From: a virus
Lineage: Duplodnaviria; Caudoviricetes
DNA: 64,000 nucleotides
Reading direction: 5' to 3' (one strand)
IMG/VR virus record: IMGVR_UViG_3300032167_000006
The notes under the pieces were generated by a model. It was given only the letters and a program-made list of their open reading frames with translations, ran no database searches and was not told the DNA's origin. How positions within the stretch are numbered: position 1 is the first letter of the stretch; each line of letters begins with the position of its first letter. Positions 1 to 64,000 of this stretch are shown here, piece after piece. The translations under genes and the position numbers were made by a program.

Positions 1-182
1 TTTAATACAGGATATTCATAATCCCTGTATTTAAGGAATTTTTCATTAATAACAAGAGCATGATCTGTTTCTAAATTAAATACATGATCATTATCATCAA
101 TATCAAGACCAGTTTCACGCATAAATGCGTCATTAAATATAAGTGTGGTTCTAAATATTTTTTCTTTTTGTTTCTTTGTCAT
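1..182 (-). CDS. hypothetical protein, 5' part only (runs off window start)
   Basis: ATG at 182 with GGAGG upstream; open frame MTKKQKEKIFRTTLIFNDAFMRETGLDIDD... to the window edge; not in the ORF track. Confidence 0.7.
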   Translation of the reverse strand, partial: MTKKQKEKIFRTTLIFNDAFMRETGLDIDDNDHVFNLETDHALVINEKFLKYRDYEYPVL

Positions 183-218
183 AAAAGATCCCTCCATAAA
201 ATATTTATTATTTTCTTT

Positions 219-231
219 GACATTGTTATAA
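219..231 (+). promoter_or_regulatory. late-type promoter RACA-N6-TAA
   Basis: GACA TTGTTA TAA upstream of 285. Confidence 0.6.
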
Positions 232-284
232 TATACATTTATAGTTTTATTTATGATTATTTTTAAGTCCGGAGGTGTATAAAA

Positions 285-677
285 ATGAGCAAATTTGTAG
301 GAAGCTTTACTAAGCAGATTAATCTTCAGACTGAAGTGGCTATATTACAAAAAAAGATATTAGCTTTCAAACCATGTTATGCTAAAGTAATAGTACCAGC
401 TCTTATGGGGAATAATACAGATTATACAATAGATTTACCTATGCCATTACATCTATCTATTACATATGGAGATAAAGTAATTCCAGAGGGTACTAAATTA
501 ATAATTCAAACAGTAGCTGGAAATTATAATGATTTTAGAATTATAGGATTTTATGATGATCCAAAACCATTTGATTTCATTTCTTTTATAAAAAAATATA
601 TAACTGGAGAAGAAGATATATTACCAGATGATTATCGAAAATTTGATTATGATGAGATTACAGGGGGTGATATTTAA
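285..677 (+). CDS. putative virion/baseplate protein
   Basis: GGAGG RBS, late-type promoter, TAATG coupling to the gp53-like gene; weak resemblance to OB-fold spike N-termini. Confidence 0.45.
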   Translation: MSKFVGSFTKQINLQTEVAILQKKILAFKPCYAKVIVPALMGNNTDYTIDLPMPLHLSITYGDKVIPEGTKLIIQTVAGNYNDFRIIGFYDDPKPFDFISFIKKYITGEEDILPDDYRKFDYDEITGGDI

Positions 678-1162
678 TGCCTAATAGCAGTGTAATAGAA
701 TATACATACGACTATCAAAAACCAGAAAAAACATGGACACTTGATCAATTTATAGCCTGTCAATCTGATACTGTATTTTGTTATAATAATTTATCTTTTA
801 TAGATCAGATAGATAATATTAAGTATAACGTATATAATGTAGCTTCTGATTATATTGATGAGTTACGAGCTAAATACTGTATAGATGTAGAGTTAACAGA
901 TGAACAATTAACAAAATATAAATATCGTCCTAAATTATTATGCTATGATATTTATGGCAGCCAGGAATTATATTATATAATTCTTATAATAAATGATATT
1001 TGTTCTATTAAAGATTTTGTAAAAAATAAAATAAAATTACCAACAAGAGATAATATGGCTGAACTTACCAAAGCAATAATGAATTCCAATAGAACAGATA
1101 TTCAAAAATATAATGATGCTAATATAAGAACCTCTGCAGAAATTGAAGAAAATAAAAAATAA
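677..1162 (+). CDS. baseplate wedge protein, T4 gp53/LysM-like
   Basis: YRPKLLCYDIYGSQELYYIILIINDI fits the RPD.hA..hYG...hWW.Ih..N pattern. Confidence 0.7.
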   Translation: MPNSSVIEYTYDYQKPEKTWTLDQFIACQSDTVFCYNNLSFIDQIDNIKYNVYNVASDYIDELRAKYCIDVELTDEQLTKYKYRPKLLCYDIYGSQELYYIILIINDICSIKDFVKNKIKLPTRDNMAELTKAIMNSNRTDIQKYNDANIRTSAEIEENKK

Positions 1163-1179
1163 AATATTTACAAATAATA

Positions 1180-1205
1180 TCCCAGGTAGGTGATCCTACC
1201 TGGGA
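1180..1205. terminator. hairpin between convergent genes
   Basis: TCCCAGGTAGG-TGAT-CCTACCTGGGA; includes the helicase stop codon. Confidence 0.75.
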
Positions 1206-2917
1206 ACTATTGTGCACATTACTTTTTTACCATTTATAATATTACTATTATTAAAATATTCAAGGTTTCTAGATGCAAATCCTGATGCATTTGCAAACAT
1301 ATTTTCCACATCATCAGATGGTAATTTAACATCATTAAATTCTACTATTTTACCAACTGCTCCATTACTTGGTGCGGCGCCATTCAATTCTACTTGTTCT
1401 CTCATAGTTATCTTATGAACTGGTACTGGCGAGAAAATATCTTCAACAAATTTAATGGTCTTACTAATATAAGGTAGATAACAAGTATGAAGATCATTAT
1501 TAATATAATATCTACTTTTTACTCGTTGTATACCAAGATATCTATTATTATCTTTATCATATTCTGGAGCTATCAGACAAATCCAGTCACTATTCTCAAG
1601 AATAAGATTAGATTCACCAACATTAGCTCTGCCAATAAGTCTTACTAAATCTGCTTTATTCTTAATACGAGCTTCGTCTACAGAACTTGTTGCTGTTCTA
1701 TTCAACTGAGAAGCTGTGATAACAGGAATATTTTTAAGCGTAGCAAATGTTTTAAATTCATTTATAACTGCACCTAATTGTAATCTTAAATCGCCACCAA
1801 ATGCACCTTCAACTGAACGAATACGTTTCATATAGTCTTGAAGTATACATATAACTTCATATCCTTCATCTTCAAGATCTTCGGTTAATGTATAAAGATA
1901 GCTTGTATCTACAGATAAATTTGGTTTAAATTTAATAATAATATCAATAGGATCATCAGTTGTCATTCTTAAGTTACCTTGATTCTTAAGTATTTCAATT
2001 GCATCTTCCAAAGAATAATTGAGCATACCTGAACCAACACACATGCTAAATAATCTTTCTACAGATTCTTTAACACCATTTTCCATAACAAGCAATACAA
2101 CACATGGTCTTTTTGTTGGATCAGCACATTGATAATTACGATTATATCTTTTAATCTGAATTGCCATATCGAGCAATGTACTAGATTTACCTTCACCAGG
2201 TAATCCTAATATGGTATAAACTCTACCGGCTTCAACACCGCCACCTGTTAATGCATTTAAAGCTTGTACACCAAACTGAAGTTTATTAGATGGTGATGAT
2301 AACTGACGATACGTGTCCGTCATTGCTTCTATAAATGTATCTCCATCTAATGAGAATGTTATATCCTCAGCAGTATCAGCTTTAGATCTACGAAACTTAA
2401 CTTGTAAAGCATTAACCCAATCTTCAATTTCTTTAACAACAGCCCCTCTATTAATATAGTCTGTTGCTTTAAATTTAGTTAATAGAGCTAATCCTTTATC
2501 TATATCATTATATATAATCGCATATTTAAGAGTTTCTGATACTGTATTATTAACCCACTGAACTTCATTATTATTAAGCTCAGAAAGTCCATCTATTTTT
2601 TCACCGCCAAGACCACCTGCGATTTGGCTTAATATCATATTTTTATTATTAAGGTTATGGGTTAATCTAGCATCTATACCTTTCATAATAAAATCTATTC
2701 TTGATAAACGTTCTTGATCACCATTATAATTATCCATATTCATAGTAAGAAACAAGTTTCTCATATTAATAACATTTCCTCTATGAATATTTCTATTTTC
2801 ACTTACTATATAAGCACACATTAAGTCAAGTTCTGTAATATCAAACTTGACATCAATAACAAAATTTTGATTCTTTATAGGTGAACCAGGACCATATCTC
2901 TGCCTTCTATTTTCCAT
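1196..2917 (-). CDS. DnaB-like (SF4) replicative helicase
   Basis: Walker A GLPGEGKS, Walker B ILQDY, ITASQLNR, KSR arginine-finger region. Confidence 0.92.
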   Translation of the reverse strand: MENRRQRYGPGSPIKNQNFVIDVKFDITELDLMCAYIVSENRNIHRGNVINMRNLFLTMNMDNYNGDQERLSRIDFIMKGIDARLTHNLNNKNMILSQIAGGLGGEKIDGLSELNNNEVQWVNNTVSETLKYAIIYNDIDKGLALLTKFKATDYINRGAVVKEIEDWVNALQVKFRRSKADTAEDITFSLDGDTFIEAMTDTYRQLSSPSNKLQFGVQALNALTGGGVEAGRVYTILGLPGEGKSSTLLDMAIQIKRYNRNYQCADPTKRPCVVLLVMENGVKESVERLFSMCVGSGMLNYSLEDAIEILKNQGNLRMTTDDPIDIIIKFKPNLSVDTSYLYTLTEDLEDEGYEVICILQDYMKRIRSVEGAFGGDLRLQLGAVINEFKTFATLKNIPVITASQLNRTATSSVDEARIKNKADLVRLIGRANVGESNLILENSDWICLIAPEYDKDNNRYLGIQRVKSRYYINNDLHTCYLPYISKTIKFVEDIFSPVPVHKITMREQVELNGAAPSNGAVGKIVEFNDVKLPSDDVENMFANASGFASRNLEYFNNSNIINGKKVMCTIVPR

Positions 2918-2943
2918 GGTTTCCCTCCTAACCTAGACTTGTG

Positions 2944-2955
2944 TATTTAAATGTC
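2944..2955 (-). promoter_or_regulatory. late-type promoter RACA-N6-TA
   Basis: GACA TTTAAA TA upstream of the helicase. Confidence 0.55.
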
Positions 2956-2987
2956 TAGGTTAATAATATAATTAAATTTATTTGGTA

Positions 2988-3431
2988 TTATTCATCTTTA
3001 TCCCAAGTGACATCTAAATTACCATGCATCGCCATTTTTCTCAATGTTTGTCTTTTTTGCCATTCTTCACATTCTGATTCTAGTAATTTTTGATATTCTT
3101 CACAACTTTCAATCATATTTCTAACTGTATTAATTTTTATATTAGTATATGAGTGATCATAATTTACTTTAACCCATGATATTAGTAAAAATCCTATGAT
3201 GTAAATACCACAAAATATACCAATTGATTTTAAACATGGTAACCAGCCTTTAGTCACACTTATATAAATACTCGATATAACCATAAACCAAACTGCAATA
3301 GTTTTTATTGTACGAGTAAAGCATTCAAATAAAGCATAATTAGCTGCAAATTTAATATCTATATCAATAACTTTAGATGATATTTCTTTTTCGCATTCAT
3401 CTATAGTTTTATAATAATAAATATTTCTCAT
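2988..3431 (-). CDS. hypothetical membrane protein
   Basis: two hydrophobic stretches in a 147-aa ORF. Confidence 0.6.
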   Translation of the reverse strand: MRNIYYYKTIDECEKEISSKVIDIDIKFAANYALFECFTRTIKTIAVWFMVISSIYISVTKGWLPCLKSIGIFCGIYIIGFLLISWVKVNYDHSYTNIKINTVRNMIESCEEYQKLLESECEEWQKRQTLRKMAMHGNLDVTWDKDE

Positions 3432-3433
3432 TT

Positions 3434-4552
3434 CTATAAATCTCCTTCTAATAATTTAATTAATTCATCTGATGATATAAATTCGTAACCTTCATTTTGA
3501 TTTACATACATTACGAATTTATCATAATCTGATATTTCATTATCAAGAATATAAGAATATTGGATATTCTGCTCTAAAATAGTTTGATCTATTTCTTGCA
3601 TTTGTTTATCCTTTTTATCTAATTCTTGTAATTTTACATTGTTAGAGTTTCTAAAATAGTTTCTAACAATATTCATATTTTCATTAGCATTATTAAATTG
3701 AACTCTAATGTAATCTATTCCTTGTTCTTCCTTAATCCTTTTAATATAATCAATAATATCTTTAGGATCAGATTTAATCAAGTGATCAATATTGATAGTA
3801 TTATAAATATAACTATCAATAGGAATTAGCTCAGTATAATGAGCTCTTTTATTTGGATTATAAAGAGTTACTAGAAATCCTTTTTCTTGTTCCTCTCCAA
3901 ATCTAAATCTTAATGGACTTCCATTATAATAAGCATACTCCTGATAACATCCAGGAATATGATAATGTCCCATAAGAATAACCCCTGCACAATTACAAAA
4001 TGAGTTAATTGAAAATACAGGAGCATGATTGCTTTTTAAAGTAGCAATTTCAGAACCTTTAAATGAATCTTTAAAAGTTCCATGCATTAAACAAATATCA
4101 TATCTACCTGAATTAAATAATACTTCATTATATTCTTCTTCAGGTATACCATATCGTTCTGGAATGCATAAAATATTTAATCCTTTAACTTGTTCGAATT
4201 GTATTTTTTCTACGATCCTGACATCTAAGTTTGGATTATTCATGTAATGATAGAATAATGATAATTGACCATTATCATGACTTTGAGTTCCATCTACTAT
4301 AATAAGTGTAGCATTTTTACTAGCACATAAATTAACAATATCATTTACCAATTGCATGGTATATGATATTATAGGATTATTACTCATAAATCTAGAATCA
4401 AATATATCTCCACATATTGCAAGTATATCAAAATCTAAATTTATTAATTTATCTATAAATTGTTGTTTTAGCTGAGTGTACATATAATGCGGATCTAAAG
4501 CCCCCATATGTATATCAGATATTGAGACAATTTTATATACGTCCTTATCCAT
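3434..4552 (-). CDS. SbcD/Mre11-like metallophosphoesterase nuclease
   Basis: DIH, GDIFD, GTQSHD, MHG, GHYH, YNGSP motifs; start moved to MDKDV. Confidence 0.88.
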   Translation of the reverse strand: MDKDVYKIVSISDIHMGALDPHYMYTQLKQQFIDKLINLDFDILAICGDIFDSRFMSNNPIISYTMQLVNDIVNLCASKNATLIIVDGTQSHDNGQLSLFYHYMNNPNLDVRIVEKIQFEQVKGLNILCIPERYGIPEEEYNEVLFNSGRYDICLMHGTFKDSFKGSEIATLKSNHAPVFSINSFCNCAGVILMGHYHIPGCYQEYAYYNGSPLRFRFGEEQEKGFLVTLYNPNKRAHYTELIPIDSYIYNTINIDHLIKSDPKDIIDYIKRIKEEQGIDYIRVQFNNANENMNIVRNYFRNSNNVKLQELDKKDKQMQEIDQTILEQNIQYSYILDNEISDYDKFVMYVNQNEGYEFISSDELIKLLEGDL

Positions 4553-5225
4553 AATATTCCTCAACTGTTCCACGTAGTGCAATTACATTATCAATTGTAC
4601 CTACTAATCTTTTAAATACTTTTTCCATATCCATATTAGTAGTATCTATCATGCTGTGCACTGCACCAATAGTATTAACATCTTGTATATATAATCTAGA
4701 ATAAGCATCATTAATCTTCTTATAATCTTCTATAGGAAGTACATCATGCTTATTTCTTTCATGTCCTTCGGCTGCAGCTCTCTCTATAGCAACCTTTGGA
4801 TCGCATAATAATGTGAATTCTAATATATAACTAGAATCAATTATAGGTTTTTTAACCATACTTTCACACTGTTCGATAAATTTCATATTTCCATTTTTAA
4901 GTATTCCTTGATATACTTTAGTGGATTTAGCAAATCTATCTAATATTACCAAACATCCATCATTTAATGCAGGTAATAAATTATTATTTATATTAATATT
5001 TCTAGCGGCATTCATTAACAGAATTTCTGTAGTAGGATCCATTTCATTATAAAGAATCATATTACGAATATTTTCTGCTATTTCATTTCCGCCAGGTTCT
5101 CTAAAATATTTAGTATTATAACCTTTATCATTATAATATTCTACTAATTTTTTAGCTTGAGAAGTTTTTCCTGCCCCTTCTCCGCCTTCAAGTATTACTA
5201 ATAAACCTTTAGTTATTTTTTTCAT
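4545..5225 (-). CDS. tmk: thymidylate (dTMP) kinase
   Basis: LEGGEGAGKTSQ P-loop, REPGG, LDRF; GGAGG before ATG 5225. Confidence 0.92.
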   Translation of the reverse strand: MKKITKGLLVILEGGEGAGKTSQAKKLVEYYNDKGYNTKYFREPGGNEIAENIRNMILYNEMDPTTEILLMNAARNININNNLLPALNDGCLVILDRFAKSTKVYQGILKNGNMKFIEQCESMVKKPIIDSSYILEFTLLCDPKVAIERAAAEGHERNKHDVLPIEDYKKINDAYSRLYIQDVNTIGAVHSMIDTTNMDMEKVFKRLVGTIDNVIALRGTVEEYYG

Positions 5226-5257
5226 AATAAAATATCCTCCATATTTATATTTCATAC

Positions 5258-5268
5258 TTATAATATAT
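5258..5268 (-). promoter_or_regulatory. putative early-type promoter
   Basis: ATATATTATAA upstream of tmk. Confidence 0.45.
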
Positions 5269-5394
5269 CATTATATCTTTATTTCGCTTTAAATTATATT
5301 CCAACATATTTGTAAAAGTTATTTGATAACTTTTATGTGATGGTAAGACCGTTGCAAGGTAAAATATTTGTTCATTTTTGTTCTCCGGTACGAA

Positions 5395-5420
5395 CCCCAA
5401 GAGGTTAACTCCTCTTGGGG
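5395..5420 (-). terminator. hairpin terminator
   Basis: CCCCAAGAGG-TTAACT-CCTCTTGGGG. Confidence 0.7.
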
Positions 5421-5429
5421 GTAGTATCA

Positions 5430-5927
5430 TCAAAATTTTTTGTTTTTAAAATAATATGTAATTAATTCACATACTCCGTCCATTAAGCATGATGTAATAA
5501 ACAAAAACTTTTCTTGATCGTAAATATCTATAAATTGATAATCGCCATCTATAAAAGTTATATATTCTTTTTCTGATTTTGTATTTTGACCTCTGCGTTC
5601 TATCTCAATATTAATTGTTCTAGATTCCTTAAGCAATACAAATCCTATGGTAAAAGAATCTTTTTGTTTATAAAACATACTACATGCTGTTGATCTAGTG
5701 TAACCCTTTGGCAGGGTTCCAGTGAATAAATGTAATGAATCATTGTTTCCATACATATACGTATTTCTAAGAATTCTAATGAATTCATCTATACGACACA
5801 TCTGATCAAATGACGGGCTTAATTTTTTACATTTTTTAATAAGTTTTCTATAAGCTCTCCAAGCCTTGATATCAAATTTATGTTTTCGCATAATAATGGG
5901 CTTTATAAATTCATTAACATTATCCAT
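5430..5927 (-). CDS. hypothetical protein
   Basis: ORF with RBS, last gene of a minus-strand cluster, hairpin follows. Confidence 0.7.
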   Translation of the reverse strand: MDNVNEFIKPIIMRKHKFDIKAWRAYRKLIKKCKKLSPSFDQMCRIDEFIRILRNTYMYGNNDSLHLFTGTLPKGYTRSTACSMFYKQKDSFTIGFVLLKESRTINIEIERRGQNTKSEKEYITFIDGDYQFIDIYDQEKFLFITSCLMDGVCELITYYFKNKKF

Positions 5928-5967
5928 CTTTATCACCTCTATTCTATTTCATTATTTTAATGCTTTA

Positions 5968-6432
5968 TTAAATATATCTAGTAGCTTCGAAGATAATATC
6001 TAAATATATATTTTTTAAATCATCTGTTAATGGTTCCCATATTTTATTTATTATACTACTATTTTTAGTATTACGATAAATAGTATATGATATATTTTTA
6101 TCTGTTATTTCAAATCTATTAGATTTTGGATAATAAGTAACTATAGATTCATTCTTATAACCATCAATTGTACAATACGTGCCCATATCTATATTTATAA
6201 AATTTATATCATATGTAACACCCCATACAGATTCAGATGGTAACTCTTTTAAACTAAGCAGGAAAGTAATAATATTATCAGAAGCATCAAATATATCTAA
6301 ATTTAAAAATTTATTTATATTATTATTTAATAATTTATTTTCTTTATATATAGATACTATCTTCCATTTAGGTAACTGATTAATATGAATTTTACTTAAA
6401 CATATGGCATGAATTAAATTCATAATATTCAA
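5968..6432 (-). CDS. hypothetical protein
   Basis: ORF abutting the nuclease stop codon, GGGAGG RBS. Confidence 0.65.
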   Translation of the reverse strand: MNIMNLIHAICLSKIHINQLPKWKIVSIYKENKLLNNNINKFLNLDIFDASDNIITFLLSLKELPSESVWGVTYDINFINIDMGTYCTIDGYKNESIVTYYPKSNRFEITDKNISYTIYRNTKNSSIINKIWEPLTDDLKNIYLDIIFEATRYI

Positions 6433-7155
6433 CTAAAATACCTCCCAATTAAGATTTTTATATGCATTTTCTATATTTATAATATTATAATATGAATTAA
6501 CAAGAGAGAGGAATGTATATTCACAGTCGTTAATATATTTTAAATGATCTGGGTTAGTGAAGTTTAAAACAAATTCATTATAAGAAACACTATTTTTTGA
6601 TAATTGTAATATAATACATCCATCTATTTCTATACCAAGCTCATTACGAAGCATATAACGATATGCGGCTAATTGTAAAATATATTTAAAAGTAATATGA
6701 TTACTAGTCTTATAATCTACTAAATATATTTTACCATTAATTTCATATAATCCATCTAATGTGCCGCCAAAATATTTGCATGCTAAAGATTTTTCATGGA
6801 AAATAACTCTTACGTTTGCTGCATTATTTATATCTGTAAACCATTTTAAAAATGATTGATATGCATTATAAGATTGATTTGGCATAGATGTAGCATCTGC
6901 TTCATAATTATCATTACTTAAAAAGTTATCTATGTTTTCATGAGCATGATGTCCTACGTTAGCTGCAGCATCTAAAGTTTTAGCATATGATTGATGCTTA
7001 AATCCTAAAGAATTAGCCCAATACATAAGTGAGTCTGAATGTATGCATTTTGAAAGTATTTTTGTAACTCTGGGTACAATTATACCATTATGAATATAGT
7101 CAGATTCTACATTTATAGGTGGCATTTTTTCTAATATTTTTACCATTTCATTCAT
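6433..7155 (-). CDS. PD-(D/E)xK exonuclease (RecB/Cas4-like fold, no Fe-S cysteines)
   Basis: GHHAH, EKSL, GGTLDGL, VDYKTS, LQLAAY motifs; start approximate. Confidence 0.85.
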   Translation of the reverse strand: MNEMVKILEKMPPINVESDYIHNGIIVPRVTKILSKCIHSDSLMYWANSLGFKHQSYAKTLDAAANVGHHAHENIDNFLSNDNYEADATSMPNQSYNAYQSFLKWFTDINNAANVRVIFHEKSLACKYFGGTLDGLYEINGKIYLVDYKTSNHITFKYILQLAAYRYMLRNELGIEIDGCIILQLSKNSVSYNEFVLNFTNPDHLKYINDCEYTFLSLVNSYYNIINIENAYKNLNWEVF

Positions 7156-7705
7156 TTGAACTATTATCCCCATAGCGTTTTTCAAATTCTTGAATTGCTT
7201 CTTTTGCAATTTCATCAATTGTGCCATATGGTATAAACCATATATTTTCTATAACATATTTAAGATTATTGTACACAATTTTTATTTCTTCACTATTTCC
7301 ACTTTTTACAGTATCTCTTGATATATTACCTAATTCCACAACTACATCTTTATAGAACATTGGTCTTAGTAATAAGCTACTTAAAATTCTATTAATTACC
7401 CAAAGTTTACTAACTTGAATAGCGTTAATACCTTCAAGAGCATATAAGCTACCATATATTATCTGGCAGCATTCAATAACATGGCGATTTTCAAATGATA
7501 GCAATGTATCATTAGTTAAATCTTCAGTATCTTTAACTTTATCAATATATGATTTTACATTTGGAAGAGTCATCAAATACATACCGACTATAGCATTTGG
7601 ATTTTCTATATTAAAGTTAATTTTATGAACAGGGCTTCCTGATTTGATTTTCTTTAAAAAATCATTATATTCGTCCATACTAAACTCTTGTTTATTATTT
7701 TCCAT
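7148..7705 (-). CDS. hypothetical protein
   Basis: 185-aa ORF with GGAGG RBS. Confidence 0.7.
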   Translation of the reverse strand: MENNKQEFSMDEYNDFLKKIKSGSPVHKINFNIENPNAIVGMYLMTLPNVKSYIDKVKDTEDLTNDTLLSFENRHVIECCQIIYGSLYALEGINAIQVSKLWVINRILSSLLLRPMFYKDVVVELGNISRDTVKSGNSEEIKIVYNNLKYVIENIWFIPYGTIDEIAKEAIQEFEKRYGDNSSNE

Positions 7706-7785
7706 TTTTACACGCCTCCATTTTATATCATTTTTATATTAAATGTAGTTAACTTTTTATATTTTAAATATTCCAAAATAGCCAA

Positions 7786-7798
7786 AACATCTTATTAA
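7786..7798 (+). promoter_or_regulatory. late-type promoter
   Basis: AACA TCTTAT TAA. Confidence 0.7.
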
Positions 7799-7823
7799 AT
7801 AATCATGCAGGAGGTGCTCCAAA

Positions 7824-8765
7824 ATGGCAAAAACATACTCTCAAACATACTTATTTGGTCAGTATGGAGAATACGAAAAGAAAATATATGAATTTATTAT
7901 CAATGCGGAACGCATTGATACTAAGAGTGCAGAATTTGATGATATACTTTATGATATTAAACGTAGAAAAATAAGCGACCATTTGGCAAAAATTATAACA
8001 TCTGATAATGTTGTGGTTGCTATAAATCCTACAGGTAGAGCATTGCCTAAAGCATTTAAAGCTTTTGTTGCTGCCGATGTTAAAGATGGTAATAAAGTCA
8101 AAGTATTTATTGATGTTACAGAATGTGTAGTTTATAAAGATGGCGTTTATGTATGTAATAAATTAGATTGGCTTGTAAGTTATGTTATTAATGCTATGAC
8201 AGCGTATATATACGTCAAGGCTGAAAATAAATTATTAGGTAACGCATCAGTTCTTAAAGATGGATGTGATGCATGGGTATCATGCTTCTCTTATATTATA
8301 GATAGAATGTATAAGATTAGCACAGTACCTCAGATTAAGCGTAGAGTTAATTACTTATCTGCTATATATTATCAAACTAATATAATGTGTAAAGATCTTA
8401 AAAAGTTTGAGGATTCTATCAAGGCTAATGCAATTAGAGTTTCAGGTATTGATTCTAAAGATGCTAGAGTTATGGATATGATGATAGAAGAAAAAGACTT
8501 TACAAATATTGATACATTTGTGAAAGCATTAGGTAGAGTAATTAATCTTAAAGATATTAAAACAAGTAATATTGTTTCATACTGGATGAATGCATTTGGA
8601 CCTGGAACAGTATTTGCTTTAGAATATTTCCCTGCATTTTCTATGATGATGACAAATACATATGTTGGAGCATATATTGACCAGCAGATGACAATAGAAA
8701 AAGTAGCAGGGCAATCAATGATTAGATTTTCAAAAACAATTCTTCAGATAGGAGCTAGTGTATAA
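7824..8765 (+). CDS. probable virion structural protein
   Basis: late-type promoter, GGAGG RBS, TAATG coupling to the 1448-aa gene. Confidence 0.5.
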   Translation: MAKTYSQTYLFGQYGEYEKKIYEFIINAERIDTKSAEFDDILYDIKRRKISDHLAKIITSDNVVVAINPTGRALPKAFKAFVAADVKDGNKVKVFIDVTECVVYKDGVYVCNKLDWLVSYVINAMTAYIYVKAENKLLGNASVLKDGCDAWVSCFSYIIDRMYKISTVPQIKRRVNYLSAIYYQTNIMCKDLKKFEDSIKANAIRVSGIDSKDARVMDMMIEEKDFTNIDTFVKALGRVINLKDIKTSNIVSYWMNAFGPGTVFALEYFPAFSMMMTNTYVGAYIDQQMTIEKVAGQSMIRFSKTILQIGASV

Positions 8766-11700
8766 TGGATAAATTGAGCGAAAAAATTATAAGTACGCTC
8801 AAGAGTAATACATATAACTCTGTTTATCAAAATACATTAGCAAAGCTACCTATTGTTATTACTGAAGAGGGTACTTATATTAATAAAATTGAGATTGATG
8901 GAGATTTATATTTTGCTGTAACTTCAGAAGATGGTTCAATAAAGGAAACTTATTCAAGCAATGAAATACAAGTTGATGTTAAAGATACAGTATTTACGGA
9001 TTATAATCCTGATAATGTAGTTGCTTTAAATAAAATCAATATTGAAAAAGAACTTATCAGAAAATGTAGATTGGTTAATGTTGAAAAGTTCCATTATGAT
9101 GATACTTGGTATAGCCATAGATGCTCTGTAGATAATAGAATAGAAAATTTTGGCATACTCCAAGTTGGTAATCTACCATTTAGATCTTTAGATAAATTGG
9201 TTAATAAAAAATCATTTATTTGTAGAATGGATCAACTTATATTTACTGGTATAATGCAACCATTTATGTTATTTATTAATCGTAAATTTGTAAATTGGAA
9301 TAATATTGATATAGTATTTGATTGTGATGAATCTTATTTACTTATTCATGAGGATAAGTATGAATATAAGGATGAAGATGGTAATAAAAAGACTAAATAT
9401 ATATATAATTATTATGATCTTAAAGATGCTAATGATATGTATATGATTATTTTACCATATAGTGTAGAATTTGTTGGAACAGAGTCTGATGAAATATGGG
9501 ACAAAAACTATGAAATGCTTTGTAGTTTCTTACAAGATTCTCTTCATCTTAATAATGATAATAAAATTGAAATTGAAGTACCTACAATGTATTCTATATA
9601 TAAAAATCGTGGAATGGTTTATAATGTAGGTGCTTGGTTGTTTTCTCAACTTCATATGAATTATCTTGATTCATTATCAGAAATAAGAATTAAAAAGCTT
9701 AAAAATATAAATCTTGAAAGAAAGATATATGATGATAATGGAAATTTATTAGAAATTTATCGTACTAGATTTAATGCTATGGATAAAGATAGTTATGATA
9801 TGGAAACTTATAATAAGATTTGTTATGGGGATAAATATCGTATTATTAATCATCCTACATTTAAATTTAATGATGATGGTATACTTGATTATGAAAACGG
9901 TACTAATATTTTAACAATATTAGATGAAAGTCTTAAAATTAAAAGAATTGTAAGAAAAGATAAAAAGATCATAATAAATCAGTCATCAGACAATGAGACT
10001 TTATTTAAAGAAAGTTTTATTGTATTTAAAAATGGAAAGTATTATCAAGAATGTGAATTTGATTATTATGATTCTAATATATTTACGATAAATAATGAAA
10101 ACGAAGATACTTTAGATATAATTTCATTTATTCCTGATGATATTGAATATATAAGTAATCATAAAAATCATTTTATAAATAAAGATTTCTACGCTAATAA
10201 GATTTTAGATTATATACATGATAAATTTATTGAGCCAAAGACAGATGATGAAAGTAAGAAACGTATTAATGATATGGAAGAACTACTTAAAATATCATCA
10301 AATAATCTTAATTATTTATTCTTAGATTCGTATAAATATGAAGAAAATTTAAATAGTGGATTTAATTCAATAATGAATTATGATCCATTGTTGCTTAATG
10401 ATTCAATAAAAACAAGTATTAGATCTAAGTCTATTCGTGGTTCTGAGGCTAATAAATATATTATTAAAGAAGCTCTTAAAGATTATGATAAAGACGGTAA
10501 ATTATATAAACGAGATGCTTTAAAAATTACAAGATGCAAGTATACTGATCATGAATCATATGTACTTATATTTCTTAATGGTGAACTTATAGAAAATTAT
10601 AGCGAAATGTATGTAACATCAAACTATTTTCTTTTACCATTAGATGAAGAGTTTAACAGTGATGATATTATTGAATTGCTCTATTTTACAGATTGTGACA
10701 ATAATGAAATTCATTTTAATATTACTGATAATATGATTGCAAAATTAGAAGAATCTGATGATACTAAATTTGTAAAAACAGATTTGTTCAAAGAATATAT
10801 CAAATCAGAAGATATAAAAATATTTGCAGATTATCCTAATAACTTAATTTATAAAGATCTTATAGAAAAAAATAATGATATTGCGTTTAATATTTCTTAT
10901 AGAAATACTAATAAAGATTTATTAGTATTTAAAGATGAAATTGAAAATAAGAATAATAATCTTACAGCAGTATCATCTCGTAAATTTATTTATGAAAGAC
11001 TCTATGTAGATCAAAAAGCATATAGAATTAAATTAGGAGAAAGATTTAGATATTGTGATAACCAAAAACAGTACATGCTATTTATTAATGGTCGTCGTAT
11101 GGAAGATGATACATTTTTAATCACAATTCCTAAATACACTAGACCTTTCTGGGGTATGTTTTTATATACTGCAAAATTTGTAGAACCTGGTGATAGAATA
11201 GAAATATTCTATGTGCCCGAGGAATTAAATAATATAAATACTGAAGAGGTTGCACCTTCTACATTTAATATAGATGGTTATATTGAAACTGAGAAGGAGA
11301 ATCTTAAAGTTCCATATACGGGTGATTTTTATCTTTATTTTGTTAATGGTAAAAAAATTCCTAATGATGATATAATACCAGTAGATTCTCATACAGTGAA
11401 ATTAAAATCTAATCCAGGTTCTCTTTTAAAATTAAATATAAATCCAGTATATAGAGATATCAATAATAATATCGCAAAATATATGCAAAGTAGTTCAATA
11501 TCTAAATATGACAAATTTATTGATATTATTAAAGAAAAATTTACTTATTATTGGTTGGATAGATTGTTTGATGCTCAAATTAAAATATCACAAAATCCAA
11601 CTGAAGAAGAAGTAAATAAACTTAAAACTAATGTAGGTACTATTGCGCTTGTTAATGAAATTGTAAGAGATTTCTGGGTCACAGGCGGAGTTGAATACAA

Positions 11701-13111
11701 TAAAATAGATGATAGCGGTAATGGATTTGTTATATATGATAAAGAGCATGATGATTCATTTATTTATGATTATAATTTAGATGAGTATATTAAAACTGAT
11801 AATAACGGTAATATACTTTTACCTTCATTAGATGCTCCATTAGTTATAAATATTAAGAAAAATGATATTATTCTTGAATATATTGATACGTATAAGTATA
11901 TGACAAATGAAGCTTATGGTATTAATATATTCGAGATAGGACGTGTTTTGGAAGGTATTAGATTTAAATGGAATTTTTCAGATCATATTGATGGCACTAT
12001 TGGTGTAATAGAGCAATATGTAAATGATGAAAAAATAGATACAGAATCTAGAGTATATGATTATCCTGAAGATATTAAATCTAATATAAGTTTTAAATTC
12101 AAATTTAATACATTGCAATCTACTATAGAAAAGCAAGTAGATATTAAATTCTGTAATGGTATATATTATGGTATTATTGATGAGGATGAACTTCAGTATT
12201 ATAGAAGAAAAAATATGCTTTCTCTAAATAATGCAATAGGAGTTGTACCAAAAAATAAAGAAATTCCATCAACTGCAGAGCTGGAAACAATTGAAGAACC
12301 TATAAGTATTCTTAAGATAAATAATGAGATTGTTGATGATATACGTATAATTAATTATAATATGGATATTATATATAACTATATAGCTTATTATATTAAA
12401 GAAGATGGTTCTTATGATTTTGAGAATCCAATAACCGATATTTATGCTATAAAAAATGAATATGCTTCAGGTAATATTGTTATATTTGATAGTGAAGGTA
12501 ATCTTGTAAAACCAGAAGCAGTAATTATTGAAACTATAGAACCGTCTATTTATATATCAGAAGATAAATTACCAGAGATTATGTCTAAATTTGTAGGTAA
12601 TAAAACTGATGGATACCATAGCGAAGTATTACTTCAAGATACAGCAGCTATAGACGATAATTACGTTATCGGAAATAATAATTATTTTATTTATGCATGT
12701 CCTAAGAGATTGGCATTTGATAATATCGGTAATATGCTAATAAGTTTCAATATGCCAGATATTACTGAAGATTTGATAAAAGATAATCTTGATGAGCATA
12801 CTACTCCAGTATATACAAATGGCGATTTTGATGATCAAAATTTACTTATAAAACTTGATGAGTACAAAATGGAATATATGGGAGAATTTGAATATACTAA
12901 TAGCTCTAATTATACTGAAACGTATGTTATGTGGAAATCTAATGGCTTCTTCACACGTGGGTATGAAGATCAAGAATTCAATATATCAGTCACAACAGAT
13001 TATGATAATTCAAAAACTTCTAATAATCAAGTTAGATTAGTAAATACAGCATCTCTAGATGGCGCAAGCATAAATGATGATGTTGTATTCATTGATACAT
13101 TCTTATTATAA
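8765..13111 (+). CDS. large virion (baseplate/tail) protein with repeated hhF(I/L/V)NG beta modules
   Basis: 1448 aa; MLFINRK, IVFKNGK, LIFLNGE, MLFINGR, LYFVNGK repeats. Confidence 0.6.
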   Translation: MDKLSEKIISTLKSNTYNSVYQNTLAKLPIVITEEGTYINKIEIDGDLYFAVTSEDGSIKETYSSNEIQVDVKDTVFTDYNPDNVVALNKINIEKELIRKCRLVNVEKFHYDDTWYSHRCSVDNRIENFGILQVGNLPFRSLDKLVNKKSFICRMDQLIFTGIMQPFMLFINRKFVNWNNIDIVFDCDESYLLIHEDKYEYKDEDGNKKTKYIYNYYDLKDANDMYMIILPYSVEFVGTESDEIWDKNYEMLCSFLQDSLHLNNDNKIEIEVPTMYSIYKNRGMVYNVGAWLFSQLHMNYLDSLSEIRIKKLKNINLERKIYDDNGNLLEIYRTRFNAMDKDSYDMETYNKICYGDKYRIINHPTFKFNDDGILDYENGTNILTILDESLKIKRIVRKDKKIIINQSSDNETLFKESFIVFKNGKYYQECEFDYYDSNIFTINNENEDTLDIISFIPDDIEYISNHKNHFINKDFYANKILDYIHDKFIEPKTDDESKKRINDMEELLKISSNNLNYLFLDSYKYEENLNSGFNSIMNYDPLLLNDSIKTSIRSKSIRGSEANKYIIKEALKDYDKDGKLYKRDALKITRCKYTDHESYVLIFLNGELIENYSEMYVTSNYFLLPLDEEFNSDDIIELLYFTDCDNNEIHFNITDNMIAKLEESDDTKFVKTDLFKEYIKSEDIKIFADYPNNLIYKDLIEKNNDIAFNISYRNTNKDLLVFKDEIENKNNNLTAVSSRKFIYERLYVDQKAYRIKLGERFRYCDNQKQYMLFINGRRMEDDTFLITIPKYTRPFWGMFLYTAKFVEPGDRIEIFYVPEELNNINTEEVAPSTFNIDGYIETEKENLKVPYTGDFYLYFVNGKKIPNDDIIPVDSHTVKLKSNPGSLLKLNINPVYRDINNNIAKYMQSSSISKYDKFIDIIKEKFTYYWLDRLFDAQIKISQNPTEEEVNKLKTNVGTIALVNEIVRDFWVTGGVEYNKIDDSGNGFVIYDKEHDDSFIYDYNLDEYIKTDNNGNILLPSLDAPLVINIKKNDIILEYIDTYKYMTNEAYGINIFEIGRVLEGIRFKWNFSDHIDGTIGVIEQYVNDEKIDTESRVYDYPEDIKSNISFKFKFNTLQSTIEKQVDIKFCNGIYYGIIDEDELQYYRRKNMLSLNNAIGVVPKNKEIPSTAELETIEEPISILKINNEIVDDIRIINYNMDIIYNYIAYYIKEDGSYDFENPITDIYAIKNEYASGNIVIFDSEGNLVKPEAVIIETIEPSIYISEDKLPEIMSKFVGNKTDGYHSEVLLQDTAAIDDNYVIGNNNYFIYACPKRLAFDNIGNMLISFNMPDITEDLIKDNLDEHTTPVYTNGDFDDQNLLIKLDEYKMEYMGEFEYTNSSNYTETYVMWKSNGFFTRGYEDQEFNISVTTDYDNSKTSNNQVRLVNTASLDGASINDDVVFIDTFLL

Positions 13112-13135
13112 AATAAAAAATAAAAAGAAATATAT

Positions 13136-13161
13136 AACCCTAGGGAGTAATCCCTAGGGTT
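13136..13161. terminator. bidirectional hairpin terminator
   Basis: AACCCTAGGGA-GTAA-TCCCTAGGGTT. Confidence 0.8.
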
Positions 13162-13167
13162 GTTATT

Positions 13168-13893
13168 TTATTCTTCTATTTCTTTCATTAATTTTTCAGC
13201 ATTCTTTTTTAATATATCTTCACCATATACTTTTATATAATCAAATTCGCTATATCGTATACTTTCTTCTTTTTCTGGTAGGCTTATAGCCCAATTATAG
13301 ATATCTTCAAGTCTTTTTTGTTGATTCCAATTATTGTATATCCATTCTATGAATTTATCTTCATCGTCTATACAACTAATATCTTCAGGAATATTATCTA
13401 TAATATTATCGTAAATTTGAAATATTTCATTTTGTATACTTCTATTATCTATTGACCAAGTGTCTGGCAATGGATGTTCTTTTAATATATTAAAATCGTT
13501 CCATAAATAAAAGTAAATATATGGATAAGAAAATATTTCTAATGTAGTTTCATATGTATCTTTTTCTATATGACCTTCACATGAGAATGCAGTATAATAA
13601 CCTTTAGAATTAAGTACTTCTACTATTTGGGCTATATTGATATCTAAAGGTATTTGCAATGAATGTTTACCACATCTTTTACAAGCTCCATGATATGATA
13701 CACTAGTAGAAAAATAATCTAACTTGTCTAAAATATCTTCAGTTGTATTATCATGCGCTACTGAGATTCTTATTACATTTAAACATTCTGGACACATTAA
13801 AGCGATAGTGCCATTTTCAGCAAATGACTTATCGTTATTGTATTCCCATACACCTCTTTGTGATGATTCATAGTATTTAAATTCATTATTCAT
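13168..13893 (-). CDS. Zn-ribbon protein with TYW3-like motif
   Basis: CPEC...CKRC followed by DINIAQIVEVLNSKGYYTAFSCEGH. Confidence 0.5.
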   Translation of the reverse strand: MNNEFKYYESSQRGVWEYNNDKSFAENGTIALMCPECLNVIRISVAHDNTTEDILDKLDYFSTSVSYHGACKRCGKHSLQIPLDINIAQIVEVLNSKGYYTAFSCEGHIEKDTYETTLEIFSYPYIYFYLWNDFNILKEHPLPDTWSIDNRSIQNEIFQIYDNIIDNIPEDISCIDDEDKFIEWIYNNWNQQKRLEDIYNWAISLPEKEESIRYSEFDYIKVYGEDILKKNAEKLMKEIEE

Positions 13894-14293
13894 TATCAGA
13901 TTCCTCTTCTTCTAAATTTTGAGTGATTATATCATTAAGTAAATCATCCACTTCTTCATATCTCATATATATTTCATTACCTACATCATGAAGATTTGAT
14001 ATATGTAAAAGCAATGGAATCATATCAAAATATTTTTGTGCTGCTTTGATTTCTTTCTTACTGCCATAATTATTAACTATCATTTTAAGTGTTTCAAGAT
14101 AGCTAATTAAATTATTAGAAGATTTTATCATATCTTCTCTATCAATCTTAAGATTAATTTTAATACCACATATTGAACAAGTACCATCATATTCACTGTA
14201 TTCATAATGTGTACATTTATTACGTTCAATATCAACATTGCTTGGTTTAAGTTTTTTAACATTGTACTTGATTTGATTAAATATTTTTCTCAT
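13886..14293 (-). CDS. hypothetical protein with CxH...CxxC motif
   Basis: CTH...CSICG; AGGAG RBS. Confidence 0.65.
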   Translation of the reverse strand: MRKIFNQIKYNVKKLKPSNVDIERNKCTHYEYSEYDGTCSICGIKINLKIDREDMIKSSNNLISYLETLKMIVNNYGSKKEIKAAQKYFDMIPLLLHISNLHDVGNEIYMRYEEVDDLLNDIITQNLEEEESDNE

Positions 14294-14362
14294 AATTTTA
14301 TCTCCTTTAGTTTTTATTACATTATTATATTATATTATTTAAATAAAATTTGAATGTTGTTA

Positions 14363-14386
14363 CCCGTAGGGCGTTAACCCTACGGG
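14363..14386 (-). terminator. hairpin terminator
   Basis: CCCGTAGGG-CGTTAA-CCCTACGGG. Confidence 0.7.
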
Positions 14387-14426
14387 CTTTATCAAGGAGG
14401 TGTAAAAATAGCTAACAAGTTATATT

Positions 14427-15023
14427 TTACTTTGTTGGAAAATAACCTATAATTTTTAAATAATTTCTAACTGAATTAGCGCATCTTCCGGTCTCTTTTG
14501 CTATCTTTGGAACTGTATATCCAAGCTCCCATAGCTCTATAAAATGCTCTATTTCAGTTTTAGTTATTCGATGTTTAATTTTTCTTTTAGTTTTAGTATG
14601 TTGCAAACGGAACCTAACATTGTTTGATTTAACATTTAACTCTTTAGCAATAGTAGCAATACTTTTATCACGAGTATCCATTTCATTCATTTCTATAACT
14701 TGCTCGTCAGTAAATTTATTTGAATAGCATGTACATTTTGCCGAAGATTTAATACGTTCTCTAATACATGCTCTGCTTCTATGCATTATTTTACTAATAA
14801 GACTTATAGAATATCCTTTACTACGCAATTCAAGAATTTCTTCTCTTTCTTTAATAGTAGTGAATTTGCGTCCTTTTGTTATAGAATTATAAACCTCAAT
14901 AGGATCTACATCCAATTTTTCAGATATTTCCATTACAGAATATCCAACAGCATACAATTCTTTAGCCATCCGTTTATTGCAATTTTCTATTGCTCTATCG
15001 TATTTTTTTAATAGCTCCGTCAT
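14427..15023 (-). CDS. multi-HTH DNA-binding protein (4 repeats)
   Basis: GYSVMEISEKL, GYSISLISKIM, DKSIATIAKEL, GYTVPKIAKET. Confidence 0.8.
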   Translation of the reverse strand: MTELLKKYDRAIENCNKRMAKELYAVGYSVMEISEKLDVDPIEVYNSITKGRKFTTIKEREEILELRSKGYSISLISKIMHRSRACIRERIKSSAKCTCYSNKFTDEQVIEMNEMDTRDKSIATIAKELNVKSNNVRFRLQHTKTKRKIKHRITKTEIEHFIELWELGYTVPKIAKETGRCANSVRNYLKIIGYFPTK

Positions 15024-15061
15024 TTTAATTCTCCTCCATTTTAATAAATAAAATTATGACT

Positions 15062-15074
15062 TTATTAAAATGTC
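15062..15074 (-). promoter_or_regulatory. late-type promoter
   Basis: GACA TTTTAA TAA. Confidence 0.65.
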
Positions 15075-15093
15075 AGATATAAAAATGGTATTT

Positions 15094-15720
15094 TTAGATA
15101 CTTTTAATCCAATTATAGATAATCATTACATTATCTTTAAATGAATCTTCTTTATTAATCTTTGCAAGCACGTCATAACCAGATGCTGCAAAATCAGCTT
15201 TAGTGATAAGTGCTTTAAGTGATGTTGAAATAACACCCTTAGGTCTACCAAATAAGCTAGAAAGATCATTAATAAGAGTATCATAGCTCTCATGCTTTTC
15301 AACTAATGTAGGAATTACAGTAATGCAGTTGTATCCAAGACTATCAGCACTAATACCCCAAAGATCAAGTTCGCTTTCTACAAAAGAGCATCCATCATCT
15401 ATATAACAATCCTCTTCAGTGTCACCCTCATTACAATCTTCTACTACTTCTTCTTCAATAGGTAGCTCTTCATTAACAGCCTCTTCTTCTAAAAGAAGAT
15501 GATTATCATCTGTGCCATTTAAAGTAGAATCTGTTTCCTCTTCATCCTTACAAGTGCATTCACACTCTCCATTACAACAGCAACACTCTTCTTTGGATTC
15601 CTCTACAATGGTATCTACTTCATCAAGTGTTACTACATTAGGATCTTCTTTTACAGTATTTTCTGTATGATCCTGCTTACAGAAAATAGATTTGAAAATT
15701 TCGATTAATTTCTTAATCAT
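15094..15720 (-). CDS. acidic Cys-rich protein with a divergent Spo0A-C-like C-terminal domain
   Basis: GISADSLGY and LINDLSSLFGRPKGVISTSLKALI align by eye with Spo0A GVPAHIKGY and [24 protein letters not shown]. Confidence 0.45.
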   Translation of the reverse strand: MIKKLIEIFKSIFCKQDHTENTVKEDPNVVTLDEVDTIVEESKEECCCCNGECECTCKDEEETDSTLNGTDDNHLLLEEEAVNEELPIEEEVVEDCNEGDTEEDCYIDDGCSFVESELDLWGISADSLGYNCITVIPTLVEKHESYDTLINDLSSLFGRPKGVISTSLKALITKADFAASGYDVLAKINKEDSFKDNVMIIYNWIKSI

Positions 15721-15783
15721 TGGAAATCCCTCCATAAAATAAAATAAATTATTTCTAAGAATGCTTGACCACATTCTCTAAAT

Positions 15784-15796
15784 TTAATAATTTGTT
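15784..15796 (-). promoter_or_regulatory. late-type promoter
   Basis: AACA AATTAT TAA. Confidence 0.55.
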
Positions 15797-15820
15797 TGTT
15801 TAGTAGTATTTTTATAATAA

Positions 15821-17044
15821 TTATTTTAATGAAAATACTTCATATGGATCAATAGAAATCATTTCTAGTGTAGAGTCATGGAATGCTTTCATGGCACGAT
15901 TCTTAACGCTACTCATCATAACCATACTTGTTAATCCAGCATTTTCAATACCAGCACGTCTAAATAAAGTACCAGCACAAGCTTCGCATATACATCCATC
16001 TTTAGTTCTTTTACATAAAGAAGAAAATCTCATATTTACAGTTTTACCTATGAGAGATGCCATATTTTCAGAAGTAATTTCTTCAATACTACCATTTGAT
16101 TTAATGTAGTATGAATACATCCAGTTTTTAATATTTTTCTTATTTAATGTAACTTTAATTGTTCTATTAGTACCACAATCTGTATTAGGTATTACTTTAA
16201 TATGCTGAGTTGCACGAGTGAATAATTTCTCATCATAACCACCATATCTTGTTTTCTGTGATCTAGAATATGGACCACCTACAGCGGCATCATTTGTCTT
16301 AGCAAAATCTTTAGGTTTTAAACCAGAAATGTAAGATGATCCAACGTAATCATATGAACCATCGGTTTTTCTAATTGAACCCTTAACAAGATACATATTC
16401 TTAAAGTTATTACCCCATGAAGAACGAGCACCGGAATTATACATATCTACAGATTCTGAATCTTTTAATTCATCTTTAGCAAAACTAATTAATTCTTTTT
16501 CTATATTTTTTATTGCTGTAAGATCTTTATTTTCAATACCTTCTTTATATTGTTTTTCTAACTCTTTCTTTTTCTGCTCTGCTTTATTTGTAAATAATAA
16601 CATATCCATTGTATGTGATGGGCATATAGCAGAAGCGCAGCCCATTAATATTTGAGATTGTACTATAAATTCTTTTAATTGATCTACTGTAATCTTTTCT
16701 TCTAAAAGAGCATAAGAAAGTTTAGAATTTATATCACCATAAACGTCATCTGTTATTGGTTCATTTACATATCCGATTATATTTGAAAATGGTTCTATAA
16801 ATGCTTTATTAAATACCCAAAGACCAATTGTGGTTTTAAATGAATTTTTATTCTTTTTAGAAGAACCATAATAACCCTTAGGGATATCTATGGTATCATA
16901 AGTATTAAATCTTGGACCATCGCCATAATCAGCAAACCAATCCATTATAAGAGATTTTTCACATGCTTTTTCATGAGTTAATTCCAGTATCTCTTTTACG
17001 TCATCTGGCTTTTGTATTTGTTTGCTAGAACGTTTTGTTGCCAT
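15821..17044 (-). CDS. phage multisubunit RNA polymerase beta' C-terminal subunit (bridge helix/trigger loop)
   Basis: SGARSS, SYISGL, KTRYGGYDEK...DCGT, C..ICEACAG zinc site, AMKAFH (cf. TMRTFH). Confidence 0.88.
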   Translation of the reverse strand: MATKRSSKQIQKPDDVKEILELTHEKACEKSLIMDWFADYGDGPRFNTYDTIDIPKGYYGSSKKNKNSFKTTIGLWVFNKAFIEPFSNIIGYVNEPITDDVYGDINSKLSYALLEEKITVDQLKEFIVQSQILMGCASAICPSHTMDMLLFTNKAEQKKKELEKQYKEGIENKDLTAIKNIEKELISFAKDELKDSESVDMYNSGARSSWGNNFKNMYLVKGSIRKTDGSYDYVGSSYISGLKPKDFAKTNDAAVGGPYSRSQKTRYGGYDEKLFTRATQHIKVIPNTDCGTNRTIKVTLNKKNIKNWMYSYYIKSNGSIEEITSENMASLIGKTVNMRFSSLCKRTKDGCICEACAGTLFRRAGIENAGLTSMVMMSSVKNRAMKAFHDSTLEMISIDPYEVFSLK

Positions 17045-17082
17045 ATATATTACCTCCTATGAATCTTAATTTCATAATAATT

Positions 17083-17095
17083 TTACTAGAATGTC
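17083..17095 (-). promoter_or_regulatory. late-type promoter
   Basis: GACA TTCTAG TAA upstream of the beta' C gene. Confidence 0.7.
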
Positions 17096-17272
17096 GCATG
17101 ATTTTAAATATAGAAATTGCTTAAGTTTACGTCTTTATTTATCTCTTTACATAATTATACTAATTTATATAAGCGATAAATTTATATAAACTACTTTGGG
17201 TTTCAATTAATTTTATAGCTCTACAATTTAGTAAATTTCAAAAGAAAATATTTTAAAATGGAGGACGCATCA

Positions 17273-19456
17273 ATGAATAATATTACTATTATTAAAAAAG
17301 ATGGAACAAAACAACCATTCAATATAGATAAGGTTATTAAAGCTGTATCTAAATCTGCTGAAAGAGTAATGCATTCTTTTACTGAAGAAGAAATTGAAAA
17401 GCTTAAAAAGATTGTTATAGCTAAAGCTAAAGAAAAAGCAATATTGTTTGATAACGAAATTAATATTGCATCTATGCATTCTATAGCAGAATATGCTTTA
17501 GACCAAATCAATCCAGATATTGCAAGAAGCTATAGAGAATATAGAAATTATAAAGTAGACTTCTGTGAAATATTGGATTCTGTATATAGAAAATCACAAA
17601 GCATTCGTTATATAGGAGATGTATCTAATGCTAACACAGATTCTAGCATGGCATCAACTCAAAGATCACTTGTATATGGTCAGCTTAATAAGAAATTATA
17701 TAAGAAATTCTTTCTTACTGTTGATGAAGTACAAGCTGCTAATGATGGATACATTTATATACATGATATGAAAGATAGATTAGATTCTATCAACTGCTGT
17801 CTTTGTGATATTGGTAATGTGCTTCGTGGTGGATTTGAAATGGGTAATGTATGGTATACAGAGCCTAAATCTCTTGATGTTGCATTCGACGTTATTTCAG
17901 ATGTAACTATGTCAGCGGCTGCACAGCAGTATGGTGGATTTACAATACCTAGAGTAGATACAATTCTTGCGTATTATGCGGAAAAATCTTATGAATTATA
18001 TTGTAAAGAATATCTCAAGATATTAATTGATCTTGGATTATACGAAGGAAATGGGGCAGAATTATCACATCATTTAGAAAAGAAAATGGATAAATATGCC
18101 ACTAGAAAAGTATATAGAGATTTTGAACAAGGTTTCCAATCTTGGGAAATGGCATTTAATACTGTAGGTTCATCTCGTGGAGATTATCCTTTTATTACTA
18201 TTAGCTTTGGCGTTGATACATCTCGTTGGGGAGTTATGGCGTCAGTAGCTGCTTTAAGAGTTCGTAAAGGCGGTCAGGGAAGAAAAGGTAGAAAGAAAGC
18301 TGTATTATTCCCTAAACTTACATTCTTATATGATGAGAATCTTCATGGTAAAGGAAAAGAATATGAGTTCATGTTTGATGAAGCAATAGAATGCTCAAAG
18401 AAAGCAATGTATCCTGATTACTTATCGCTCACAGGTGAGGGTTATATTCCTTCTATTTATAAAAAATATGGACAAGTTATATCTCTTATGGGATGTCGTG
18501 CATCTTTATCTCCTTGGTATGCTAAAGGTGGTATGAAACCTGCTGATGAGAATGATAAGCCTATATTTGAAGGAAGATGCAATCTTGGTGCTATCTCGCT
18601 TCACTTAAGTATGATATTAGCAAAATCAAGAGAAGAGAATAAAGATTTCTATGAAGTGCTTGATTATTATCTCGAACTTATTAGAAATTTACATAAAAGA
18701 ACTTTTACTTATTTATCAGAAAAGAAAGCTAGTACAAACCCAATTCAGTTTATGCAGGGTGGTTTGTTAAATGGTTATCTTAAAGCAAATGAAAAAATTG
18801 GTGAATTATTAAGACCAATGACAATGAGTTTTGGTATTACTGGTTTAAATGAATTACAAGTTCTTTATAATGGTAAATCTATCTGTGAGGATGGACAGTT
18901 TGCTTTAGAAGTAATGCAGTATATTAATGATAAGGTTGCTGCTTTTAAAGAAGAAGATAATATACTTTATGCTATTTATGGAACCCCTGCGGAATCACTT
19001 TGTGGTCTTCAGATTGAACAATTTAGAAATAAATATGGTATAATCGAGGGTGTTTCTAGTAGAGAATATGTATCTAATTCATTCCATTGTGGTGTATGGG
19101 AAAATATCACACCTATCGAGAAACAAGATTATGAAGAAAGATTTTATAATTTGTTTAACGGTGGTAAAATTCAGTATTGTAGATATCCTATTAACTATAA
19201 CACAGAAGCTATGAAAATCTTAGTTCGTAGAGGTATGGATAAAGGATTCTATGAGGGTGTAAATGAACAGTTATCTTATTGCGATGATTGTGGTCATGAA
19301 GAGCTTAATATGACTGAAGAATGCACTTGCTGTGGTTCAGAAAATCTTACAATTGAAGATAGAATGAACGGATATTTGGGATATACCAAAGTAAATGGAA
19401 AATCAAGATATAATAAAGCTAAACTCATTGAAATCAAGGAAAGAGTTAGCATGTAA
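17273..19456 (+). CDS. nrdD: anaerobic (class III) ribonucleoside-triphosphate reductase with ATP cone
   Basis: IIKKDG ATP cone, IYIHD, NCC, MGCR, TPAESL, YVSNSFH, Zn site, RMNGYLG glycyl-radical loop. Confidence 0.96.
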   Translation: MNNITIIKKDGTKQPFNIDKVIKAVSKSAERVMHSFTEEEIEKLKKIVIAKAKEKAILFDNEINIASMHSIAEYALDQINPDIARSYREYRNYKVDFCEILDSVYRKSQSIRYIGDVSNANTDSSMASTQRSLVYGQLNKKLYKKFFLTVDEVQAANDGYIYIHDMKDRLDSINCCLCDIGNVLRGGFEMGNVWYTEPKSLDVAFDVISDVTMSAAAQQYGGFTIPRVDTILAYYAEKSYELYCKEYLKILIDLGLYEGNGAELSHHLEKKMDKYATRKVYRDFEQGFQSWEMAFNTVGSSRGDYPFITISFGVDTSRWGVMASVAALRVRKGGQGRKGRKKAVLFPKLTFLYDENLHGKGKEYEFMFDEAIECSKKAMYPDYLSLTGEGYIPSIYKKYGQVISLMGCRASLSPWYAKGGMKPADENDKPIFEGRCNLGAISLHLSMILAKSREENKDFYEVLDYYLELIRNLHKRTFTYLSEKKASTNPIQFMQGGLLNGYLKANEKIGELLRPMTMSFGITGLNELQVLYNGKSICEDGQFALEVMQYINDKVAAFKEEDNILYAIYGTPAESLCGLQIEQFRNKYGIIEGVSSREYVSNSFHCGVWENITPIEKQDYEERFYNLFNGGKIQYCRYPINYNTEAMKILVRRGMDKGFYEGVNEQLSYCDDCGHEELNMTEECTCCGSENLTIEDRMNGYLGYTKVNGKSRYNKAKLIEIKERVSM

Positions 19457-19472
19457 AAGGAGGTATTATGAT

Positions 19473-20021
19473 ATGAATTATCATAGTATATTTCATGATG
19501 ATATGAAAAATGGTACAGGTTTAAGAGTTGTACTATTTGTAAGTGGCTGTAGCCATAATTGTAGAGGGTGTCAAAATCCAGACACGCATGATTTTAAATC
19601 AGGAGAATTATTTGATAAGTCCGCAATGGACAGAATCAGAAAATACCTTGATCGTGATTATATAGACGGTATCACATTAACAGGTGGAGATCCTTTACAT
19701 CCTGCAAATTTAGAGGAAATTGATGAACTTATTCATATGATAAGAGAAGAATTTCCTGATAAGACAATCTGGTTATATACTGGATATACTATAGAAGAAA
19801 TTATGGAAAGAGAAAGTCTTTCTAAAATTGTTTCTGAAGTGGATGTTTTAGTTGATGGAAGATTTGATATAGAGTTACTTGATGCAAATTATCCATGGGC
19901 TGGAAGTACAAATCAGAGAGTAATTGATATAAAAGAAACTCTTAAAACATATCCTGAAATTGTCTTATTTAAAGAAGATGATGTAGAATCTAAAACTAAT
20001 AAAATATTATTTGGCGAATAA
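19473..20021 (+). CDS. nrdG: NrdD activating enzyme (radical SAM)
   Basis: NGTGLRVVLFVSGCSHNCRGCQN, TGGDP, VDGRF, GSTNQR. Confidence 0.96.
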   Translation: MNYHSIFHDDMKNGTGLRVVLFVSGCSHNCRGCQNPDTHDFKSGELFDKSAMDRIRKYLDRDYIDGITLTGGDPLHPANLEEIDELIHMIREEFPDKTIWLYTGYTIEEIMERESLSKIVSEVDVLVDGRFDIELLDANYPWAGSTNQRVIDIKETLKTYPEIVLFKEDDVESKTNKILFGE

Positions 20022-20025
20022 TAAA

Positions 20026-20051
20026 TAGAGGGTGGAGTGATCCACCCTCTA
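20026..20051 (+). terminator. hairpin terminator after nrdG
   Basis: TAGAGGGTGGA-GTGA-TCCACCCTCTA. Confidence 0.78.
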
Positions 20052-20124
20052 GCACTTATTTTATTTTTTAATTGTATAATATAAATATGTAGAAATACAA
20101 TATTTATAAAAAGGAGTAAATAAA

Positions 20125-20613
20125 ATGAAAGAAATTAATATTAAAACTGATGGTAAAATTATTATGGCTTTTACTGATCCGGTAGATGGAGATGAAAATC
20201 CTTATAAATATTTTACCGATAATTTCACAGGTGAAGGAGTTCATGCATATCATATTTTTAACACTCCAAAAGAATTTGTAACTAAATGGTTAGAAATTTA
20301 TAATAAACCTAATGGAATGTGGTATTGGGTTTTAGATGGAGATAAATGTATTTGTTCTGGAGCATGTGATCCTGATGATATACATATATTTAGAACACAT
20401 TGGAATTTAATTATAAATTATAAAGTTAAATTATATGAAGGCAAAGATGAAATGATGCCATATGAAATAAATGTAACAGACGTATACAGCGAAGAAGATG
20501 CAAAACAAAAAGCAAAAGAAATTATTGCAGATATTGGTTATTTTGGTGCAATGACAAAGGAAGAAATAATAAAAAGACTTACTGTTAAAAATGTTACAGT
20601 AGGTGTTGTATAA
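20125..20613 (+). CDS. hypothetical protein
   Basis: AGGAG RBS; monocistronic between two hairpins. Confidence 0.7.
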   Translation: MKEINIKTDGKIIMAFTDPVDGDENPYKYFTDNFTGEGVHAYHIFNTPKEFVTKWLEIYNKPNGMWYWVLDGDKCICSGACDPDDIHIFRTHWNLIINYKVKLYEGKDEMMPYEINVTDVYSEEDAKQKAKEIIADIGYFGAMTKEEIIKRLTVKNVTVGVV

Positions 20614-20622
20614 AATAACTTA

Positions 20623-20649
20623 AATAGAGGGGAATCATACCCCTCTATT
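20623..20649 (+). terminator. hairpin terminator
   Basis: AATAGAGGGG-N7-CCCCTCTATT + T run. Confidence 0.8.
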
Positions 20650-20676
20650 ATTTTTTGATCAAAATTCATAATAATA

Positions 20677-20687
20677 ATATATTATAA
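20677..20687 (+). promoter_or_regulatory. putative early-type promoter
   Basis: ATATATTATAA upstream of the beta' N gene. Confidence 0.45.
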
Positions 20688-20748
20688 ATAGGAATAATTA
20701 GAAATAATTTATTCAAATACAATTAAGTAAACTAATGAAAGGAGTTAT

Positions 20749-22287
20749 GTGTCTATGTATAATCAAAATAAAACGGATTCTGGTGGTCCTAATATACGAC
20801 TGCAGTATCCATATAATGACAAATTTGATTACGAAACATGTTTAGAGAGATTAGATCTTGATAAACAAAGGGAGCAAAATATTAGAACAGGCAGAGGTTT
20901 TATTATTTCGGCTCCTAAAGGTATTAAAAAGGATATCAAGAATCAAGACGGTATATTTTCTAGTCGTTATGGTTCAAATTCAATATCCGATGTAGACTCA
21001 TTTAATGGACGTTATCGTTGTAGGTGCGGTATGAAGAGAGGCTCAATCAACCACGGTGAGCTTTGTGATGCTTGTAATACACGAGTACGTTTTGTGGATG
21101 ACGATGTATCTATTAAAGGATACCTTGTATTAAAAGATAAATATTGGATTATTCATCCTAATATATATCGTTCTCTTGAAGGTTTTATTGGACCTGCAAG
21201 GCTTAATAGAATTATAGAACCTGAAGTTACTGTAGATTCTAATGGTGCTGTTGTAGAAAATACAATAGTAAAGAAAAAAGATGAACCATTTAGAGGTATA
21301 GGTTTAATAGAATTTCATGATAGATTTGATGAAATTATGGATTTCTATCTTACAAGATTTCCTAATAAAAAGCATTTCTATGATGACATAATGAGACACA
21401 AGGATATTGCATTTACCCATACAATCAGTGTGTATTCATCATTGTTAAGACCTTCTCGTTTGGATAATGGTTCTCTTAGATATGAAGCATGTAATGAGCA
21501 GTTTAATATGCTTGCTACATTGGTATATCAAGTTAATAACGATAAGCTTCATATAAATAGAAAAATAAAAGAAAAATATCAGCTTTTATATGATATTCAG
21601 TATCAATTAAATACTGTATACAACGAGCTAAAAGAGATCTTAGCCAAGAAGAAAGGTGACTTAAGAAGCTCTATTGGTGGTAGATATTCATTTAGTTCAA
21701 GATCGGTAATAAGACAAGATCCTTATCTTATGGCGGATCAAATTAAATTACCTTTCCATGGATTATGTGAATTATTACAACAGGTAATAATTAATATCTT
21801 GGTTAAAACTTATAACTTTAGCTATGCTGAAGCTTATAAGAAATGGTATAAAGCTCAGGTTACTGGAAATGATCAGGTTGTCTATGATATCATAGATGGT
21901 TTAATTAAAGATAATCCTGATGGTGGATTACCATTCATTATAAATAGAAATCCTACTATTAACTATGGTGGTATATTAGCTGTAAGATGTATTGGTATTA
22001 ATATGGATTATACTATGAGTATTTCGTTATTGGTACTAAAGAGCCTTGCAGCTGACTTTGATGGTGATACACTTAACATCTTATTCTTATTGAATAAAGA
22101 GTTTATCCAAATGGCAGAGAATATTTTATCACCAAGACAAATGTTTATCAGTAGAAATGACGGAATGTGTAATGGAGATTTCATTCATTCACGTGACGTT
22201 ATAATTAATGCTAACTCTATGAAAAATCTCTATCAGTATAAACCTGATGAGATTGCTAAGATTAAAGCATTACAAGCAATGGATTAA
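20749..22287 (+). CDS. phage multisubunit RNA polymerase beta' N-terminal (catalytic) subunit
   Basis: DGIFS, CRCG...CDAC zinc finger, KKGDLR, SSRSVI, NRNPT, AADFDGD catalytic motif. Confidence 0.95.
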   Translation: MSMYNQNKTDSGGPNIRLQYPYNDKFDYETCLERLDLDKQREQNIRTGRGFIISAPKGIKKDIKNQDGIFSSRYGSNSISDVDSFNGRYRCRCGMKRGSINHGELCDACNTRVRFVDDDVSIKGYLVLKDKYWIIHPNIYRSLEGFIGPARLNRIIEPEVTVDSNGAVVENTIVKKKDEPFRGIGLIEFHDRFDEIMDFYLTRFPNKKHFYDDIMRHKDIAFTHTISVYSSLLRPSRLDNGSLRYEACNEQFNMLATLVYQVNNDKLHINRKIKEKYQLLYDIQYQLNTVYNELKEILAKKKGDLRSSIGGRYSFSSRSVIRQDPYLMADQIKLPFHGLCELLQQVIINILVKTYNFSYAEAYKKWYKAQVTGNDQVVYDIIDGLIKDNPDGGLPFIINRNPTINYGGILAVRCIGINMDYTMSISLLVLKSLAADFDGDTLNILFLLNKEFIQMAENILSPRQMFISRNDGMCNGDFIHSRDVIINANSMKNLYQYKPDEIAKIKALQAMD

Positions 22288-22290
22288 TTA

Positions 22291-22317
22291 TATAGGGTTA
22301 GTTTATCTAACCCTATA
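22291..22317 (+). terminator. hairpin after the beta' N gene
   Basis: TATAGGGTTAG-TTTAT-CTAACCCTATA. Confidence 0.72.
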
Positions 22318-22343
22318 AATTTTATATTAAGGAGAACAAAAAT

Positions 22344-23105
22344 ATGAAAAAGAATAAGAAATTAAGCAATGCTGAATTAGATCAACTTATTGAAAATGTA
22401 GTAGACAAACTTGAAAAACAAGATGTTATTTATAAAGATGAAAATGATGTTATTCATCTTGTAGATAAAGATGGTATAAAATATACCAAGATTGATACTG
22501 GCGTAAAACAGGCAAATTCTGTTGGAGAATTTATTAAAATTTTAGAACAGCTTCCGCAAGATGCTGAGTTTGAATTGAATGGCATAGCTAAAGTAAAAAC
22601 ATCTGAAATGGGTTATCCTGAGGGAGATCTAACAATCACACCTATGTATAATGAAGATCTTCCAGAAATTCCTTTTGAAGATTGTGAAGAATGCTGTGGC
22701 GAATGCAAATGTGATGAAGCTGGTGATATAGATCAGTGTGAGAAAGAGTTTGCTGAATATTCAATGAAAAAATATCTCTATGGAGTAAATGAAACTGCGC
22801 CTGAGATTATTCATGGTATGAGACATAGTCCTGTAGATCAAATTATTTATCAAACAAAAGTATGTCATCCTAATGCACTTCAGCTTGATTATGAAGCAAC
22901 AATGCTTGGCAATAATCAGTGTGCTATAATTGATGAAATGAGACATCATAACGCATATGTTGCCGAATGTATTGCTGAGATGACTCGTAGACAAGTATCA
23001 GCACTTCTTGAATATAATACTCAGGCAATGGCTAACTTTGCTGTGGCTACAAAGAAAGATATGTGTGTTATTGTAGATAAAGATACTGACGATTTTGAGG
23101 ATTAA
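22344..23105 (+). CDS. hypothetical protein with a Cys-rich acidic patch
   Basis: 253 aa; CEECCGECKC. Confidence 0.7.
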   Translation: MKKNKKLSNAELDQLIENVVDKLEKQDVIYKDENDVIHLVDKDGIKYTKIDTGVKQANSVGEFIKILEQLPQDAEFELNGIAKVKTSEMGYPEGDLTITPMYNEDLPEIPFEDCEECCGECKCDEAGDIDQCEKEFAEYSMKKYLYGVNETAPEIIHGMRHSPVDQIIYQTKVCHPNALQLDYEATMLGNNQCAIIDEMRHHNAYVAECIAEMTRRQVSALLEYNTQAMANFAVATKKDMCVIVDKDTDDFED

Positions 23106-23109
23106 TAAA

Positions 23110-23358
23110 ATGAATTGTAATTTTCAAATTGGAGATATTGTTGAAGTAGCAGATAAAGTTGATACTGATATAACTACAATCGCAACAATTAAAATTATAG
23201 AACCAGATGCAGATTTACCAAATGTATTTTGGTTATATCTTTTAGCAAATGAGGAAGTTCTTAATACTAATATGCATCCTGTTGTTGGATACTATTGGGA
23301 TATAATTGCTAGCGATAGTGAATATATTAGACTTCTTAGCAGAGCTACAATATCATAA
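23110..23358 (+). CDS. hypothetical protein (SH3/KOW-like start)
   Basis: FQIGDIVEV; GAGGA RBS. Confidence 0.6.
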   Translation: MNCNFQIGDIVEVADKVDTDITTIATIKIIEPDADLPNVFWLYLLANEEVLNTNMHPVVGYYWDIIASDSEYIRLLSRATIS

Positions 23359-23377
23359 ATATTTAAATCTATTTATT

Positions 23378-23400
23378 AGAGGGAGGATTAACCTCCCTCT
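23378..23400 (+). terminator. intrinsic terminator
   Basis: AGAGGGAGG-ATTAA-CCTCCCTCT + T run. Confidence 0.82.
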
Positions 23401-23429
23401 TTTATTTTTTATTAAATTATATAATAAAT

Positions 23430-23440
23430 GTATATTATAT
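23430..23440 (+). promoter_or_regulatory. putative early-type promoter
   Basis: GTATATTATAT upstream of the RNase H operon. Confidence 0.45.
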
Positions 23441-23469
23441 AAATATAATAAAAGGAGGTGAAAATATTT

Positions 23470-24135
23470 ATGAGTAACGTATTAGAAATTTGTACAGATG
23501 CAAGTATACGCACATTTCCTAATGGTAGAACATTTGGATGTGCTGGAGCTTTATGCATCACTACAATGGAACAAGATTATTTAGTATCGCAAGATACAAC
23601 CAATAATAGATCTGAGCTCTTAGGAGTATATTTAGGTCTTAAATTGGGAAAACGTATTATGGATGAAAATCCTAATTACAAAAGTATGATTATTTATTCA
23701 GACAGTCAGTTTGCAATATTTGGATTGACAAAATGGATGGCTGGATGGATGAAATCAAAAGATACTAACGGAATAATTTATGGTTCTAATGGTAAACCTG
23801 TAAAGAACCAAGAGTTATTTATGTGTATCTTATCATTTATTACATCTAATCAAATTAAAGTTACATTTAGACATTGTTCTGGCCACGTTAGATACACCAG
23901 TACTAAGATGCTCAGACAAGCAAACGATGTTTATTATAGGTCTAATGGAGAATATCTACGTCCAGAAGATATTTTTAAATTAGCATATTATAATGACATT
24001 GTAGATACTACAACTAGAGAATATTTACAAACTATCAATCCTGATATATATCCAAAAATGGATTATTCAAATAATTATCAGATGATGGCAAAATATGTAG
24101 TTCCAAATAATTATACGAACTTTATAGGAGATTAA
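23470..24135 (+). CDS. ribonuclease HI
   Basis: TDAS, TNNRSEL, YSDSQF, VKNQEL, HCSGH, NDIVD. Confidence 0.9.
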   Translation: MSNVLEICTDASIRTFPNGRTFGCAGALCITTMEQDYLVSQDTTNNRSELLGVYLGLKLGKRIMDENPNYKSMIIYSDSQFAIFGLTKWMAGWMKSKDTNGIIYGSNGKPVKNQELFMCILSFITSNQIKVTFRHCSGHVRYTSTKMLRQANDVYYRSNGEYLRPEDIFKLAYYNDIVDTTTREYLQTINPDIYPKMDYSNNYQMMAKYVVPNNYTNFIGD

Positions 24136-25164
24136 ATGATGTATGAGAATATGCAAGGGATGATTCAAAATGGTGGATTTGGAACTTCTGGTCCAATGAA
24201 CTTTCAAGGATTTAACCCCTATCAAAACAATATGATACCATTTGGAAACTATAATCAACCATCGGTACAACAGCCGTATCAGTATTATAATAATCCATAT
24301 GGAAATCAACAACCACAAAATAATGGACTGGTATTTCAACCAGTCGGAGGTTATCAACAACCAAAAAATAATTACAATTATTATAATCCTTATGGAAATA
24401 CATTTACTCCAACACCATACGGTTATAATTCATATGGTAATGCTTATAGCTATAATTATTATAATGGATATAGACCATATGCATCACCTGTTGCAATGCA
24501 ACAATATCAAAATCAACAAATAGAATTGTTTAAAATGAAATATCGTTTAGCAAATCATTATGTTGGAAATGAGATTAATGAAGATTATCTTGATAAATTA
24601 TGTAACCCTAATAATCAAATATATCAGAAATCTCAAGAACAAATAGCTGCAGAAGAAGAGCATAGATTTATGCAATATGTTTCTAATGTAGCATGTGGAA
24701 TAATACAAGTTCCAAAATCTAATATACAACGTGAAGCAGATATGTTGAATCTAATGTCTTATAATTTACATCAAGCATTAGATAATCATTCATTATGTGA
24801 ATTTTTAGAAGATGATCTTTGGAAGTTACAAAGAGAATTTTGGATTAGGGATAATCTTAAATTAAATGGTAATAGAGATCTTTCAACCACATATAATAGT
24901 AGTGATTATAATGAACTATTAAGGCTACACAATAGCTCTACAAGTCCATATGTAAGCGATTTACTTAATAATTCAAGATATGATAATAATCTTGACGATA
25001 TAGAAATCGGTATGAAAATGGCATTTGATAGAGAACGAAGAAGGAAAGCAATATTAGAAGGTAAAGTTCCTGATTTCATTTCGTCGGACGAAACACAAAA
25101 ACGTCGACATGAATGGACGCAGCAACTAATGAATCAAATTTATAGAAAAGGAGGAGGCGTATAA
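24136..25164 (+). CDS. protein with N-terminal Q/N/Y/G/P low-complexity (prion-like) domain
   Basis: first ~128 aa almost uncharged, with repeated (Y)NPYGN-like units; predicted helical C-terminal part. Confidence 0.8.
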   Translation: MMYENMQGMIQNGGFGTSGPMNFQGFNPYQNNMIPFGNYNQPSVQQPYQYYNNPYGNQQPQNNGLVFQPVGGYQQPKNNYNYYNPYGNTFTPTPYGYNSYGNAYSYNYYNGYRPYASPVAMQQYQNQQIELFKMKYRLANHYVGNEINEDYLDKLCNPNNQIYQKSQEQIAAEEEHRFMQYVSNVACGIIQVPKSNIQREADMLNLMSYNLHQALDNHSLCEFLEDDLWKLQREFWIRDNLKLNGNRDLSTTYNSSDYNELLRLHNSSTSPYVSDLLNNSRYDNNLDDIEIGMKMAFDRERRRKAILEGKVPDFISSDETQKRRHEWTQQLMNQIYRKGGGV

Positions 25165-26924
25165 TGTCTAGGGTATCTTTAATTGAACAACTCTATGCTC
25201 CTAAGAAGAAAAGTGCCCTGGAATTTGATTATGATAAATTATGGGCACCACCCATAAGATTCTTTTTATCGCAGCAGGATATTAATGAATTATATAAAAT
25301 TGCTACTTCATTAAAATATAATGATAATATTGAAAAGAAGTACGAACTCATAGATGCAGTCATGAGGCCTCGTGGATTTAAACGTGGTAATTGCGGCACT
25401 AATAGAGTAGTTTATAATTTCTTAGAAGACACATCATTTTGTATGAAGATTGCACTTGATCGTGTAGGTATTAAAGATTCTCCAAGAGAATTTAAAAATC
25501 AAGAATTCTTTAAACCGTTTTGTTGCAAGATATTTGAAGTGGATCCAACTGGAGTTATAGCATGTGTAGAGCGTGTTAATCCAATATCCTCATTAGAGGA
25601 ATTTATATCTGTTGCAGATGATATATTTAATATGATGGTAACTAAAATCATTGGAAAATATGTTGTAGATGATTTAGGTACTGAAAAGTTTATGAATTAC
25701 GGAACTCGTTATAATGCTAATGGTACAGCATTTGGTCCCGTAGTTTTAGATTATCCGTATGCTTATGAATTAGACGGAGCTAAACTCCATTGTGCAAAGC
25801 CTGTTCTGATTGGAGATAAAGAATTTGCTTGTAATGGAGAAATTGATTATGATGCTGGCTTAAACAATCTAGTATGCAGTAAATGTGGACGAACTTATAG
25901 CGCTAGAGAGCTAGCAAGAGATGATTCAAATGTACTAAAATTCTATTCAGATGAAGATCGTGGTAGACTTAGGGCAAGAATCGTGAGAGAAGATGGAACG
26001 ATTATAAAAGATAGTGGTCGTTCATCAAAAACATACATTACTAAAGAAGAATATGAGGAGGGCATTAGAATGTTCGAATTAAAAGACTTAGGTCCACGTC
26101 CGGTAGAAAAAACAATTAAAAATAAATATGTCCCGATGAAGAAACTTAGGGAACAATATCATTCAGAACTTCAACTTAAAGCTTATGAGGAAATGCAAAA
26201 AAGAAATGCAGAACCTTTTAATCCTGCAATGAAATCTGAATTTAGTCCTAGACCAGCAAAAAGAGCTGGTAAAAATGAATCTAAAGATAATACAATCATT
26301 GCAGATCCTATAGTAGCAACTGAAGAAAGAATTCAAAATGTTACAATAGCAGCAAGAGCAGAAGATGCTATCAATGAACAGGAATCTGAAATTGTAAAAG
26401 AAACAACTTTTGAAGAGGCTTTAGCTGAAGCTTTAGAAGCAGAACCTGATACGGTCGATGAAGATATGCCTTTAGAAGAAGCTATAAATAAAGCTTTAGA
26501 GGAAGCTGAAGACGATGATTCTGAAGATGAAGAGGGTACTGAGTATTATGAAGAGAATGATACTGTTGAAAATTCTGATGAGGAATCAGAAGAAGAGGAA
26601 GATGAAGAAACTGTTTCAGAAGATGAAGAATTTGAATCAAATAATTCAGATGAACAGAAAGGATTTGATGAAGAAATGGAAGCAGAAGTATTTCCTGAAA
26701 TGAATAATGATAATATTATAGTTGGAGTAGACTTATCTAATGATGAGGAAGATTATTCTAATTATATTCCGCCTGAAGAAGAAGATGAAGAAGACTTTGA
26801 GGATGATGAAGACGATGAGTATTCTGAACTGTATGCATTTGATCGTAAAGCACAAAAACGCGACAATAAAAAACAGCAGAATAAATCCAAAAAGTTTAAT
26901 AGTGGAGATATGAGCGATTATTAA
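25164..26924 (+). CDS. protein-kinase-like fold protein with Zn ribbon and long acidic tail
   Basis: GNCGTNRVVY Gly loop, CMKIA Lys, PREF Glu, DDLG..FMNYG catalytic loop, VLDY; C...C...CSKC; D/E-rich C-terminus. Confidence 0.72.
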   Translation: MSRVSLIEQLYAPKKKSALEFDYDKLWAPPIRFFLSQQDINELYKIATSLKYNDNIEKKYELIDAVMRPRGFKRGNCGTNRVVYNFLEDTSFCMKIALDRVGIKDSPREFKNQEFFKPFCCKIFEVDPTGVIACVERVNPISSLEEFISVADDIFNMMVTKIIGKYVVDDLGTEKFMNYGTRYNANGTAFGPVVLDYPYAYELDGAKLHCAKPVLIGDKEFACNGEIDYDAGLNNLVCSKCGRTYSARELARDDSNVLKFYSDEDRGRLRARIVREDGTIIKDSGRSSKTYITKEEYEEGIRMFELKDLGPRPVEKTIKNKYVPMKKLREQYHSELQLKAYEEMQKRNAEPFNPAMKSEFSPRPAKRAGKNESKDNTIIADPIVATEERIQNVTIAARAEDAINEQESEIVKETTFEEALAEALEAEPDTVDEDMPLEEAINKALEEAEDDDSEDEEGTEYYEENDTVENSDEESEEEEDEETVSEDEEFESNNSDEQKGFDEEMEAEVFPEMNNDNIIVGVDLSNDEEDYSNYIPPEEEDEEDFEDDEDDEYSELYAFDRKAQKRDNKKQQNKSKKFNSGDMSDY

Positions 26925-26947
26925 TTATTTATTGGAGGTGAATAGAT

Positions 26948-27595
26948 ATGTTTAATAATCATGCAATGTCTGTAGTTACAGACTTACGAATGTTAGGGCC
27001 TGAAATAAATAATAAAGATTTTATAGCTATTGCAGCGATTACAACAAATGATTATCCTAAATTGCCTAATATATATAATGCAAGCATATTAATTCCACCT
27101 ACTGAAATTCTTATGCGTTGGGCAGATGGAGATCCGTATGTACTTCAAGCAAACTATCCTAATTATCTTAGAACTCAGACTCCTGATGATATGATAGTAG
27201 CATTAATTGCTCTTCTTACTCAAAAGAATGTGATATTATACATACCTGGAGATGAGTTTAATATATTTGGTCAAATGTTATTAGATCATATATATTTCAA
27301 TTATGGTATTATATGTAATACCCCAACAACGCAATTTGCAATGGATCAAGCAAAGATACCATTTTTACTTTCTAGATTCTATATGATTGATGCTATGAAT
27401 CCAGAAGATTATCTTTCAGCATATCCAGCAAATGCATTATTACCAGAGTTTGTTATAAATAAGCTTGCTGAAGAAATGAAACCGTTCCAACAACCTGTAT
27501 CATTCCAACAGTATGCAGAATATTTTAACAAACTAAATGCTGCCAAAGGAACAACCATTGCCCATCCAGAGATGGTTAAGGTGGTGGAAAAATGA
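26948..27595 (+). CDS. hypothetical protein, possible DUF488-like fold
   Basis: LIPPTEILMRW..D...Y..YL...KNVILY pattern. Confidence 0.45.
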   Translation: MFNNHAMSVVTDLRMLGPEINNKDFIAIAAITTNDYPKLPNIYNASILIPPTEILMRWADGDPYVLQANYPNYLRTQTPDDMIVALIALLTQKNVILYIPGDEFNIFGQMLLDHIYFNYGIICNTPTTQFAMDQAKIPFLLSRFYMIDAMNPEDYLSAYPANALLPEFVINKLAEEMKPFQQPVSFQQYAEYFNKLNAAKGTTIAHPEMVKVVEK

Positions 27596-28119
27596 TAGCA
27601 TTTATGGATGATCCTAAGTATGCAGAATTAATCCGCTATAAATTTCCAGGAAGAGAGCCAGTTATATTAAATCTCTCTTCTTATTATAGCGGTCATATAA
27701 ATATTGCTCATTTGATTACAAAGATCTCACCAATTAATAATACAGGTATGATGATGCCCGATTTTGTTAATTCTGTGGATTTTGATATTCAATATGCTTC
27801 GGCTGTATTAAATAATCCAGAGTTATTTGGATCTTTAATTAATATCATGCTTAGAGCTTATGAAGGATATTTAGTATGTATTCTGGTGCAAAGGGATCCA
27901 TATAGAGATGCCGTTATGGAATCTTTAATTAAATTAATCCAGCAAAGATACGGATATAATTGTTGGATTATTGAAGATGCTGATGATATTGAAGTGATAT
28001 CCGAACAAATGATGTTCCCTAACGGGCTTATTACGTTAGATGAGGATATTAAACAATACAATCAGATGTATTCTAAAGGTTTGGTAGGCAGTATACTGCC
28101 AAATATAAATCTTGAATAA
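27592..28119 (+). CDS. hypothetical protein, possible DUF488-like paralogue of the upstream gene
   Basis: ISP...DFDIQY..VL...GYLVCIL...LI...YG; ATGA overlap with the upstream gene. Confidence 0.45.
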   Translation: MIAFMDDPKYAELIRYKFPGREPVILNLSSYYSGHINIAHLITKISPINNTGMMMPDFVNSVDFDIQYASAVLNNPELFGSLINIMLRAYEGYLVCILVQRDPYRDAVMESLIKLIQQRYGYNCWIIEDADDIEVISEQMMFPNGLITLDEDIKQYNQMYSKGLVGSILPNINLE

Positions 28120-28124
28120 TTTTA

Positions 28125-28150
28125 TAGGAGAGCCATAATAGGCTCTCCTA
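28125..28150 (+). terminator. hairpin closing the RNase H operon
   Basis: TAGGAGAGCC-ATAATA-GGCTCTCCTA. Confidence 0.72.
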
Positions 28151-28173
28151 AATTATATTTTTTGGAGGTTAAT

Positions 28174-28818
28174 ATGAAAAGAATATTATCTAATATAGAT
28201 GATAATAGGGATTGTAATAAATCTATGAATGAAATTATATATAGTGAAAATAATTATGCAGATTCAAAAGATATTAAAGTAAAAGAAGAATCTATAGAGA
28301 TTAATTGTCCCATTAAGGTCGATGAGCAAATACTTAATATAGATTTATCAGTTCTTAATAATGAAGAAAAGATTCAATTTTATAATTTATTAAAGAAAAT
28401 TCAACAACCTAAAGCATGGAAACCTAAAGCAGGTGAAAATTATTTTTATATTAATCAGCATGCTGAAGTTATGAATGGTAATTGGAGCAATGAATCTGTA
28501 GATATAGGTAGATATTCTATAGGTAATTGTTTTAAAACAGGAGAAGAAATTAAATTTACTATAGAAAAACTTAAAGTTGAGGCTGAAATAAGAAGATACA
28601 TTGAAGCTAATGATACTGAAAAAATAGATTGGAATAATAGCAAACAGCATAAATGCTATTTAATTTATTTGCATATACACAATATGATTAGTGTAAAATA
28701 TGCTAATACTACTATGATTCAAGGACCAATATATTTTTCTAAAAATATTAATGTTGATGATATGATTAAAACTATTGGTGCTGATAGAATTAAAAAATAT
28801 CTTTTTGGAGTTGAATAA
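28174..28818 (+). CDS. hypothetical protein of a type seen in Firmicutes phages
   Basis: WKPKAGENYFYI...GNCFKT..E...KKYLFGVE. Confidence 0.7.
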   Translation: MKRILSNIDDNRDCNKSMNEIIYSENNYADSKDIKVKEESIEINCPIKVDEQILNIDLSVLNNEEKIQFYNLLKKIQQPKAWKPKAGENYFYINQHAEVMNGNWSNESVDIGRYSIGNCFKTGEEIKFTIEKLKVEAEIRRYIEANDTEKIDWNNSKQHKCYLIYLHIHNMISVKYANTTMIQGPIYFSKNINVDDMIKTIGADRIKKYLFGVE

Positions 28819-28820
28819 TT

Positions 28821-29099
28821 ATGGATAAATATACAAGTGCGATAAAAGAAAGAATAAAATTTATTCTTGAAGAAGATCCTGAAGTTAAACAAGTTTATGA
28901 TAATAATGAAGGATGTTTTAAGAATATTATTATTCCAAGTATAATGGATTCTGATAATGAAATCCATACAATGATTAGCATTCTTGCAGCTCAGGCAGTT
29001 ATGTATGATAGGCTTTTAAATAATATTGCTCAATATGGCGATAAAGAACTTATCAAGAAATGTAATGAGGATATACATAACGTATTTGCTCAAGAATAA
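28821..29099 (+). CDS. hypothetical protein
   Basis: 92-aa ORF, GGAG RBS. Confidence 0.65.
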   Translation: MDKYTSAIKERIKFILEEDPEVKQVYDNNEGCFKNIIIPSIMDSDNEIHTMISILAAQAVMYDRLLNNIAQYGDKELIKKCNEDIHNVFAQE

Positions 29100-29109
29100 T
29101 TACACCTTT

Positions 29110-29122
29110 GACATTCTATTAA
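29110..29122 (+). promoter_or_regulatory. late-type promoter
   Basis: GACA TTCTAT TAA. Confidence 0.7.
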
Positions 29123-29144
29123 TTATAGTACGGAGGTGTTAATT

Positions 29145-29858
29145 ATGCTTACTCAAGCTAATATTGATGCTTTAATGAAAGAAATTCAAACTAATGGATA
29201 TGCAGAAATATATTATGTAGCTCATATGATTGAAGGTCGTGAGACTAATACTTTGGATGAGCATACATATAAAAGTGTATCTGATTTTAAAGTAGTTAAA
29301 GTTAAAGTAGATAATATTAAAAATGCTTATATTGAATATTATAATTATAAGAAAAATCCTGATAATTATCATGAAGAATCTGAAGAATGCTATTATGATA
29401 AAAATACTAAATATATTCACTATTTTACAGTACCTAACGGCGAAACATCATATACTAAAGATTTTAATGCAAGAATACCTGCTATAATTTATGGTTATAG
29501 AAGAAAAATAGGAGACAGCGATGAAGCTATTATAGATCCTTCACCTGTAAAAGAAGTATACGTTAAAAAACCAGTATATGGTAATACGGTATATGATGAA
29601 AATGTAGATTTAATCAAAAATAATCTTGACTGGAAATATATTGATCTCGAAGGAACAGCAACTATAGATGATGATGAATATGGATTTGTGACATCTGATT
29701 GGTATATATTAAATCTGGTTAACTATCCTATGATTGAAAAACCATTAATTAATGTAAATCAATTTAGTTGTTATTTTATGTCAGAAAATGTGCCTAAAGG
29801 CCAGATAGATCCAGGTCTTATAAACGCATTTGATTATATTGAACAATTAAAAGCTTAA
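29145..29858 (+). CDS. hypothetical protein (late-type promoter)
   Basis: GGAGG RBS, promoter at 29110, hairpin downstream. Confidence 0.7.
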   Translation: MLTQANIDALMKEIQTNGYAEIYYVAHMIEGRETNTLDEHTYKSVSDFKVVKVKVDNIKNAYIEYYNYKKNPDNYHEESEECYYDKNTKYIHYFTVPNGETSYTKDFNARIPAIIYGYRRKIGDSDEAIIDPSPVKEVYVKKPVYGNTVYDENVDLIKNNLDWKYIDLEGTATIDDDEYGFVTSDWYILNLVNYPMIEKPLINVNQFSCYFMSENVPKGQIDPGLINAFDYIEQLKA

Positions 29859-29860
29859 TA

Positions 29861-29891
29861 TTAATGGATAGGGTAAATCCCTATCCATTAA
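29861..29891 (+). terminator. hairpin terminator
   Basis: TTAATGGATAGGG-TAAAT-CCCTATCCATTAA. Confidence 0.72.
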
Positions 29892-29915
29892 ATTATCTAG
29901 AAAGGATGATTGATT

Positions 29916-30407
29916 ATGATAGCAATAGCAGCAGTTGATGCAAATTGGGGAATAGGAAAAAATAATAAACTTTTATTCCGTCTTAAAGAAGATATGGAAT
30001 TCTTTAAAAAAATGACAACTGGTAAAGTTGTTGTTATGGGTAGAAAAACATTTGAATCTCTGCCTAATGGTAAACCGCTTAAAAATAGATTAAATCTTGT
30101 CATTACATCTCAACCAAGAGAATCATATGATAACGTTATTTTCGGTACAATGGAAGAGATTCTTGAAGAGATTAAAAAACATCATACCAATGATGTATTT
30201 ATTATTGGTGGTGAGTCAATCTATAAACAATTTATAGGCTTATGCGATATGGCTTATATAACACATGTGAATAAAGTGTATGATGCAGATGCCCATATGC
30301 CAAGATTACTTAATGAAGGTTTTAAATTTCATGATGTTATAGAATCTCATGTAATAGAAGATGATATTTATTGGCATATAGATAAATGGATTAGATACCC
30401 TATTTAA
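29916..30407 (+). CDS. folA: dihydrofolate reductase
   Basis: AAVDANWGIG, EDMEFFK, VMGRKTFESLP, PLKNR, IIGGESIY. Confidence 0.96.
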   Translation: MIAIAAVDANWGIGKNNKLLFRLKEDMEFFKKMTTGKVVVMGRKTFESLPNGKPLKNRLNLVITSQPRESYDNVIFGTMEEILEEIKKHHTNDVFIIGGESIYKQFIGLCDMAYITHVNKVYDADAHMPRLLNEGFKFHDVIESHVIEDDIYWHIDKWIRYPI

Positions 30408-30425
30408 TATTAAGGAGAAATCAAC

Positions 30426-30695
30426 ATGCAAAAAACCAAGAAATCAGTTGAAGTTACTAGAAAAGATTTAGATGAAATTATTATTGCATTTAATGCAGCG
30501 CATTTATATATGAAAGAAGCTAGCAAAAAAACTAATATTGCTTCTTTAAAGAAGCATTATATTAATGCAGCTAGAAAATATGAAAGACGTATGAATAAAT
30601 GGATTATTAAACGCAATGATTTATTTGGAGGAATTTCGGCAAAAGAAATTATGGATAAATATTTGATAGTAAAATCTGAATTAACCAATAATTAA
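30426..30695 (+). CDS. hypothetical basic protein
   Basis: 89-aa ORF, AAGGAG RBS. Confidence 0.65.
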   Translation: MQKTKKSVEVTRKDLDEIIIAFNAAHLYMKEASKKTNIASLKKHYINAARKYERRMNKWIIKRNDLFGGISAKEIMDKYLIVKSELTNN

Positions 30696-30729
30696 ACCAT
30701 AATTAATATTCTTAGGAGGTGAAGATATT

Positions 30730-31530
30730 ATGTTATGGGATAAAGTTAATTATACAGCAGATATATCATATTTAACTAATATCTTCATTACTGAGTATGA
30801 TATATCAAAATGCAACATAAATGTTTTATATACTAAAGGTATTATAGATAAATCTACTTATGATTATCTTTATAAAGCCGAACGTATGGTAAGACAGACA
30901 TTTGTTGGTAAATTACAGAAGGATAATCCTAAGATTGCTAGAGCATTAAAAGATGGTATTATCGAAGCCAAGAAAATATTATTTGAAGCAAATGGTATTG
31001 AAGATAGAGATGTATTAAGTATCAAAAATGATGCTGTATTTCTAATCAATAAGAAACCAAAAATAACTAAATTTGGTTTAATAGAGTTTTTACCTAAAGG
31101 ATTGTATACTTCATTCTTTAAATTTAGAGGTATTGAAGTATATTATTACTATAATAATGTGAATAAGATGGAATATATCGAAGTTAAAGGTATATCTGAA
31201 GAAAACCTAGCTAAGCATGAAGGATACTTTTTACAACTTCTTAAAGATGTATTTTATTCTATTCAAATTAATGGACCTGAAATATCACTTAGAATGATAA
31301 AAGATTTCTATATGGATTATATAACTAAAAAACTTCCTATAGAATATTATAGAAAGTTTGATACAGGTTCTAATTATCATTATATTTGTAATACAATGAT
31401 CAATACAGGTTTTGAAGCAGAGTATGTGTCAGAACAATATAAAGATGTGATTGATATATCTTATAATTTAGATATATTAACACAATTACAAAGATACGTA
31501 GTTTCTATGTACTTTAATAAAAACAGATAA
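30730..31530 (+). CDS. stand-alone divergent family-B-like polymerase palm protein
   Basis: motif A-like ITEYDISKCN, motif C-like LSIKNDAVF, EVKGI; no exonuclease domain. Confidence 0.5.
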   Translation: MLWDKVNYTADISYLTNIFITEYDISKCNINVLYTKGIIDKSTYDYLYKAERMVRQTFVGKLQKDNPKIARALKDGIIEAKKILFEANGIEDRDVLSIKNDAVFLINKKPKITKFGLIEFLPKGLYTSFFKFRGIEVYYYYNNVNKMEYIEVKGISEENLAKHEGYFLQLLKDVFYSIQINGPEISLRMIKDFYMDYITKKLPIEYYRKFDTGSNYHYICNTMINTGFEAEYVSEQYKDVIDISYNLDILTQLQRYVVSMYFNKNR

Positions 31531-31533
31531 TAT

Positions 31534-31559
31534 TACCGTAGGGATTACTCCCTACGGTA
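31534..31559. terminator. bidirectional hairpin terminator
   Basis: TACCGTAGGGA-TTAC-TCCCTACGGTA. Confidence 0.8.
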
Positions 31560-31575
31560 TATTTAATCTTATATT

Positions 31576-32022
31576 TTATTTTTTATTTACTTTATGGTCA
31601 TTTTGTACATTAAACTGGATTACATATTCAAGTACTTTTGTGTAAATTTTTTCTCCAATAACTGCAGCTATTTGATTAGAATCATAAATAAGTGATAATT
31701 GTGAATACAATGTTGGTGATATTCTAGCTGGAACTAATTCACCTAAAGCAGTAGTAATTTCATTTTCTATTGTATTATTAATATAATATAATTGCTTTGG
31801 TGTAAGATTTATAGCAACATAATAATCAAGACATTCATCAATAATAAAATTAAGATGAGCTAATATATCCTGTTCTGAAAATTTAATCTTATACATTTCG
31901 ATATCTCTATGCATAAGGTTTCTACTATTTAATACGTTAGCAAATTTTTTAGATATTATATAAACTGTATATAATGCTATAATTGCTATAATAATCCATA
32001 TAATTTCAAATATTTTGTTCAT
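31576..32022 (-). CDS. hypothetical protein with N-terminal TM helix
   Basis: IIWIIIAIIALYTVYII. Confidence 0.7.
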   Translation of the reverse strand: MNKIFEIIWIIIAIIALYTVYIISKKFANVLNSRNLMHRDIEMYKIKFSEQDILAHLNFIIDECLDYYVAINLTPKQLYYINNTIENEITTALGELVPARISPTLYSQLSLIYDSNQIAAVIGEKIYTKVLEYVIQFNVQNDHKVNKK

Positions 32023-32036
32023 TTTCCATGCTCCTT

Positions 32037-32261
32037 TTAGTCGTTTTTACATCTAGCAGTATGCATTATTTGTGATATTTCTGTAGATGTTTTTGCTTTT
32101 TTAATCCTATTAATCACTTCAGTGCCATAACAAAAATCTTTAGCAGCCCTAATAGCCTGTTTTCTATATTTGCTTAATTCATATTTTAAATTTTTTTCCG
32201 ATTTTTCTGGTAATGGATTATATCTATTATCTATTGTACTAATTATATATGGGTTACTCAT
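32037..32261 (-). CDS. small protein, paralogue of 53361-53546
   Basis: YRKQAIRAAKDFCY..EVINRIKKAKTSTEISQIMHTARC. Confidence 0.75.
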   Translation of the reverse strand: MSNPYIISTIDNRYNPLPEKSEKNLKYELSKYRKQAIRAAKDFCYGTEVINRIKKAKTSTEISQIMHTARCKND

Positions 32262-32553
32262 TTTTATCCACCTTCTTTTCTTCTTCATAATATTTTTGTA
32301 TTCTTCTTATTTTGTCTTGCTTAATATGCAATACCTCATTACTATTAAGTTTAGGTAATGCATTAATATCTTGAAGATATTCAATAATAGATTGAAGTTC
32401 ATAAAATTCTGTAACTATTTCATGTGCATGATCTTTTATAACTTTAGGATGGTGGCCTGTTAATTTAAATCTAATTGCTTTAGAGCAGGCTTTAATTATC
32501 TCACTGCATTCCTCCATAGCAACAATAAGCATATTTTTTGTTCTTCCGTTCAT
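32254..32553 (-). CDS. MazG-like all-alpha NTP pyrophosphohydrolase
   Basis: MEECSEIIKACSK...EFYEL pattern; GGAGG before ATG 32553. Confidence 0.65.
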   Translation of the reverse strand: MNGRTKNMLIVAMEECSEIIKACSKAIRFKLTGHHPKVIKDHAHEIVTEFYELQSIIEYLQDINALPKLNSNEVLHIKQDKIRRIQKYYEEEKKVDKNE

Positions 32554-32599
32554 AATGACCTCCATTAATATTATTATATTATTGTAAATAATGTTGTTA

Positions 32600-32612
32600 A
32601 ACATTAAAATAA
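32600..32612 (+). promoter_or_regulatory. late-type promoter
   Basis: AACA TTAAAA TAA. Confidence 0.65.
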
Positions 32613-32638
32613 TGTAATATAAAGGAGGTTAAATTTCT

Positions 32639-33265
32639 ATGATTGCATTTGAGAAAAATCCTGCTATCTTTGATCCAGGTAGCGAGTATTGTATTACTTT
32701 AGCAGCTACTAGAGGGTCATTAATAGATACTGATATATATTCTAGATTCATTTATTCATGCGAAAATAATTTTAGAAAACTTATTTTTTATAAAGGTTAT
32801 AAGAGTTATCTTATGAATATGGGTTTTAATAGAGACCAAAATATGGCTAATATAACTGCTGAAATGGCAGATATACAATTGCATCATCATTTCCCAACTC
32901 TTAAGCAGGCAGCTATAATGATTACTGAGCATTTACTTAATACTAAAGGATGTGCGACTACATTTGAAGTTGTTCAACTTCTTGAGGAAGCTCATAGAAA
33001 TCATTGGTTTTCTGTTATATTTTTATCTCAAACCCAGCATGAAGTATTTCATTCGGATCCTTCAAACTTTATATCATTAAAACAATGTGTTGGTAATGGA
33101 TGGAAATTTATCGATAAATATATAGATGGAATGACATTAGATATCTCATTTAAGTTATTATTACAACTTAAATTAGAAGAGCAGTATGGAGAATCATTCT
33201 CTCCTAATCTTGTTAAAGCAAGAGAGCAGATCAAAGACTGGTCACTTAAAAATCCTATGTATTAA
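32639..33265 (+). CDS. HNH-like protein, paralogue of 54635-55411
   Basis: QLHHH...IFLSQTQHEVFH. Confidence 0.55.
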   Translation: MIAFEKNPAIFDPGSEYCITLAATRGSLIDTDIYSRFIYSCENNFRKLIFYKGYKSYLMNMGFNRDQNMANITAEMADIQLHHHFPTLKQAAIMITEHLLNTKGCATTFEVVQLLEEAHRNHWFSVIFLSQTQHEVFHSDPSNFISLKQCVGNGWKFIDKYIDGMTLDISFKLLLQLKLEEQYGESFSPNLVKAREQIKDWSLKNPMY

Positions 33266-33272
33266 ATATAAA

Positions 33273-33295
33273 GAGATAGGGGCAATCCCTATCTC
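33273..33295 (+). terminator. hairpin terminator
   Basis: GAGATAGGG-GCAAT-CCCTATCTC. Confidence 0.75.
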
Positions 33296-33316
33296 AGTTT
33301 ATTTTGCTAGCTGGTT

Positions 33317-33329
33317 GACATCTTATTAA
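33317..33329 (+). promoter_or_regulatory. late-type promoter
   Basis: GACA TCTTAT TAA; 15 nt identical to the 7786 site. Confidence 0.72.
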
Positions 33330-33356
33330 ATATTAAAGAAAGGGGTGTAAATTGTT

Positions 33357-36300
33357 ATGATATTCCCTGAGAAGACTATTACAGATAATCCATTTGTGGA
33401 TAATATATTGTATTATAGTAAACTCATAGCTCTTAATTGTACAATTAAAGATGAACAAGAAGCTTTATCTCAGGAAACGCCAGAAAGTTTAAGACGAAGA
33501 GAACTTCTAATAAGTTCTATAGAAAAAACTTCTACGTATGAGGTTTATGAATCGATTCCTGAAGAAATTCTTGAAAAATATGTTACTCCTGTAAGTAATA
33601 TTGATATATATGCTAATAGCTTAGGCTCGTTACAAACATATATGAATTCATATAAAGTCAATGAGAGGAATGATATATTATCAAGGTTAAGCAATTTAGC
33701 AGCTAATATATATGCATCTCATTATGATATAATGATGAATCATTTATCTGAAATTGGCGATACTTGGATTGACGATAATAAAGAATTATTTGATAATTGT
33801 GTGAATGGTACTGCTAATTATAATAACTTATTCAAAGTAATACCATTTAAAACTAGATGTAATATTATTGGCACTTATATAAATAATTACGATAATACCA
33901 ATATAGAAGATATTGCTAATGATTTATATTCATTTGAAGTTTATATTAATAATAGAAGCGATTCTTATATAAATGGTGAATTAAATAAAATCAGTAAAGC
34001 AATGAGAGATGTGTTTATTGGTCATTATACAATAATGAAGGATAGAGGATATCTTGAAAATGCTGTATCTGATTGGATACATTTCTTTGATGATGAAAAT
34101 GCATATAAAAAGGCTATGAATGGAACAGCTACATATATGGATATGTATATGCTATTTCCAAATTATGCTATAATAGAATCTTTACTTGCTGTATTTGATG
34201 AAGATACTATACAAAATAACGGATTAGATAGAGATCCGGAATTATTAGATAATTATATTAAAAATATAGATCCAAATGGAGCTGTTAATGCATATAAACT
34301 TAATAAAGTTATGTCGGATAGATATTTAGAAAATTATAATATTTATCTAAATAGCATTTTATATTCAAAATGCTTAAATGGTACTACTGATTTTTATGAG
34401 CTTTATGATCATTTACCATTAGAGACTAGAAAAATAATACTCTCATCTATATTTGAAGAAAAAACAAATCTTCAAGAATATGCTGATTCTAAGAAATTAT
34501 TTAATGCATATCTTAATACTCTTAATAGAGAAGAGAGAAATCGTATAAAAACGGCTATCACTGTTGATATGCAGAATTATTACCCTTCGCATCATGAAGA
34601 GCTTAATAATTATTATCGTACATTAATCGGACTTCCTCCATTAGATGATAATGGTAAAGTTATGGAAGATACATTAAAAAGTACATATGATGCTGAACAT
34701 GATCAGAATATTTCGCTTACTCATAAAAAATTTATTGATCGACTTCCAGAAGGAGTATATCCAGAATCACACTGGAACCAAGAAATATATAAATTTGATG
34801 CATATGACATAGGTATATTAAATCAATATGGAATACTTGAAGACTGGCTAGTTGCATGTGGTTCAGATCTTAATAATCCGAGATATAAATATTTAAGATA
34901 TCTTGGAGACGAAAAATTAGATTTATATACTTGCAGTAAAGCTATGAACTTTCAGCTTATTGGTATCCCGACAATAGATGATTCTGAATTTAAGCGTAAA
35001 TTTACAGATACATATGTTGTAAATAGAGATTATATTATTAGAGCTGTATATTCAGAAGCACATAAATTCCAATCTGATTATTATGATAAATTTATTATAA
35101 TATTTATACTTATAAATACTATAATGGACTGTCTTACTGGCATCACTGATCATATAATCAATAGAGAAGTATTTGATTCTCGTTGTATTAAATATTTATT
35201 TGAATCTTATGGAATTCCGTTTTATTCTGAAATACCTATAAAATATCAAAAAGCAATGTTAAAGAATCTTAATACTTTAATTAAGTTTAAATCAAGTACA
35301 AGAAACATGGTTGATATTTGTTCCTTATTTGGTTTTTCTGATGTAAGAGTATTTGGATATTATTTATTCAAACAGCGTTTGATAGATGATTCTACTGGAG
35401 AGTATAATTTAAAAGATAATATATATTATGATATATCTCAATTGTACGTTCGCCATGTAAATGGTGATGAAGTAGATTATAATGGAGTTAGATATTATAA
35501 TTTACCTAAATATTTGAAATTATATCCCGTAGATGAAAATAAATATACAAAAACTATTAGTGTAGAATCAGAAAAAGATCCTGTAAGAATTTTAAATAAT
35601 GATAGTATAAAGAATGTATATATACGTGAAAAAAGTGAAGATGATAAAGGTAATGATATATACGAATTTATACCTTTTAAAGATTCAAGCTATTTCACAC
35701 AAATAAATGCTAATACTGCACCTGCAGAACTTAAATTTATAAAAGTTCCAATCGATGAGAACTTATCAGCATATAAGAATGATCCTGATTATATTGTGCC
35801 ATATGATGAAGTAGTATATCAGGATGAGGGAAATACTTGGCATGGCGGTGAAGATTATAATGTATTATATAATAAATTACTTGACCATGAATTTAATGCC
35901 GTTAAAACCAAGTATATATCAGTAGAAACAGTTACAGATATGACAGAATTATCATTCCAAGTTTCATATTTTTACAATATGCTATTTGATAATATGTATT
36001 CTGAAGATAATCTTACTGTAGAAATACCTCATATTAAAATAGGTCATAAATTTAGATTTATGGATGTAGTATGTTATTTATTCTCTTTAATGTATTTATA
36101 TAATGGATTAGAGGATAATATAATGTATTCTCCTACACAAATGCTTTATATTAAAGGATACGATTTTAATAATGATACAAATACTGTATTAAAAAATATA
36201 TTTAATTATGCACAGAAAAACCCTGTTACAGATGAGGATATAGAAAACTATAAGCGTGAATTTAATATAAATGAAAGAATATCTGAAGATGGATATGATT

Positions 36301-39206
36301 ATCGTAAAGCATTCGAGCATTGTAATATGAAAGCGTTTAATCTGGAATGCGATGTTGATAGATTAGAGACTTGGCTAAACAATAATTTCCAGATGTCTCT
36401 TGATGATTTTGTAGTACAAGATAATCCAGATCCAATGCAAGATATAACACTTAGAAGCTTTTTCTCACTTAATAACTCGTATTATCAAAAGAGTCTTTTC
36501 ACTAGCGATAACTTATACCCTGTTCAATCTAATCAAAATATTAAATATGCTTTTGGATATGAATTATTAAAAAAGACTCCTATAGAAGATATTAATGATA
36601 ATAAACATGAATATTTAGATAATAATACTGAAGTAATTACTGATTCTTCAGATACTATATATATTATGGATCATACCAAATATATTAGTAATAATAAGGG
36701 AGATTATGCTATATATTATAAATATAATCGTCAAGATGATGCATTTGAAAAATTTAATAATACAATTTATCATACAAATAAAGTATCTGGAGGATTGTAT
36801 AATAGGCTTTTCAATGGTAAGATAGCAATAGCAGATAAAAATGATAATTATATTTTTGCAGCAGATGCTTATTTCATTAAAAAAGATAAAATATATGATG
36901 AAATCATTGATGAAGAATATTTTAGAGAAGATAATAATAAGCTTAGTGATTACGATAAGATATTTAAATTTGGCGAATATTATATTTATAAAGATGGTAA
37001 ATGGGTTCTTGATGATGAAAATTGTTATGTGAAAATAACCCAAGGTACTGATGTAATTTATGATTTATTAAAAAATGCCGATAATTATGAAAATATTCTT
37101 GTTTTAGATGATGATAGTTATGTAAAAGATATAGATGGTCATTTTATAAGACTATCAGAAACAGATTTTTATAAAAAGAAAGAATCTGGTGAAGATTATA
37201 ATGGCTATGTATATACAGAAGAAGATTGCTATATTAAATCTGCAAATAATAAGAAAACAGAATTTTTCGATCCAACAGTAAAACCTAGAGTGTATTATGA
37301 AAAACTTAGTGATTATTATAATAGGACTAATTATATTATATCTGATACATATTATATATTAAATAGTAATGGTGAATATGTAGCTCAATCTAATTTAATC
37401 GATCCAAATAATTGCTATTATAAAGATGAAAATAATGAATATCATCTTGTTATAGAATCATTATCAACAGTAAAAGAATATGATGCAGATAAATATAAAA
37501 CAATTAGTTCTTTATTTATATTACAAAGCGATAATGATTATGTAGAATATACCAAAGATGGTGATATATATCTTAAGAAATTTGATATAAATAAAAGATA
37601 TGTATATAATTCTGATTTTGAATATATTACCGTATTAAATAAGAACGATACCTATGATTCAAATAATATTATGGTAGTAATTTTTAATAAAGAACTTACT
37701 TCATATAAAGAAGATAATATAATAAACACTTCATATGATCCAGAAAAATCGGACGGCGTATGGGATGAGAATGATTGGTATTATTCTGATGATTATTTAG
37801 GTGAACATTCATGGTATTATAAAAATCCAAATGGAACCACTGTAGAACCAGAGGAAGAGGAAGAAAAAGATGCTGTAGGTTCTGGATTCTATATAAAGGC
37901 ATCATCATATTTAGATGAAAATATTAAATTAATAGAAGGAAATAAATATTATTTATCTCTAGATATTAAAACTAATTTTACTGGAACCATTCAAATCGCA
38001 TGTGTAGCAGATAATACAGTATGTGATGGTAAAGGATTATTTATCAATAGCCAAGCTAGAATATATTCTGTTAAGAAAGATGAAGAACAACATATTGATC
38101 AAATATTTATAGCTAATGATATAGAACAACCTAGATTAGTATTCTTAATTTATGATTATGAAGATAATCCTATTAATTTTGGTGATTTAATCGAAATTGG
38201 TAATATTAGATTCGTTGAATCTTATAATAATAATTATATAGCTCAGGATATTCCTTCTTATGATAGATTACAAGAGCTATATAGAACAAATGAATCTATA
38301 TATAAATACCTTATTACTCTTATGGCTAATACAGATGATTTACGTACTTATAATATTTATAAGCATATATATGATTCTATGATGACTGCTAAATATAATA
38401 AAGAAGCATTTAAACTAGAAGAAGGTAGGTATGCAAAAACATATACTGATTTCTTAGAAACAAGAGATGCTGTATTATATGAAAAACTTTGCTATTTTAA
38501 ATCACTCGACCCAGATGCATTGCGTAAGCAAGTTGCTGATAATATAGTTGAAGTTTCATATGCTATTGATGACTGTATTGATACATATTCATATGGTTAT
38601 CTTTATTCATATTTCCCTGCGGTATCTGCATCATATATTCAGCAGTATATTATTAAGATTATTAACTTCTTTAAATCATGGAAAGTACATCTTTTAGGTA
38701 TTAATACTGTATATAAATTTGATGATAAATTAGAGAATACTATAAAAATTCTTGAACGTCATCAAGAGCGTATAAGAATTGATGATGCTAAGGGTAATGT
38801 ATTTATTTATGGTGGAGTTAAGATTAATCCTATGGATTCTATAACCATGAATGAAAATGGAGAAAAAGTATCGTATTCAGAGTTATTCCCTGATTTTGTT
38901 GAGCATTCACATAAATTAAATGATCATTATACTATACATGATAGAGTTAGAATTATATCTTCCACTGCAAATGGATTTGATCATTTCTATGATAGTGATA
39001 ATGAATTAATGCTTAGATTGAATAATATAGAAACTAAGGTTTCTATTGATGAAAATAATAATCTTGTAATTAATTCAGATAAGTATAGTATTTCAGTTGA
39101 AGATAAGAATAAAGCTATATTGACAACTGATGAAAGTGATCATGAAGTATTTGGAATACAACGTATTGGTGAAATAAATTCTAATACAATTGATTTAACT
39201 AATTAA
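33357..39206 (+). CDS. very large virion protein, probable baseplate wedge
   Basis: 1949 aa; YLFESYGIPF...LKNLNTLIKFKSSTRNMVDICSLFG resembles the P2 gpI/T4 gp7-type wedge core; late-type promoter. Confidence 0.65.
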   Translation: MIFPEKTITDNPFVDNILYYSKLIALNCTIKDEQEALSQETPESLRRRELLISSIEKTSTYEVYESIPEEILEKYVTPVSNIDIYANSLGSLQTYMNSYKVNERNDILSRLSNLAANIYASHYDIMMNHLSEIGDTWIDDNKELFDNCVNGTANYNNLFKVIPFKTRCNIIGTYINNYDNTNIEDIANDLYSFEVYINNRSDSYINGELNKISKAMRDVFIGHYTIMKDRGYLENAVSDWIHFFDDENAYKKAMNGTATYMDMYMLFPNYAIIESLLAVFDEDTIQNNGLDRDPELLDNYIKNIDPNGAVNAYKLNKVMSDRYLENYNIYLNSILYSKCLNGTTDFYELYDHLPLETRKIILSSIFEEKTNLQEYADSKKLFNAYLNTLNREERNRIKTAITVDMQNYYPSHHEELNNYYRTLIGLPPLDDNGKVMEDTLKSTYDAEHDQNISLTHKKFIDRLPEGVYPESHWNQEIYKFDAYDIGILNQYGILEDWLVACGSDLNNPRYKYLRYLGDEKLDLYTCSKAMNFQLIGIPTIDDSEFKRKFTDTYVVNRDYIIRAVYSEAHKFQSDYYDKFIIIFILINTIMDCLTGITDHIINREVFDSRCIKYLFESYGIPFYSEIPIKYQKAMLKNLNTLIKFKSSTRNMVDICSLFGFSDVRVFGYYLFKQRLIDDSTGEYNLKDNIYYDISQLYVRHVNGDEVDYNGVRYYNLPKYLKLYPVDENKYTKTISVESEKDPVRILNNDSIKNVYIREKSEDDKGNDIYEFIPFKDSSYFTQINANTAPAELKFIKVPIDENLSAYKNDPDYIVPYDEVVYQDEGNTWHGGEDYNVLYNKLLDHEFNAVKTKYISVETVTDMTELSFQVSYFYNMLFDNMYSEDNLTVEIPHIKIGHKFRFMDVVCYLFSLMYLYNGLEDNIMYSPTQMLYIKGYDFNNDTNTVLKNIFNYAQKNPVTDEDIENYKREFNINERISEDGYDYRKAFEHCNMKAFNLECDVDRLETWLNNNFQMSLDDFVVQDNPDPMQDITLRSFFSLNNSYYQKSLFTSDNLYPVQSNQNIKYAFGYELLKKTPIEDINDNKHEYLDNNTEVITDSSDTIYIMDHTKYISNNKGDYAIYYKYNRQDDAFEKFNNTIYHTNKVSGGLYNRLFNGKIAIADKNDNYIFAADAYFIKKDKIYDEIIDEEYFREDNNKLSDYDKIFKFGEYYIYKDGKWVLDDENCYVKITQGTDVIYDLLKNADNYENILVLDDDSYVKDIDGHFIRLSETDFYKKKESGEDYNGYVYTEEDCYIKSANNKKTEFFDPTVKPRVYYEKLSDYYNRTNYIISDTYYILNSNGEYVAQSNLIDPNNCYYKDENNEYHLVIESLSTVKEYDADKYKTISSLFILQSDNDYVEYTKDGDIYLKKFDINKRYVYNSDFEYITVLNKNDTYDSNNIMVVIFNKELTSYKEDNIINTSYDPEKSDGVWDENDWYYSDDYLGEHSWYYKNPNGTTVEPEEEEEKDAVGSGFYIKASSYLDENIKLIEGNKYYLSLDIKTNFTGTIQIACVADNTVCDGKGLFINSQARIYSVKKDEEQHIDQIFIANDIEQPRLVFLIYDYEDNPINFGDLIEIGNIRFVESYNNNYIAQDIPSYDRLQELYRTNESIYKYLITLMANTDDLRTYNIYKHIYDSMMTAKYNKEAFKLEEGRYAKTYTDFLETRDAVLYEKLCYFKSLDPDALRKQVADNIVEVSYAIDDCIDTYSYGYLYSYFPAVSASYIQQYIIKIINFFKSWKVHLLGINTVYKFDDKLENTIKILERHQERIRIDDAKGNVFIYGGVKINPMDSITMNENGEKVSYSELFPDFVEHSHKLNDHYTIHDRVRIISSTANGFDHFYDSDNELMLRLNNIETKVSIDENNNLVINSDKYSISVEDKNKAILTTDESDHEVFGIQRIGEINSNTIDLTN

Positions 39207-39211
39207 AATAT

Positions 39212-39240
39212 TAGAGGCTATTATAAACTAATAGCCTCTA
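39212..39240 (+). terminator. hairpin after the 1949-aa gene
   Basis: TAGAGGCTATTA-TAAAC-TAATAGCCTCTA. Confidence 0.65.
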
Positions 39241-39271
39241 TTCTTATATATAAGAATGGAGGTAACAACCA

Positions 39272-40240
39272 ATGGATGAAATTAGATATCTTAAAGATTT
39301 TAATAGACCTAATGATGAATATAAAATGGGTAAGAATGGAATATTATTACCCACACAGCAAAGAGTAAACTCAAAGATTAATATTTATAATGAGCAAACT
39401 GGTGAATTAATTTTTGAGGGACATAATAAAACAGTTATTGCTGGTTCTGCTCTTACAGCAATGAAATTATTTGATCTTGATAGAAATGTTCTTGATAGAA
39501 CTCCAACATACGATGAAGAATTAGATCTTGATAAAGGAGCTAATGGAACAACAGATGAACCAACTGTACTTATAACAAATGGTAATTCTACTATTGCAGA
39601 AATTCCTGATGAATGCCAGAGAAAGATTATTGGATTCTGTGTTGGCCAGGGTGGTGCAGGTTTAGATATATCGGATGTATTTGATGTAGCGTATTGTTCT
39701 CGTATAGAACCAAATATAAATACGATTATACCATTTAGATATCCATTAAGAAAAGATGATGTTGGCGTAAATGGAGTTAATGAAGATATTTATAAAGGCC
39801 GTTCTAACTTACCAAATAAAATTGATCCAACAATAGATAGAAATGCTTATTATTTTAAAACATTTTCTAATACTCCAGCATTAGTACAAAATTATGTAAA
39901 TACAATTGGTACAGCTACAGAATCTGTAAATAAAGCTACAGTATATTCAGATTCTGCGCCTGCTGATAAAGCACAGTCTTATGTGGAACTTCATTTAAAG
40001 ATTACTAAAGAAGATTGTAGAGAATTCTTTATCGCTCATACAGGTATCGAGAACGCAAAAATCAATCAGATATCTTTAGTATCTGCATGGACCAAGAAAG
40101 TTACACTTGAAGATACTAAAGATAATAAGGAAGTAGAATATTTCCAAGATATTAGACCTTTTAGTGTAATTAATATACCTAATGAGATTATTTCTAATCA
40201 TGAAAAATCTCTTAGTATTGTATACTCACTTTACTTTTAA
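39272..40240 (+). CDS. probable baseplate/tail protein
   Basis: HNKTVIAG N-terminal motif, ends in SIVYSLYF; follows the wedge gene. Confidence 0.55.
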   Translation: MDEIRYLKDFNRPNDEYKMGKNGILLPTQQRVNSKINIYNEQTGELIFEGHNKTVIAGSALTAMKLFDLDRNVLDRTPTYDEELDLDKGANGTTDEPTVLITNGNSTIAEIPDECQRKIIGFCVGQGGAGLDISDVFDVAYCSRIEPNINTIIPFRYPLRKDDVGVNGVNEDIYKGRSNLPNKIDPTIDRNAYYFKTFSNTPALVQNYVNTIGTATESVNKATVYSDSAPADKAQSYVELHLKITKEDCREFFIAHTGIENAKINQISLVSAWTKKVTLEDTKDNKEVEYFQDIRPFSVINIPNEIISNHEKSLSIVYSLYF

Positions 40241-40246
40241 ATAAGT

Positions 40247-40274
40247 TACCCGTAGGGAGTAATCCCTACGGGTA
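40247..40274. terminator. bidirectional hairpin terminator
   Basis: TACCCGTAGGGA-GTAA-TCCCTACGGGTA. Confidence 0.8.
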
Positions 40275-40278
40275 TATT

Positions 40279-40722
40279 TTATTGTAAATAAAAATATGCT
40301 TTATAAATATCTATATGTGTGGCAGGTACATCAAAAGTTACAGTATATTCAGAGCCATTTAAAGTAAAACACTCTGTAACATCTTTACCAGTTTTCTCTT
40401 GAATTATACGATAAAGAGCGTAATCACCTTCTGGTACTTCTATTGTCGCAGATATACTACCTGGATAAATTACAGTATAATTTGTTTTGATATAATTTAA
40501 ATGATTAATATCAGATACGTCCATGGTTCTAATCATATTTAAAATAATATCATCTTTTAATTTTGCGCCTGCAGATATTATAACTGTATCACTATCATCT
40601 GGATTAATTAAATCTTCTCCAATAGTAAGTCTTTCCACAAAATTAGGCACAACTTCAGCTTCCGTTATTTTATCTAATCTAATATCAAAATCTTCTGGTT
40701 CATAAAAATTATTCTGTGCCAT
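40279..40722 (-). CDS. hypothetical protein, probably virion
   Basis: overlaps the end of the 538-aa gene; GGAGG RBS. Confidence 0.55.
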   Translation of the reverse strand: MAQNNFYEPEDFDIRLDKITEAEVVPNFVERLTIGEDLINPDDSDTVIISAGAKLKDDIILNMIRTMDVSDINHLNYIKTNYTVIYPGSISATIEVPEGDYALYRIIQEKTGKDVTECFTLNGSEYTVTFDVPATHIDIYKAYFYLQ

Positions 40723-42325
40723 CTGCATCACCTCCGCTAATCGTATTTATAGCTTTATCTAATTTTTCTGTTGATATATCACCTGTGATGCTATCAATAA
40801 TACTACCACTTAAAGCATCAGTAACACCAAATGATTCAAATACAATACGTTCACCAAGTTCTGCACGCACAAATAGTGTAATTGTATTATTGCCATTATT
40901 AGAATAATCTAAGTTTTCAAATAATCTTATACCATTTCTATATACATTTATAATATCACCATCGCAATAATCAAGTCCGCTAAAATCTATCACTGTTTCT
41001 TGATCCAAACACGTATGTATCCATCTTAAAGGAAATATTTCATTTATACCACTTAATAATACCGCAGTTCCTTTAGATTGACCACCTGCTGGGTTTGATT
41101 CTATTTTAAATTTAACAACCTGATTTGATCTAAATCCTTTGTTAAGTTTGCCTCCATTAGGTGTTCTTATATCATAATAGTTATATGAATTCGTATCTTC
41201 TTTATATATGCCAAAAGATAAATCAATGCTATTAACTATTGCCTTTTTGGATGCCTTTATAGTAACAATAAACACATCTCCTACATTAGGTGATGTGTTT
41301 TTATTGATAAGTATTTCATTTTTATCATCATTATTATCACTTATATCAGCACAATAAAATACTGTTTGGTTATTAGCTTCAATAGCTTGAGATAGCTCGT
41401 CATGTAATCTTGCTACTGCTTTAGATGTAGCAACTGAATTGCTATTTGAAAGAATATAAGAATCAGATACCAATTCTAACTTACTAACTGGGATAGTATG
41501 ATTTGCAATATTATTACCAGACATGAATTTTAAATTTGACCCTTCAGGATCTTCATTAGTGCTATCATAAACACTATTAAATATCCATACCAAATCAATA
41601 CGTCTACCCTTTTCAATTGGTTCATCAAAAATTATGGTACCATGAGTATATTCATCTCCATTTGTAATTATTTCATATCTATCTCTAGCTATAAATGTAG
41701 TACCTATACGCAATTCAAGCATATCTTGATAATTAGGAAATAAATATTCAAATTCAAAATTATTATAATATTTATCATCTTTTGAAGTTCCACAGTCATT
41801 TATACCGGCACGTATATACGTGATAGCAAATCCTAATTTGGTCATATTATCAAGACGTTCTTGAATAGTATTACCTTGTGAATCATATACATTATCCGCT
41901 GAAGTCACAGGCAATTGTATATTACCATCAATGGTTTGTAATAATACATTTTTTGTTGTAGGATCTAATAATTTATCTTTATCATTATTATAATCAAACC
42001 CACTATTATCTTCAGCATGAGAAAAATTCCTATATATAAAACCAATAATATCTTTTAAATTTGTTGGTCCATCTATACCTTCTATTGAAAGGGTGAAATT
42101 ATTAGCACTAATCTCTGGATTAAGATTTGCTGCTTCATTTATTATTTCTTGCGTTATATCTATATATTTTTTAGGATTACTATGATGAGTTATATAAATA
42201 TGATAATTTTTATCTTCACCATAGTTAATCATAAGCTCATTACATTGGCTTAAATCACATTTTTCATAAGCAAGAGGTTTAAGAGGTATTCTACCATGCT
42301 CAAATTGATCATTTAAAGATGCCAT
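40709..42325 (-). CDS. probable virion/baseplate-associated protein
   Basis: VYRNGIRLFENLDY module, PVTSADNV motif, late-type promoter. Confidence 0.6.
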   Translation of the reverse strand: MASLNDQFEHGRIPLKPLAYEKCDLSQCNELMINYGEDKNYHIYITHHSNPKKYIDITQEIINEAANLNPEISANNFTLSIEGIDGPTNLKDIIGFIYRNFSHAEDNSGFDYNNDKDKLLDPTTKNVLLQTIDGNIQLPVTSADNVYDSQGNTIQERLDNMTKLGFAITYIRAGINDCGTSKDDKYYNNFEFEYLFPNYQDMLELRIGTTFIARDRYEIITNGDEYTHGTIIFDEPIEKGRRIDLVWIFNSVYDSTNEDPEGSNLKFMSGNNIANHTIPVSKLELVSDSYILSNSNSVATSKAVARLHDELSQAIEANNQTVFYCADISDNNDDKNEILINKNTSPNVGDVFIVTIKASKKAIVNSIDLSFGIYKEDTNSYNYYDIRTPNGGKLNKGFRSNQVVKFKIESNPAGGQSKGTAVLLSGINEIFPLRWIHTCLDQETVIDFSGLDYCDGDIINVYRNGIRLFENLDYSNNGNNTITLFVRAELGERIVFESFGVTDALSGSIIDSITGDISTEKLDKAINTISGGDADGTE

Positions 42326-42354
42326 TATTATTGTCCTCCTTTATAATTATTTCA

Positions 42355-42367
42355 TTACAGAAATGTT
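42355..42367 (-). promoter_or_regulatory. late-type promoter
   Basis: AACA TTTCTG TAA. Confidence 0.7.
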
Positions 42368-42391
42368 CGGCTCCTATATTTGCGCTAGATT

Positions 42392-42404
42392 AACATTTAA
42401 ATAA
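42392..42404 (+). promoter_or_regulatory. late-type promoter
   Basis: AACA TTTAAA TAA; divergent partner of the 42355 site. Confidence 0.7.
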
Positions 42405-42428
42405 ATATATAAGTTAGGAGGGATTATA

Positions 42429-42971
42429 ATGGGATTAAAAGAAAAAATTGCTGCTCGTAAACATAAACGAGAAAAAATAAAACAAGAAAAAGAACAGAAA
42501 AGGTTTAATCAAAGACAAGAAGAAATGAATAAAACTTACAAAAATAAAAAGCAAAAAAGTGATTTTAAATCTCTTCTTGCTCGTCTTAAATTTGAGACTT
42601 ATACTAAACGTCTTGTTGGTCTTGTTGTATTTGTAGGTTTAGTAGACTTGCAGCTTTCATACATTTTAGCATTTTTAGGAAAAGAACAGATTGCTGAATC
42701 ATTATCTAATCAAATTTGCGTAACACTTTTAGGTACTGTATTAGTATATGTAATAAGAGCTCATTTTGATACAAAAGCAGAAAAGAATGACGAACTTATT
42801 AGATCTGGACTTATTGTAGATAAAAAGAAAAATGTAGTTATTCCTAAAGAAGTTATAGAAAACAAAATACAAGAAATTATAAATAATTCTGGATTAGCTG
42901 ACCATATTAATGCAACATCTTGTGATACTGAAATGGAAACAGAGAATCCAGAGGATTCAAATTATGTTTAA
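42429..42971 (+). CDS. two-TM membrane protein, holin-like
   Basis: basic N-terminus, two hydrophobic helices, adjacent to the LL-H-type holin. Confidence 0.5.
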   Translation: MGLKEKIAARKHKREKIKQEKEQKRFNQRQEEMNKTYKNKKQKSDFKSLLARLKFETYTKRLVGLVVFVGLVDLQLSYILAFLGKEQIAESLSNQICVTLLGTVLVYVIRAHFDTKAEKNDELIRSGLIVDKKKNVVIPKEVIENKIQEIINNSGLADHINATSCDTEMETENPEDSNYV

Positions 42972-42999
42972 AATATTTTTATAAAGGAGAATATTAATA

Positions 43000-43407
43000 A
43001 TGGATAAAGATTTAATTAAATTACTTATTGAATTAGGTTTAGCTGTAGTAGCATTTATTTTAGGTAGATACATTCTTCCTAAATATAAAGGCAATATTCA
43101 AACTGCTGTATCACAGTTTGAGTTTATTTTAAAATACGCTGAATCATTCTGTGCATATGCAAGACAGTTCTTAACTACGTCTGGAGAAGAAAAGATGGAT
43201 GAAGTTGTTAAGAAATTGAAAGAATTATGTGTTAAAGAAGGTATTCAGGTAGAAGAAGAAACTTTAAGAGCTATTGCACAAAAGGCATATGACGCAATGG
43301 TAGCTGCAGAAAATAAAGCTAAGATTGTTATAGAATCACCTGCTGCAATAGAAGAAGTTAAAACCTTTGAACCTGTAGAAGCTGAAACTACTGAAGAAAA
43401 TAAATAA
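43000..43407 (+). CDS. phage holin, LL-H family
   Basis: N-terminal TM then A...AxQ...SGEEK..EV...L pattern. Confidence 0.7.
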   Translation: MDKDLIKLLIELGLAVVAFILGRYILPKYKGNIQTAVSQFEFILKYAESFCAYARQFLTTSGEEKMDEVVKKLKELCVKEGIQVEEETLRAIAQKAYDAMVAAENKAKIVIESPAAIEEVKTFEPVEAETTEENK

Positions 43408-43412
43408 TTAAT

Positions 43413-43442
43413 TATAGGTAAGGGTTAGCGCCCTTACCTATA
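43413..43442 (+). terminator. hairpin after the holin
   Basis: TATAGGTAAGGG-TTAGCG-CCCTTACCTATA. Confidence 0.75.
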
Positions 43443-43457
43443 TATTTAGGCCGGCTG

Positions 43458-43470
43458 AACATTCTTATAA
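43458..43470 (+). promoter_or_regulatory. late-type promoter
   Basis: AACA TTCTTA TAA. Confidence 0.7.
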
Positions 43471-43496
43471 TATTTAGATAAAGGGAGGTAATTAAT

Positions 43497-44051
43497 ATGC
43501 CGTCTTTAGATACATTGATGAGTTATCATAGACTTAAAAAAGGTCCATTAGACGATAGTGAAATTTTTTCTTCTGTAAAAGATCTTATGAACTATTGCAC
43601 TAATGGAGCTTGTTATAATGGACAACGAGTAGCTGTTGATAACGGTAATTTTATAGTTGAATATGTAATTAGAAATAATATTCCTATAATAGATATGAAG
43701 GGCTCAGAACCAATATTTAAATCTGGATTTAATTTTTCTGAAGATTCAAATACATCATATGGATTATTAGCATTTGAAGGCAAAGCAAGTAATATTATAA
43801 ATAGTAATAATTTTATTTTTGATGAAGATAACCTTAATATACTTAGTCAATTAGAGATCTTTGCTGATGATGAAGAAAATATTAAATTTGCTATAAATGT
43901 AGGTAGCGACACTACATATATTAATCAAAGTACAGCTATTACTATAGATGAAATTATACAACTATTATCTAATGAATTGACTAATATTGCTGATTTATCA
44001 GTGAAAATTTATGTTAAAGCACAAGATTATTATAATGCTTTAAATAACTAA
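43497..44051 (+). CDS. tail-fibre-associated protein
   Basis: R...GPLD.SEIF...Y.GQ.V module shared with 60454-62790. Confidence 0.55.
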   Translation: MPSLDTLMSYHRLKKGPLDDSEIFSSVKDLMNYCTNGACYNGQRVAVDNGNFIVEYVIRNNIPIIDMKGSEPIFKSGFNFSEDSNTSYGLLAFEGKASNIINSNNFIFDEDNLNILSQLEIFADDEENIKFAINVGSDTTYINQSTAITIDEIIQLLSNELTNIADLSVKIYVKAQDYYNALNN

Positions 44052-44070
44052 ATGAGAGGAGTGAATAAAT

Positions 44071-44604
44071 ATGGCAGAATATAATCTCGGTCCTTTTAGA
44101 ATTAGGCCTAGAGGTGAATATAAAAGTGACGAAACTTATAAATATCTTGATGTAGTATCATATAATGGTGGATCATATTTATGCACTAATAATGATATTA
44201 TAGATGATATAGGATGTACAGGAGTAGAACCTACCAATTCTGCATACTGGATGCAACTTGCAAGCAAAGGTGAAACTGGTAAGTACGAAATAATGTATCA
44301 TACTATAAAGAATTTAAATGAATTTAAAGATAGTGTATGGGATTTTAATGAAACAGATAAAATATATATAAATAATGATTTTACTGATATATTGGAAATT
44401 ATAAATGTAAAACCTGGATATTGCGGTGCTATATTAACAAAAAATCGCAATTTAAAATTACCAATTAATAGTAATTTTTCAATGGATTTTAATTATGTAA
44501 ATATAGTTGATGAAAATCAATATTATTTATATACATTTATATATGCAGATATGGGCGCTGGAGAAAAATTTATATGGAATAGGACTGTGATAAACAATGA
44601 ATAG
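44071..44604 (+). CDS. tail-associated protein with CBM5/12-like N-terminus
   Basis: RGEYKSDETYKYLDVVSYNGGSYLC...P...YW. Confidence 0.55.
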   Translation: MAEYNLGPFRIRPRGEYKSDETYKYLDVVSYNGGSYLCTNNDIIDDIGCTGVEPTNSAYWMQLASKGETGKYEIMYHTIKNLNEFKDSVWDFNETDKIYINNDFTDILEIINVKPGYCGAILTKNRNLKLPINSNFSMDFNYVNIVDENQYYLYTFIYADMGAGEKFIWNRTVINNE

Positions 44605-45670
44605 TCAAAGTATATATATGGATTCATTGAATCTACTTCATTTAAATAATCACACTCCAGTAAATAGAATATGTGATATTCATAAAAATCATAATGATTT
44701 TGTTAAAGATTTACAATATACAATAGGCAAACCAATATATAATATGGATGCCGGATTATATAAAATAATATTTGATGGTATTGAATATATTATTGATGTA
44801 TATTTTAAATTAACAGAATCTAATTTTCTTATGATTAATAGTAAATATGATATCACTATTTATGTAGCTGGAAATCCATATCCTGTAATACCATATAAAA
44901 TTAATAGTACTAATAATGGATCTTCTTATGAGATAAATACTGTTAATAGTGATATTGATACAGTTGTTATAAGTGGTGCTGAAAAAAGAATAGAATACCT
45001 TACATTCAGAAGTCAGCATGGTTCTGATAATGATATTGTAGAGATTCCATTAAAGTATTCTCTTGGTAAATTAAAAAATGGTCTTACAGATTATTTTATT
45101 ATTAATACAGCACAGCAAACTGCCCATATAATATTAAATACTTATAAAGAAATGCTAACTAATGGATTAGATTATAATTACGTTGAAGAGCTTTCTGATA
45201 GAGTAGAAGCTAATACAAAAGATTATTATATATTCTTTATAAATCGTCAGATTATTAAAATAAGTGGTGATATTTACTGTACTGATTTTAAACCTACTAC
45301 TTATAATAAGCTCATTAGTAATGAGACTATTACTGAAAATTATATTGCAACTGGAACTTATTTAAACAATAATGGTATATGGTTAAAAATAAAAAAATCA
45401 TTATTTAATATTACTGATAAAGAATTGGAATATAATGGCACTGATATTATTGTTAATAGATTTAGAAAATGGATTAAAGGAAGAATGCAATCTAATCCAA
45501 TTTATGTAGAATATGAATTATCTAATACTATTTTTAGCACAATTCTTATAGATGATTACCATATTAAAACATGGTATCCTAATACAACAATCTCATTAGA
45601 AAATAATTATGATTTTTCTATTTTTTATAAATCTCTAAAATCTGGAGGTGAAAATAATGCATTGGAATAA
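44597..45670 (+). CDS. probable tail/virion protein
   Basis: lies in a late operon; NPIYVEYEL motif common in tail proteins. Confidence 0.5.
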   Translation: MNSQSIYMDSLNLLHLNNHTPVNRICDIHKNHNDFVKDLQYTIGKPIYNMDAGLYKIIFDGIEYIIDVYFKLTESNFLMINSKYDITIYVAGNPYPVIPYKINSTNNGSSYEINTVNSDIDTVVISGAEKRIEYLTFRSQHGSDNDIVEIPLKYSLGKLKNGLTDYFIINTAQQTAHIILNTYKEMLTNGLDYNYVEELSDRVEANTKDYYIFFINRQIIKISGDIYCTDFKPTTYNKLISNETITENYIATGTYLNNNGIWLKIKKSLFNITDKELEYNGTDIIVNRFRKWIKGRMQSNPIYVEYELSNTIFSTILIDDYHIKTWYPNTTISLENNYDFSIFYKSLKSGGENNALE

Positions 45671-47000
45671 TGGACGATTTCATGGCGTTGTTACAATACA
45701 AGATACATTAAATATAACAGATAATAGATATAATGCTATTACATATAAAGATGATATTACAAAACATGGCGTAGAAGGTGTTTGTACAGGAACTATTTTT
45801 GGAAATTATGATTGCACTGATAGTTATCTAGTTGGTTTAGGTGCAATTATTGCATCAAAAAATAATAAAACAGACTCACAAACTTCTAGATATATATCTC
45901 TTGATAAAAATAATGGCATAGCAATTACAAACTTGTATGCAGGTACAAACGCTGATGTGAATAAAAATATTTATATGAGAAGTAATTCTGGCTTTATACA
46001 TCTTGCCGGCCAAAGTATTATAATAAATGATATCTGTAAATTGCGCAATGATTTAATAACAGAAGCAAATAAAATTGCTATTACTCATGATTATACTAGC
46101 ACTACTTTTGGCGATGATTCAATTATCACTAATATTAATGGATCTAATGTAAATATTGCCGGTGATACCACTGTTACCGGTGATTACATATATCTTAATA
46201 AATCAGGAACAGAAAATTCAACTTATATCAAACTTGGTACTGACGCGATAGATGGTGCAAGCGATGGTATCGATATATCTACTAATGCGAATGAAAATAT
46301 TCGTATTCAAAGTGGAAATAATATTAATTTAATGACAGATGGTGGACTAGTCAATATATCAAACAAAGCAATATCAAGCACCGATGAACATATAGCTATT
46401 AATCTTTATAAGAATTCAACTACTGATGCTGTAGTTACGACGTATGGTAATTACACTTCAGATGCTACTCGTCTTGCAGGTATTAATACAGGGCTTGTAT
46501 CAAAAAATACAGCTACTGATGAAAATAATATTAGAAATATAATACTTAATCAAGATAATGGTATATCTATTATAAATAACGCACCAAGTGATGATACAAC
46601 GTCAAATAAAAATATTTATATCGCTAGTAAAGCAGGTATTGCAAGTATTTCCAGCGGAGAATATGAAACTACTATTGATAATGGCGATGGCACTACTAGT
46701 ATTATAACCAATCCTAAAAGACGTATTAGATTGGGTGACGGGGTGGCAGGAACAGAAAAAAATGGTATAGGTATTGTCACATATGATGATAACGAGCATA
46801 TCACCATTAATAGTTCTAAAGGTACTTTAATCCTTGCAGGAAATAGCGGTGTTACTATTTCTGGCGGCGTAACAATTAATGGTAATGCTACATTAAATGA
46901 TAGCTTAATAATTACATCTGATATATATGGGACAGATGATCCTTCAACCGCTATTACCAACCCAGTTGCTGGACAGCTTTATTTTAAAATTATTTCTTAA
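45657..47000 (+). CDS. beta-helical tail spike/fibre protein
   Basis: G/N/I/T-rich repeated beta units; ends in P..GQLYFKI. Confidence 0.6.
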   Translation: MHWNNGRFHGVVTIQDTLNITDNRYNAITYKDDITKHGVEGVCTGTIFGNYDCTDSYLVGLGAIIASKNNKTDSQTSRYISLDKNNGIAITNLYAGTNADVNKNIYMRSNSGFIHLAGQSIIINDICKLRNDLITEANKIAITHDYTSTTFGDDSIITNINGSNVNIAGDTTVTGDYIYLNKSGTENSTYIKLGTDAIDGASDGIDISTNANENIRIQSGNNINLMTDGGLVNISNKAISSTDEHIAINLYKNSTTDAVVTTYGNYTSDATRLAGINTGLVSKNTATDENNIRNIILNQDNGISIINNAPSDDTTSNKNIYIASKAGIASISSGEYETTIDNGDGTTSIITNPKRRIRLGDGVAGTEKNGIGIVTYDDNEHITINSSKGTLILAGNSGVTISGGVTINGNATLNDSLIITSDIYGTDDPSTAITNPVAGQLYFKIIS

Positions 47001-47034
47001 TATTTAAAATTTTATATTAAGGAGGTGAGATAGT

Positions 47035-49419
47035 ATGGGATATTATTATTTAACAGGTGATGAAAATAAAATATATAATAGGGATCCAGCAATAAAAGAT
47101 GCCGGTTCTGCCGTATATACTCAACTTAAATTTCAGAATGGCGTTTTATATAATTCATCAAATGCAGCTATATCGAATAATACTATAAATATAACTCATG
47201 AAGGCAATAATTTCCCAATTACAATTGCAGTAGCTGCAAATGGAGTACTGACTATTACTTTTAATACTACAAGCAATAAATATTTTGGTGCTGAATATAA
47301 TACTAATACAGGTGAATGGGCTTTATCTGGCGCTGTTGGTTATGAAATTGTAGGCGGTAATGGGACTAGAACAACTGAAGTAAAAACATTTTACTTTAAT
47401 AATTACGGTTATAGTTATTCAGGAACAGGATCAAGAAGTTTTACTGTAAATTTAAATAACTATACTTCCCCTATAAAACTTAGGCTTTTATGTAACTTAT
47501 GCGATGGTTATGGTTTCGATGGAACTATACACCCATCTCAATCATTTGTTACGTTAGATACAGGTGGAGGAGCCACTGCAACATGGGAAATTAGTACACA
47601 TGAACATGTAAGCGCACCTGGTGTAAAATGTAATGATAGAACCAGTACAAGTATTACAGTTGGTGGTGGTACACATGTAAGAATGGTAAATAGTGATGGT
47701 GCTAATATTACTGGATATGATTGGGTCCCATCACCTAATACGTATACAGGATTGAAACCTTCTACGAGTTATTATTTTAAAACAGGCAATTCTTGCGATT
47801 GTGGTTCTTATATGGCAGTAAGTGGCCATGAACGAATATCAACCTTACCAGCTACACCATATTCTGAAGATACCACTCAGCACACAATAGAATTAGCTAC
47901 TGGAAGAAATAATTATGTAAGAATGACAAATGCTAAAGGAAATACTGGTGATTGGGTTAAAGCTCCATATTTTTTTGAAGGTTTGGATGAATATAAAACA
48001 TATTACTTTCAAGCTGGAGATTATTATGATGGATATGGTTACCTTGCTAGTGACGTTATACCTATAACAACTTTAGCTCATAAAGCAGTAGGAGTTCCTA
48101 CTTTTTCTAATGTAAAAACCAAAACTATGACTATTACTGCTGGTGCTAATGGTACGTATGTAAAACGTGCAAATGCAGATGGTACTGAAATGGCAAATTG
48201 TAGTTGGCAAGCATCGCCATTTACTTATGATCAATTTGAGCCTAAAACAACTTATTATTTTATTTCTGGTTATAAGTGTAATGGGTGTGGAAAAATGATA
48301 AAAAGTGGGGTATCACATACTACTACAAAAGAAAGATTTACAGTAAATGATTGTAGTGATAAAGCATCCGTTTCAGCAACAACTTTAAAAGTTATACAAA
48401 CTTGGAATGAAAAAGGATCAGAAGGAATATCATGTAAAATTACATGTAATAATAAAGAAAAAACAATATCTACTAATGGTGGTTATGCTGTATTTACAGG
48501 TTTAACTGCAGGTGGTACATATACAGTTAGCTATACAGTTACAGATGATGAAGGTAATACTTCTACAGGAAGTTATAATAAAACAACTAAGAAAGCATTT
48601 ATTAATAATGATGCCGCACATCCCATAACTAAAACATCTAGAATTATTAGATTTTCTGGTAACTCTAATTATAGCAGTGACACAATGCAACTTGCTATAG
48701 ATGATAAAGATTGGGTGAATGTGAATCAAAATACAACAACTGCAGCGTTGGATGGATTAACTCATAATACCAATCATACTTTAAAATGTAGAATAAAAGA
48801 TTGTTATGCATATACTGATAAGGGTTTATTATCATCAATTAATGATAGTAATATTGATACGCTAACAATTAAAACCCACGAATTAACATTAATAGGATCT
48901 GTTATTGAACAACATCAACATTCATTAATTACATCATGGCAAGCTAAAGTTAATGGAGCTAATACGGATAAAGATGCTATAGACGGTACTTTATTTACTT
49001 TTGGAACTTTAACTACTACTGCATCATCGGCGACTGACTATCAAACTCCCAACGATAATAATGTCAGTCAACATTTAACAAGTAATCCAGCAACAACTGG
49101 AGTTTACTGGAGCTATAATGCAGATAAAAAAGAATATGAGTTAGATAGAAATATATATTCTAACAATCTTAAATGGTATTATTGTAAATATACCATTACA
49201 GCAAATATAACAGATGGATATAATACAGTGGCTGGTACTGTTGATGGATATACTACATTTCCATATTCTATAATATATGATGAAGTAACAAAAGAAGATG
49301 GTACAAAAACAATAGGACCTAAAAAAGCGATACCTTATATTTATAATGGATCTAATTGGGTTCCTGCGGTTGCCTTTGTTCATAATGGAACTAAATTTAA
49401 AGAATCTAACGGAGAGTAG
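47035..49419 (+). CDS. fibre/adhesin with FN3-like repeats
   Basis: TGLKPSTSYYF, EGLDEYKTYYF, DQFEPKTTYYF, TGLTAGGTYTV, DGLTHNTNH. Confidence 0.75.
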   Translation: MGYYYLTGDENKIYNRDPAIKDAGSAVYTQLKFQNGVLYNSSNAAISNNTINITHEGNNFPITIAVAANGVLTITFNTTSNKYFGAEYNTNTGEWALSGAVGYEIVGGNGTRTTEVKTFYFNNYGYSYSGTGSRSFTVNLNNYTSPIKLRLLCNLCDGYGFDGTIHPSQSFVTLDTGGGATATWEISTHEHVSAPGVKCNDRTSTSITVGGGTHVRMVNSDGANITGYDWVPSPNTYTGLKPSTSYYFKTGNSCDCGSYMAVSGHERISTLPATPYSEDTTQHTIELATGRNNYVRMTNAKGNTGDWVKAPYFFEGLDEYKTYYFQAGDYYDGYGYLASDVIPITTLAHKAVGVPTFSNVKTKTMTITAGANGTYVKRANADGTEMANCSWQASPFTYDQFEPKTTYYFISGYKCNGCGKMIKSGVSHTTTKERFTVNDCSDKASVSATTLKVIQTWNEKGSEGISCKITCNNKEKTISTNGGYAVFTGLTAGGTYTVSYTVTDDEGNTSTGSYNKTTKKAFINNDAAHPITKTSRIIRFSGNSNYSSDTMQLAIDDKDWVNVNQNTTTAALDGLTHNTNHTLKCRIKDCYAYTDKGLLSSINDSNIDTLTIKTHELTLIGSVIEQHQHSLITSWQAKVNGANTDKDAIDGTLFTFGTLTTTASSATDYQTPNDNNVSQHLTSNPATTGVYWSYNADKKEYELDRNIYSNNLKWYYCKYTITANITDGYNTVAGTVDGYTTFPYSIIYDEVTKEDGTKTIGPKKAIPYIYNGSNWVPAVAFVHNGTKFKESNGE

Positions 49420-49434
49420 AAATACTCTCCGTTA
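49407..49434 (+). terminator. hairpin overlapping a stop codon
   Basis: TAACGGAGAGTA-GAAA-TACTCTCCGTTA. Confidence 0.75.
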
Positions 49435-49467
49435 ATTTTACGCGAATATGAGATGCTTTTACGGAGC

Positions 49468-49480
49468 AACATTATAGTAA
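49468..49480 (+). promoter_or_regulatory. late-type promoter
   Basis: AACA TTATAG TAA. Confidence 0.7.
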
Positions 49481-49515
49481 ATTAAATATTACGTATTCTA
49501 GGGAGGAGGCAATTT

Positions 49516-50247
49516 ATGGATACAAATGCCCTTATAATATTATTGGTATCATTATTTATTATAGCTATAATAACAATAGCTGCAGCAGTGTTAGTTATTG
49601 CATCAAATAGAAAACTTATAACTACAAGTAATAGTAATAAGCAAGAACGCGAAACATTAAAAGCTCTAGCAGAACGAATAGTAGATAATTCTAATACAGA
49701 TAAAAATAATCCTGGAAAGACATTTATGAATACCATGGTCAAACTTAGAACTGCTACTAAAGAAAATTGTATAGCTGCAATGAATGAAATAGATGCAGCA
49801 AGAATTGCAATATATCTTTTTCATAATGGTACTAAATCAACTCATGGTATGCATTTCTTTAAAATGTCATGCATGTGTGAAAAGGTAGCTATCGGCAGTG
49901 GTGTTAGAGAGCGTATGATGGAGCATACAAATATTCCTATAAATTTATTTGACGAAATGTTCGAAAAGCTCAATACTTATAATAGATATATTATCATGAA
50001 TGATAAAAATGTTAATGATACTAGTCATAAAATCTTTATCTCTGCAGAAAAAATAAATTATGTGCAGCTTATTGCTATCTATGATATTGATAATAATATG
50101 CTTGGATTTATTTCTGCTGAAATGAGCACATCGTATTCAAAAGAAAGCGCCGATGAAGAAAAGAAAGTGCTTGATGGATTGTCTAAGCAGTTAACCCCTG
50201 TATTATCATTCTCAGAATATTTTAATGACCCATCTGTTACAATGTAA
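49516..50247 (+). CDS. TM + GAF-like protein (T4 holin T-like architecture)
   Basis: N-terminal TM; IYLFHNG...FFKMSC.CE; IYDIDNNMLGFI. Confidence 0.55.
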   Translation: MDTNALIILLVSLFIIAIITIAAAVLVIASNRKLITTSNSNKQERETLKALAERIVDNSNTDKNNPGKTFMNTMVKLRTATKENCIAAMNEIDAARIAIYLFHNGTKSTHGMHFFKMSCMCEKVAIGSGVRERMMEHTNIPINLFDEMFEKLNTYNRYIIMNDKNVNDTSHKIFISAEKINYVQLIAIYDIDNNMLGFISAEMSTSYSKESADEEKKVLDGLSKQLTPVLSFSEYFNDPSVTM

Positions 50248-50253
50248 TATTTT

Positions 50254-50278
50254 CAGCATGAGCGTTTTGCTCATGCTG
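50254..50278 (+). terminator. hairpin terminator
   Basis: CAGCATGAGC-GTTTT-GCTCATGCTG. Confidence 0.7.
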
Positions 50279-50295
50279 TATATTATTGTGAATTT

Positions 50296-50308
50296 GACAT
50301 TTTAATAA
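50296..50308 (+). promoter_or_regulatory. late-type promoter
   Basis: GACA TTTTAA TAA. Confidence 0.7.
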
Positions 50309-50330
50309 AATATTTAGGAGGTTTCAAATT

Positions 50331-51521
50331 ATGTCTAAAATTTATTCTATAAATAATGAAGAAGTCCCTTCAATCGAATATATATCAGAAATAGTTAAAA
50401 TGATTAGTGATGAGATTAAAACTCTCAATACAAATTTCAATGGATTTCCATCTATCAAAACTAATACAGAACAAATAAAAATAGATACTATAGAAAAACA
50501 AGATATAAATGCGTCATCTATTAAAACTGATCCTAGACATAGATTTATTAATGAAGCACTGTTGACCACATTTGTTAATAAACCGTCTAATTTTGAAATA
50601 GAACAATCTTTAGATGCAGTAAAGCAAGAGTTAAGAGAAGAGATTGAAAAGTCTTATATGAGAATTATAAATACTCCTAATGCTATTATTAAGCTTAGAG
50701 ATATTTATACTATATTGAATAATGAAAATGCTATAAATGGTTTATTAGATACATTATCTTATAAAGTAACTATGGAAGATTTTAAAGAGCATAAAGATTC
50801 TTACGTTCATTTAAATAATAATGATCGTAAAGCACTTAATATTCTTCTTAAATGTGTTACAAATAATTTTGCAGATTGGAATGCAAAAGATGATGAAGTA
50901 AATGCTATAAAAAATAAACCAACCTCATTACCTGCAAATGGTGGTAATGCAGATACTATAGCAAATCATGGCATTAAAGAAGTAATCAATAGAGATGATG
51001 ATGATTTAGTTGTTGGTGTATTTGGTTCAAATTATAGTAGTGATACATGTGATATTTATACTACAACTGGAGAGATTGATTCTGACTTATTTGCATCAGA
51101 ATTATCTAATATCAATGGTGGTACTGTATTATTTAAGAAAGGATCGTATAGTATTGCTGATGTATATGCTCAATTCAATAAAAAAGAGCCTATTATATTT
51201 AGAGGTGTTAATTATAAATTATCAACTTTAGCTGTAAATGATTTAGTGATGAATAATACTACATTTAAAGATATTAAGATTAAAGATTCAAAAAGTGTTG
51301 TTATTGAATCTGAAGTAGATTTAGAAAATGTAATATTTGAAAATTGTAATATCATGATTAACAAATCAAATTGCTGCAATATTAAAAATTGTATATTTAA
51401 CAATTGTAGTATTACAATACAAGGACCTATTACAAATAATATTATAAAATGTAATAGATATATTTATACTGCCCCTATAAAATATTTAGGTGGAAATAAT
51501 ATAATAACAGAAAATTTATAA
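50331..51521 (+). CDS. virion protein with pectin-lyase-like beta-helix
   Basis: ADWNA...IKNKP, NGGNADT, GGTVLFKKGSY, N/C-laddered repeats. Confidence 0.6.
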   Translation: MSKIYSINNEEVPSIEYISEIVKMISDEIKTLNTNFNGFPSIKTNTEQIKIDTIEKQDINASSIKTDPRHRFINEALLTTFVNKPSNFEIEQSLDAVKQELREEIEKSYMRIINTPNAIIKLRDIYTILNNENAINGLLDTLSYKVTMEDFKEHKDSYVHLNNNDRKALNILLKCVTNNFADWNAKDDEVNAIKNKPTSLPANGGNADTIANHGIKEVINRDDDDLVVGVFGSNYSSDTCDIYTTTGEIDSDLFASELSNINGGTVLFKKGSYSIADVYAQFNKKEPIIFRGVNYKLSTLAVNDLVMNNTTFKDIKIKDSKSVVIESEVDLENVIFENCNIMINKSNCCNIKNCIFNNCSITIQGPITNNIIKCNRYIYTAPIKYLGGNNIITENL

Positions 51522-51531
51522 ACAATAGATA

Positions 51532-51557
51532 TCCGATAGGGTTTACACCCTATCGGA
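51532..51557. terminator. hairpin between convergent genes
   Basis: TCCGATAGGG-TTTACA-CCCTATCGGA; includes the stop codon of the 437-aa gene. Confidence 0.75.
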
Positions 51558-52856
51558 ATTCTTATCCAATTCTTTAATTAAAATAATTGTATCATTTACA
51601 TACTTCATATCTACATATATACCTATAACGGTTCTTTCATTTACTATGCCATCTTCAATATGAGCAACCATTTTGCTCCAATCCATTTCATATTTAAGAT
51701 GCTGAGAATTATTAAACATAATAAAATTAAGGAACACTGCAGGGCATATTGCAATTCTTTGAGTATAATCAAGTACCATTCCAATTTCTGTTCCAGCAAA
51801 TAATTCTTTAAAATCAATATCTAATGGTTTCTTCAAATCAGTTTCATCTACAGCATATTCTGTTGATGTTAATAAAGCCCAATGATTTTGATCTTCTTCT
51901 GGTATAGTTGTTAATGAAGCTTGCATTATAGTTATAGCTGCATCATTAATACTAGGACCTGGAGTTAAGTATTTATGCTCACATCTTTCAGAATAATATG
52001 TATAACAATGTGGTGCTGTCATTTCAACTTCAACTGGAAATTCTATATTATAATTAGTTGTAATAGAATTATTTCTTTCACCATCATCCATAGAAGGCAT
52101 CTCACTCTTAATATGAACAACACAATTTGGCACTCTAATAAAATATTCATTATTGCCAGTTGTACAACGAAGTTTATACATAAATGGTATTAATGAAAAT
52201 CTATTAAGATAATTTAATACTTCTATAGGATTCTTAGGATTTCCGCTTTCAGTCAATTCAAATCCATTATCAAAAGCAATCTGTTTTATTATATCCTTTG
52301 GTACATGAATGTCCATATCTTTATTAAGAGTTTCTGTCCATCCAGCTCTATGTTTAACTTTAATAAATTCCATCATATCAAGCTGTTGTCCACGAGTATT
52401 TAATCTTATTTTATATGTGAAATTCATCTTAATAGTTTTAAATAATAATTGTAAATGCAATCCTTTATTATGTTGCACATCACTAAAGAATGTACCTTCA
52501 AAACGTGAGCGTCTTAACAATGTAGGTATTTCAGGATTACTATCTATCCATTCTCTATTATAAGAAGGATCAATATTTGGAACTATTGCTAATAATGGAT
52601 TGGTTCTTTTCATTTTTTGATCCATAGTTGATAATTTTCTAAACTCATCAAAACTATGAGTGCCATCAACATATACCGAATTAAAATATTTTTCTGGATA
52701 TTTATCTAAAAACCACTGTAACATAACCTCTGTACATACAGCAAATGCTTGTTGTTGAGATGGTAATATAACACTGGTTCTCATTAATCTAGGAGTCTTT
52801 TTAGTATATGCTTCATATGGATTAAACGGTCTTAAATTTTTATGTTGTAAAGCCAT
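51543..52856 (-). CDS. probable virion (neck/tail completion-like) protein
   Basis: 437 aa, late-type promoter; specific function inferred only. Confidence 0.45.
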   Translation of the reverse strand: MALQHKNLRPFNPYEAYTKKTPRLMRTSVILPSQQQAFAVCTEVMLQWFLDKYPEKYFNSVYVDGTHSFDEFRKLSTMDQKMKRTNPLLAIVPNIDPSYNREWIDSNPEIPTLLRRSRFEGTFFSDVQHNKGLHLQLLFKTIKMNFTYKIRLNTRGQQLDMMEFIKVKHRAGWTETLNKDMDIHVPKDIIKQIAFDNGFELTESGNPKNPIEVLNYLNRFSLIPFMYKLRCTTGNNEYFIRVPNCVVHIKSEMPSMDDGERNNSITTNYNIEFPVEVEMTAPHCYTYYSERCEHKYLTPGPSINDAAITIMQASLTTIPEEDQNHWALLTSTEYAVDETDLKKPLDIDFKELFAGTEIGMVLDYTQRIAICPAVFLNFIMFNNSQHLKYEMDWSKMVAHIEDGIVNERTVIGIYVDMKYVNDTIILIKELDKNSDRV

Positions 52857-52882
52857 AAAAGATCCCTCCTTATTTAAATTTA

Positions 52883-52895
52883 TTATTTCAATGTC
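52883..52895 (-). promoter_or_regulatory. late-type promoter
   Basis: GACA TTGAAA TAA. Confidence 0.7.
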
Positions 52896-52937
52896 AAGCC
52901 AAAAAAATAATAATAGTAAGGCGAAATAAGAGGTAGA

Positions 52938-53351
52938 CTATTTATCTACCTCTTTATCGCATTCAGATTTAAGTAAATTTAATAAAGCATCATAACAAGC
53001 TTGTATAATCATTATTTTACAGCAGTTAAGTGTTTTACCATTAGAACGATTACCAAATAGTACTTTATTTACTTCTGTCTGATAGCATGCAAAATTATCA
53101 ATAGCATATTTAAGATCATTTAGAGCAAGTTCAGATTTATCCATAGCATGATAATAAAGTTTTAAGTGATTTTTAATATAATCAATTTGAGCTTCATAGA
53201 TATCATCAAAGTATTCTCTTAATATAGATCTAAAATAATTATATCTATTACCAGTTATTGCAGACGCAATATCTATTGATTGTATGCATGCATTTTTTAC
53301 TATGGTTCGCATATGATCAATTATAAATGATATAGATTCTATAGTAAACAT
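52938..53351 (-). CDS. hypothetical protein
   Basis: ORF with GAGG RBS. Confidence 0.65.
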   Translation of the reverse strand: MFTIESISFIIDHMRTIVKNACIQSIDIASAITGNRYNYFRSILREYFDDIYEAQIDYIKNHLKLYYHAMDKSELALNDLKYAIDNFACYQTEVNKVLFGNRSNGKTLNCCKIMIIQACYDALLNLLKSECDKEVDK

Positions 53352-53360
53352 AAATACCTC

Positions 53361-53546
53361 TTAACTAGAACATCTAGCATTGCTCATTATGCTAGATATT
53401 TCATCTGTAGTTTTTGCTGCATTAATTTTATCAATTATATAATCATCATATCCAAAATCTTTAGCAATCGATATAGCATCTTTCCTATAGATTTTCAATC
53501 TAACAATTCTTTCGTGTTCTTCAATTGATATTTTATCTTTTGCCAT
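53361..53546 (-). CDS. small protein, paralogue of 32037-32261
   Basis: YRKDAISIAKDFGY..YIIDKINAAKTTDEISSIMSNARC. Confidence 0.75.
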   Translation of the reverse strand: MAKDKISIEEHERIVRLKIYRKDAISIAKDFGYDDYIIDKINAAKTTDEISSIMSNARCSS

Positions 53547-53561
53547 TGTTGCTTCTCCTTA

Positions 53562-54014
53562 TTATTTTACATTTGTTGCTTTATTAAATGCTTTAGTTAT
53601 AGCATCGTAAATAATATCATTATCACGTAAATACATTTTATAAAGATCCCATTTATAATTATCGAGCATATGAGTGCCGATAATATCTCTAAATACCTCT
53701 ATAAAATACTTATTGATATTAACTTCTGTATTTATAGAAAGTATTCTTTCTTTTTGTCTAGATTTGATCTGATATGCGAGAACATGCATATTATTATCAT
53801 CCCTATTAATTGTAACTGTAAAGTCATAAACTACAGCTGTATTTTTAGGAAGATCTAATTCAGAAAATGAGTACTGATTGTCATCATTAATACAGCAAGA
53901 GCTTCTATTATAATCAGGATATAATCCTCTTATTTTACTTACATCTGTACCAACCAATGCAAATTTAGCAGATGCAATATGTTTGTTTTGTGTTGTGAAA
54001 ATTTCGATTTTCAT
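53562..54014 (-). CDS. hypothetical protein
   Basis: AAGGAG RBS, early-type motif upstream. Confidence 0.7.
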   Translation of the reverse strand: MKIEIFTTQNKHIASAKFALVGTDVSKIRGLYPDYNRSSCCINDDNQYSFSELDLPKNTAVVYDFTVTINRDDNNMHVLAYQIKSRQKERILSINTEVNINKYFIEVFRDIIGTHMLDNYKWDLYKMYLRDNDIIYDAITKAFNKATNVK

Positions 54015-54071
54015 TTTAATTTCTCCTTAATATGAAATAAATATTTGATAAAGGGTTTACCTTTTACACTA

Positions 54072-54082
54072 TTATAATATGC
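54072..54082 (-). promoter_or_regulatory. putative early-type promoter
   Basis: GCATATTATAA upstream of 54014. Confidence 0.35.
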
Positions 54083-54104
54083 AAATAATATTTTAAAAAA
54101 TGAC

Positions 54105-54130
54105 AGACCAAGGGATTTCTCCCTTGGTCT
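54105..54130 (-). terminator. intrinsic terminator
   Basis: AGACCAAGGGA-GAAA-TCCCTTGGTCT on the minus strand, then a T run. Confidence 0.8.
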
Positions 54131-54146
54131 ACTAAATTTATTTATT

Positions 54147-54611
54147 TTATTTCTTATTAGGTTTACGCTTTACAGGGAAGCCTTTAGATTTAAGATCCTT
54201 AACAAGATCAGTAGCCTTACCAATCTTATCCATAACAGCATCTTTAGCTTTTGTACCCTTACAGCAAGCTTTCTCAATCATAGCATTAACTGAAGCTTCA
54301 CTTTCAATAAGAAGACCAATGCTCTTAGCAGGAAGTTTATTAGCTTCAGCTACAACATCAAGAGCTTCAGCCATACTTCTAATTCCAGCATCTCTCATAA
54401 AAGGAGCTAAGAACTGAGATTCTGTGTAATAGCCCTCGCCGATCTGTACTACTGGTACCATTTCAACGGTAGCAGTATAGTTTGATTCTGCTTCTTCGAT
54501 ATCACCGTAAGCAGTTCTAACTTCAGATTCTCTTACAACACGAGCAGTATCAGGAAGATCGATTGCAGCACATTCTGCAAGAATGCTAAATGTATCTTTA
54601 ATATATGGCAT
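54147..54611 (-). CDS. probable abundant late/virion protein
   Basis: AGGAGG RBS, late-type promoter, strong GCT/CTT/AAG codon bias. Confidence 0.55.
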   Translation of the reverse strand: MPYIKDTFSILAECAAIDLPDTARVVRESEVRTAYGDIEEAESNYTATVEMVPVVQIGEGYYTESQFLAPFMRDAGIRSMAEALDVVAEANKLPAKSIGLLIESEASVNAMIEKACCKGTKAKDAVMDKIGKATDLVKDLKSKGFPVKRKPNKK

Positions 54612-54634
54612 AATAAAATACCTCCTTTTAAATT

Positions 54635-54647
54635 TTACTTTGATGTT
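54635..54647 (-). promoter_or_regulatory. late-type promoter overlapping the upstream stop codon
   Basis: AACA TCAAAG TAA. Confidence 0.6.
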
Positions 54648-55411
54648 TTGTCTTTGACAATAACACACATGATTTTATTAGTGCCAGAAGGAGCATTAGA
54701 TTTAATATCAGCGATATGATTTCTAATATCTCCTTTAATTCTATCATTTTCAGGAAGATTATAAGAACCATCAGCATTGACATATATTTTATGGTTATTA
54801 AATACTTCCATTCTTTTCTTATCAAGTTCTTCTTTAGTTGCTTGCTCTGCAGCATCTATAGCATCAAGAAGATCTGGATTTATATAATTATAATAAGATT
54901 CAATAAATGGTCTATAACCACCACGAATTTTATTAGTAGGGATAAACATATAAGAATTATGTACCATATCATGCACAGTTGCAGATAATGGTATTAATCC
55001 AACCCAAGATATGTAATGAAGATATAAAACTTCTTCTGCCACAGCATTAATATTTAAATCTTCATTCATAGCAGATCTTTTTCTAAATACAATTACACAA
55101 ATATCATATAAAGTAAATGGCGAATGATGAATTTCAATTCTTACTTTAGATTCTGCTTTATTAGTAACATTTTCTAATACAGCACATTCATTCATTCCTT
55201 CAATATTACGTAAATATCCGATAAATTGTCTATATTCAAAAGAATTTCTTACAATTCTTTCAAGGTCTGCAATATATCTATCAAATGATTTTGAATCATT
55301 AAAATCATATGGTTCCGCATCATAATAGGGTAACTCTTTTATATCTAATATGGTTGTACCACCATCAGTATAAATAGTATCAATAGGATTTAATCCCTCA
55401 ACATTCATCAT
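54635..55411 (-). CDS. HNH-like protein, paralogue of 32639-33265
   Basis: IEIHHSPFTL...LIPLSATVHDMVH. Confidence 0.55.
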   Translation of the reverse strand: MMNVEGLNPIDTIYTDGGTTILDIKELPYYDAEPYDFNDSKSFDRYIADLERIVRNSFEYRQFIGYLRNIEGMNECAVLENVTNKAESKVRIEIHHSPFTLYDICVIVFRKRSAMNEDLNINAVAEEVLYLHYISWVGLIPLSATVHDMVHNSYMFIPTNKIRGGYRPFIESYYNYINPDLLDAIDAAEQATKEELDKKRMEVFNNHKIYVNADGSYNLPENDRIKGDIRNHIADIKSNAPSGTNKIMCVIVKDKTSK

Positions 55412-55427
55412 ATTAGATCACCTCCAA

Positions 55428-55440
55428 TTACATGAATGTT
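55428..55440 (-). promoter_or_regulatory. late-type promoter
   Basis: AACA TTCATG TAA, immediately before GGAGG. Confidence 0.7.
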
Positions 55441-55462
55441 CACCCTATTCGATTGAATTGCT

Positions 55463-56233
55463 TTATTTTAGCGTCATCGTATTTGATTCAGCTATAGAAT
55501 CTAATGCAGTTTTTGTATCTTCTATAATATCTTTATTAGTAAATTTATCAATTATAGCTTTAGCTGCATCGCATGCTACATCAGTTTTTGATTTATTTGT
55601 GCTTTTAATATCAATTTGTCTGGAAGATACTTCTGATTTAAAATATATCACTCTTTTAGATGCTAACTTATAATACTTTGAAGGCATAAATACATATTCA
55701 GTTTTACATTTAGAGCATCTTGTTTCTAATGCATCTGGATTAGTTTTACTTCTATTAAATATAAATTTATCAGTAGAATCACATTCACTACAAGTAAATG
55801 TATTAATATCTATTACATCATCATCCACATTTAAATCATATATTTCATCATCTTCAATAATATTTGTAGGGGTTGTTTCATTAGTTATGGCTGTATGATC
55901 ATGGTCTATAATATATTGATCATGCTGATGTAACTCTTTGATTTTATTTTTTAAAAATTGTAATTTTTGTTTGATGAGTTTATATTTAGTTTGAGGTATA
56001 TATTTATATATGCATAAATATGTATTATGCTCTATATCTATAAATATTACATAAGATGCATTTTGTATTGATGTGATATGTATATAACCATCTTTATTAA
56101 TATTAGATTTATATTTACCATCTGTATAAATAGCATCTGTAGACGCATAAAAACTTCTATCTATCTGTATAACTTCATCAAATACTTCATATTTATCAAA
56201 TAAGTTACATAAATCATCAAGTGTTCGTACCAT
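55463..56233 (-). CDS. hypothetical Zn-ribbon protein
   Basis: CSEC...CSKC. Confidence 0.65.
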   Translation of the reverse strand: MVRTLDDLCNLFDKYEVFDEVIQIDRSFYASTDAIYTDGKYKSNINKDGYIHITSIQNASYVIFIDIEHNTYLCIYKYIPQTKYKLIKQKLQFLKNKIKELHQHDQYIIDHDHTAITNETTPTNIIEDDEIYDLNVDDDVIDINTFTCSECDSTDKFIFNRSKTNPDALETRCSKCKTEYVFMPSKYYKLASKRVIYFKSEVSSRQIDIKSTNKSKTDVACDAAKAIIDKFTNKDIIEDTKTALDSIAESNTMTLK

Positions 56234-57209
56234 TCAATATATCCTCGCTTTGTAATTCTTCATCATCAATTTCTATTTGTTCATCTATATCTTCATAATG
56301 GATGGCTTCATCTGCTAAAGCGGAGAATCTTTCATAATGCTCTCTAAATATAGTATCTAAAGATTCATCATCTATATCACCAGCAATACTATCATCATCA
56401 GGTTGCTTGTATACAGGCTCAAAAACCACTTTTAATTTTTTAGGTTTTGGATTTTTAAATAATGTTTCATATATAGGATAGAATTTTGATTTAACAAAAT
56501 CTTCATCATTTAAATCAGTTAAACAAGCTAATTCATATAAGGCATTTGAATAATAAGCATTATAACTAAATATCTTTATAAATTTAAGAATGTCTTTACC
56601 AGTAAATCCATTTGGTAATCTACTCATAATAATCTCTGGATCTGCATAAGTGTACTGAGTATCTTCTATATATTTTAATTTATCATAATTATCTGGAGCA
56701 TGATTATGAAATTCGAATCTGCTTATAATACCATCTTTTATAAGATTTTTAAAATGCTTTGAATAGCAGTTATTAGCAATTTCATCTGAAATTTTATTTA
56801 ATACATTATTTGATAAATTATCAATATGCATATAGATACTTTCCCATTCTTCAGGAGTTCCGCCAATAAGCAAATAATGCTTTTCATGTATAATTAATAT
56901 TTCATCGCCATCTGGATCAAATCTACCAGTATTTTCTTCATATGATGAATGTAAAACTTTACTAATTATATCGCATACAGATGCATGTATTGCATCTTGA
57001 AGTTCTATAACGTGACTAAAATAATCTTTAGAAAATGAGAGAAGCATTATGAGATAATTTTCAGAATTCCATATTATATTAGAATAACAGTAAGAATCGG
57101 TATTTACTATTTTAATATTATTACCCTTAGGATTTTTTATATTTATATCACTAGAAACTTCTGATTCTGATTTTTTAAAAATCTTATTTAAAATATTTTT
57201 AATACTCAT
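56217..57209 (-). CDS. hypothetical protein
   Basis: 330-aa ORF downstream of thyA. Confidence 0.7.
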   Translation of the reverse strand: MSIKNILNKIFKKSESEVSSDINIKNPKGNNIKIVNTDSYCYSNIIWNSENYLIMLLSFSKDYFSHVIELQDAIHASVCDIISKVLHSSYEENTGRFDPDGDEILIIHEKHYLLIGGTPEEWESIYMHIDNLSNNVLNKISDEIANNCYSKHFKNLIKDGIISRFEFHNHAPDNYDKLKYIEDTQYTYADPEIIMSRLPNGFTGKDILKFIKIFSYNAYYSNALYELACLTDLNDEDFVKSKFYPIYETLFKNPKPKKLKVVFEPVYKQPDDDSIAGDIDDESLDTIFREHYERFSALADEAIHYEDIDEQIEIDDEELQSEDILNGTNT

Positions 57210-57224
57210 AAATATCTTCCCTTC

Positions 57225-58106
57225 TTATATTGCCACTTCAAGTTTAACCTGAGGATTAATCTTGGCAATTTCTTTAGCATCATATCCTTTAATAGTAATA
57301 TCATCCATTGTAATATCATAGAAGTTTTTCTTTTCAGGATTAATAATAATCTCAGGATGCACTTCAATAGATTCTCTTTTAAGAATTTCTTTAGCAATTG
57401 GAATATGACGATCATAAATCTGAATATTCATCATAAAGTGTGTAAATATACCAGGTTCAAAACCAAAGTGATGAGCTACAAGCATATTAAATACAGCATA
57501 CTGTGTTGGATTAATACCACTTGCTGCTGTAAGATAGTCACATGATCTTTGATAAAGAGAACTATCAAGATATGTTTTACCATCTTTACCATGACGAACC
57601 ATAAATTGTGTTTGCATTGCACAAGGTTTAAGACCATGAGGTTTAAGTTGCTCTTGCGGATTCCAAAGTGTAAGAATATGATATCTACTATCAGGATTTT
57701 TAGCAATACTATCAAGAACATAACGATTCATAAGATCATGCTCTTTAACAATCTGACCATATGTAGCACCTATATTTCTATGACCATTTTCATCTACTCC
57801 AATTGACCAATCATCCCACCATGTAACACCATATTTATCTTTAAGAACTTCAAGATCTGAAGTCTGGTCTTGGTAAATCCAAAGGATTTCTTTAATACCA
57901 CTTTTTACAGCTACAGGCCTAAGAGTCATTACAGGAAACTCACCTTTAGAAAGATCATACTGACACATTGCACCATTAATACTTAATGTATGAGCAGGGG
58001 TTCCATCTGCCCAATGAGGTCTAGGATTAATATCTTCACAGCCTTCATTTAAAATTTTTGTAAGAATTTCCTTACAATATTCATCTGCTTTATTTACGTA
58101 TTTCAT
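57225..58106 (-). CDS. thyA: thymidylate synthase (ThyA type)
   Basis: EILWIY, YGQ, SR, KPC, YQRSCD...N, NIQIYDRH. Confidence 0.95.
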   Translation of the reverse strand: MKYVNKADEYCKEILTKILNEGCEDINPRPHWADGTPAHTLSINGAMCQYDLSKGEFPVMTLRPVAVKSGIKEILWIYQDQTSDLEVLKDKYGVTWWDDWSIGVDENGHRNIGATYGQIVKEHDLMNRYVLDSIAKNPDSRYHILTLWNPQEQLKPHGLKPCAMQTQFMVRHGKDGKTYLDSSLYQRSCDYLTAASGINPTQYAVFNMLVAHHFGFEPGIFTHFMMNIQIYDRHIPIAKEILKRESIEVHPEIIINPEKKNFYDITMDDITIKGYDAKEIAKINPQVKLEVAI

Positions 58107-58188
58107 GTCATTTTTCTCCTTTATTATATTTAATTAAAAGTATTAATATTATTAAATTTGTACAAGTCGACGTCTATTTTTCACTATG

Positions 58189-58201
58189 GACATATGTGTA
58201 A
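58189..58201 (+). promoter_or_regulatory. late-type promoter
   Basis: GACA TATGTG TAA. Confidence 0.7.
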
Positions 58202-58227
58202 AGTAAAGTAAATTGGAGGTTGGTAGC

Positions 58228-58404
58228 ATGTCAGATATTACACGCGGTGTTTTAGGTCAAACTATCGATGGTGTTGTAGAATACTTCTATCCTAAGACTG
58301 AAGCCGATTTGGTTGAATGTAAAGATGGTAAAAATGTAGAAGAAAAAATAGAAGAATTGGAGTCAAAAATTAAGGAATTAGAAGAGAGAATACAAGCTCT
58401 CTAA
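58228..58404 (+). CDS. small fibre-associated protein (PxTxADxV motif + coiled coil)
   Basis: YFYPKTEADLV...EEKIEELESKIKELEERI. Confidence 0.65.
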   Translation: MSDITRGVLGQTIDGVVEYFYPKTEADLVECKDGKNVEEKIEELESKIKELEERIQAL

Positions 58405-58417
58405 TCCGATAATTTTG

Positions 58418-58430
58418 AACAAAATAGTAA
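58418..58430 (+). promoter_or_regulatory. late-type promoter
   Basis: AACA AAATAG TAA. Confidence 0.65.
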
Positions 58431-58457
58431 ATCATTTTATATTGGGAGGTAGTATAT

Positions 58458-58733
58458 TTGGAAACTAAAAAGGTTATATTAAATAAAAAAATAGACGGTA
58501 CTAGATATAGAATTCTCCCCAAGACAAGTGCTGATATTGTTACTTTTGATGATGAAATGTCTGTTAAAGAAAAAATTTTATCTATGGAAGATAATATGGT
58601 ATCTGTTGAATATGTTACTGAAACTATTGATAAAGCAGTAGAAAAATCAGTAGAAGAAACCGTAACAGAAACAATAGAAAAGACAGTAACTGATACAATA
58701 GAAGCAACGGTTTTTGATGGGGGTGAAATTTAA
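58458..58733 (+). CDS. small fibre-associated protein (PxTxADxV motif)
   Basis: ILPKTSADIV; T/E/V-rich repeats; ends in FDGGEI. Confidence 0.65.
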   Translation: METKKVILNKKIDGTRYRILPKTSADIVTFDDEMSVKEKILSMEDNMVSVEYVTETIDKAVEKSVEETVTETIEKTVTDTIEATVFDGGEI

Positions 58734-58736
58734 AAC

Positions 58737-59096
58737 ATGGCCGATATTAGATTTAAAAGAGGTACCGAACAAAGATGGCGTGAGCTTAATCTTTTATTAG
58801 AGAATGGCGAGCCTGGATTTGAATATGATACCGGTAAACTAAAAATAGGCGATGGTGTTCATAGATGGTTAGAGTTAGAATATGTAGGTTCACATGCTAC
58901 AAGCAATATTGAATTTATTGAAAAATATGACGACCTTCCCAGAATTGGAACAGCTAATAAACTTTATGCTGTTGCTGAAGATAAATTAATTTATTTATGG
59001 AATACTACATCGCTTAAATATGAATCTTTTGGTAGTTCGGGATCTTTTGATCCCTCTATAATATCAAATATAAATGGAGGTACAGCAAATGGCTGA
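58737..59096 (+). CDS. Mtd-N/hyaluronidase-N-like fibre adaptor
   Basis: IRFKRGT..W....LLENGEPGFEYDTGKLKIGDG...W.EL.Y. Confidence 0.8.
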   Translation: MADIRFKRGTEQRWRELNLLLENGEPGFEYDTGKLKIGDGVHRWLELEYVGSHATSNIEFIEKYDDLPRIGTANKLYAVAEDKLIYLWNTTSLKYESFGSSGSFDPSIISNINGGTANG

Positions 59097-60435
59097 AATT
59101 AATACTAGTATTCAACTTCGTCATGATACTACAGAAAATTGGGAAACCAATAAGTCTAAGGTTCTTAAAGATGGCGAGGCTGGTGTTGAATTCCAAGAGT
59201 CAGGTAAAGTGGCTCTTAAAATTGGTCGCGATGGAAAAACATGGGATGAGCTTGATTATTTTGCAAGTGCCAACCCTGCTAAAGTATATCAGGTTGAGCT
59301 TGGTGAAAACGAGCTTGATATTGATGGTATTGAGCGTGTTGTTAATGGCGCAGAGCTTCAGTCAGGCGATTTAGCTATTGTTATGTCTGGTATCGCTGGT
59401 TCTGCTAAATCATATACTTCATACGTATATGATGGTGCTAACTGGACAGCTACAGATGGTAACTACAGCGCTGATAATGTTTATTTCAAAGATGACCTTA
59501 CTGTAACTGCTGCTATTGGTACAGTTACTGCAGATGATATTTCTGATGGTAATGGCTCATACACACTTTCTGCAGGTGGTAAGAACATTGCTCAGGTTTT
59601 AGGTTCTCTCTTAGCTGAAGCTAAAGATCCTGATGTTGATCTTCCTTCAGTAACATTATCTGCATCTGGTGGTAGTGGTGAGGTTGGTACATCATATACT
59701 CTTCCCACAGCTACACTTAAAGTAGATGATGTAGGTAGTTATACTTATGGTTCTAAAGATGCTGCTGGTACTAAATATGGTGCTTTAGATACAGGTGTTG
59801 TTTTCGCTACAGGCGATATGACACTTTCTATTGGTGATAAGTCAGTATCTAATGAATCTGATTTAACAACTGACGGTAAAATTACTATTACTGCTGAGGA
59901 TACAGCTTCTCTTTATACAGATACAGCTAAGTCTTATACATTTAAGGCTACTGCAGAATATACTGCTAGCGCAGATAGAGTTCCTGTAAATAACCTTGGT
60001 GATAAAGTTGAGTCTAAAAAGATTGGTGATGGATCTGTTACTATTGATGATAAGAAAGTAACATTCACTGGTTGGAGAAAAATGTTCATGGGCACTCTCA
60101 CTGATACCAGTGCAGCATTAACTTCTGATGTGATTAGAGGTTTATCACTTGTTAGCAAACAGGCATCTAAGACAGCTCAGACTTTCACTGTTCCTGTTGG
60201 TGCTAAAAAGATTGTTGTTGCATTCCCGAATTCATTCTCTACTAAAGAGCCTGGTTTTGAATACTTTACAATGTCTTGGGAAGGTTTCTCTGGCTTCGTT
60301 TCTGCTGGTACTGTACAGGTTGCAGATGCTCGTGGCGGTGAGAATGGTTTAACTGCATACAACGTTTATACATTTACACATGCAAGTGCAACTGGTTTTG
60401 AGGCTGATACTCAATTCCGTGTTACACTTAAGTAA
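59089..60435 (+). CDS. fibre protein with Mtd-N-like N-terminus
   Basis: IQLRHDTTENW...LKDGEAG...LKIG..GKTWDELDY. Confidence 0.75.
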   Translation: MAEINTSIQLRHDTTENWETNKSKVLKDGEAGVEFQESGKVALKIGRDGKTWDELDYFASANPAKVYQVELGENELDIDGIERVVNGAELQSGDLAIVMSGIAGSAKSYTSYVYDGANWTATDGNYSADNVYFKDDLTVTAAIGTVTADDISDGNGSYTLSAGGKNIAQVLGSLLAEAKDPDVDLPSVTLSASGGSGEVGTSYTLPTATLKVDDVGSYTYGSKDAAGTKYGALDTGVVFATGDMTLSIGDKSVSNESDLTTDGKITITAEDTASLYTDTAKSYTFKATAEYTASADRVPVNNLGDKVESKKIGDGSVTIDDKKVTFTGWRKMFMGTLTDTSAALTSDVIRGLSLVSKQASKTAQTFTVPVGAKKIVVAFPNSFSTKEPGFEYFTMSWEGFSGFVSAGTVQVADARGGENGLTAYNVYTFTHASATGFEADTQFRVTLK

Positions 60436-60453
60436 TAAAGGAGGTAATGATTA

Positions 60454-62790
60454 ATGGCTAAGAAATATGGTGAAAACTCTACAGTAGATTTTGCTGCTGG
60501 AAACTTAATGTCATTTGGTAAATCATTTTCAAGACTTAGCGGTCAGCCTCTTGACAAATCTGAAATTTGGTATAATGACCTTGAAGCTCTTAGAGCATAC
60601 GCTCTTACAGATGCTGCATTCGTAGGTCAGAAAGTTGTTTATATTGATACAACTGCTAGCACTGTAACTCATTACAGCATTGAGCTTGATGGTTCTCTTA
60701 AAGAGATTGGTGTTAAGCCACTTGGCGATGCTGCATCAATTACAGTTAGTGAGGCCGGTGTTGTTAGTCTTAAGAATTTTGGTGTTGAGTATTATAGACT
60801 TCTTACTAGTGATGAGGAAGGTTATAAAGAAGGCGAAGCAACTTATGTTCTTCAGACTGTAGACGCTGATCATCCTTGGAAGAGTGGTCTTGTTCCGAGA
60901 GTACTTGATGGTGCTATCGCTTGGTATGAGCCTTCTAACGTAACTGTTGAGGGTCTTAATGATACAGTAGGTTCATTACAGACTTCAGTAGATGCTAATG
61001 AGCAGGCTATTGGTGCTCTTGAAACTGTAGTTGGCGATGCTACTTCTGGTCTTGTAAAAGAAGTTGCTGATAATAAGGCTGCTTTTGATGCTTTTGCTGA
61101 AGAGCATACTTACACTGATGATGATATCGATGCTAAAGTAGCTGGCGCTTTCCACTTCCGTGGTGATGCTGAGCTTGAAGTTGGCGAAGATGAAGCTTGG
61201 ACAGGTAATCTTGTTAAAGATGGAGCTGTAATTGCTTCTCCTATAAATGGCGATGTATATCAGGTTGGCGAAGTAGAGTACGCTTATGATGGTTCTAAGT
61301 GGGTTAAGCTTGGTTTTACTCTTGATCTTACAGGTTATGCTACAAAGATTGAGCTTAATACTGCTAAGGAAGATCTCCAGGGTCAGGTAGATGATTTAGT
61401 AGATGCTGATGAGGCTCTTGCTGAAAAAGATACTGAGCTTGAAGGTTTAATTGGCGGTCTTCGTACAGATGTTGATGCTATCAATAATGAGACTTCTGGT
61501 GCTGTTGCAACTGCTAAGGCTTATACAGATGATGAAATCTCTAAACTTAATGTAAGTCAGTATGCAACAACTGAGGCTCTTGGTGAGACTAATGAAGCTG
61601 TAGCTGCTAATACTGGCTTGATTACAGAGCATAAGACTCTTCTTGATACAGTTAAGGCTACTGCAGATGCTGCTGCTACACAGACAGTTGTTAATGCTAT
61701 AGATGAGAGACTTAAGACAGCTGAAGCTGGTGTTAGTACAAATGCTGGTAATATTACTACCAATACTAATGCTATTTCTGCTCTTCAGACATCACAGGCT
61801 ACTCAGGATACAGCTATCGAGAAGAATAAGACAGACCTTGCCGATTTAACAAAAACTGTTGGTACAAACACATCAGATATATCTGGCATTAAAGGACAGA
61901 TTACTTCTATTTCAGAAGCATCTAGTAAGAATACTTCAGATCTTGCTGCTCTTACAACTAGAGTAGATACAGCTGAAGGTACTATTGCTGGACATACAAC
62001 AAGTATTGGCGATAATGCTACTGCTATAGCAGGTAATAAATCACTTATTGATGCTCTTACACCTAGAGTTACTGCTGTAGAGGGTAAAGTTACAACTCTT
62101 GAGTCTGATAATACAACTAATAAATCTGCTATCTCTGCTCTTCAGGGCTTAGTTGGTGTTAAGGCTGAAGGTGAAACTGCTGCTACTGGTCTTCATAAGG
62201 CTGTAGATGATTTGGCTGCTGTTGTTGATACTAAAGCTAACACTAACGATGTATATAGCAAGACTGCCGCAGATGAAGCTATTGCTGCTGCTGTAGCTGC
62301 TGTAGATCATCTTAAGAGAAAGATTGTTGAAGCTCTCCCTGAAGTTGCTTCTGCTGATGCTAATACCATTTACATGGTTAAAGATGCTGATGCTAAGGGT
62401 GATGATAAGTATAAGGAATACATGGTTATTGATGGTGCATTTGCTTGCATTGGCGATACAACTGTAGACCTTACAAATTACGTTCAGAAAGATGATACAA
62501 CTTATACAACAGCTCTTCAGGATATTACTAATCTTAAGAATGTAGGTTCTCAGGCTAACGTACTTGAAGCTGTAAAAGTTAATGGTATAGCTCTTGAGAT
62601 AACTGATAAGGCTGTTAACATCGGTATTGCTACAGATACTGTTCTTGGTGTTGTTCTTAGCAGCACTGCAGATAATAAAGTTTCTGTTGGTGCTGACGGT
62701 ACAATGGAAGTTAATAAATTAAATGTAAATAAGCTTGTTCAGACTGAAGGCGAAGAGCTTATTCTCTTTGGCGGTACTTCTGCTAACTAA
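60454..62790 (+). CDS. long coiled-coil tail fibre
   Basis: PLD module, long A/T/N-rich heptads, IVEALP..A..NTIYMV...YKEY motif. Confidence 0.75.
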   Translation: MAKKYGENSTVDFAAGNLMSFGKSFSRLSGQPLDKSEIWYNDLEALRAYALTDAAFVGQKVVYIDTTASTVTHYSIELDGSLKEIGVKPLGDAASITVSEAGVVSLKNFGVEYYRLLTSDEEGYKEGEATYVLQTVDADHPWKSGLVPRVLDGAIAWYEPSNVTVEGLNDTVGSLQTSVDANEQAIGALETVVGDATSGLVKEVADNKAAFDAFAEEHTYTDDDIDAKVAGAFHFRGDAELEVGEDEAWTGNLVKDGAVIASPINGDVYQVGEVEYAYDGSKWVKLGFTLDLTGYATKIELNTAKEDLQGQVDDLVDADEALAEKDTELEGLIGGLRTDVDAINNETSGAVATAKAYTDDEISKLNVSQYATTEALGETNEAVAANTGLITEHKTLLDTVKATADAAATQTVVNAIDERLKTAEAGVSTNAGNITTNTNAISALQTSQATQDTAIEKNKTDLADLTKTVGTNTSDISGIKGQITSISEASSKNTSDLAALTTRVDTAEGTIAGHTTSIGDNATAIAGNKSLIDALTPRVTAVEGKVTTLESDNTTNKSAISALQGLVGVKAEGETAATGLHKAVDDLAAVVDTKANTNDVYSKTAADEAIAAAVAAVDHLKRKIVEALPEVASADANTIYMVKDADAKGDDKYKEYMVIDGAFACIGDTTVDLTNYVQKDDTTYTTALQDITNLKNVGSQANVLEAVKVNGIALEITDKAVNIGIATDTVLGVVLSSTADNKVSVGADGTMEVNKLNVNKLVQTEGEELILFGGTSAN

Positions 62791-62801
62791 TTAAAATAAA
62801 T

Positions 62802-62833
62802 TATAGAGAGGGTAAATAAATACCCTCTCTATA
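62802..62833 (+). terminator. hairpin between fibre genes
   Basis: TATAGAGAGGGTA-AATAAA-TACCCTCTCTATA. Confidence 0.7.
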
Positions 62834-62878
62834 TTTTAAATATATAAATAAAAATAAATTAAAGGAGATATATTTAAT

Positions 62879-64000
62879 ATGGCTGAAAAGAAATTAAATA
62901 CACGCATAGCCCTTAAAATTGATACACTTGAAGCGTGGGAGTCTTCCTCTTTACCTCTTAAGAAAGGCGAGGTTGCTCTTGCAACAACAACTCATGGTTC
63001 AAAGAATATAGTTCTTATGAAGGTTGCTGACACTGAAGGTCAGGTTTGGTCAGCTATTCCGGATTTCGTTTATGCTAGAGCTGCTGATGTTCTTGATGTA
63101 TGTAAAGATGCTAACGATCTTACCGCATTTATCAATAACCTTATCAATGCTGCTAACTTTACAGATAATGATGCATTCAAAGCACTTGAGCAGGATGTTT
63201 CAGATAATGCTGATGCTATTGAAGTTCTCAATGGCACTGTAGATACTGCAGGTTCTGTTGCTAAAGCTATCAAGGATGCTATCGATGCTCTTGATCTTGC
63301 TAACACATATGCTGCTAAAGAGCATGATCATGTAGTTGCTGATATTACTGATTTTGATACTGCAGTAAAAGCTTATGGTTATGCTTTAGATTCAGAACTT
63401 GATGCGGTTGCTGAGGATCTTGGTGAGGAAGTAACTCGTGCTACACAGGCTGAAGAGGCTCTTGCTGGTCGTGTTAAGACTTTAGAAGATTCTAAAGATG
63501 CATATGTTGCTGCTGATACTGCTCTTAAGACAGAGCTTGCAGCTAGCATCAAATCTACAGATGACAAGATTACTGCATTCTTAAAGGATGCTGATATGAC
63601 TGAGAAAGCTGTAGATACATTAGCAGAACTTCAGAATTATATTACAACTCATGGCAATGAAGCATCAGGCATGCTTGAAGATATTGCGGCTAACACCAAA
63701 GCTATTGGCGATGAAGTAACACGTGCTACAGGTGCTGAAGAAGCTCTTGCTGGTCGTGTTAAGACTTTAGAAGATCATAAAGATGATTATGTTGGTGCTG
63801 ACACTGCTCTTAAATCAGAACTCGAAGGTAAAATCAATGCAATTGATAACCACTCACATGAGAACAAGACAGTTCTTGATGGTATTACAGCTGAGAAAGT
63901 TTCAGCTTGGGATGCTGCTGAGAAGAATGCAAAAGATTATGCTGATGGTCTTGCAGATAATTACGATGCTGCTGGTTCAGCTGCTGATGCTCTTCAGGAT
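62879..64000 (+). CDS. fibre protein with Mtd-N-like N-terminus, truncated by the window end
   Basis: AAGGAG RBS; MAEKKLNTRIALKIDTLEAWE...LKKGEVA...MKV; open to the window end; not in the ORF track. Confidence 0.8.
   Translation, partial: MAEKKLNTRIALKIDTLEAWESSSLPLKKGEVALATTTHGSKNIVLMKVADTEGQVWSAIPDFVYARAADVLDVCKDANDLTAFINNLINAANFTDNDAFKALEQDVSDNADAIEVLNGTVDTAGSVAKAIKDAIDALDLANTYAAKEHDHVVADITDFDTAVKAYGYALDSELDAVAEDLGEEVTRATQAEEALAGRVKTLEDSKDAYVAADTALKTELAASIKSTDDKITAFLKDADMTEKAVDTLAELQNYITTHGNEASGMLEDIAANTKAIGDEVTRATGAEEALAGRVKTLEDHKDDYVGADTALKSELEGKINAIDNHSHENKTVLDGITAEKVSAWDAAEKNAKDYADGLADNYDAAGSAADALQD
63428..63823 (+). repeat. intragenic direct repeat, 285-nt offset
   Basis: EVTRATQAEEALAGRVKTLED at 63428 and EVTRATGAEEALAGRVKTLED at 63713; identical 33 nt at 63458-63490 and 63743-63775. 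Confidence 0.85.

Follow-up and report, generated by a model that had tools for sequence, protein, structure and literature searches.

Gene layout and regulatory signals

The locus lies in a 64,000-nt stretch of phage DNA that was analysed as a whole (hereafter the window). In this phage, five coupled genes between two terminator-like hairpins form one transcription unit, as the first-pass annotation had described; a sixth gene further downstream, outside the coordinates originally considered, is included here for its conserved association with them. The features are as follows.

23378..23400, + strand: terminator-like hairpin closing the upstream unit (9-bp stem, 6 GC pairs, then a T-run; TTTTATTTTTT)
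23426..23438, + strand: early-type promoter motif AAATGTATATTAT, with 12/13 bases of the AR9 early consensus AAATATATATTAT
23470..24135, + strand: g1, RNase H1 (Pfam PF00075, 4e-15; phrog_531, 9e-22), with an alternative GTG start at 23458
24136..25164, + strand: g2, 342 aa; residues 1-132 (24136-24531) Q/N/Y/G/P-rich, residues ~133-342 a charged C-terminal domain
25164..26924, + strand: g3, 586 aa; N-terminal helices, kinase-like core, four-Cys ribbon and acidic tail
25251-25778, + strand: g3 minimal kinase-like core, residues ~30-205 (from the AF2 model, Foldseek and VIA)
25779-25931, + strand: g3 four-Cys ribbon, residues 206-256 (C210, C223, C238 and C241 invariant)
25932-26921, + strand: g3 acidic disordered tail, residues 257-586 (net charge -62)
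26948..27595, + strand: g4, 215-aa alpha/beta protein, paralog of g5 by hhalign
27592..28119, + strand: g5, 175-aa alpha/beta protein with the invariant motif ES-x-x-K-x-IQQ-x-YG
28125..28150, + strand: terminator-like hairpin closing the five-gene unit (10-bp stem, 6 GC pairs)
30730..31530, + strand: 266-aa gene of the AR9 g239/phiR1-37 g276 family (phrog_21037, 7e-36)

Both bounding hairpins reported earlier are present, one with 9 pairs and a T-run and the other with 10 pairs, and terminator-like sites are abundant in the region (18 observed vs 2.8 expected from shuffles). The tight coupling of the genes was likewise borne out: the g1 stop codon (24133-24135) is followed immediately by the g2 ATG at 24136, g2 and g3 overlap in TAATG at 25162-25166, and g4 and g5 overlap in ATGA at 27592-27595, while the 23-nt spacer between g3 and g4 contains GGAGGTG.

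The early-type motif that had been noticed near 23430 corresponds to the early promoter consensus published for AR9 (PMC5312081). As a loose pattern, this consensus is not enriched in the AT-rich window (66 matches vs 65 expected), so a motif is informative only through where it stands with respect to genes. TATATTAT precedes the g2 ortholog by at most 80 nt in 11 of 19 distant loci, compared with 2.4% of background windows (p ~1e-13, a value that overstates independence because the loci are mutually related). No late-type motif ([AG]ACA-N6-TA) was found before g1, whereas many virion genes in the window carry one 35-51 nt ahead. Both the AR9 RNase H gene and AR9 g239 stand behind annotated early promoters. 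The promoter class is carried over from AR9, which is a distant relative of this phage. Judged by its promoter motif, the operon would be transcribed early, and since an AR9-type early motif is present and the late motif is absent, the module is probably not a virion component. The opposite proposal, that these acidic, disordered proteins serve as a scaffold or inside the head, with the kinase packaged alongside, draws on the giant virion structural protein 5 kb downstream (33357-39206, phrog_20751) and on the phiR1-37 genes after the beta' N gene, which encode virion proteins of similar sizes, but it is very doubtful given that those proteins are not homologous to g2-g5, that the operon lacks the late-type promoter of the window's virion genes and that in AR9 the homolog of the 266-aa protein belongs to an early operon.

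The first gene matches PF00075 with 56.7 bits (cutoff 25.8) and is thus an RNase H1, whose catalytic positions are preserved: D14, E53, D82, H143 and D183 are at least 95% conserved among 20 orthologs. Its start is more likely the ATG at 23470, preceded by AGGAGG at 23454-23459, than the GTG at 23458. RNase H1 is universal in group 1 jumbo phages, a group from which a known primase is absent (PMC7824862), and g1 is a gene common to cultured AR9-like phages. The earlier placement of RNase H in the operon holds for this phage; its membership is not fixed, however, as the gene lies between 0 and ~3.5 kb upstream of g2 and is separated from it by other genes in distant relatives. Here, as in close kin of this phage, the operon has acquired RNase H1 as its leading gene. 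Being only a loose neighbour, it makes for a weak link between the module and RNA:DNA hybrids, which the first-pass annotation had suggested the operon might handle.

Conservation of the block across related loci

Synteny was assessed in 37 related loci, representing 23 distinct ones, down to ~27% identity. Scattering of the genes in relatives, which had been named as grounds for abandoning the idea of a module, was not seen: g2-g3-g4-g5 are adjacent in 23/23 distinct loci, and g3-g4-g5 occur together with the 266-aa gene in all 37, where it follows g5, in distant loci usually abutting or overlapping it. The constant block is consequently g2-g3-g4-g5 plus the gene at 30730-31530, and the five-gene unit first delimited at 23378-28150 stands as a set of coupled genes in this phage but not as the conserved unit, which extends further downstream and does not always include RNase H. 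Genes have been gained and lost on both flanks of the block, as well as in the interval that separates RNase H from g2, but never inside g2-g5.

The 266-aa family was found by tblastn in AR9, PBS1 and Staphylococcus, Listeria, Fusobacterium and Yersinia jumbo phages, and AR9 g239 itself matches phrog_21037 at 3e-127; no fused or longer forms of the gene were found. While this partner (AR9 g239/phiR1-37 g276) is thus common to cultured AR9-like phages, g2, g3, g4 and g5 are undetectable there. A tblastn search of the four proteins against 50,697 phage records returned nothing, a DNA search gave only low-complexity matches in the g3 acidic tail, and profiles of g2-g5 found nothing in phiR1-37 and AR9, in either the whole records or the local neighbourhoods. 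Several candidate counterparts were rejected: the phiR1-37 virion proteins g270-g272 are similar in size to g2-g5 but not homologous; AR9 g226 (RNAP specificity subunit) and g225 (primase) are unrelated to any module member; and a weak signal between AR9 g227 and g3 (hhalign probability 13%) is not supported by PHROG assignment.

Genes can stay next to one another because the genome backbone is conserved, without their products forming a functional complex, and the genes here may simply have unrelated early functions in such a core, without joint action. RNase H, the RNAP beta' gene, the 266-aa gene and the giant virion protein do keep a constant order over the clade, and no fusions of module members were seen, with g5 relatives stand-alone in all of the best 150 listed and no longer forms of the 266-aa gene. 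We nevertheless judge this explanation unlikely, because insertions and losses flank the block and split RNase H from g2 without ever falling within g2-g5, start and stop codons overlap here and in related phages, and the promoter motif lies directly ahead of g2 in distant relatives.

A low-complexity protein preceding the kinase-like gene

The N-terminus of g2 is, as the first reading of the sequence had it, nearly uncharged: residues 1-132 consist of 70% Q/N/Y/G/P and 3% D/E/K/R, while the remainder of the protein is 28% charged, and the head, rich in tyrosine and glutamine, qualifies by composition as a prion-like low-complexity domain. In 23/23 loci the open reading frame with the top Q/N/Y/G/P score is the one 5' of the kinase gene, and among 289 open reading frames 24 scored at least 0.5, of which 23 were this gene. 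With 77 relatives, the protein has no family match in Pfam, PHROG, NCBIfam or PDB, and its ESM Atlas model is poor (pLDDT 0.43). The composition of the head is kept across loci even where sequence similarity vanishes, and composition retained through sequence drift suggests selection on the composition of the disordered region itself.

[quoted passage not shown] CTD and FUS condensation is driven by tyrosine-based multivalency (PMC10519987). Unlike the CTD, g2 has no heptad-like repeat unit and few Ser/Thr residues; at only 7% Ser+Thr, the disordered region is no obvious substrate for a Ser/Thr kinase. It also differs from these systems in its prokaryotic and viral setting, and is by its composition a candidate condensing domain.

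A kinase-like protein with a polyacidic tail

The kinase fold, zinc ribbon and acidic tail previously attributed to g3 are supported by fold matches, four invariant Cys residues and a tail net charge of -62. The AF2 model (mean pLDDT 62; core ~80; residues 172-192 beside the active site below 50) has strands at 72-77, 81-86 and 92-97, a helix at 100-115, strands at 124-126 and 132-136 and a helix at 144-162, and together with the Foldseek and VIA matches it indicates a two-lobed kinase fold. Foldseek retrieved NleH2, OspG and Rio2 (E 2e-4 to 8e-4, probability 1.0), and nearly all of the 50 top matches in a VIA-wide search (Z 4.6-6.8) were kinase-like; Z values of 5-6.8 fall in the range that this tool calls common. 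The nearest structures are NleH/OspG, Rio and Bud32.

Across 14 sequences down to 39% identity, K95, E109, D170, N178, D196 and the four ribbon cysteines are invariant. K95 lies on the third strand and E109 on the next helix, the arrangement of the ATP-anchoring Lys/Glu pair; D170 and N178 follow a strand at 166-169, and D196 precedes a strand at 199-203. The catalytic-loop spacing from D170 to N178 is 8 vs the canonical 5 (D-x4-N), and falls in part within the low-confidence residues 172-192. From the conserved residues, the active site is predicted to be intact and the enzyme is apparently active. No kinase family model matched g3 in Pfam (E <=0.1) or NCBIfam (E <=1), so that the curated RIO (PF01163), Pkinase (PF00069) and Bud32 models do not claim it, and a PDB profile search gave nothing below E 2; it does match phrog_4301 (1.4e-5), and a search at 90% clustering returned 650 relatives. 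The tail is net acidic in 23/24 sequences and varies from 230 to 530 residues (~330 here). In one locus (L052), an HNH-like open reading frame interrupts g3 between the catalytic loop and the LDYP motif; insertion at such a site is typical of homing into essential conserved sequence and argues that g3 is under functional constraint.

Like NleH1/2, OspG, RIO1/RIO2 and Bud32/PRPK, g3 has a compact kinase fold that lacks both an activation segment and a large C-lobe, with its lysine, its glutamate and both aspartates positioned as expected. Rio2 and Bud32 act as ATP-driven switches inside complexes, a mode that would suit a protein with fixed partners. Compared with these minimal and atypical kinases, g3 is distinguished by a unique GTNR glycine loop, the wider catalytic-loop spacing, the added four-Cys ribbon and 230-530-residue acidic tail, and its being phage-encoded. 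T7 gp0.7 and the VRK-like poxvirus kinase B1 are early virus-encoded kinases, as is predicted for g3; poxvirus replication takes place outside a nucleus and depends on B1 for its DNA factories in the cytoplasm. A sequence relation of g3 to either kinase is undetectable, and neither is accompanied by a conserved partner gene of low complexity or by two alpha/beta paralogs.

A paralogous pair of alpha/beta proteins

The first-pass annotation had called g4 and g5 two DUF488-like proteins. Their kinship was upheld: hhalign aligned them over 92 columns (probability 90%, E 1.5e-6), a g4 HMM recovered a g5 ortholog at 7e-9, and by these profile comparisons the two are ancient paralogs that probably pair with each other. 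The DUF488 label was not, as neither protein matched any Pfam family, DUF488 included, at E <=10. For g4 there is also no match in PHROG or NCBIfam and no model in the ESM Atlas, and PDB profile searches with g2, g3, g4 and g5 produced chance-level matches only. The g5 family comprises 548 clusters at 50% identity. The AF2 model of g5 is confident (pLDDT 89.7, pTM 0.85), and its structure matches are to generic three-layer alpha/beta or P-loop-kinase-like folds (Foldseek E >=0.017, VIA Z <=6.5); no DUF488-titled entry is among the Foldseek and VIA matches listed, an absence that does not exclude the fold.

A Walker A motif (G-x4-G-K-[ST]) is absent from 24 g5 orthologs, in which the residues that follow strand 1 form a loop of varying sequence (FMDDPKY, YGGGMYI and others). 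We rejected g5 as a degenerate guanylate or thymidylate kinase given the weak fold matches, the missing P-loop and the lack of homology to the AR9 guanylate kinase g238. An N-terminal HAMSVVT in g4, considered as a docking tag by comparison with the tag [KRI][EVD]M[CV]x[IKV]V shared within the genome, was also rejected, as the alignment of all orthologs places it on the first strand of the fold.

Possible roles of the module

Taken together, g2-g5 and the 266-aa gene constitute a real, undescribed and clade-wide module, early by its promoter motif, whose function we infer. The reading that we favour, tentatively, is that of an early, non-virion core module of a large uncultured lineage of AR9-like jumbo phages, one in which no chimallin was detected, with g3 acting on or with g2 in the assembly of early machinery. 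In such a scheme, g3 would be an ATP-using kinase or, in the manner of Rio2/Bud32, an ATP-driven switch, and would act on or together with its constant neighbour g2; the conserved disordered regions of g2 and g3 would supply multivalent, adjustable interactions; and these interactions would assemble part of the intracellular replication or transcription machinery early in infection. Synteny, paralogy, gene layout, the g3 fold with its conserved residues and the promoter motif are observations; early timing, catalysis, a g2-g3 partnership and any assembly are the inferred elements of this scheme.

As to the chimallin shell, to which the first-pass annotation had envisaged an alternative or addition, phiKZ gp054 (chimallin) had no match at E <=1 in this 96%-complete genome in a single-sequence search, which can miss a very distant homolog; as a control, the phiKZ DNA polymerase found its homolog in the genome at 7e-9. 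AR9-like phages fall outside Chimalliviridae (PMC13282480), and nothing in g2-g5 resembles chimallin shell proteins. Two multisubunit RNA polymerases are encoded here as in chimallin phages such as phiKZ, which raises the question of replication compartments. The earlier condensate or compartment reading, with its putative phosphorylation of g2 and possible shielding role, is compatible with the conserved composition of both disordered regions, the early-type motif and the undetected chimallin, all of them circumstantial. Its fullest form, in which g2 and the polyacidic-tailed g3 would make an early, ATP-tuned, viroplasm-like replication/transcription condensate, with g4/g5 and the g239-family protein as clients or regulators and the whole serving as a protein-phase alternative to a chimallin shell, is improbable on the present evidence.

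Somewhat unlikely, in our assessment, is a host-takeover kinase, whereby g3 would act early like T7 gp0.7, phosphorylating host RNA polymerase, RNases, or translation or defence factors, its tail would be a nucleic-acid mimic gripping host DNA- or RNA-binding proteins, and g2, g4 and g5 would be separate early proteins or specificity factors. The early-type motif, the intact kinase motifs, the polyacidic tail (net -62) and the presence among the nearest structures of NleH and OspG, minimal kinases that pathogens aim at host targets, are what such a protein might be expected to show. Takeover and counter-defence genes are usually variable, however, whereas here the order and content of the block are fixed over a very broad clade and the kinase is never found without the same three partners; the conserved composition of the adjoining g2 would also be left unexplained.

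A small-molecule, nucleotide or DNA-modifying pathway, with g3 as an aminoglycoside-phosphotransferase-type enzyme, g4/g5 as degenerate nucleotide-kinase-like binders and the 266-aa protein as a nucleotidyl-transfer enzyme, appears quite improbable. The top VIA match of g3 is APH(2'') (Z 6.8), with further APHs next, the weak fold matches of g5 are to thymidylate, APS and polynucleotide kinases, a true guanylate kinase gene lies directly ahead of the g239 homolog in AR9, and the nucleotide-metabolism genes NrdD and DHFR are nearby. Yet the P-loop is absent from g4 and g5, the fold matches are no better than chance (Foldseek E >=0.017, rmsd 14-17 A), AR9 g238 is not homologous to g5, and neither the conserved disordered head of g2 nor the acidic tail of g3 would have a role in such a pathway.

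Significance for early jumbo-phage biology

Gut and rumen metagenomes commonly contain jumbo phages that encode RNA polymerases of their own but lack a chimallin shell, and the block described here is one of the fixed core features of this lineage, its four central proteins without a described relative. Should g2 and g3 work together as favoured above, they would be the first phage kinase-linked low-complexity assembly and would offer a concrete entry into early jumbo-phage cell biology; should they not, g3 would still add a new branch, from phages, to the kinase-like superfamily.

The conserved gene set

The first-pass annotation had read one stretch as a five-gene operon and a candidate phospho-regulated condensate or replication-compartment module, and all items of its description are present in the sequence. 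The genes discussed here are as follows.

23470..24135 (+), g1, RNase H1
24136..25164 (+), g2, 342-aa low-complexity protein
25164..26924 (+), g3, 586-aa kinase-like protein
26948..27595 (+), g4, 215-aa protein
27592..28119 (+), g5, 175-aa protein
30730..31530 (+), 266-aa protein gene downstream of the operon

The bounding hairpins are terminator-like (23378-23400 and 28125-28150; 18 such sites observed in the 12-kb region vs 2.8 expected), and the genes are coupled as claimed, with stop/ATG at 24135/24136, TAATG at 25162-25166 and ATGA at 27592, and g4 comes after a 23-nt gap that contains a ribosome-binding site. For g1, the ATG at 23470, preceded by AGGAGG, is the preferable start; Pfam bears out its assignment as RNase H1 (4e-15), and the catalytic D, E, D, H, D are kept across 20 orthologs.

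Searches with g3 and a g5 profile gave 45 related loci on contigs (up to 249 kb long) from viral metagenomes. The proposed five-gene synteny held in part: g2-g5 stay together in all distinct loci, but RNase H is loosely attached and the 266-aa gene is the constant member instead. The order g3, g4, g5, 266-aa gene is kept in 37 of 37 g5-seeded loci (23 distinct); in distant relatives the last of these directly adjoins or overlaps g5, and in the window five inserted genes keep the two apart. RNase H adjoins g2 only in the window and closer kin, with 0.5-3.5 kb of other genes between them elsewhere, which weakens the suggested link to RNA:DNA hybrids. Cultured jumbo phages have homologs of g1 and the 266-aa protein only; tblastn, profile and profile-profile comparison found none of g2-g5 there. 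Metagenome relatives of g2, g3 (650 proteins returned) and g5 carry names no better than "hypothetical protein" and no informative Pfam domain; PF05593 is present in two g3 relatives. The 266-aa protein belongs to an AR9-like core gene (AR9 g239, phiR1-37 g276, phrog_21037); its motifs YDISKxNINVL and SIKNDA are reminiscent of polymerase motifs A and C, and neither extended nor fused versions of the protein turned up.

A kinase fold with a disordered acidic tail

Predicted structure, invariant residues and tail charge agree with the kinase fold, Zn ribbon and acidic tail first described for g3. The structure was predicted from a 14-sequence alignment (mean pLDDT 62, core ~80), and the best Foldseek matches were the minimal kinases NleH2, OspG and NleH1 and archaeal Rio2 (E 2e-4 to 9e-4, probability ~1.0). 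Nearly all matches from an independent all-against-all aligner were kinase-like (APH, RIOK3, OspG, POMK, HopBF1, Rio1, Bud32) with Z values of 5-6.8, which taken alone are middling; the kinase-fold call rests on the uniform match list together with the motif positions. In alignment and model, invariant K95 and E109 map to the third strand and the helix after it, respectively, D170 and N178 come after strand 166-169, D196 comes before strand 199-203, and invariant C210, C223, C238 and C241 mark a ribbon-like insert. Curated kinase models (Pfam, NCBIfam) gave no match, the sole, weak family match being phrog_4301, of unknown function; within the kinase fold, g3 represents a new sequence family.

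The g3 tail (~330 residues, net charge -62) ranges from 230 to 533 residues across relatives, carries a net negative charge in 23 of 24 sequences and is little alignable; as in the g2 stretch described below, composition is kept without sequence. In g3 (26850-26921) and its counterparts in four related loci (L012, L014, L017 and L018), the C-terminus has a patch of basic residues and, at the very end, conserved GDMS[DEQ]Y (DDWSEY in L014). This peptide, which may be a docking motif, is limited to near relatives, distant orthologs having other endings. In one locus (L052:1403-3910), an HNH-like ORF of 276 aa, which could be an intron or free-standing homing endonuclease, breaks g3 exactly in the interval from the catalytic loop to the LDYP metal-binding motif, and the kinase gene is likewise split in L037 and L038. 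HNH-type insertions are usually located in conserved parts of important genes.

The low-complexity protein and the paralog pair

The uncharged g2 N-terminus is as reported: residues 1-132 are 70% Q/N/Y/G/P (17% Tyr) and 3% charged, rising to 28% charged beyond. No sequence or structure resource searched gave a family match, although the C-terminal domain has 77 relatives in metagenomes. Only at some loci does the g2 profile recognise the gene 5' of g3, yet a Q/N/Y/G/P-rich, low-charge stretch is present in that gene at every locus. The related loci hold 289 ORFs of 150 residues or more; 24 of them have some 100-residue window that is at least 50% Q/N/Y/G/P, and 23 of these are the gene 5' of g3; at this position composition is conserved, but sequence is not. 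The extreme N-terminus of g2 (24136-24200) and its orthologs has short conserved motifs, first FYTGE or SPxVQ and after that GFG, all inside residues 1-40, which may form a binding site inside the disordered region.

The DUF488 likeness proposed for g4 and g5 was not upheld, with no Pfam match even at E 10, and neither protein has a family match. Their relation to each other, doubtful with six sequences, emerged from hhalign with 24 each (probability 90%, E 1.5e-6, 92 columns), and the g4 profile matches one g5 ortholog at 7e-9. The high-confidence predicted g5 structure (pLDDT 89.7) is a three-layer alpha/beta domain with generic neighbours (tetrapyrrole-methylase N-domains and P-loop kinases; Z <=6.5, Foldseek E >=0.017) and no P-loop. 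In a viral structure library its matches were solely uncharacterised metagenomic myovirus proteins, including an adjacent pair resembling the g4/g5 duo. The g5 family comprises 548 metagenome clusters at 50% identity, and the best 150 relatives listed are all stand-alone (106-193 residues). In AR9 (204647-206003), a genuine P-loop guanylate kinase, g238, immediately precedes g239, the homolog of the 266-aa gene, and so takes up g5's slot in this clade; no homology was detected between g238 and g5.

Phage identity and probable early expression

The virus record holding the window spans 258,973 bp, was judged 96% complete and has a GC content of ~28%; the window encodes split multisubunit RNA polymerase genes. 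Because its beta' N-terminal gene (20749-22287) has its nearest counterparts in Yersinia phage phiR1-37, Bacillus phages BpSp, AR9 and PBS1 and Staphylococcus jumbo phages (~30% identity), we assign this uncultured phage to the AR9-like group as a distant member. Queried with phiKZ chimallin (gp054), the whole genome gave no match, while a control query of comparable divergence, phiKZ DNA polymerase, found its homolog outside the window; AR9-like phages fall outside the chimallin-bearing family (2026 review, PMC13282480). Just upstream of the operon, an 87-aa protein (GDIVEV..., 23095-23358; conserved in the related locus L001) could be the small SH3-fold protein reported near DNA polymerase in group 1 jumbo phages (Iyer et al., PMC7824862). 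The DnaB-like helicase (1196-2917, -) ends in KVMCTIV, and a 253-aa protein (22344-23105, +) has KDMCVIV close to its C-terminus.

In AR9 the promoter consensus is AAATATATATTAT-N6-G for early genes and AACA-N6-TA/G for late ones (PMC5312081). The early-type motif noted near 23430 is there (AAATGTATATTAT, 23426-23438) at the operon head, where the late-type [AG]ACA-N6-TA is absent. About twenty window genes, mostly virion genes, have late-type [AG]ACA(T)-N6-TA 35-51 nt upstream of their start codons, among others those at 7824, 15821, 29145, 33357, 42429, 43497, 49516, 50331, 51543 and 58458 (7824, 33357, 43497 and 58458 being virion genes). This pattern suggests that the AR9 non-virion RNAP promoter code is conserved in this distant phage. 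Distant relatives have their own upstream spacer before g2, with TATATTAT within 80 nt of the g2 start in 11 of 19 distant loci vs 2.4% of background windows, an enrichment whose p of ~1e-13 is generous, the loci being related to each other. AR9 g239 and RNase H g241 both lie behind annotated early promoters. From the early-type motifs, the absent late motif and these AR9 homologs, and by transfer of the AR9 promoter classes, we infer that the virion RNAP probably transcribes g1-g5 early and that their products are probably non-structural.

Interpretation

The module is a fixed, co-transcribed set of a kinase-fold enzyme with conserved active-site residues, two disordered regions kept in composition and a duplicated alpha/beta pair, and its genes probably act together early in infection. 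Our working model, which we hold tentatively and at somewhat less than even odds, is that g3 would use ATP, as a kinase or switch, and would act on g2 or alongside it within the early machinery for replication or transcription, with the disordered regions supplying multivalent contacts. The condensate first proposed is a sharper version of this model and seems unlikely. Alternatively, g3 could be a host-takeover kinase resembling T7 gp0.7, the module could serve a small-molecule or nucleotide pathway, or its adjacency could be plain backbone synteny; a virion role is the least likely, because the promoter evidence counts against it.

A comparative survey of 224 jumbo phages, which stresses that group 1 has RNase H1 and lacks a recognisable primase, names neither a comparable protein kinase nor such a low-complexity partner (PMC7824862), and the 2026 review mentions no kinases, condensates or prion-like proteins (PMC13282480); within the literature searched, the g2-g5 module is undescribed. 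The description first given stands and its interpretation finds partial support; we regard the module as an atypical viral kinase accompanied by a conserved low-complexity protein and a novel pair of paralogs.

Follow-up and report, generated by a model that had tools for sequence, protein, structure and literature searches.

Why would a phage protein carry an N-terminal region whose amino acid composition recalls that of prion-like domains, and what could such a region do? The question is raised by the gene at 24136..25164 in IMG/VR record IMGVR_UViG_3300032167_000006. The window analyzed is the whole 64,000-nucleotide stretch of this DNA, and all features described below lie on its + strand. 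The source is an uncultivated giant (jumbo) phage with a 258,973-bp genome, and the gene encodes a 342-aa protein in which a low-complexity N-terminal region precedes a helical domain. A preliminary description of the sequence had proposed that this N-terminus is a selected domain for Sup35/FUS-type self-assembly. We found selection on the region to be well supported. Self-assembly of this type is a possible role, but the conserved short motifs and the regular spacing of prolines would suit a tether with docking motifs to a similar degree.

Composition and patterning of the low-complexity region

Residues 1-128 of the protein (24136..24519) consist to 73% of N, Q, Y, G, and P (NQYGP; 93 of 128 residues), with individual contributions of 18.0% N, 17.2% Y, 14.8% Q, 11.7% G, and 10.9% P. 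The region is predicted to be disordered and contains only three charged residues (E4, K77, the single lysine, and R113) and few aliphatic ones (two I, one L, and four V). This agrees with the preliminary description, which had reported about 128 residues of such composition with about three charges, and the imperfect repeats quoted there were all found, namely FNPYQNN (26-32), YYNNPYGNQ (50-58), YYNPYGNT (82-89), and PYGYNSYGN (94-102). The proteome of the phage has a background of 24.4% NQYGP, 25.3% charged residues, and 16.9% K+I, and the binomial tails for the region compared to this background are 2e-30, 9e-13, and 2e-7, respectively. AT bias had been judged insufficient to account for the composition. 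Indeed, it is not the cause of the NQYGP bias, since random codons at genome base composition yield 21% NQYGP, compared to 24% in the proteome; relative to the latter, G, P, and Q are enriched 2- to 6-fold and K+I are depleted. When 80-residue windows were ranked by NQYGP content among the 298 six-frame ORFs of at least 80 aa in the 258,973-bp genome, the 342-aa protein came first (0.80 vs a mean of 0.27, sd 0.086, z about 6), which makes the region the compositional extreme of the proteome rather than a background-level case. The 80 residues that start at residue 5 include 31 Q+N. The Michelitsch-Weissman threshold for Q/N-rich prion-like domains is reportedly at least 30 Q+N per 80 residues; 64 of 120 homologues have this number, and the remainder have 17-29.

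The region is also patterned. Its recurring cores are NPY, PYG, and YYN, and its repeats have a period of about 7-9 residues with PY/NPYG cores. Between residues 20 and 94, prolines are quasi-periodic, with one per ~7 residues (mode 7), and their spacing is more regular than in shuffled sequences in 96% of the orthologues. Residues 95-113 form a proline-free stretch of 19 residues (YGYNSYGNAYSYNYYNGYR). Aromatic residues make up 21-24% of the region. In 96% of 115 orthologues, their spacing is more even than that of shuffled sequences (mean z -1.09), but these orthologues are related and not independent sequences; the z value of the 342-aa protein itself is only -0.56. At the DNA level, the repeats are old and degenerate: Tandem Repeats Finder detected no repeats in the DNA of the region, and just weak dispersed direct repeats were seen, on which grounds recent DNA slippage was rejected as their origin.

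Conservation, translation start, and predicted architecture

We found 122 homologues of the 342-aa protein at 90% clustering, and a search with the C-domain alone gave 102 representatives at 50% clustering. Conservation of the composition in orthologues had been named as a check on the proposed domain, and the region proved to be present, with its composition retained, in all full-length homologues for which a C-domain was detected, including matches as weak as E~1e-4 and at a locus GC of 28-37%. The great majority of these proteins (33-100% identity) have NQYGP fractions of 0.58-0.74, and charge is scarce in nearly all of them; longer or most distant members have fractions of 0.40-0.54 and up to 24% charged residues. 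The most distant relatives found by the C-domain alone have a low-complexity region as well. Across the family, the composition of this region, including an aromatic content of 15-28% and a low number of charges, is maintained although its length varies about four-fold, from about 50 to 220 aa. This suggests that the role of the region depends on its composition.

The region is not conserved in bulk composition only. Three islands, an N-terminal xNGxFGxxxP, NGxVFQPV, and YYNPYG, are separated by indel-rich segments (18% gaps vs 1% in the C-domain). The near-invariant residues I10, G13, G16, P20, N32, Y82, P85, and Y109 together with these islands suggest specific docking rather than an effect of bulk composition alone. 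The first five of these residues belong to a conserved N-terminal peptide, residues 1-36 (24136..24243), with the pattern M..MQ.MI..G.FG...PM...GFNPY.NN.IP.G. The peptide motif recurs in distant and long members of the family, among them proteins of 460-900 aa that have an extra globular insert. Further downstream lie a conserved hydrophobic island, QPQNNGLVFQPV (residues 59-70; 24310..24345), and the conserved island YNYYNPYG (residues 80-87; 24373..24396), which carries Y82 and P85. In the shortest relatives, YYNPYL stands directly N-terminal to the first helix.

Translation from the first ATG is supported by a Shine-Dalgarno sequence, AGGAG, at 24126..24130, 5 nt upstream of the start codon (ATG, 24136), which itself directly abuts the stop codon of the upstream gene (TAA-ATG). 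Most of nine related loci examined have a Shine-Dalgarno sequence at the N-terminal ATG, and it is clearly of the GGAG type in seven. The upstream ATG is thus conserved through both the peptide sequence and the ribosome-binding site, which speaks against the downstream start that had been considered as a possible objection. In one close (near-identical) pair of homologues, 9 synonymous vs 1 non-synonymous changes were found in the region, compared to 8 vs 1 in the folded domain. Taken with the conserved composition and the motif islands, these findings lend good support to the view that selection acts on the region, as the preliminary description had proposed, and that it is expressed as protein.

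AlphaFold2 left residues 1-110 disordered (pLDDT <50 for 11-110) and predicted a helical bundle for residues 118-240 with a pLDDT of about 90 or higher. The bundle (residues 118-241; 24487..24858) has four main helices and a short one at 149-156 and carries the DNHSLCEFLEDDLWKLQREFWI motif. It is followed by a conserved SRYDNN motif (residues 280-285; 24973..24990) in and beside a low-confidence loop (residues 282-294) and by a basic helical C-terminal segment (residues 290-342; 25003..25161) with 12 K/R vs 8 D/E. Neither Pfam nor PHROGs contained a family matching the 342-aa protein, and Pfam likewise gave nothing for ten long family members. The family profile had no match among all PDB chain sequences at E up to 1. 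A Foldseek search of the model against PDB and BFVD returned nothing at E up to 0.001; a BFVD row named 'prohead core protein' had a non-significant E of 0.097. In the wide VIA-align search, the best Z of 5.0 corresponded to helical noise, as did coiled-coil nucleoporin rows at Z 4.5 or less, and the ESM Atlas gave no usable match. As modelled, the helical bundle is a new domain with no known fold or sequence relative.

Operon setting and phage lineage

The unit upstream of the operon is closed by a terminator-like site (23378..23410), consisting of a G+C-rich hairpin (23378-23400) and a T-run. It is followed by an early-type promoter motif, AAATGTATATTAT (23426..23438), which agrees at 12 of 13 positions with the consensus AAATATATATTAT-(6N)-G of AR9 early promoters (PMC5312081). 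We found TATATTAT in 24 of 123 upstream regions of the genome and aligned 21 copies with full flanks. Late motifs of the form AACA-N6-TA[AG] sit before tail/fibre-side genes, only 2 upstream regions carry both motifs, and no AACA-type late motif was found at the operon of the 342-aa gene. By analogy with AR9, the 342-aa protein would be expressed early.

The first gene of the operon encodes an RNase H (23458..24135; Pfam PF00075, 4e-15; phrog_531, 9e-22). Translation of this gene probably begins with the ATG at 23470, and the listed GTG start falls within the Shine-Dalgarno sequence AAAGGAGGTG. The gene downstream of the 342-aa gene (25164..26924) overlaps it by TAATG, and the final codons of the 342-aa gene double as its Shine-Dalgarno sequence. 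In the product of this conserved partner, a kinase-like N-lobe is accompanied by a four-Cys cluster and a tail of ~200 aa that is acidic. Its structural matches are nearly all protein-kinase-like N-lobes, with Z at most 5.9 and a poor AlphaFold2 model (pLDDT 51); Pfam gave no kinase match, and an hhalign comparison with T7 gp0.7 showed no similarity (probability 0.6%). The assignment as a kinase, made from the predicted structure, is therefore weak. Two further genes of 215 and 175 aa (26948..28119) follow with an ATGA overlap, and then a hairpin at about 28126-28150. The order of RNase H, 342-aa protein, and kinase-like gene is the same at all 12 loci; at one of them (L007), the contig ends within the kinase-like gene. 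Genes near the 342-aa gene encode, besides RNase H, NrdD, DHFR, RNAP beta-prime, and a DnaB-like helicase. A second conserved Tyr/Gln/Pro-rich protein is present in each of 5 related phages, and its gene has the early motif too; the two low-complexity families of the lineage have no common motif of at least 4 residues.

The phage is distantly AR9/phiR1-37-like, with the RNAP of AR9 being only about 30% identical to its own, which limits the promoter analogy used for the timing of expression. Chimallin of phiKZ, used as a single-sequence query, found nothing in the genome, which is a weak negative. Among GenBank phages, no match was obtained by megablast of the operon, by tblastn of the 342-aa protein and the distant family member P0199, or by tblastn of the kinase-like N-terminal part and RNase H; for this reason, no annotation can be transferred from a cultured relative. 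Genome contigs searched with the family member P0099 contained no relative either.

Possible roles of the region and related systems

For the low-complexity region, we tentatively favour a role as a multivalent sticker-spacer scaffold; the main competing view is a tether that bears motifs. On the scaffold view, the 342-aa protein of this jumbo phage, a distant relative of AR9 and phiR1-37, would be made early and stay outside the virion, and it would combine three modules: a short conserved N-terminal peptide, ~100 disordered and nearly uncharged residues, and a helical bundle with a basic C-terminal helix. Tyr and Phe would serve as 'stickers' among Asn/Gln/Gly 'spacers' with a proline per ~7 residues. 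The region probably makes many weak contacts, which could be aromatic and polar and form with itself and with other such tails, the second Tyr/Gln/Pro-rich protein of the phage being a candidate partner. Through such contacts, the folded domain and its partners might become concentrated where replication or transcription takes place, and the kinase-like neighbour is a plausible regulator or partner. The protein may thereby self-associate, and a condensate or a link to phosphorylation is conceivable. With FUS and hnRNPA1, the region shares aromatics among G/N/Q/S/P spacers, the near absence of charge and aliphatics, and the predicted disorder; its aromatics may also be spread as evenly as in a domain of that type. 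In contrast to these proteins, it is Asn/Pro-rich and not Ser/Gly-rich, and the 342-aa protein has neither an RNA-binding domain nor an RGG region; unlike FUS, it contains just one [G/S]Y[G/S] motif (S-Y-G, residues 99-101). FG dipeptides occur in the region just twice (residues 15-16 and 36-37), and the many FG/GLFG repeats of FG-nucleoporins are absent.

A broader form of the scaffold reading, which we consider doubtful, is that the 342-aa family, the second Tyr/Gln/Pro-rich protein, and the kinase-like enzyme build a phosphorylation-tuned, membrane-less compartment for replication or transcription. If so, a large uncultivated AR9-like clade, in which chimallin was undetected, would use a condensate where other phages build a protein-shelled nucleus. 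Disordered regions or condensates have been discussed for ChmC of nucleus-forming phages (PMC11077065), SPO1 LLPS (PMC13401047), and the jumbo-phage Avs5 activator JADA (PMC12931631). They resemble the 342-aa protein in being early or middle proteins of jumbo or large phages. They differ in that the 342-aa family has no sequence or fold match in the PDB and belongs to an AR9/phiR1-37-like lineage. In the PDB profile, Foldseek, and VIA searches, no match to JADA was obtained, as far as the databases used include its structure. Should the region drive assembly, the protein would make sticker-spacer scaffolds tractable in a bacterial virus and hint at how jumbo phages without a protein-shelled nucleus organize replication.

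Alternatively, the region might be a flexible tether that works without collective assembly. In this case, xNGxFGxxxP, NGxVFQPV, and YYNPYG would individually dock on folded proteins, for which the kinase-like neighbour, RNase H, and host proteins are candidates, and the intervening Tyr/Asn/Gln/Pro sequence would be no more than a compact, uncharged, protease-tolerant linker. We regard this as possible but rather unlikely. It fits the near-invariant residues in islands split by indel-rich segments, the retention of the N-terminal peptide in the 460-900-aa members, and the regular proline spacing, which would suit an extended, non-aggregating linker. However, a simple linker needs no conserved composition, yet aromatics and low charge are kept, and AlphaFold2 docks none of the motifs on the protein's own folded domain. 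Even as a tether, the protein would represent a new, widespread family with a new helical domain. The SSB of bacteria and phages provides a related arrangement, as it combines a folded domain with a Gly/Gln/Pro-rich disordered linker and a conserved terminal peptide that acts as a hub. The 342-aa protein likewise has a conserved terminal peptide, an uncharged G/Q/P/N-rich disordered linker, a folded domain, and a replication-gene setting; moreover, E. coli SSB recruits RNase HI, and an RNase H gene adjoins the 342-aa gene. Unlike in SSB, the peptide is N-terminal (reversed polarity) and not acidic, tyrosine is far more abundant, and an OB fold is probably lacking: the folded part is all-helical in the AlphaFold2 model, and SSB families are absent from the Pfam and PHROGs matches.

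A virion-internal, scaffolding, or ejected protein, in which disorder would aid packing or passage through the tail, is improbable. Many head-internal proteins of jumbo phages are disordered and unannotated, and the non-significant 'prohead core protein' row would fit this role. Against it stand the early-type motif of the operon and the lack of a late motif, two classes that hardly overlap in the genome, as well as neighbours from nucleotide metabolism and replication.

We consider it improbable that the region is an amyloid prion domain providing a heritable switch, or one irreversible within an infection, between soluble and aggregated states. In yeast Sup35, an N-terminal Q/N-rich prion domain is attached to a folded functional domain, and Rho of Clostridium botulinum is a bacterial example. 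Similar to Sup35 N, the 342-aa protein has a nearly uncharged, Q/N/Y/G/P-rich N-terminus of ~120 residues with degenerate, proline-initiated repeats and an attached folded domain. The Q+N counts in the protein and its homologues and the proline-free stretch at residues 95-113 are in line with a prion domain. In contrast to Sup35 N, the protein has its own repeat period and PY/NPYG cores, conserved non-repeat islands, and a place in an early phage operon; the likeness is compositional and implies no homology. In addition, with a proline per ~7 residues between residues 20 and 94, long stretches able to form strands are few, and heritable switching is of no obvious use to a lytic-type early protein. 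Candidate prion domains are also common in silico: a PLAAC survey by Tetz & Tetz (2017) reported them in 1.35% of phage proteins, some of which, like SSB, function in replication (PMC5694896). That survey covered proteins of cultured phages, mostly tail, fibre, and SSB proteins, and reports no experimental confirmation (PMC5694896). The 342-aa protein has a compositionally prion-like stretch as these proteins do, but its family is without a GenBank phage member, and its region is conserved and selected in fixed synteny. Until now, compositionally prion-like stretches of phage proteins have mostly been listed from computational scans, and there was little to indicate that selection maintains them; here, composition, short motifs, and gene context are conserved across more than 100 uncultivated jumbo phages in an early, replication-type operon, next to a kinase-like gene.

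Finally, AT-biased drift in an untranslated or non-functional leader with the real start downstream (e.g. M121 or M134) would agree with the AT-rich codons of N and Y and with low-complexity DNA leaving alternative frames open, but this reading is already contradicted by the enrichment of G, P, and Q, the frame and N-terminal peptide kept in every full-length homologue found, the ribosome-binding site at the first ATG here and in most related loci, and the 9 to 1 ratio of synonymous to non-synonymous changes.

Composition and conservation of the low-complexity region

The 342-codon ORF at 24136..25164 (+) encodes in its 5' third (24136-24520, +) a selected, uncharged, aromatic-rich region, disordered in AlphaFold2, that continues into a new helical domain; the gene belongs to a conserved operon, and an early-type promoter motif stands in front of that operon. 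The window sits within a single virus contig of 258,973 bp with ~28% GC. Residues 1-128 of the product consist of 18.0% N, 17.2% Y, 14.8% Q, 11.7% G and 10.9% P, in sum 93/128 (73%), compared to 21% expected from random codons at the genome's base composition and 24.4% in the phage's own long ORFs. E4, K77 and R113 are the sole charged residues, and we counted one K and two I. Against the proteome background, the binomial tails were 2e-30 for the N/Q/Y/G/P excess, 9e-13 for the charge deficit and 2e-7 for the K+I deficit. These values bear out the preliminary description, which had reported a dominance of the five residues with about three charges, a near-absence of K and I, and a composition that AT bias is insufficient to explain; all four peptides it quoted are present in the region. 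When the 298 six-frame ORFs with a length of 80 aa or above are ranked by their richest 80-residue N/Q/Y/G/P window, the 342-aa protein comes first (0.80; mean 0.27, sd 0.086). Its Q+N content amounts to 31 per 80 residues, the classic threshold being 30 per 80. Tandem Repeats Finder detected no tandem repeats in the DNA of the region and direct repeats are only weak and dispersed, indicating that the peptide repeats are old and degenerate and do not stem from recent slippage.

By its sequence features, the region is both translated and subject to selection. An AGGAG is located 5 nt 5' of the ATG, a start codon that follows the stop codon of the RNase H gene without a gap, and a ribosome-binding site precedes the same N-terminal Met in most orthologous loci (clear in 7 of 9 examined), which argues against use of a downstream start. 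We found 122 homologues (90% clustering), all metagenomic and unnamed, on contigs of which the longest are 219-262 kb; a profile of the C-terminal helical domain (C-domain) alone retrieved 102 representatives (50% clustering). An N/Q/Y/G/P-rich region precedes the C-domain in all full-length members, including the most distant ones (246-288 aa, E ~1e-4), and it is charge-poor in all family members except a few long or divergent ones. The N/Q/Y/G/P fraction lies at 0.58-0.74 for the great majority of near-length homologues and drops to 0.40-0.54 for some of the longer or more distant members, and the loci carrying homologues have a GC content of 28-37%. Composition is maintained while the length of the region ranges from ~50 to ~220 residues. 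In the sole near-identical pair at hand (L004 and L005, loci of related phages), the low-complexity region shows 9 synonymous and 1 non-synonymous differences, and the folded domain 8 and 1. This count and the retention of composition in every full-length homologue, a check proposed in the preliminary description, support its view of a selected domain. With the N/Q/Y/G/P window standing in for the PLAAC score, none of the three contrary outcomes it had listed (a background-level score, loss of the region from orthologues, a downstream start) was encountered.

Architecture of the protein

In an alignment of 68 sequences, I10, G13, G16, P20, N32, Y82, P85 and Y109 are each at least 90% conserved. 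Conservation is concentrated in three islands, namely the N-terminal peptide M..MQ.MI..G.FG...PM..GFNPY.NN.IP.G, QNNG.VFQPV and Y.YYNPYG, between which the alignment is rich in indels (18% gaps vs 1% in the C-domain). Prolines occupy residues 20, 28, 35, 42, 47, 54, 60, 69, 76, 85 and 92/94; among orthologues the modal gap between them is 7, and Y directly follows proline in 31% of cases. Aromatic residues make up 21-24% of the region. Compared with shuffles, 96% of sequences space their prolines more regularly (mean z -1.5) and 96% of orthologues space their aromatic residues more evenly (mean z -1.09; -0.56 in the 342-aa protein itself), fractions that are not independent tests because orthologues share ancestry.

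AlphaFold2 with the family alignment yielded a pLDDT below 50 for residues 1-110 and a helical bundle of four main helices for residues 118-240 (pLDDT ~90 or higher), followed by weaker helices up to residue 338 and a conserved SRYDNN motif in a low-confidence loop. The last 53 residues are basic (12 K/R vs 8 D/E). Searches for relatives in Pfam, PHROG, PDB sequences, Foldseek, VIA-align and Atlas gave no meaningful match. Family members of 460-900 aa hold additional inserted sequence, which is unannotated. In seven metagenomic members of 600-900 aa (P0130, P0139, P0143, P0148, P0151, P0153 and P0155), an extra conserved block, for example ...GWP.N.FKP...LPIG.IY....YYRPE..., separates the N-terminal peptide from the helical domain and has no Pfam family.

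The operon and its early-type promoter motif

The phage encodes split multisubunit RNA polymerase subunits, and the beta-prime N-terminal fragment is nearest (~30% identity) to those of Yersinia phage phiR1-37, AR9-like Bacillus phages and Staphylococcus S6-like phages. Promoter consensuses of AR9 are published (PMC5312081), and both classes are recognisable here. Over the whole genome, early-type TATATTAT motifs occur in 24 of 123 upstream regions and late-type AACA-N6-TA[AG] motifs in 27, the latter being 16-fold enriched upstream and mostly located 30-40 nt before start codons; only 2 of the 123 regions contain both. Within the window, late-type motifs stand, for example, before the genes with starts at 58458, 55411(-), 49516, 43497, 42429 and 42325(-), and precede several genes on its structural (tail/fibre) side. 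The operon of the 342-aa protein starts with the early-type motif AAATGTATATTAT (23426-23438), preceded by a terminator-like hairpin (23378-23410), and no AACA-type late motif was found at it. The early class is common to this operon, the DnaB-like helicase gene and the RNA polymerase beta-prime N gene.

AR9-like phages were placed outside the nucleus-forming Chimalliviridae by a recent review (PMC13282480). The phiKZ shell protein as query gave no match in the whole genome, a negative result that carries little weight. The presence of an anaerobic ribonucleotide reductase suggests that the host lives anaerobically. Genome-wide, AAAACTTGGTAA is repeated in 18 copies and a ~30-nt block with TATCATATGAACAAATTATAGATC in 13-14 copies; these could be copies of one repeated element or belong to a family of paralogous genes.

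The gene order RNase H, 342-aa protein, kinase-like product, two small genes, unnamed gene and phrog_21037 gene is kept in 11 of 11 loci reaching that far, with DHFR between the last two in 9 of these. The loci were drawn from contigs of 52-313 kb; one further locus, L007, stops within the kinase-like gene. The listed GTG start of the RNase H ORF (23458) falls within the Shine-Dalgarno sequence AAAGGAGGTG (23451-23472), and translation more likely begins at the ATG at 23470.

The kinase-like gene (25164-26924, +) overlaps that of the 342-aa protein in TAATG. GGA GGA GGC GTA TAA (25150-25166), encoding the terminal ...GGGV of the 342-aa protein, also serves as the ribosome-binding site of the kinase-like gene, a role that may constrain the conserved Gly-rich C-terminus. 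The confident AlphaFold2 part of the downstream product (residues ~28-139) aligns almost solely with N-lobes of protein-kinase-like enzymes, including APH, POMK, CLK/DYRK, Rio2, NleH, HopBF1 and WaaP, at structural Z of 5.9 or lower from a model with a mean pLDDT of 51. Further features of the product are a four-Cys cluster and an acidic tail, ~200 aa in length; neither a Pfam kinase match nor similarity to T7 gp0.7 was detected. Its kinase-like nature is probable, not established.

Possible function and a second low-complexity protein

Sup35 N and FUS-type low-complexity domains are similar to the region in composition and layout, but the region has PY/NPYG cores of its own and just a single [G/S]Y[G/S] motif. 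Since candidate prion domains have been catalogued in 1.35% of phage proteins (PMC5694896), a prion-like phage region is of a kind already known. No description of the family, of its helical domain or of the fixed pairing with the kinase-like gene was found in the searchable literature, and cultured phages yielded no member.

We tentatively favour a role as a multivalent sticker-spacer module. Self-association of the low-complexity region, or its association with similar tails, would raise the local concentration of the folded domain and of its partners where replication or transcription takes place; the kinase-like enzyme encoded next to it may be a partner or regulator of the 342-aa protein. 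The main rival, possible if rather doubtful, is a tether displaying three docking motifs, which fits well with the conserved islands and the regular prolines, but less well with a composition kept despite four-fold length variation. A virion-internal location of the 342-aa protein is improbable, as both promoter class and gene neighbourhood speak against it. A true amyloid prion switch appears very unlikely given a proline about every seven residues and the lack of a rationale for such a switch in an early phage protein. An artefact is contradicted by the data and can practically be dismissed.

A 311-aa protein, which ranked second in the proteome N/Q/Y/G/P scan, is encoded just outside the window (G000:C1:148337-149272 on the whole genome contig, corresponding to locus L013:538-1470; +). 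It comprises a short Y/G/Q N-tail, a zinc-ribbon core (CTH...CPIC) and a C-tail of ~130 residues rich in Q/P/Y/G/M/A, which terminates in a conserved TETK.EL-type tip. Its layout is similar to that of SSB, with a folded core, a disordered linker and a terminal tip. No conserved words of at least 4 residues are common to this protein and the 342-aa family. Each of 5 related jumbo phages (236-313 kb) retains the protein, tails included, and its gene, with an early-type motif upstream, adjoins a GyrB-like topoisomerase gene.
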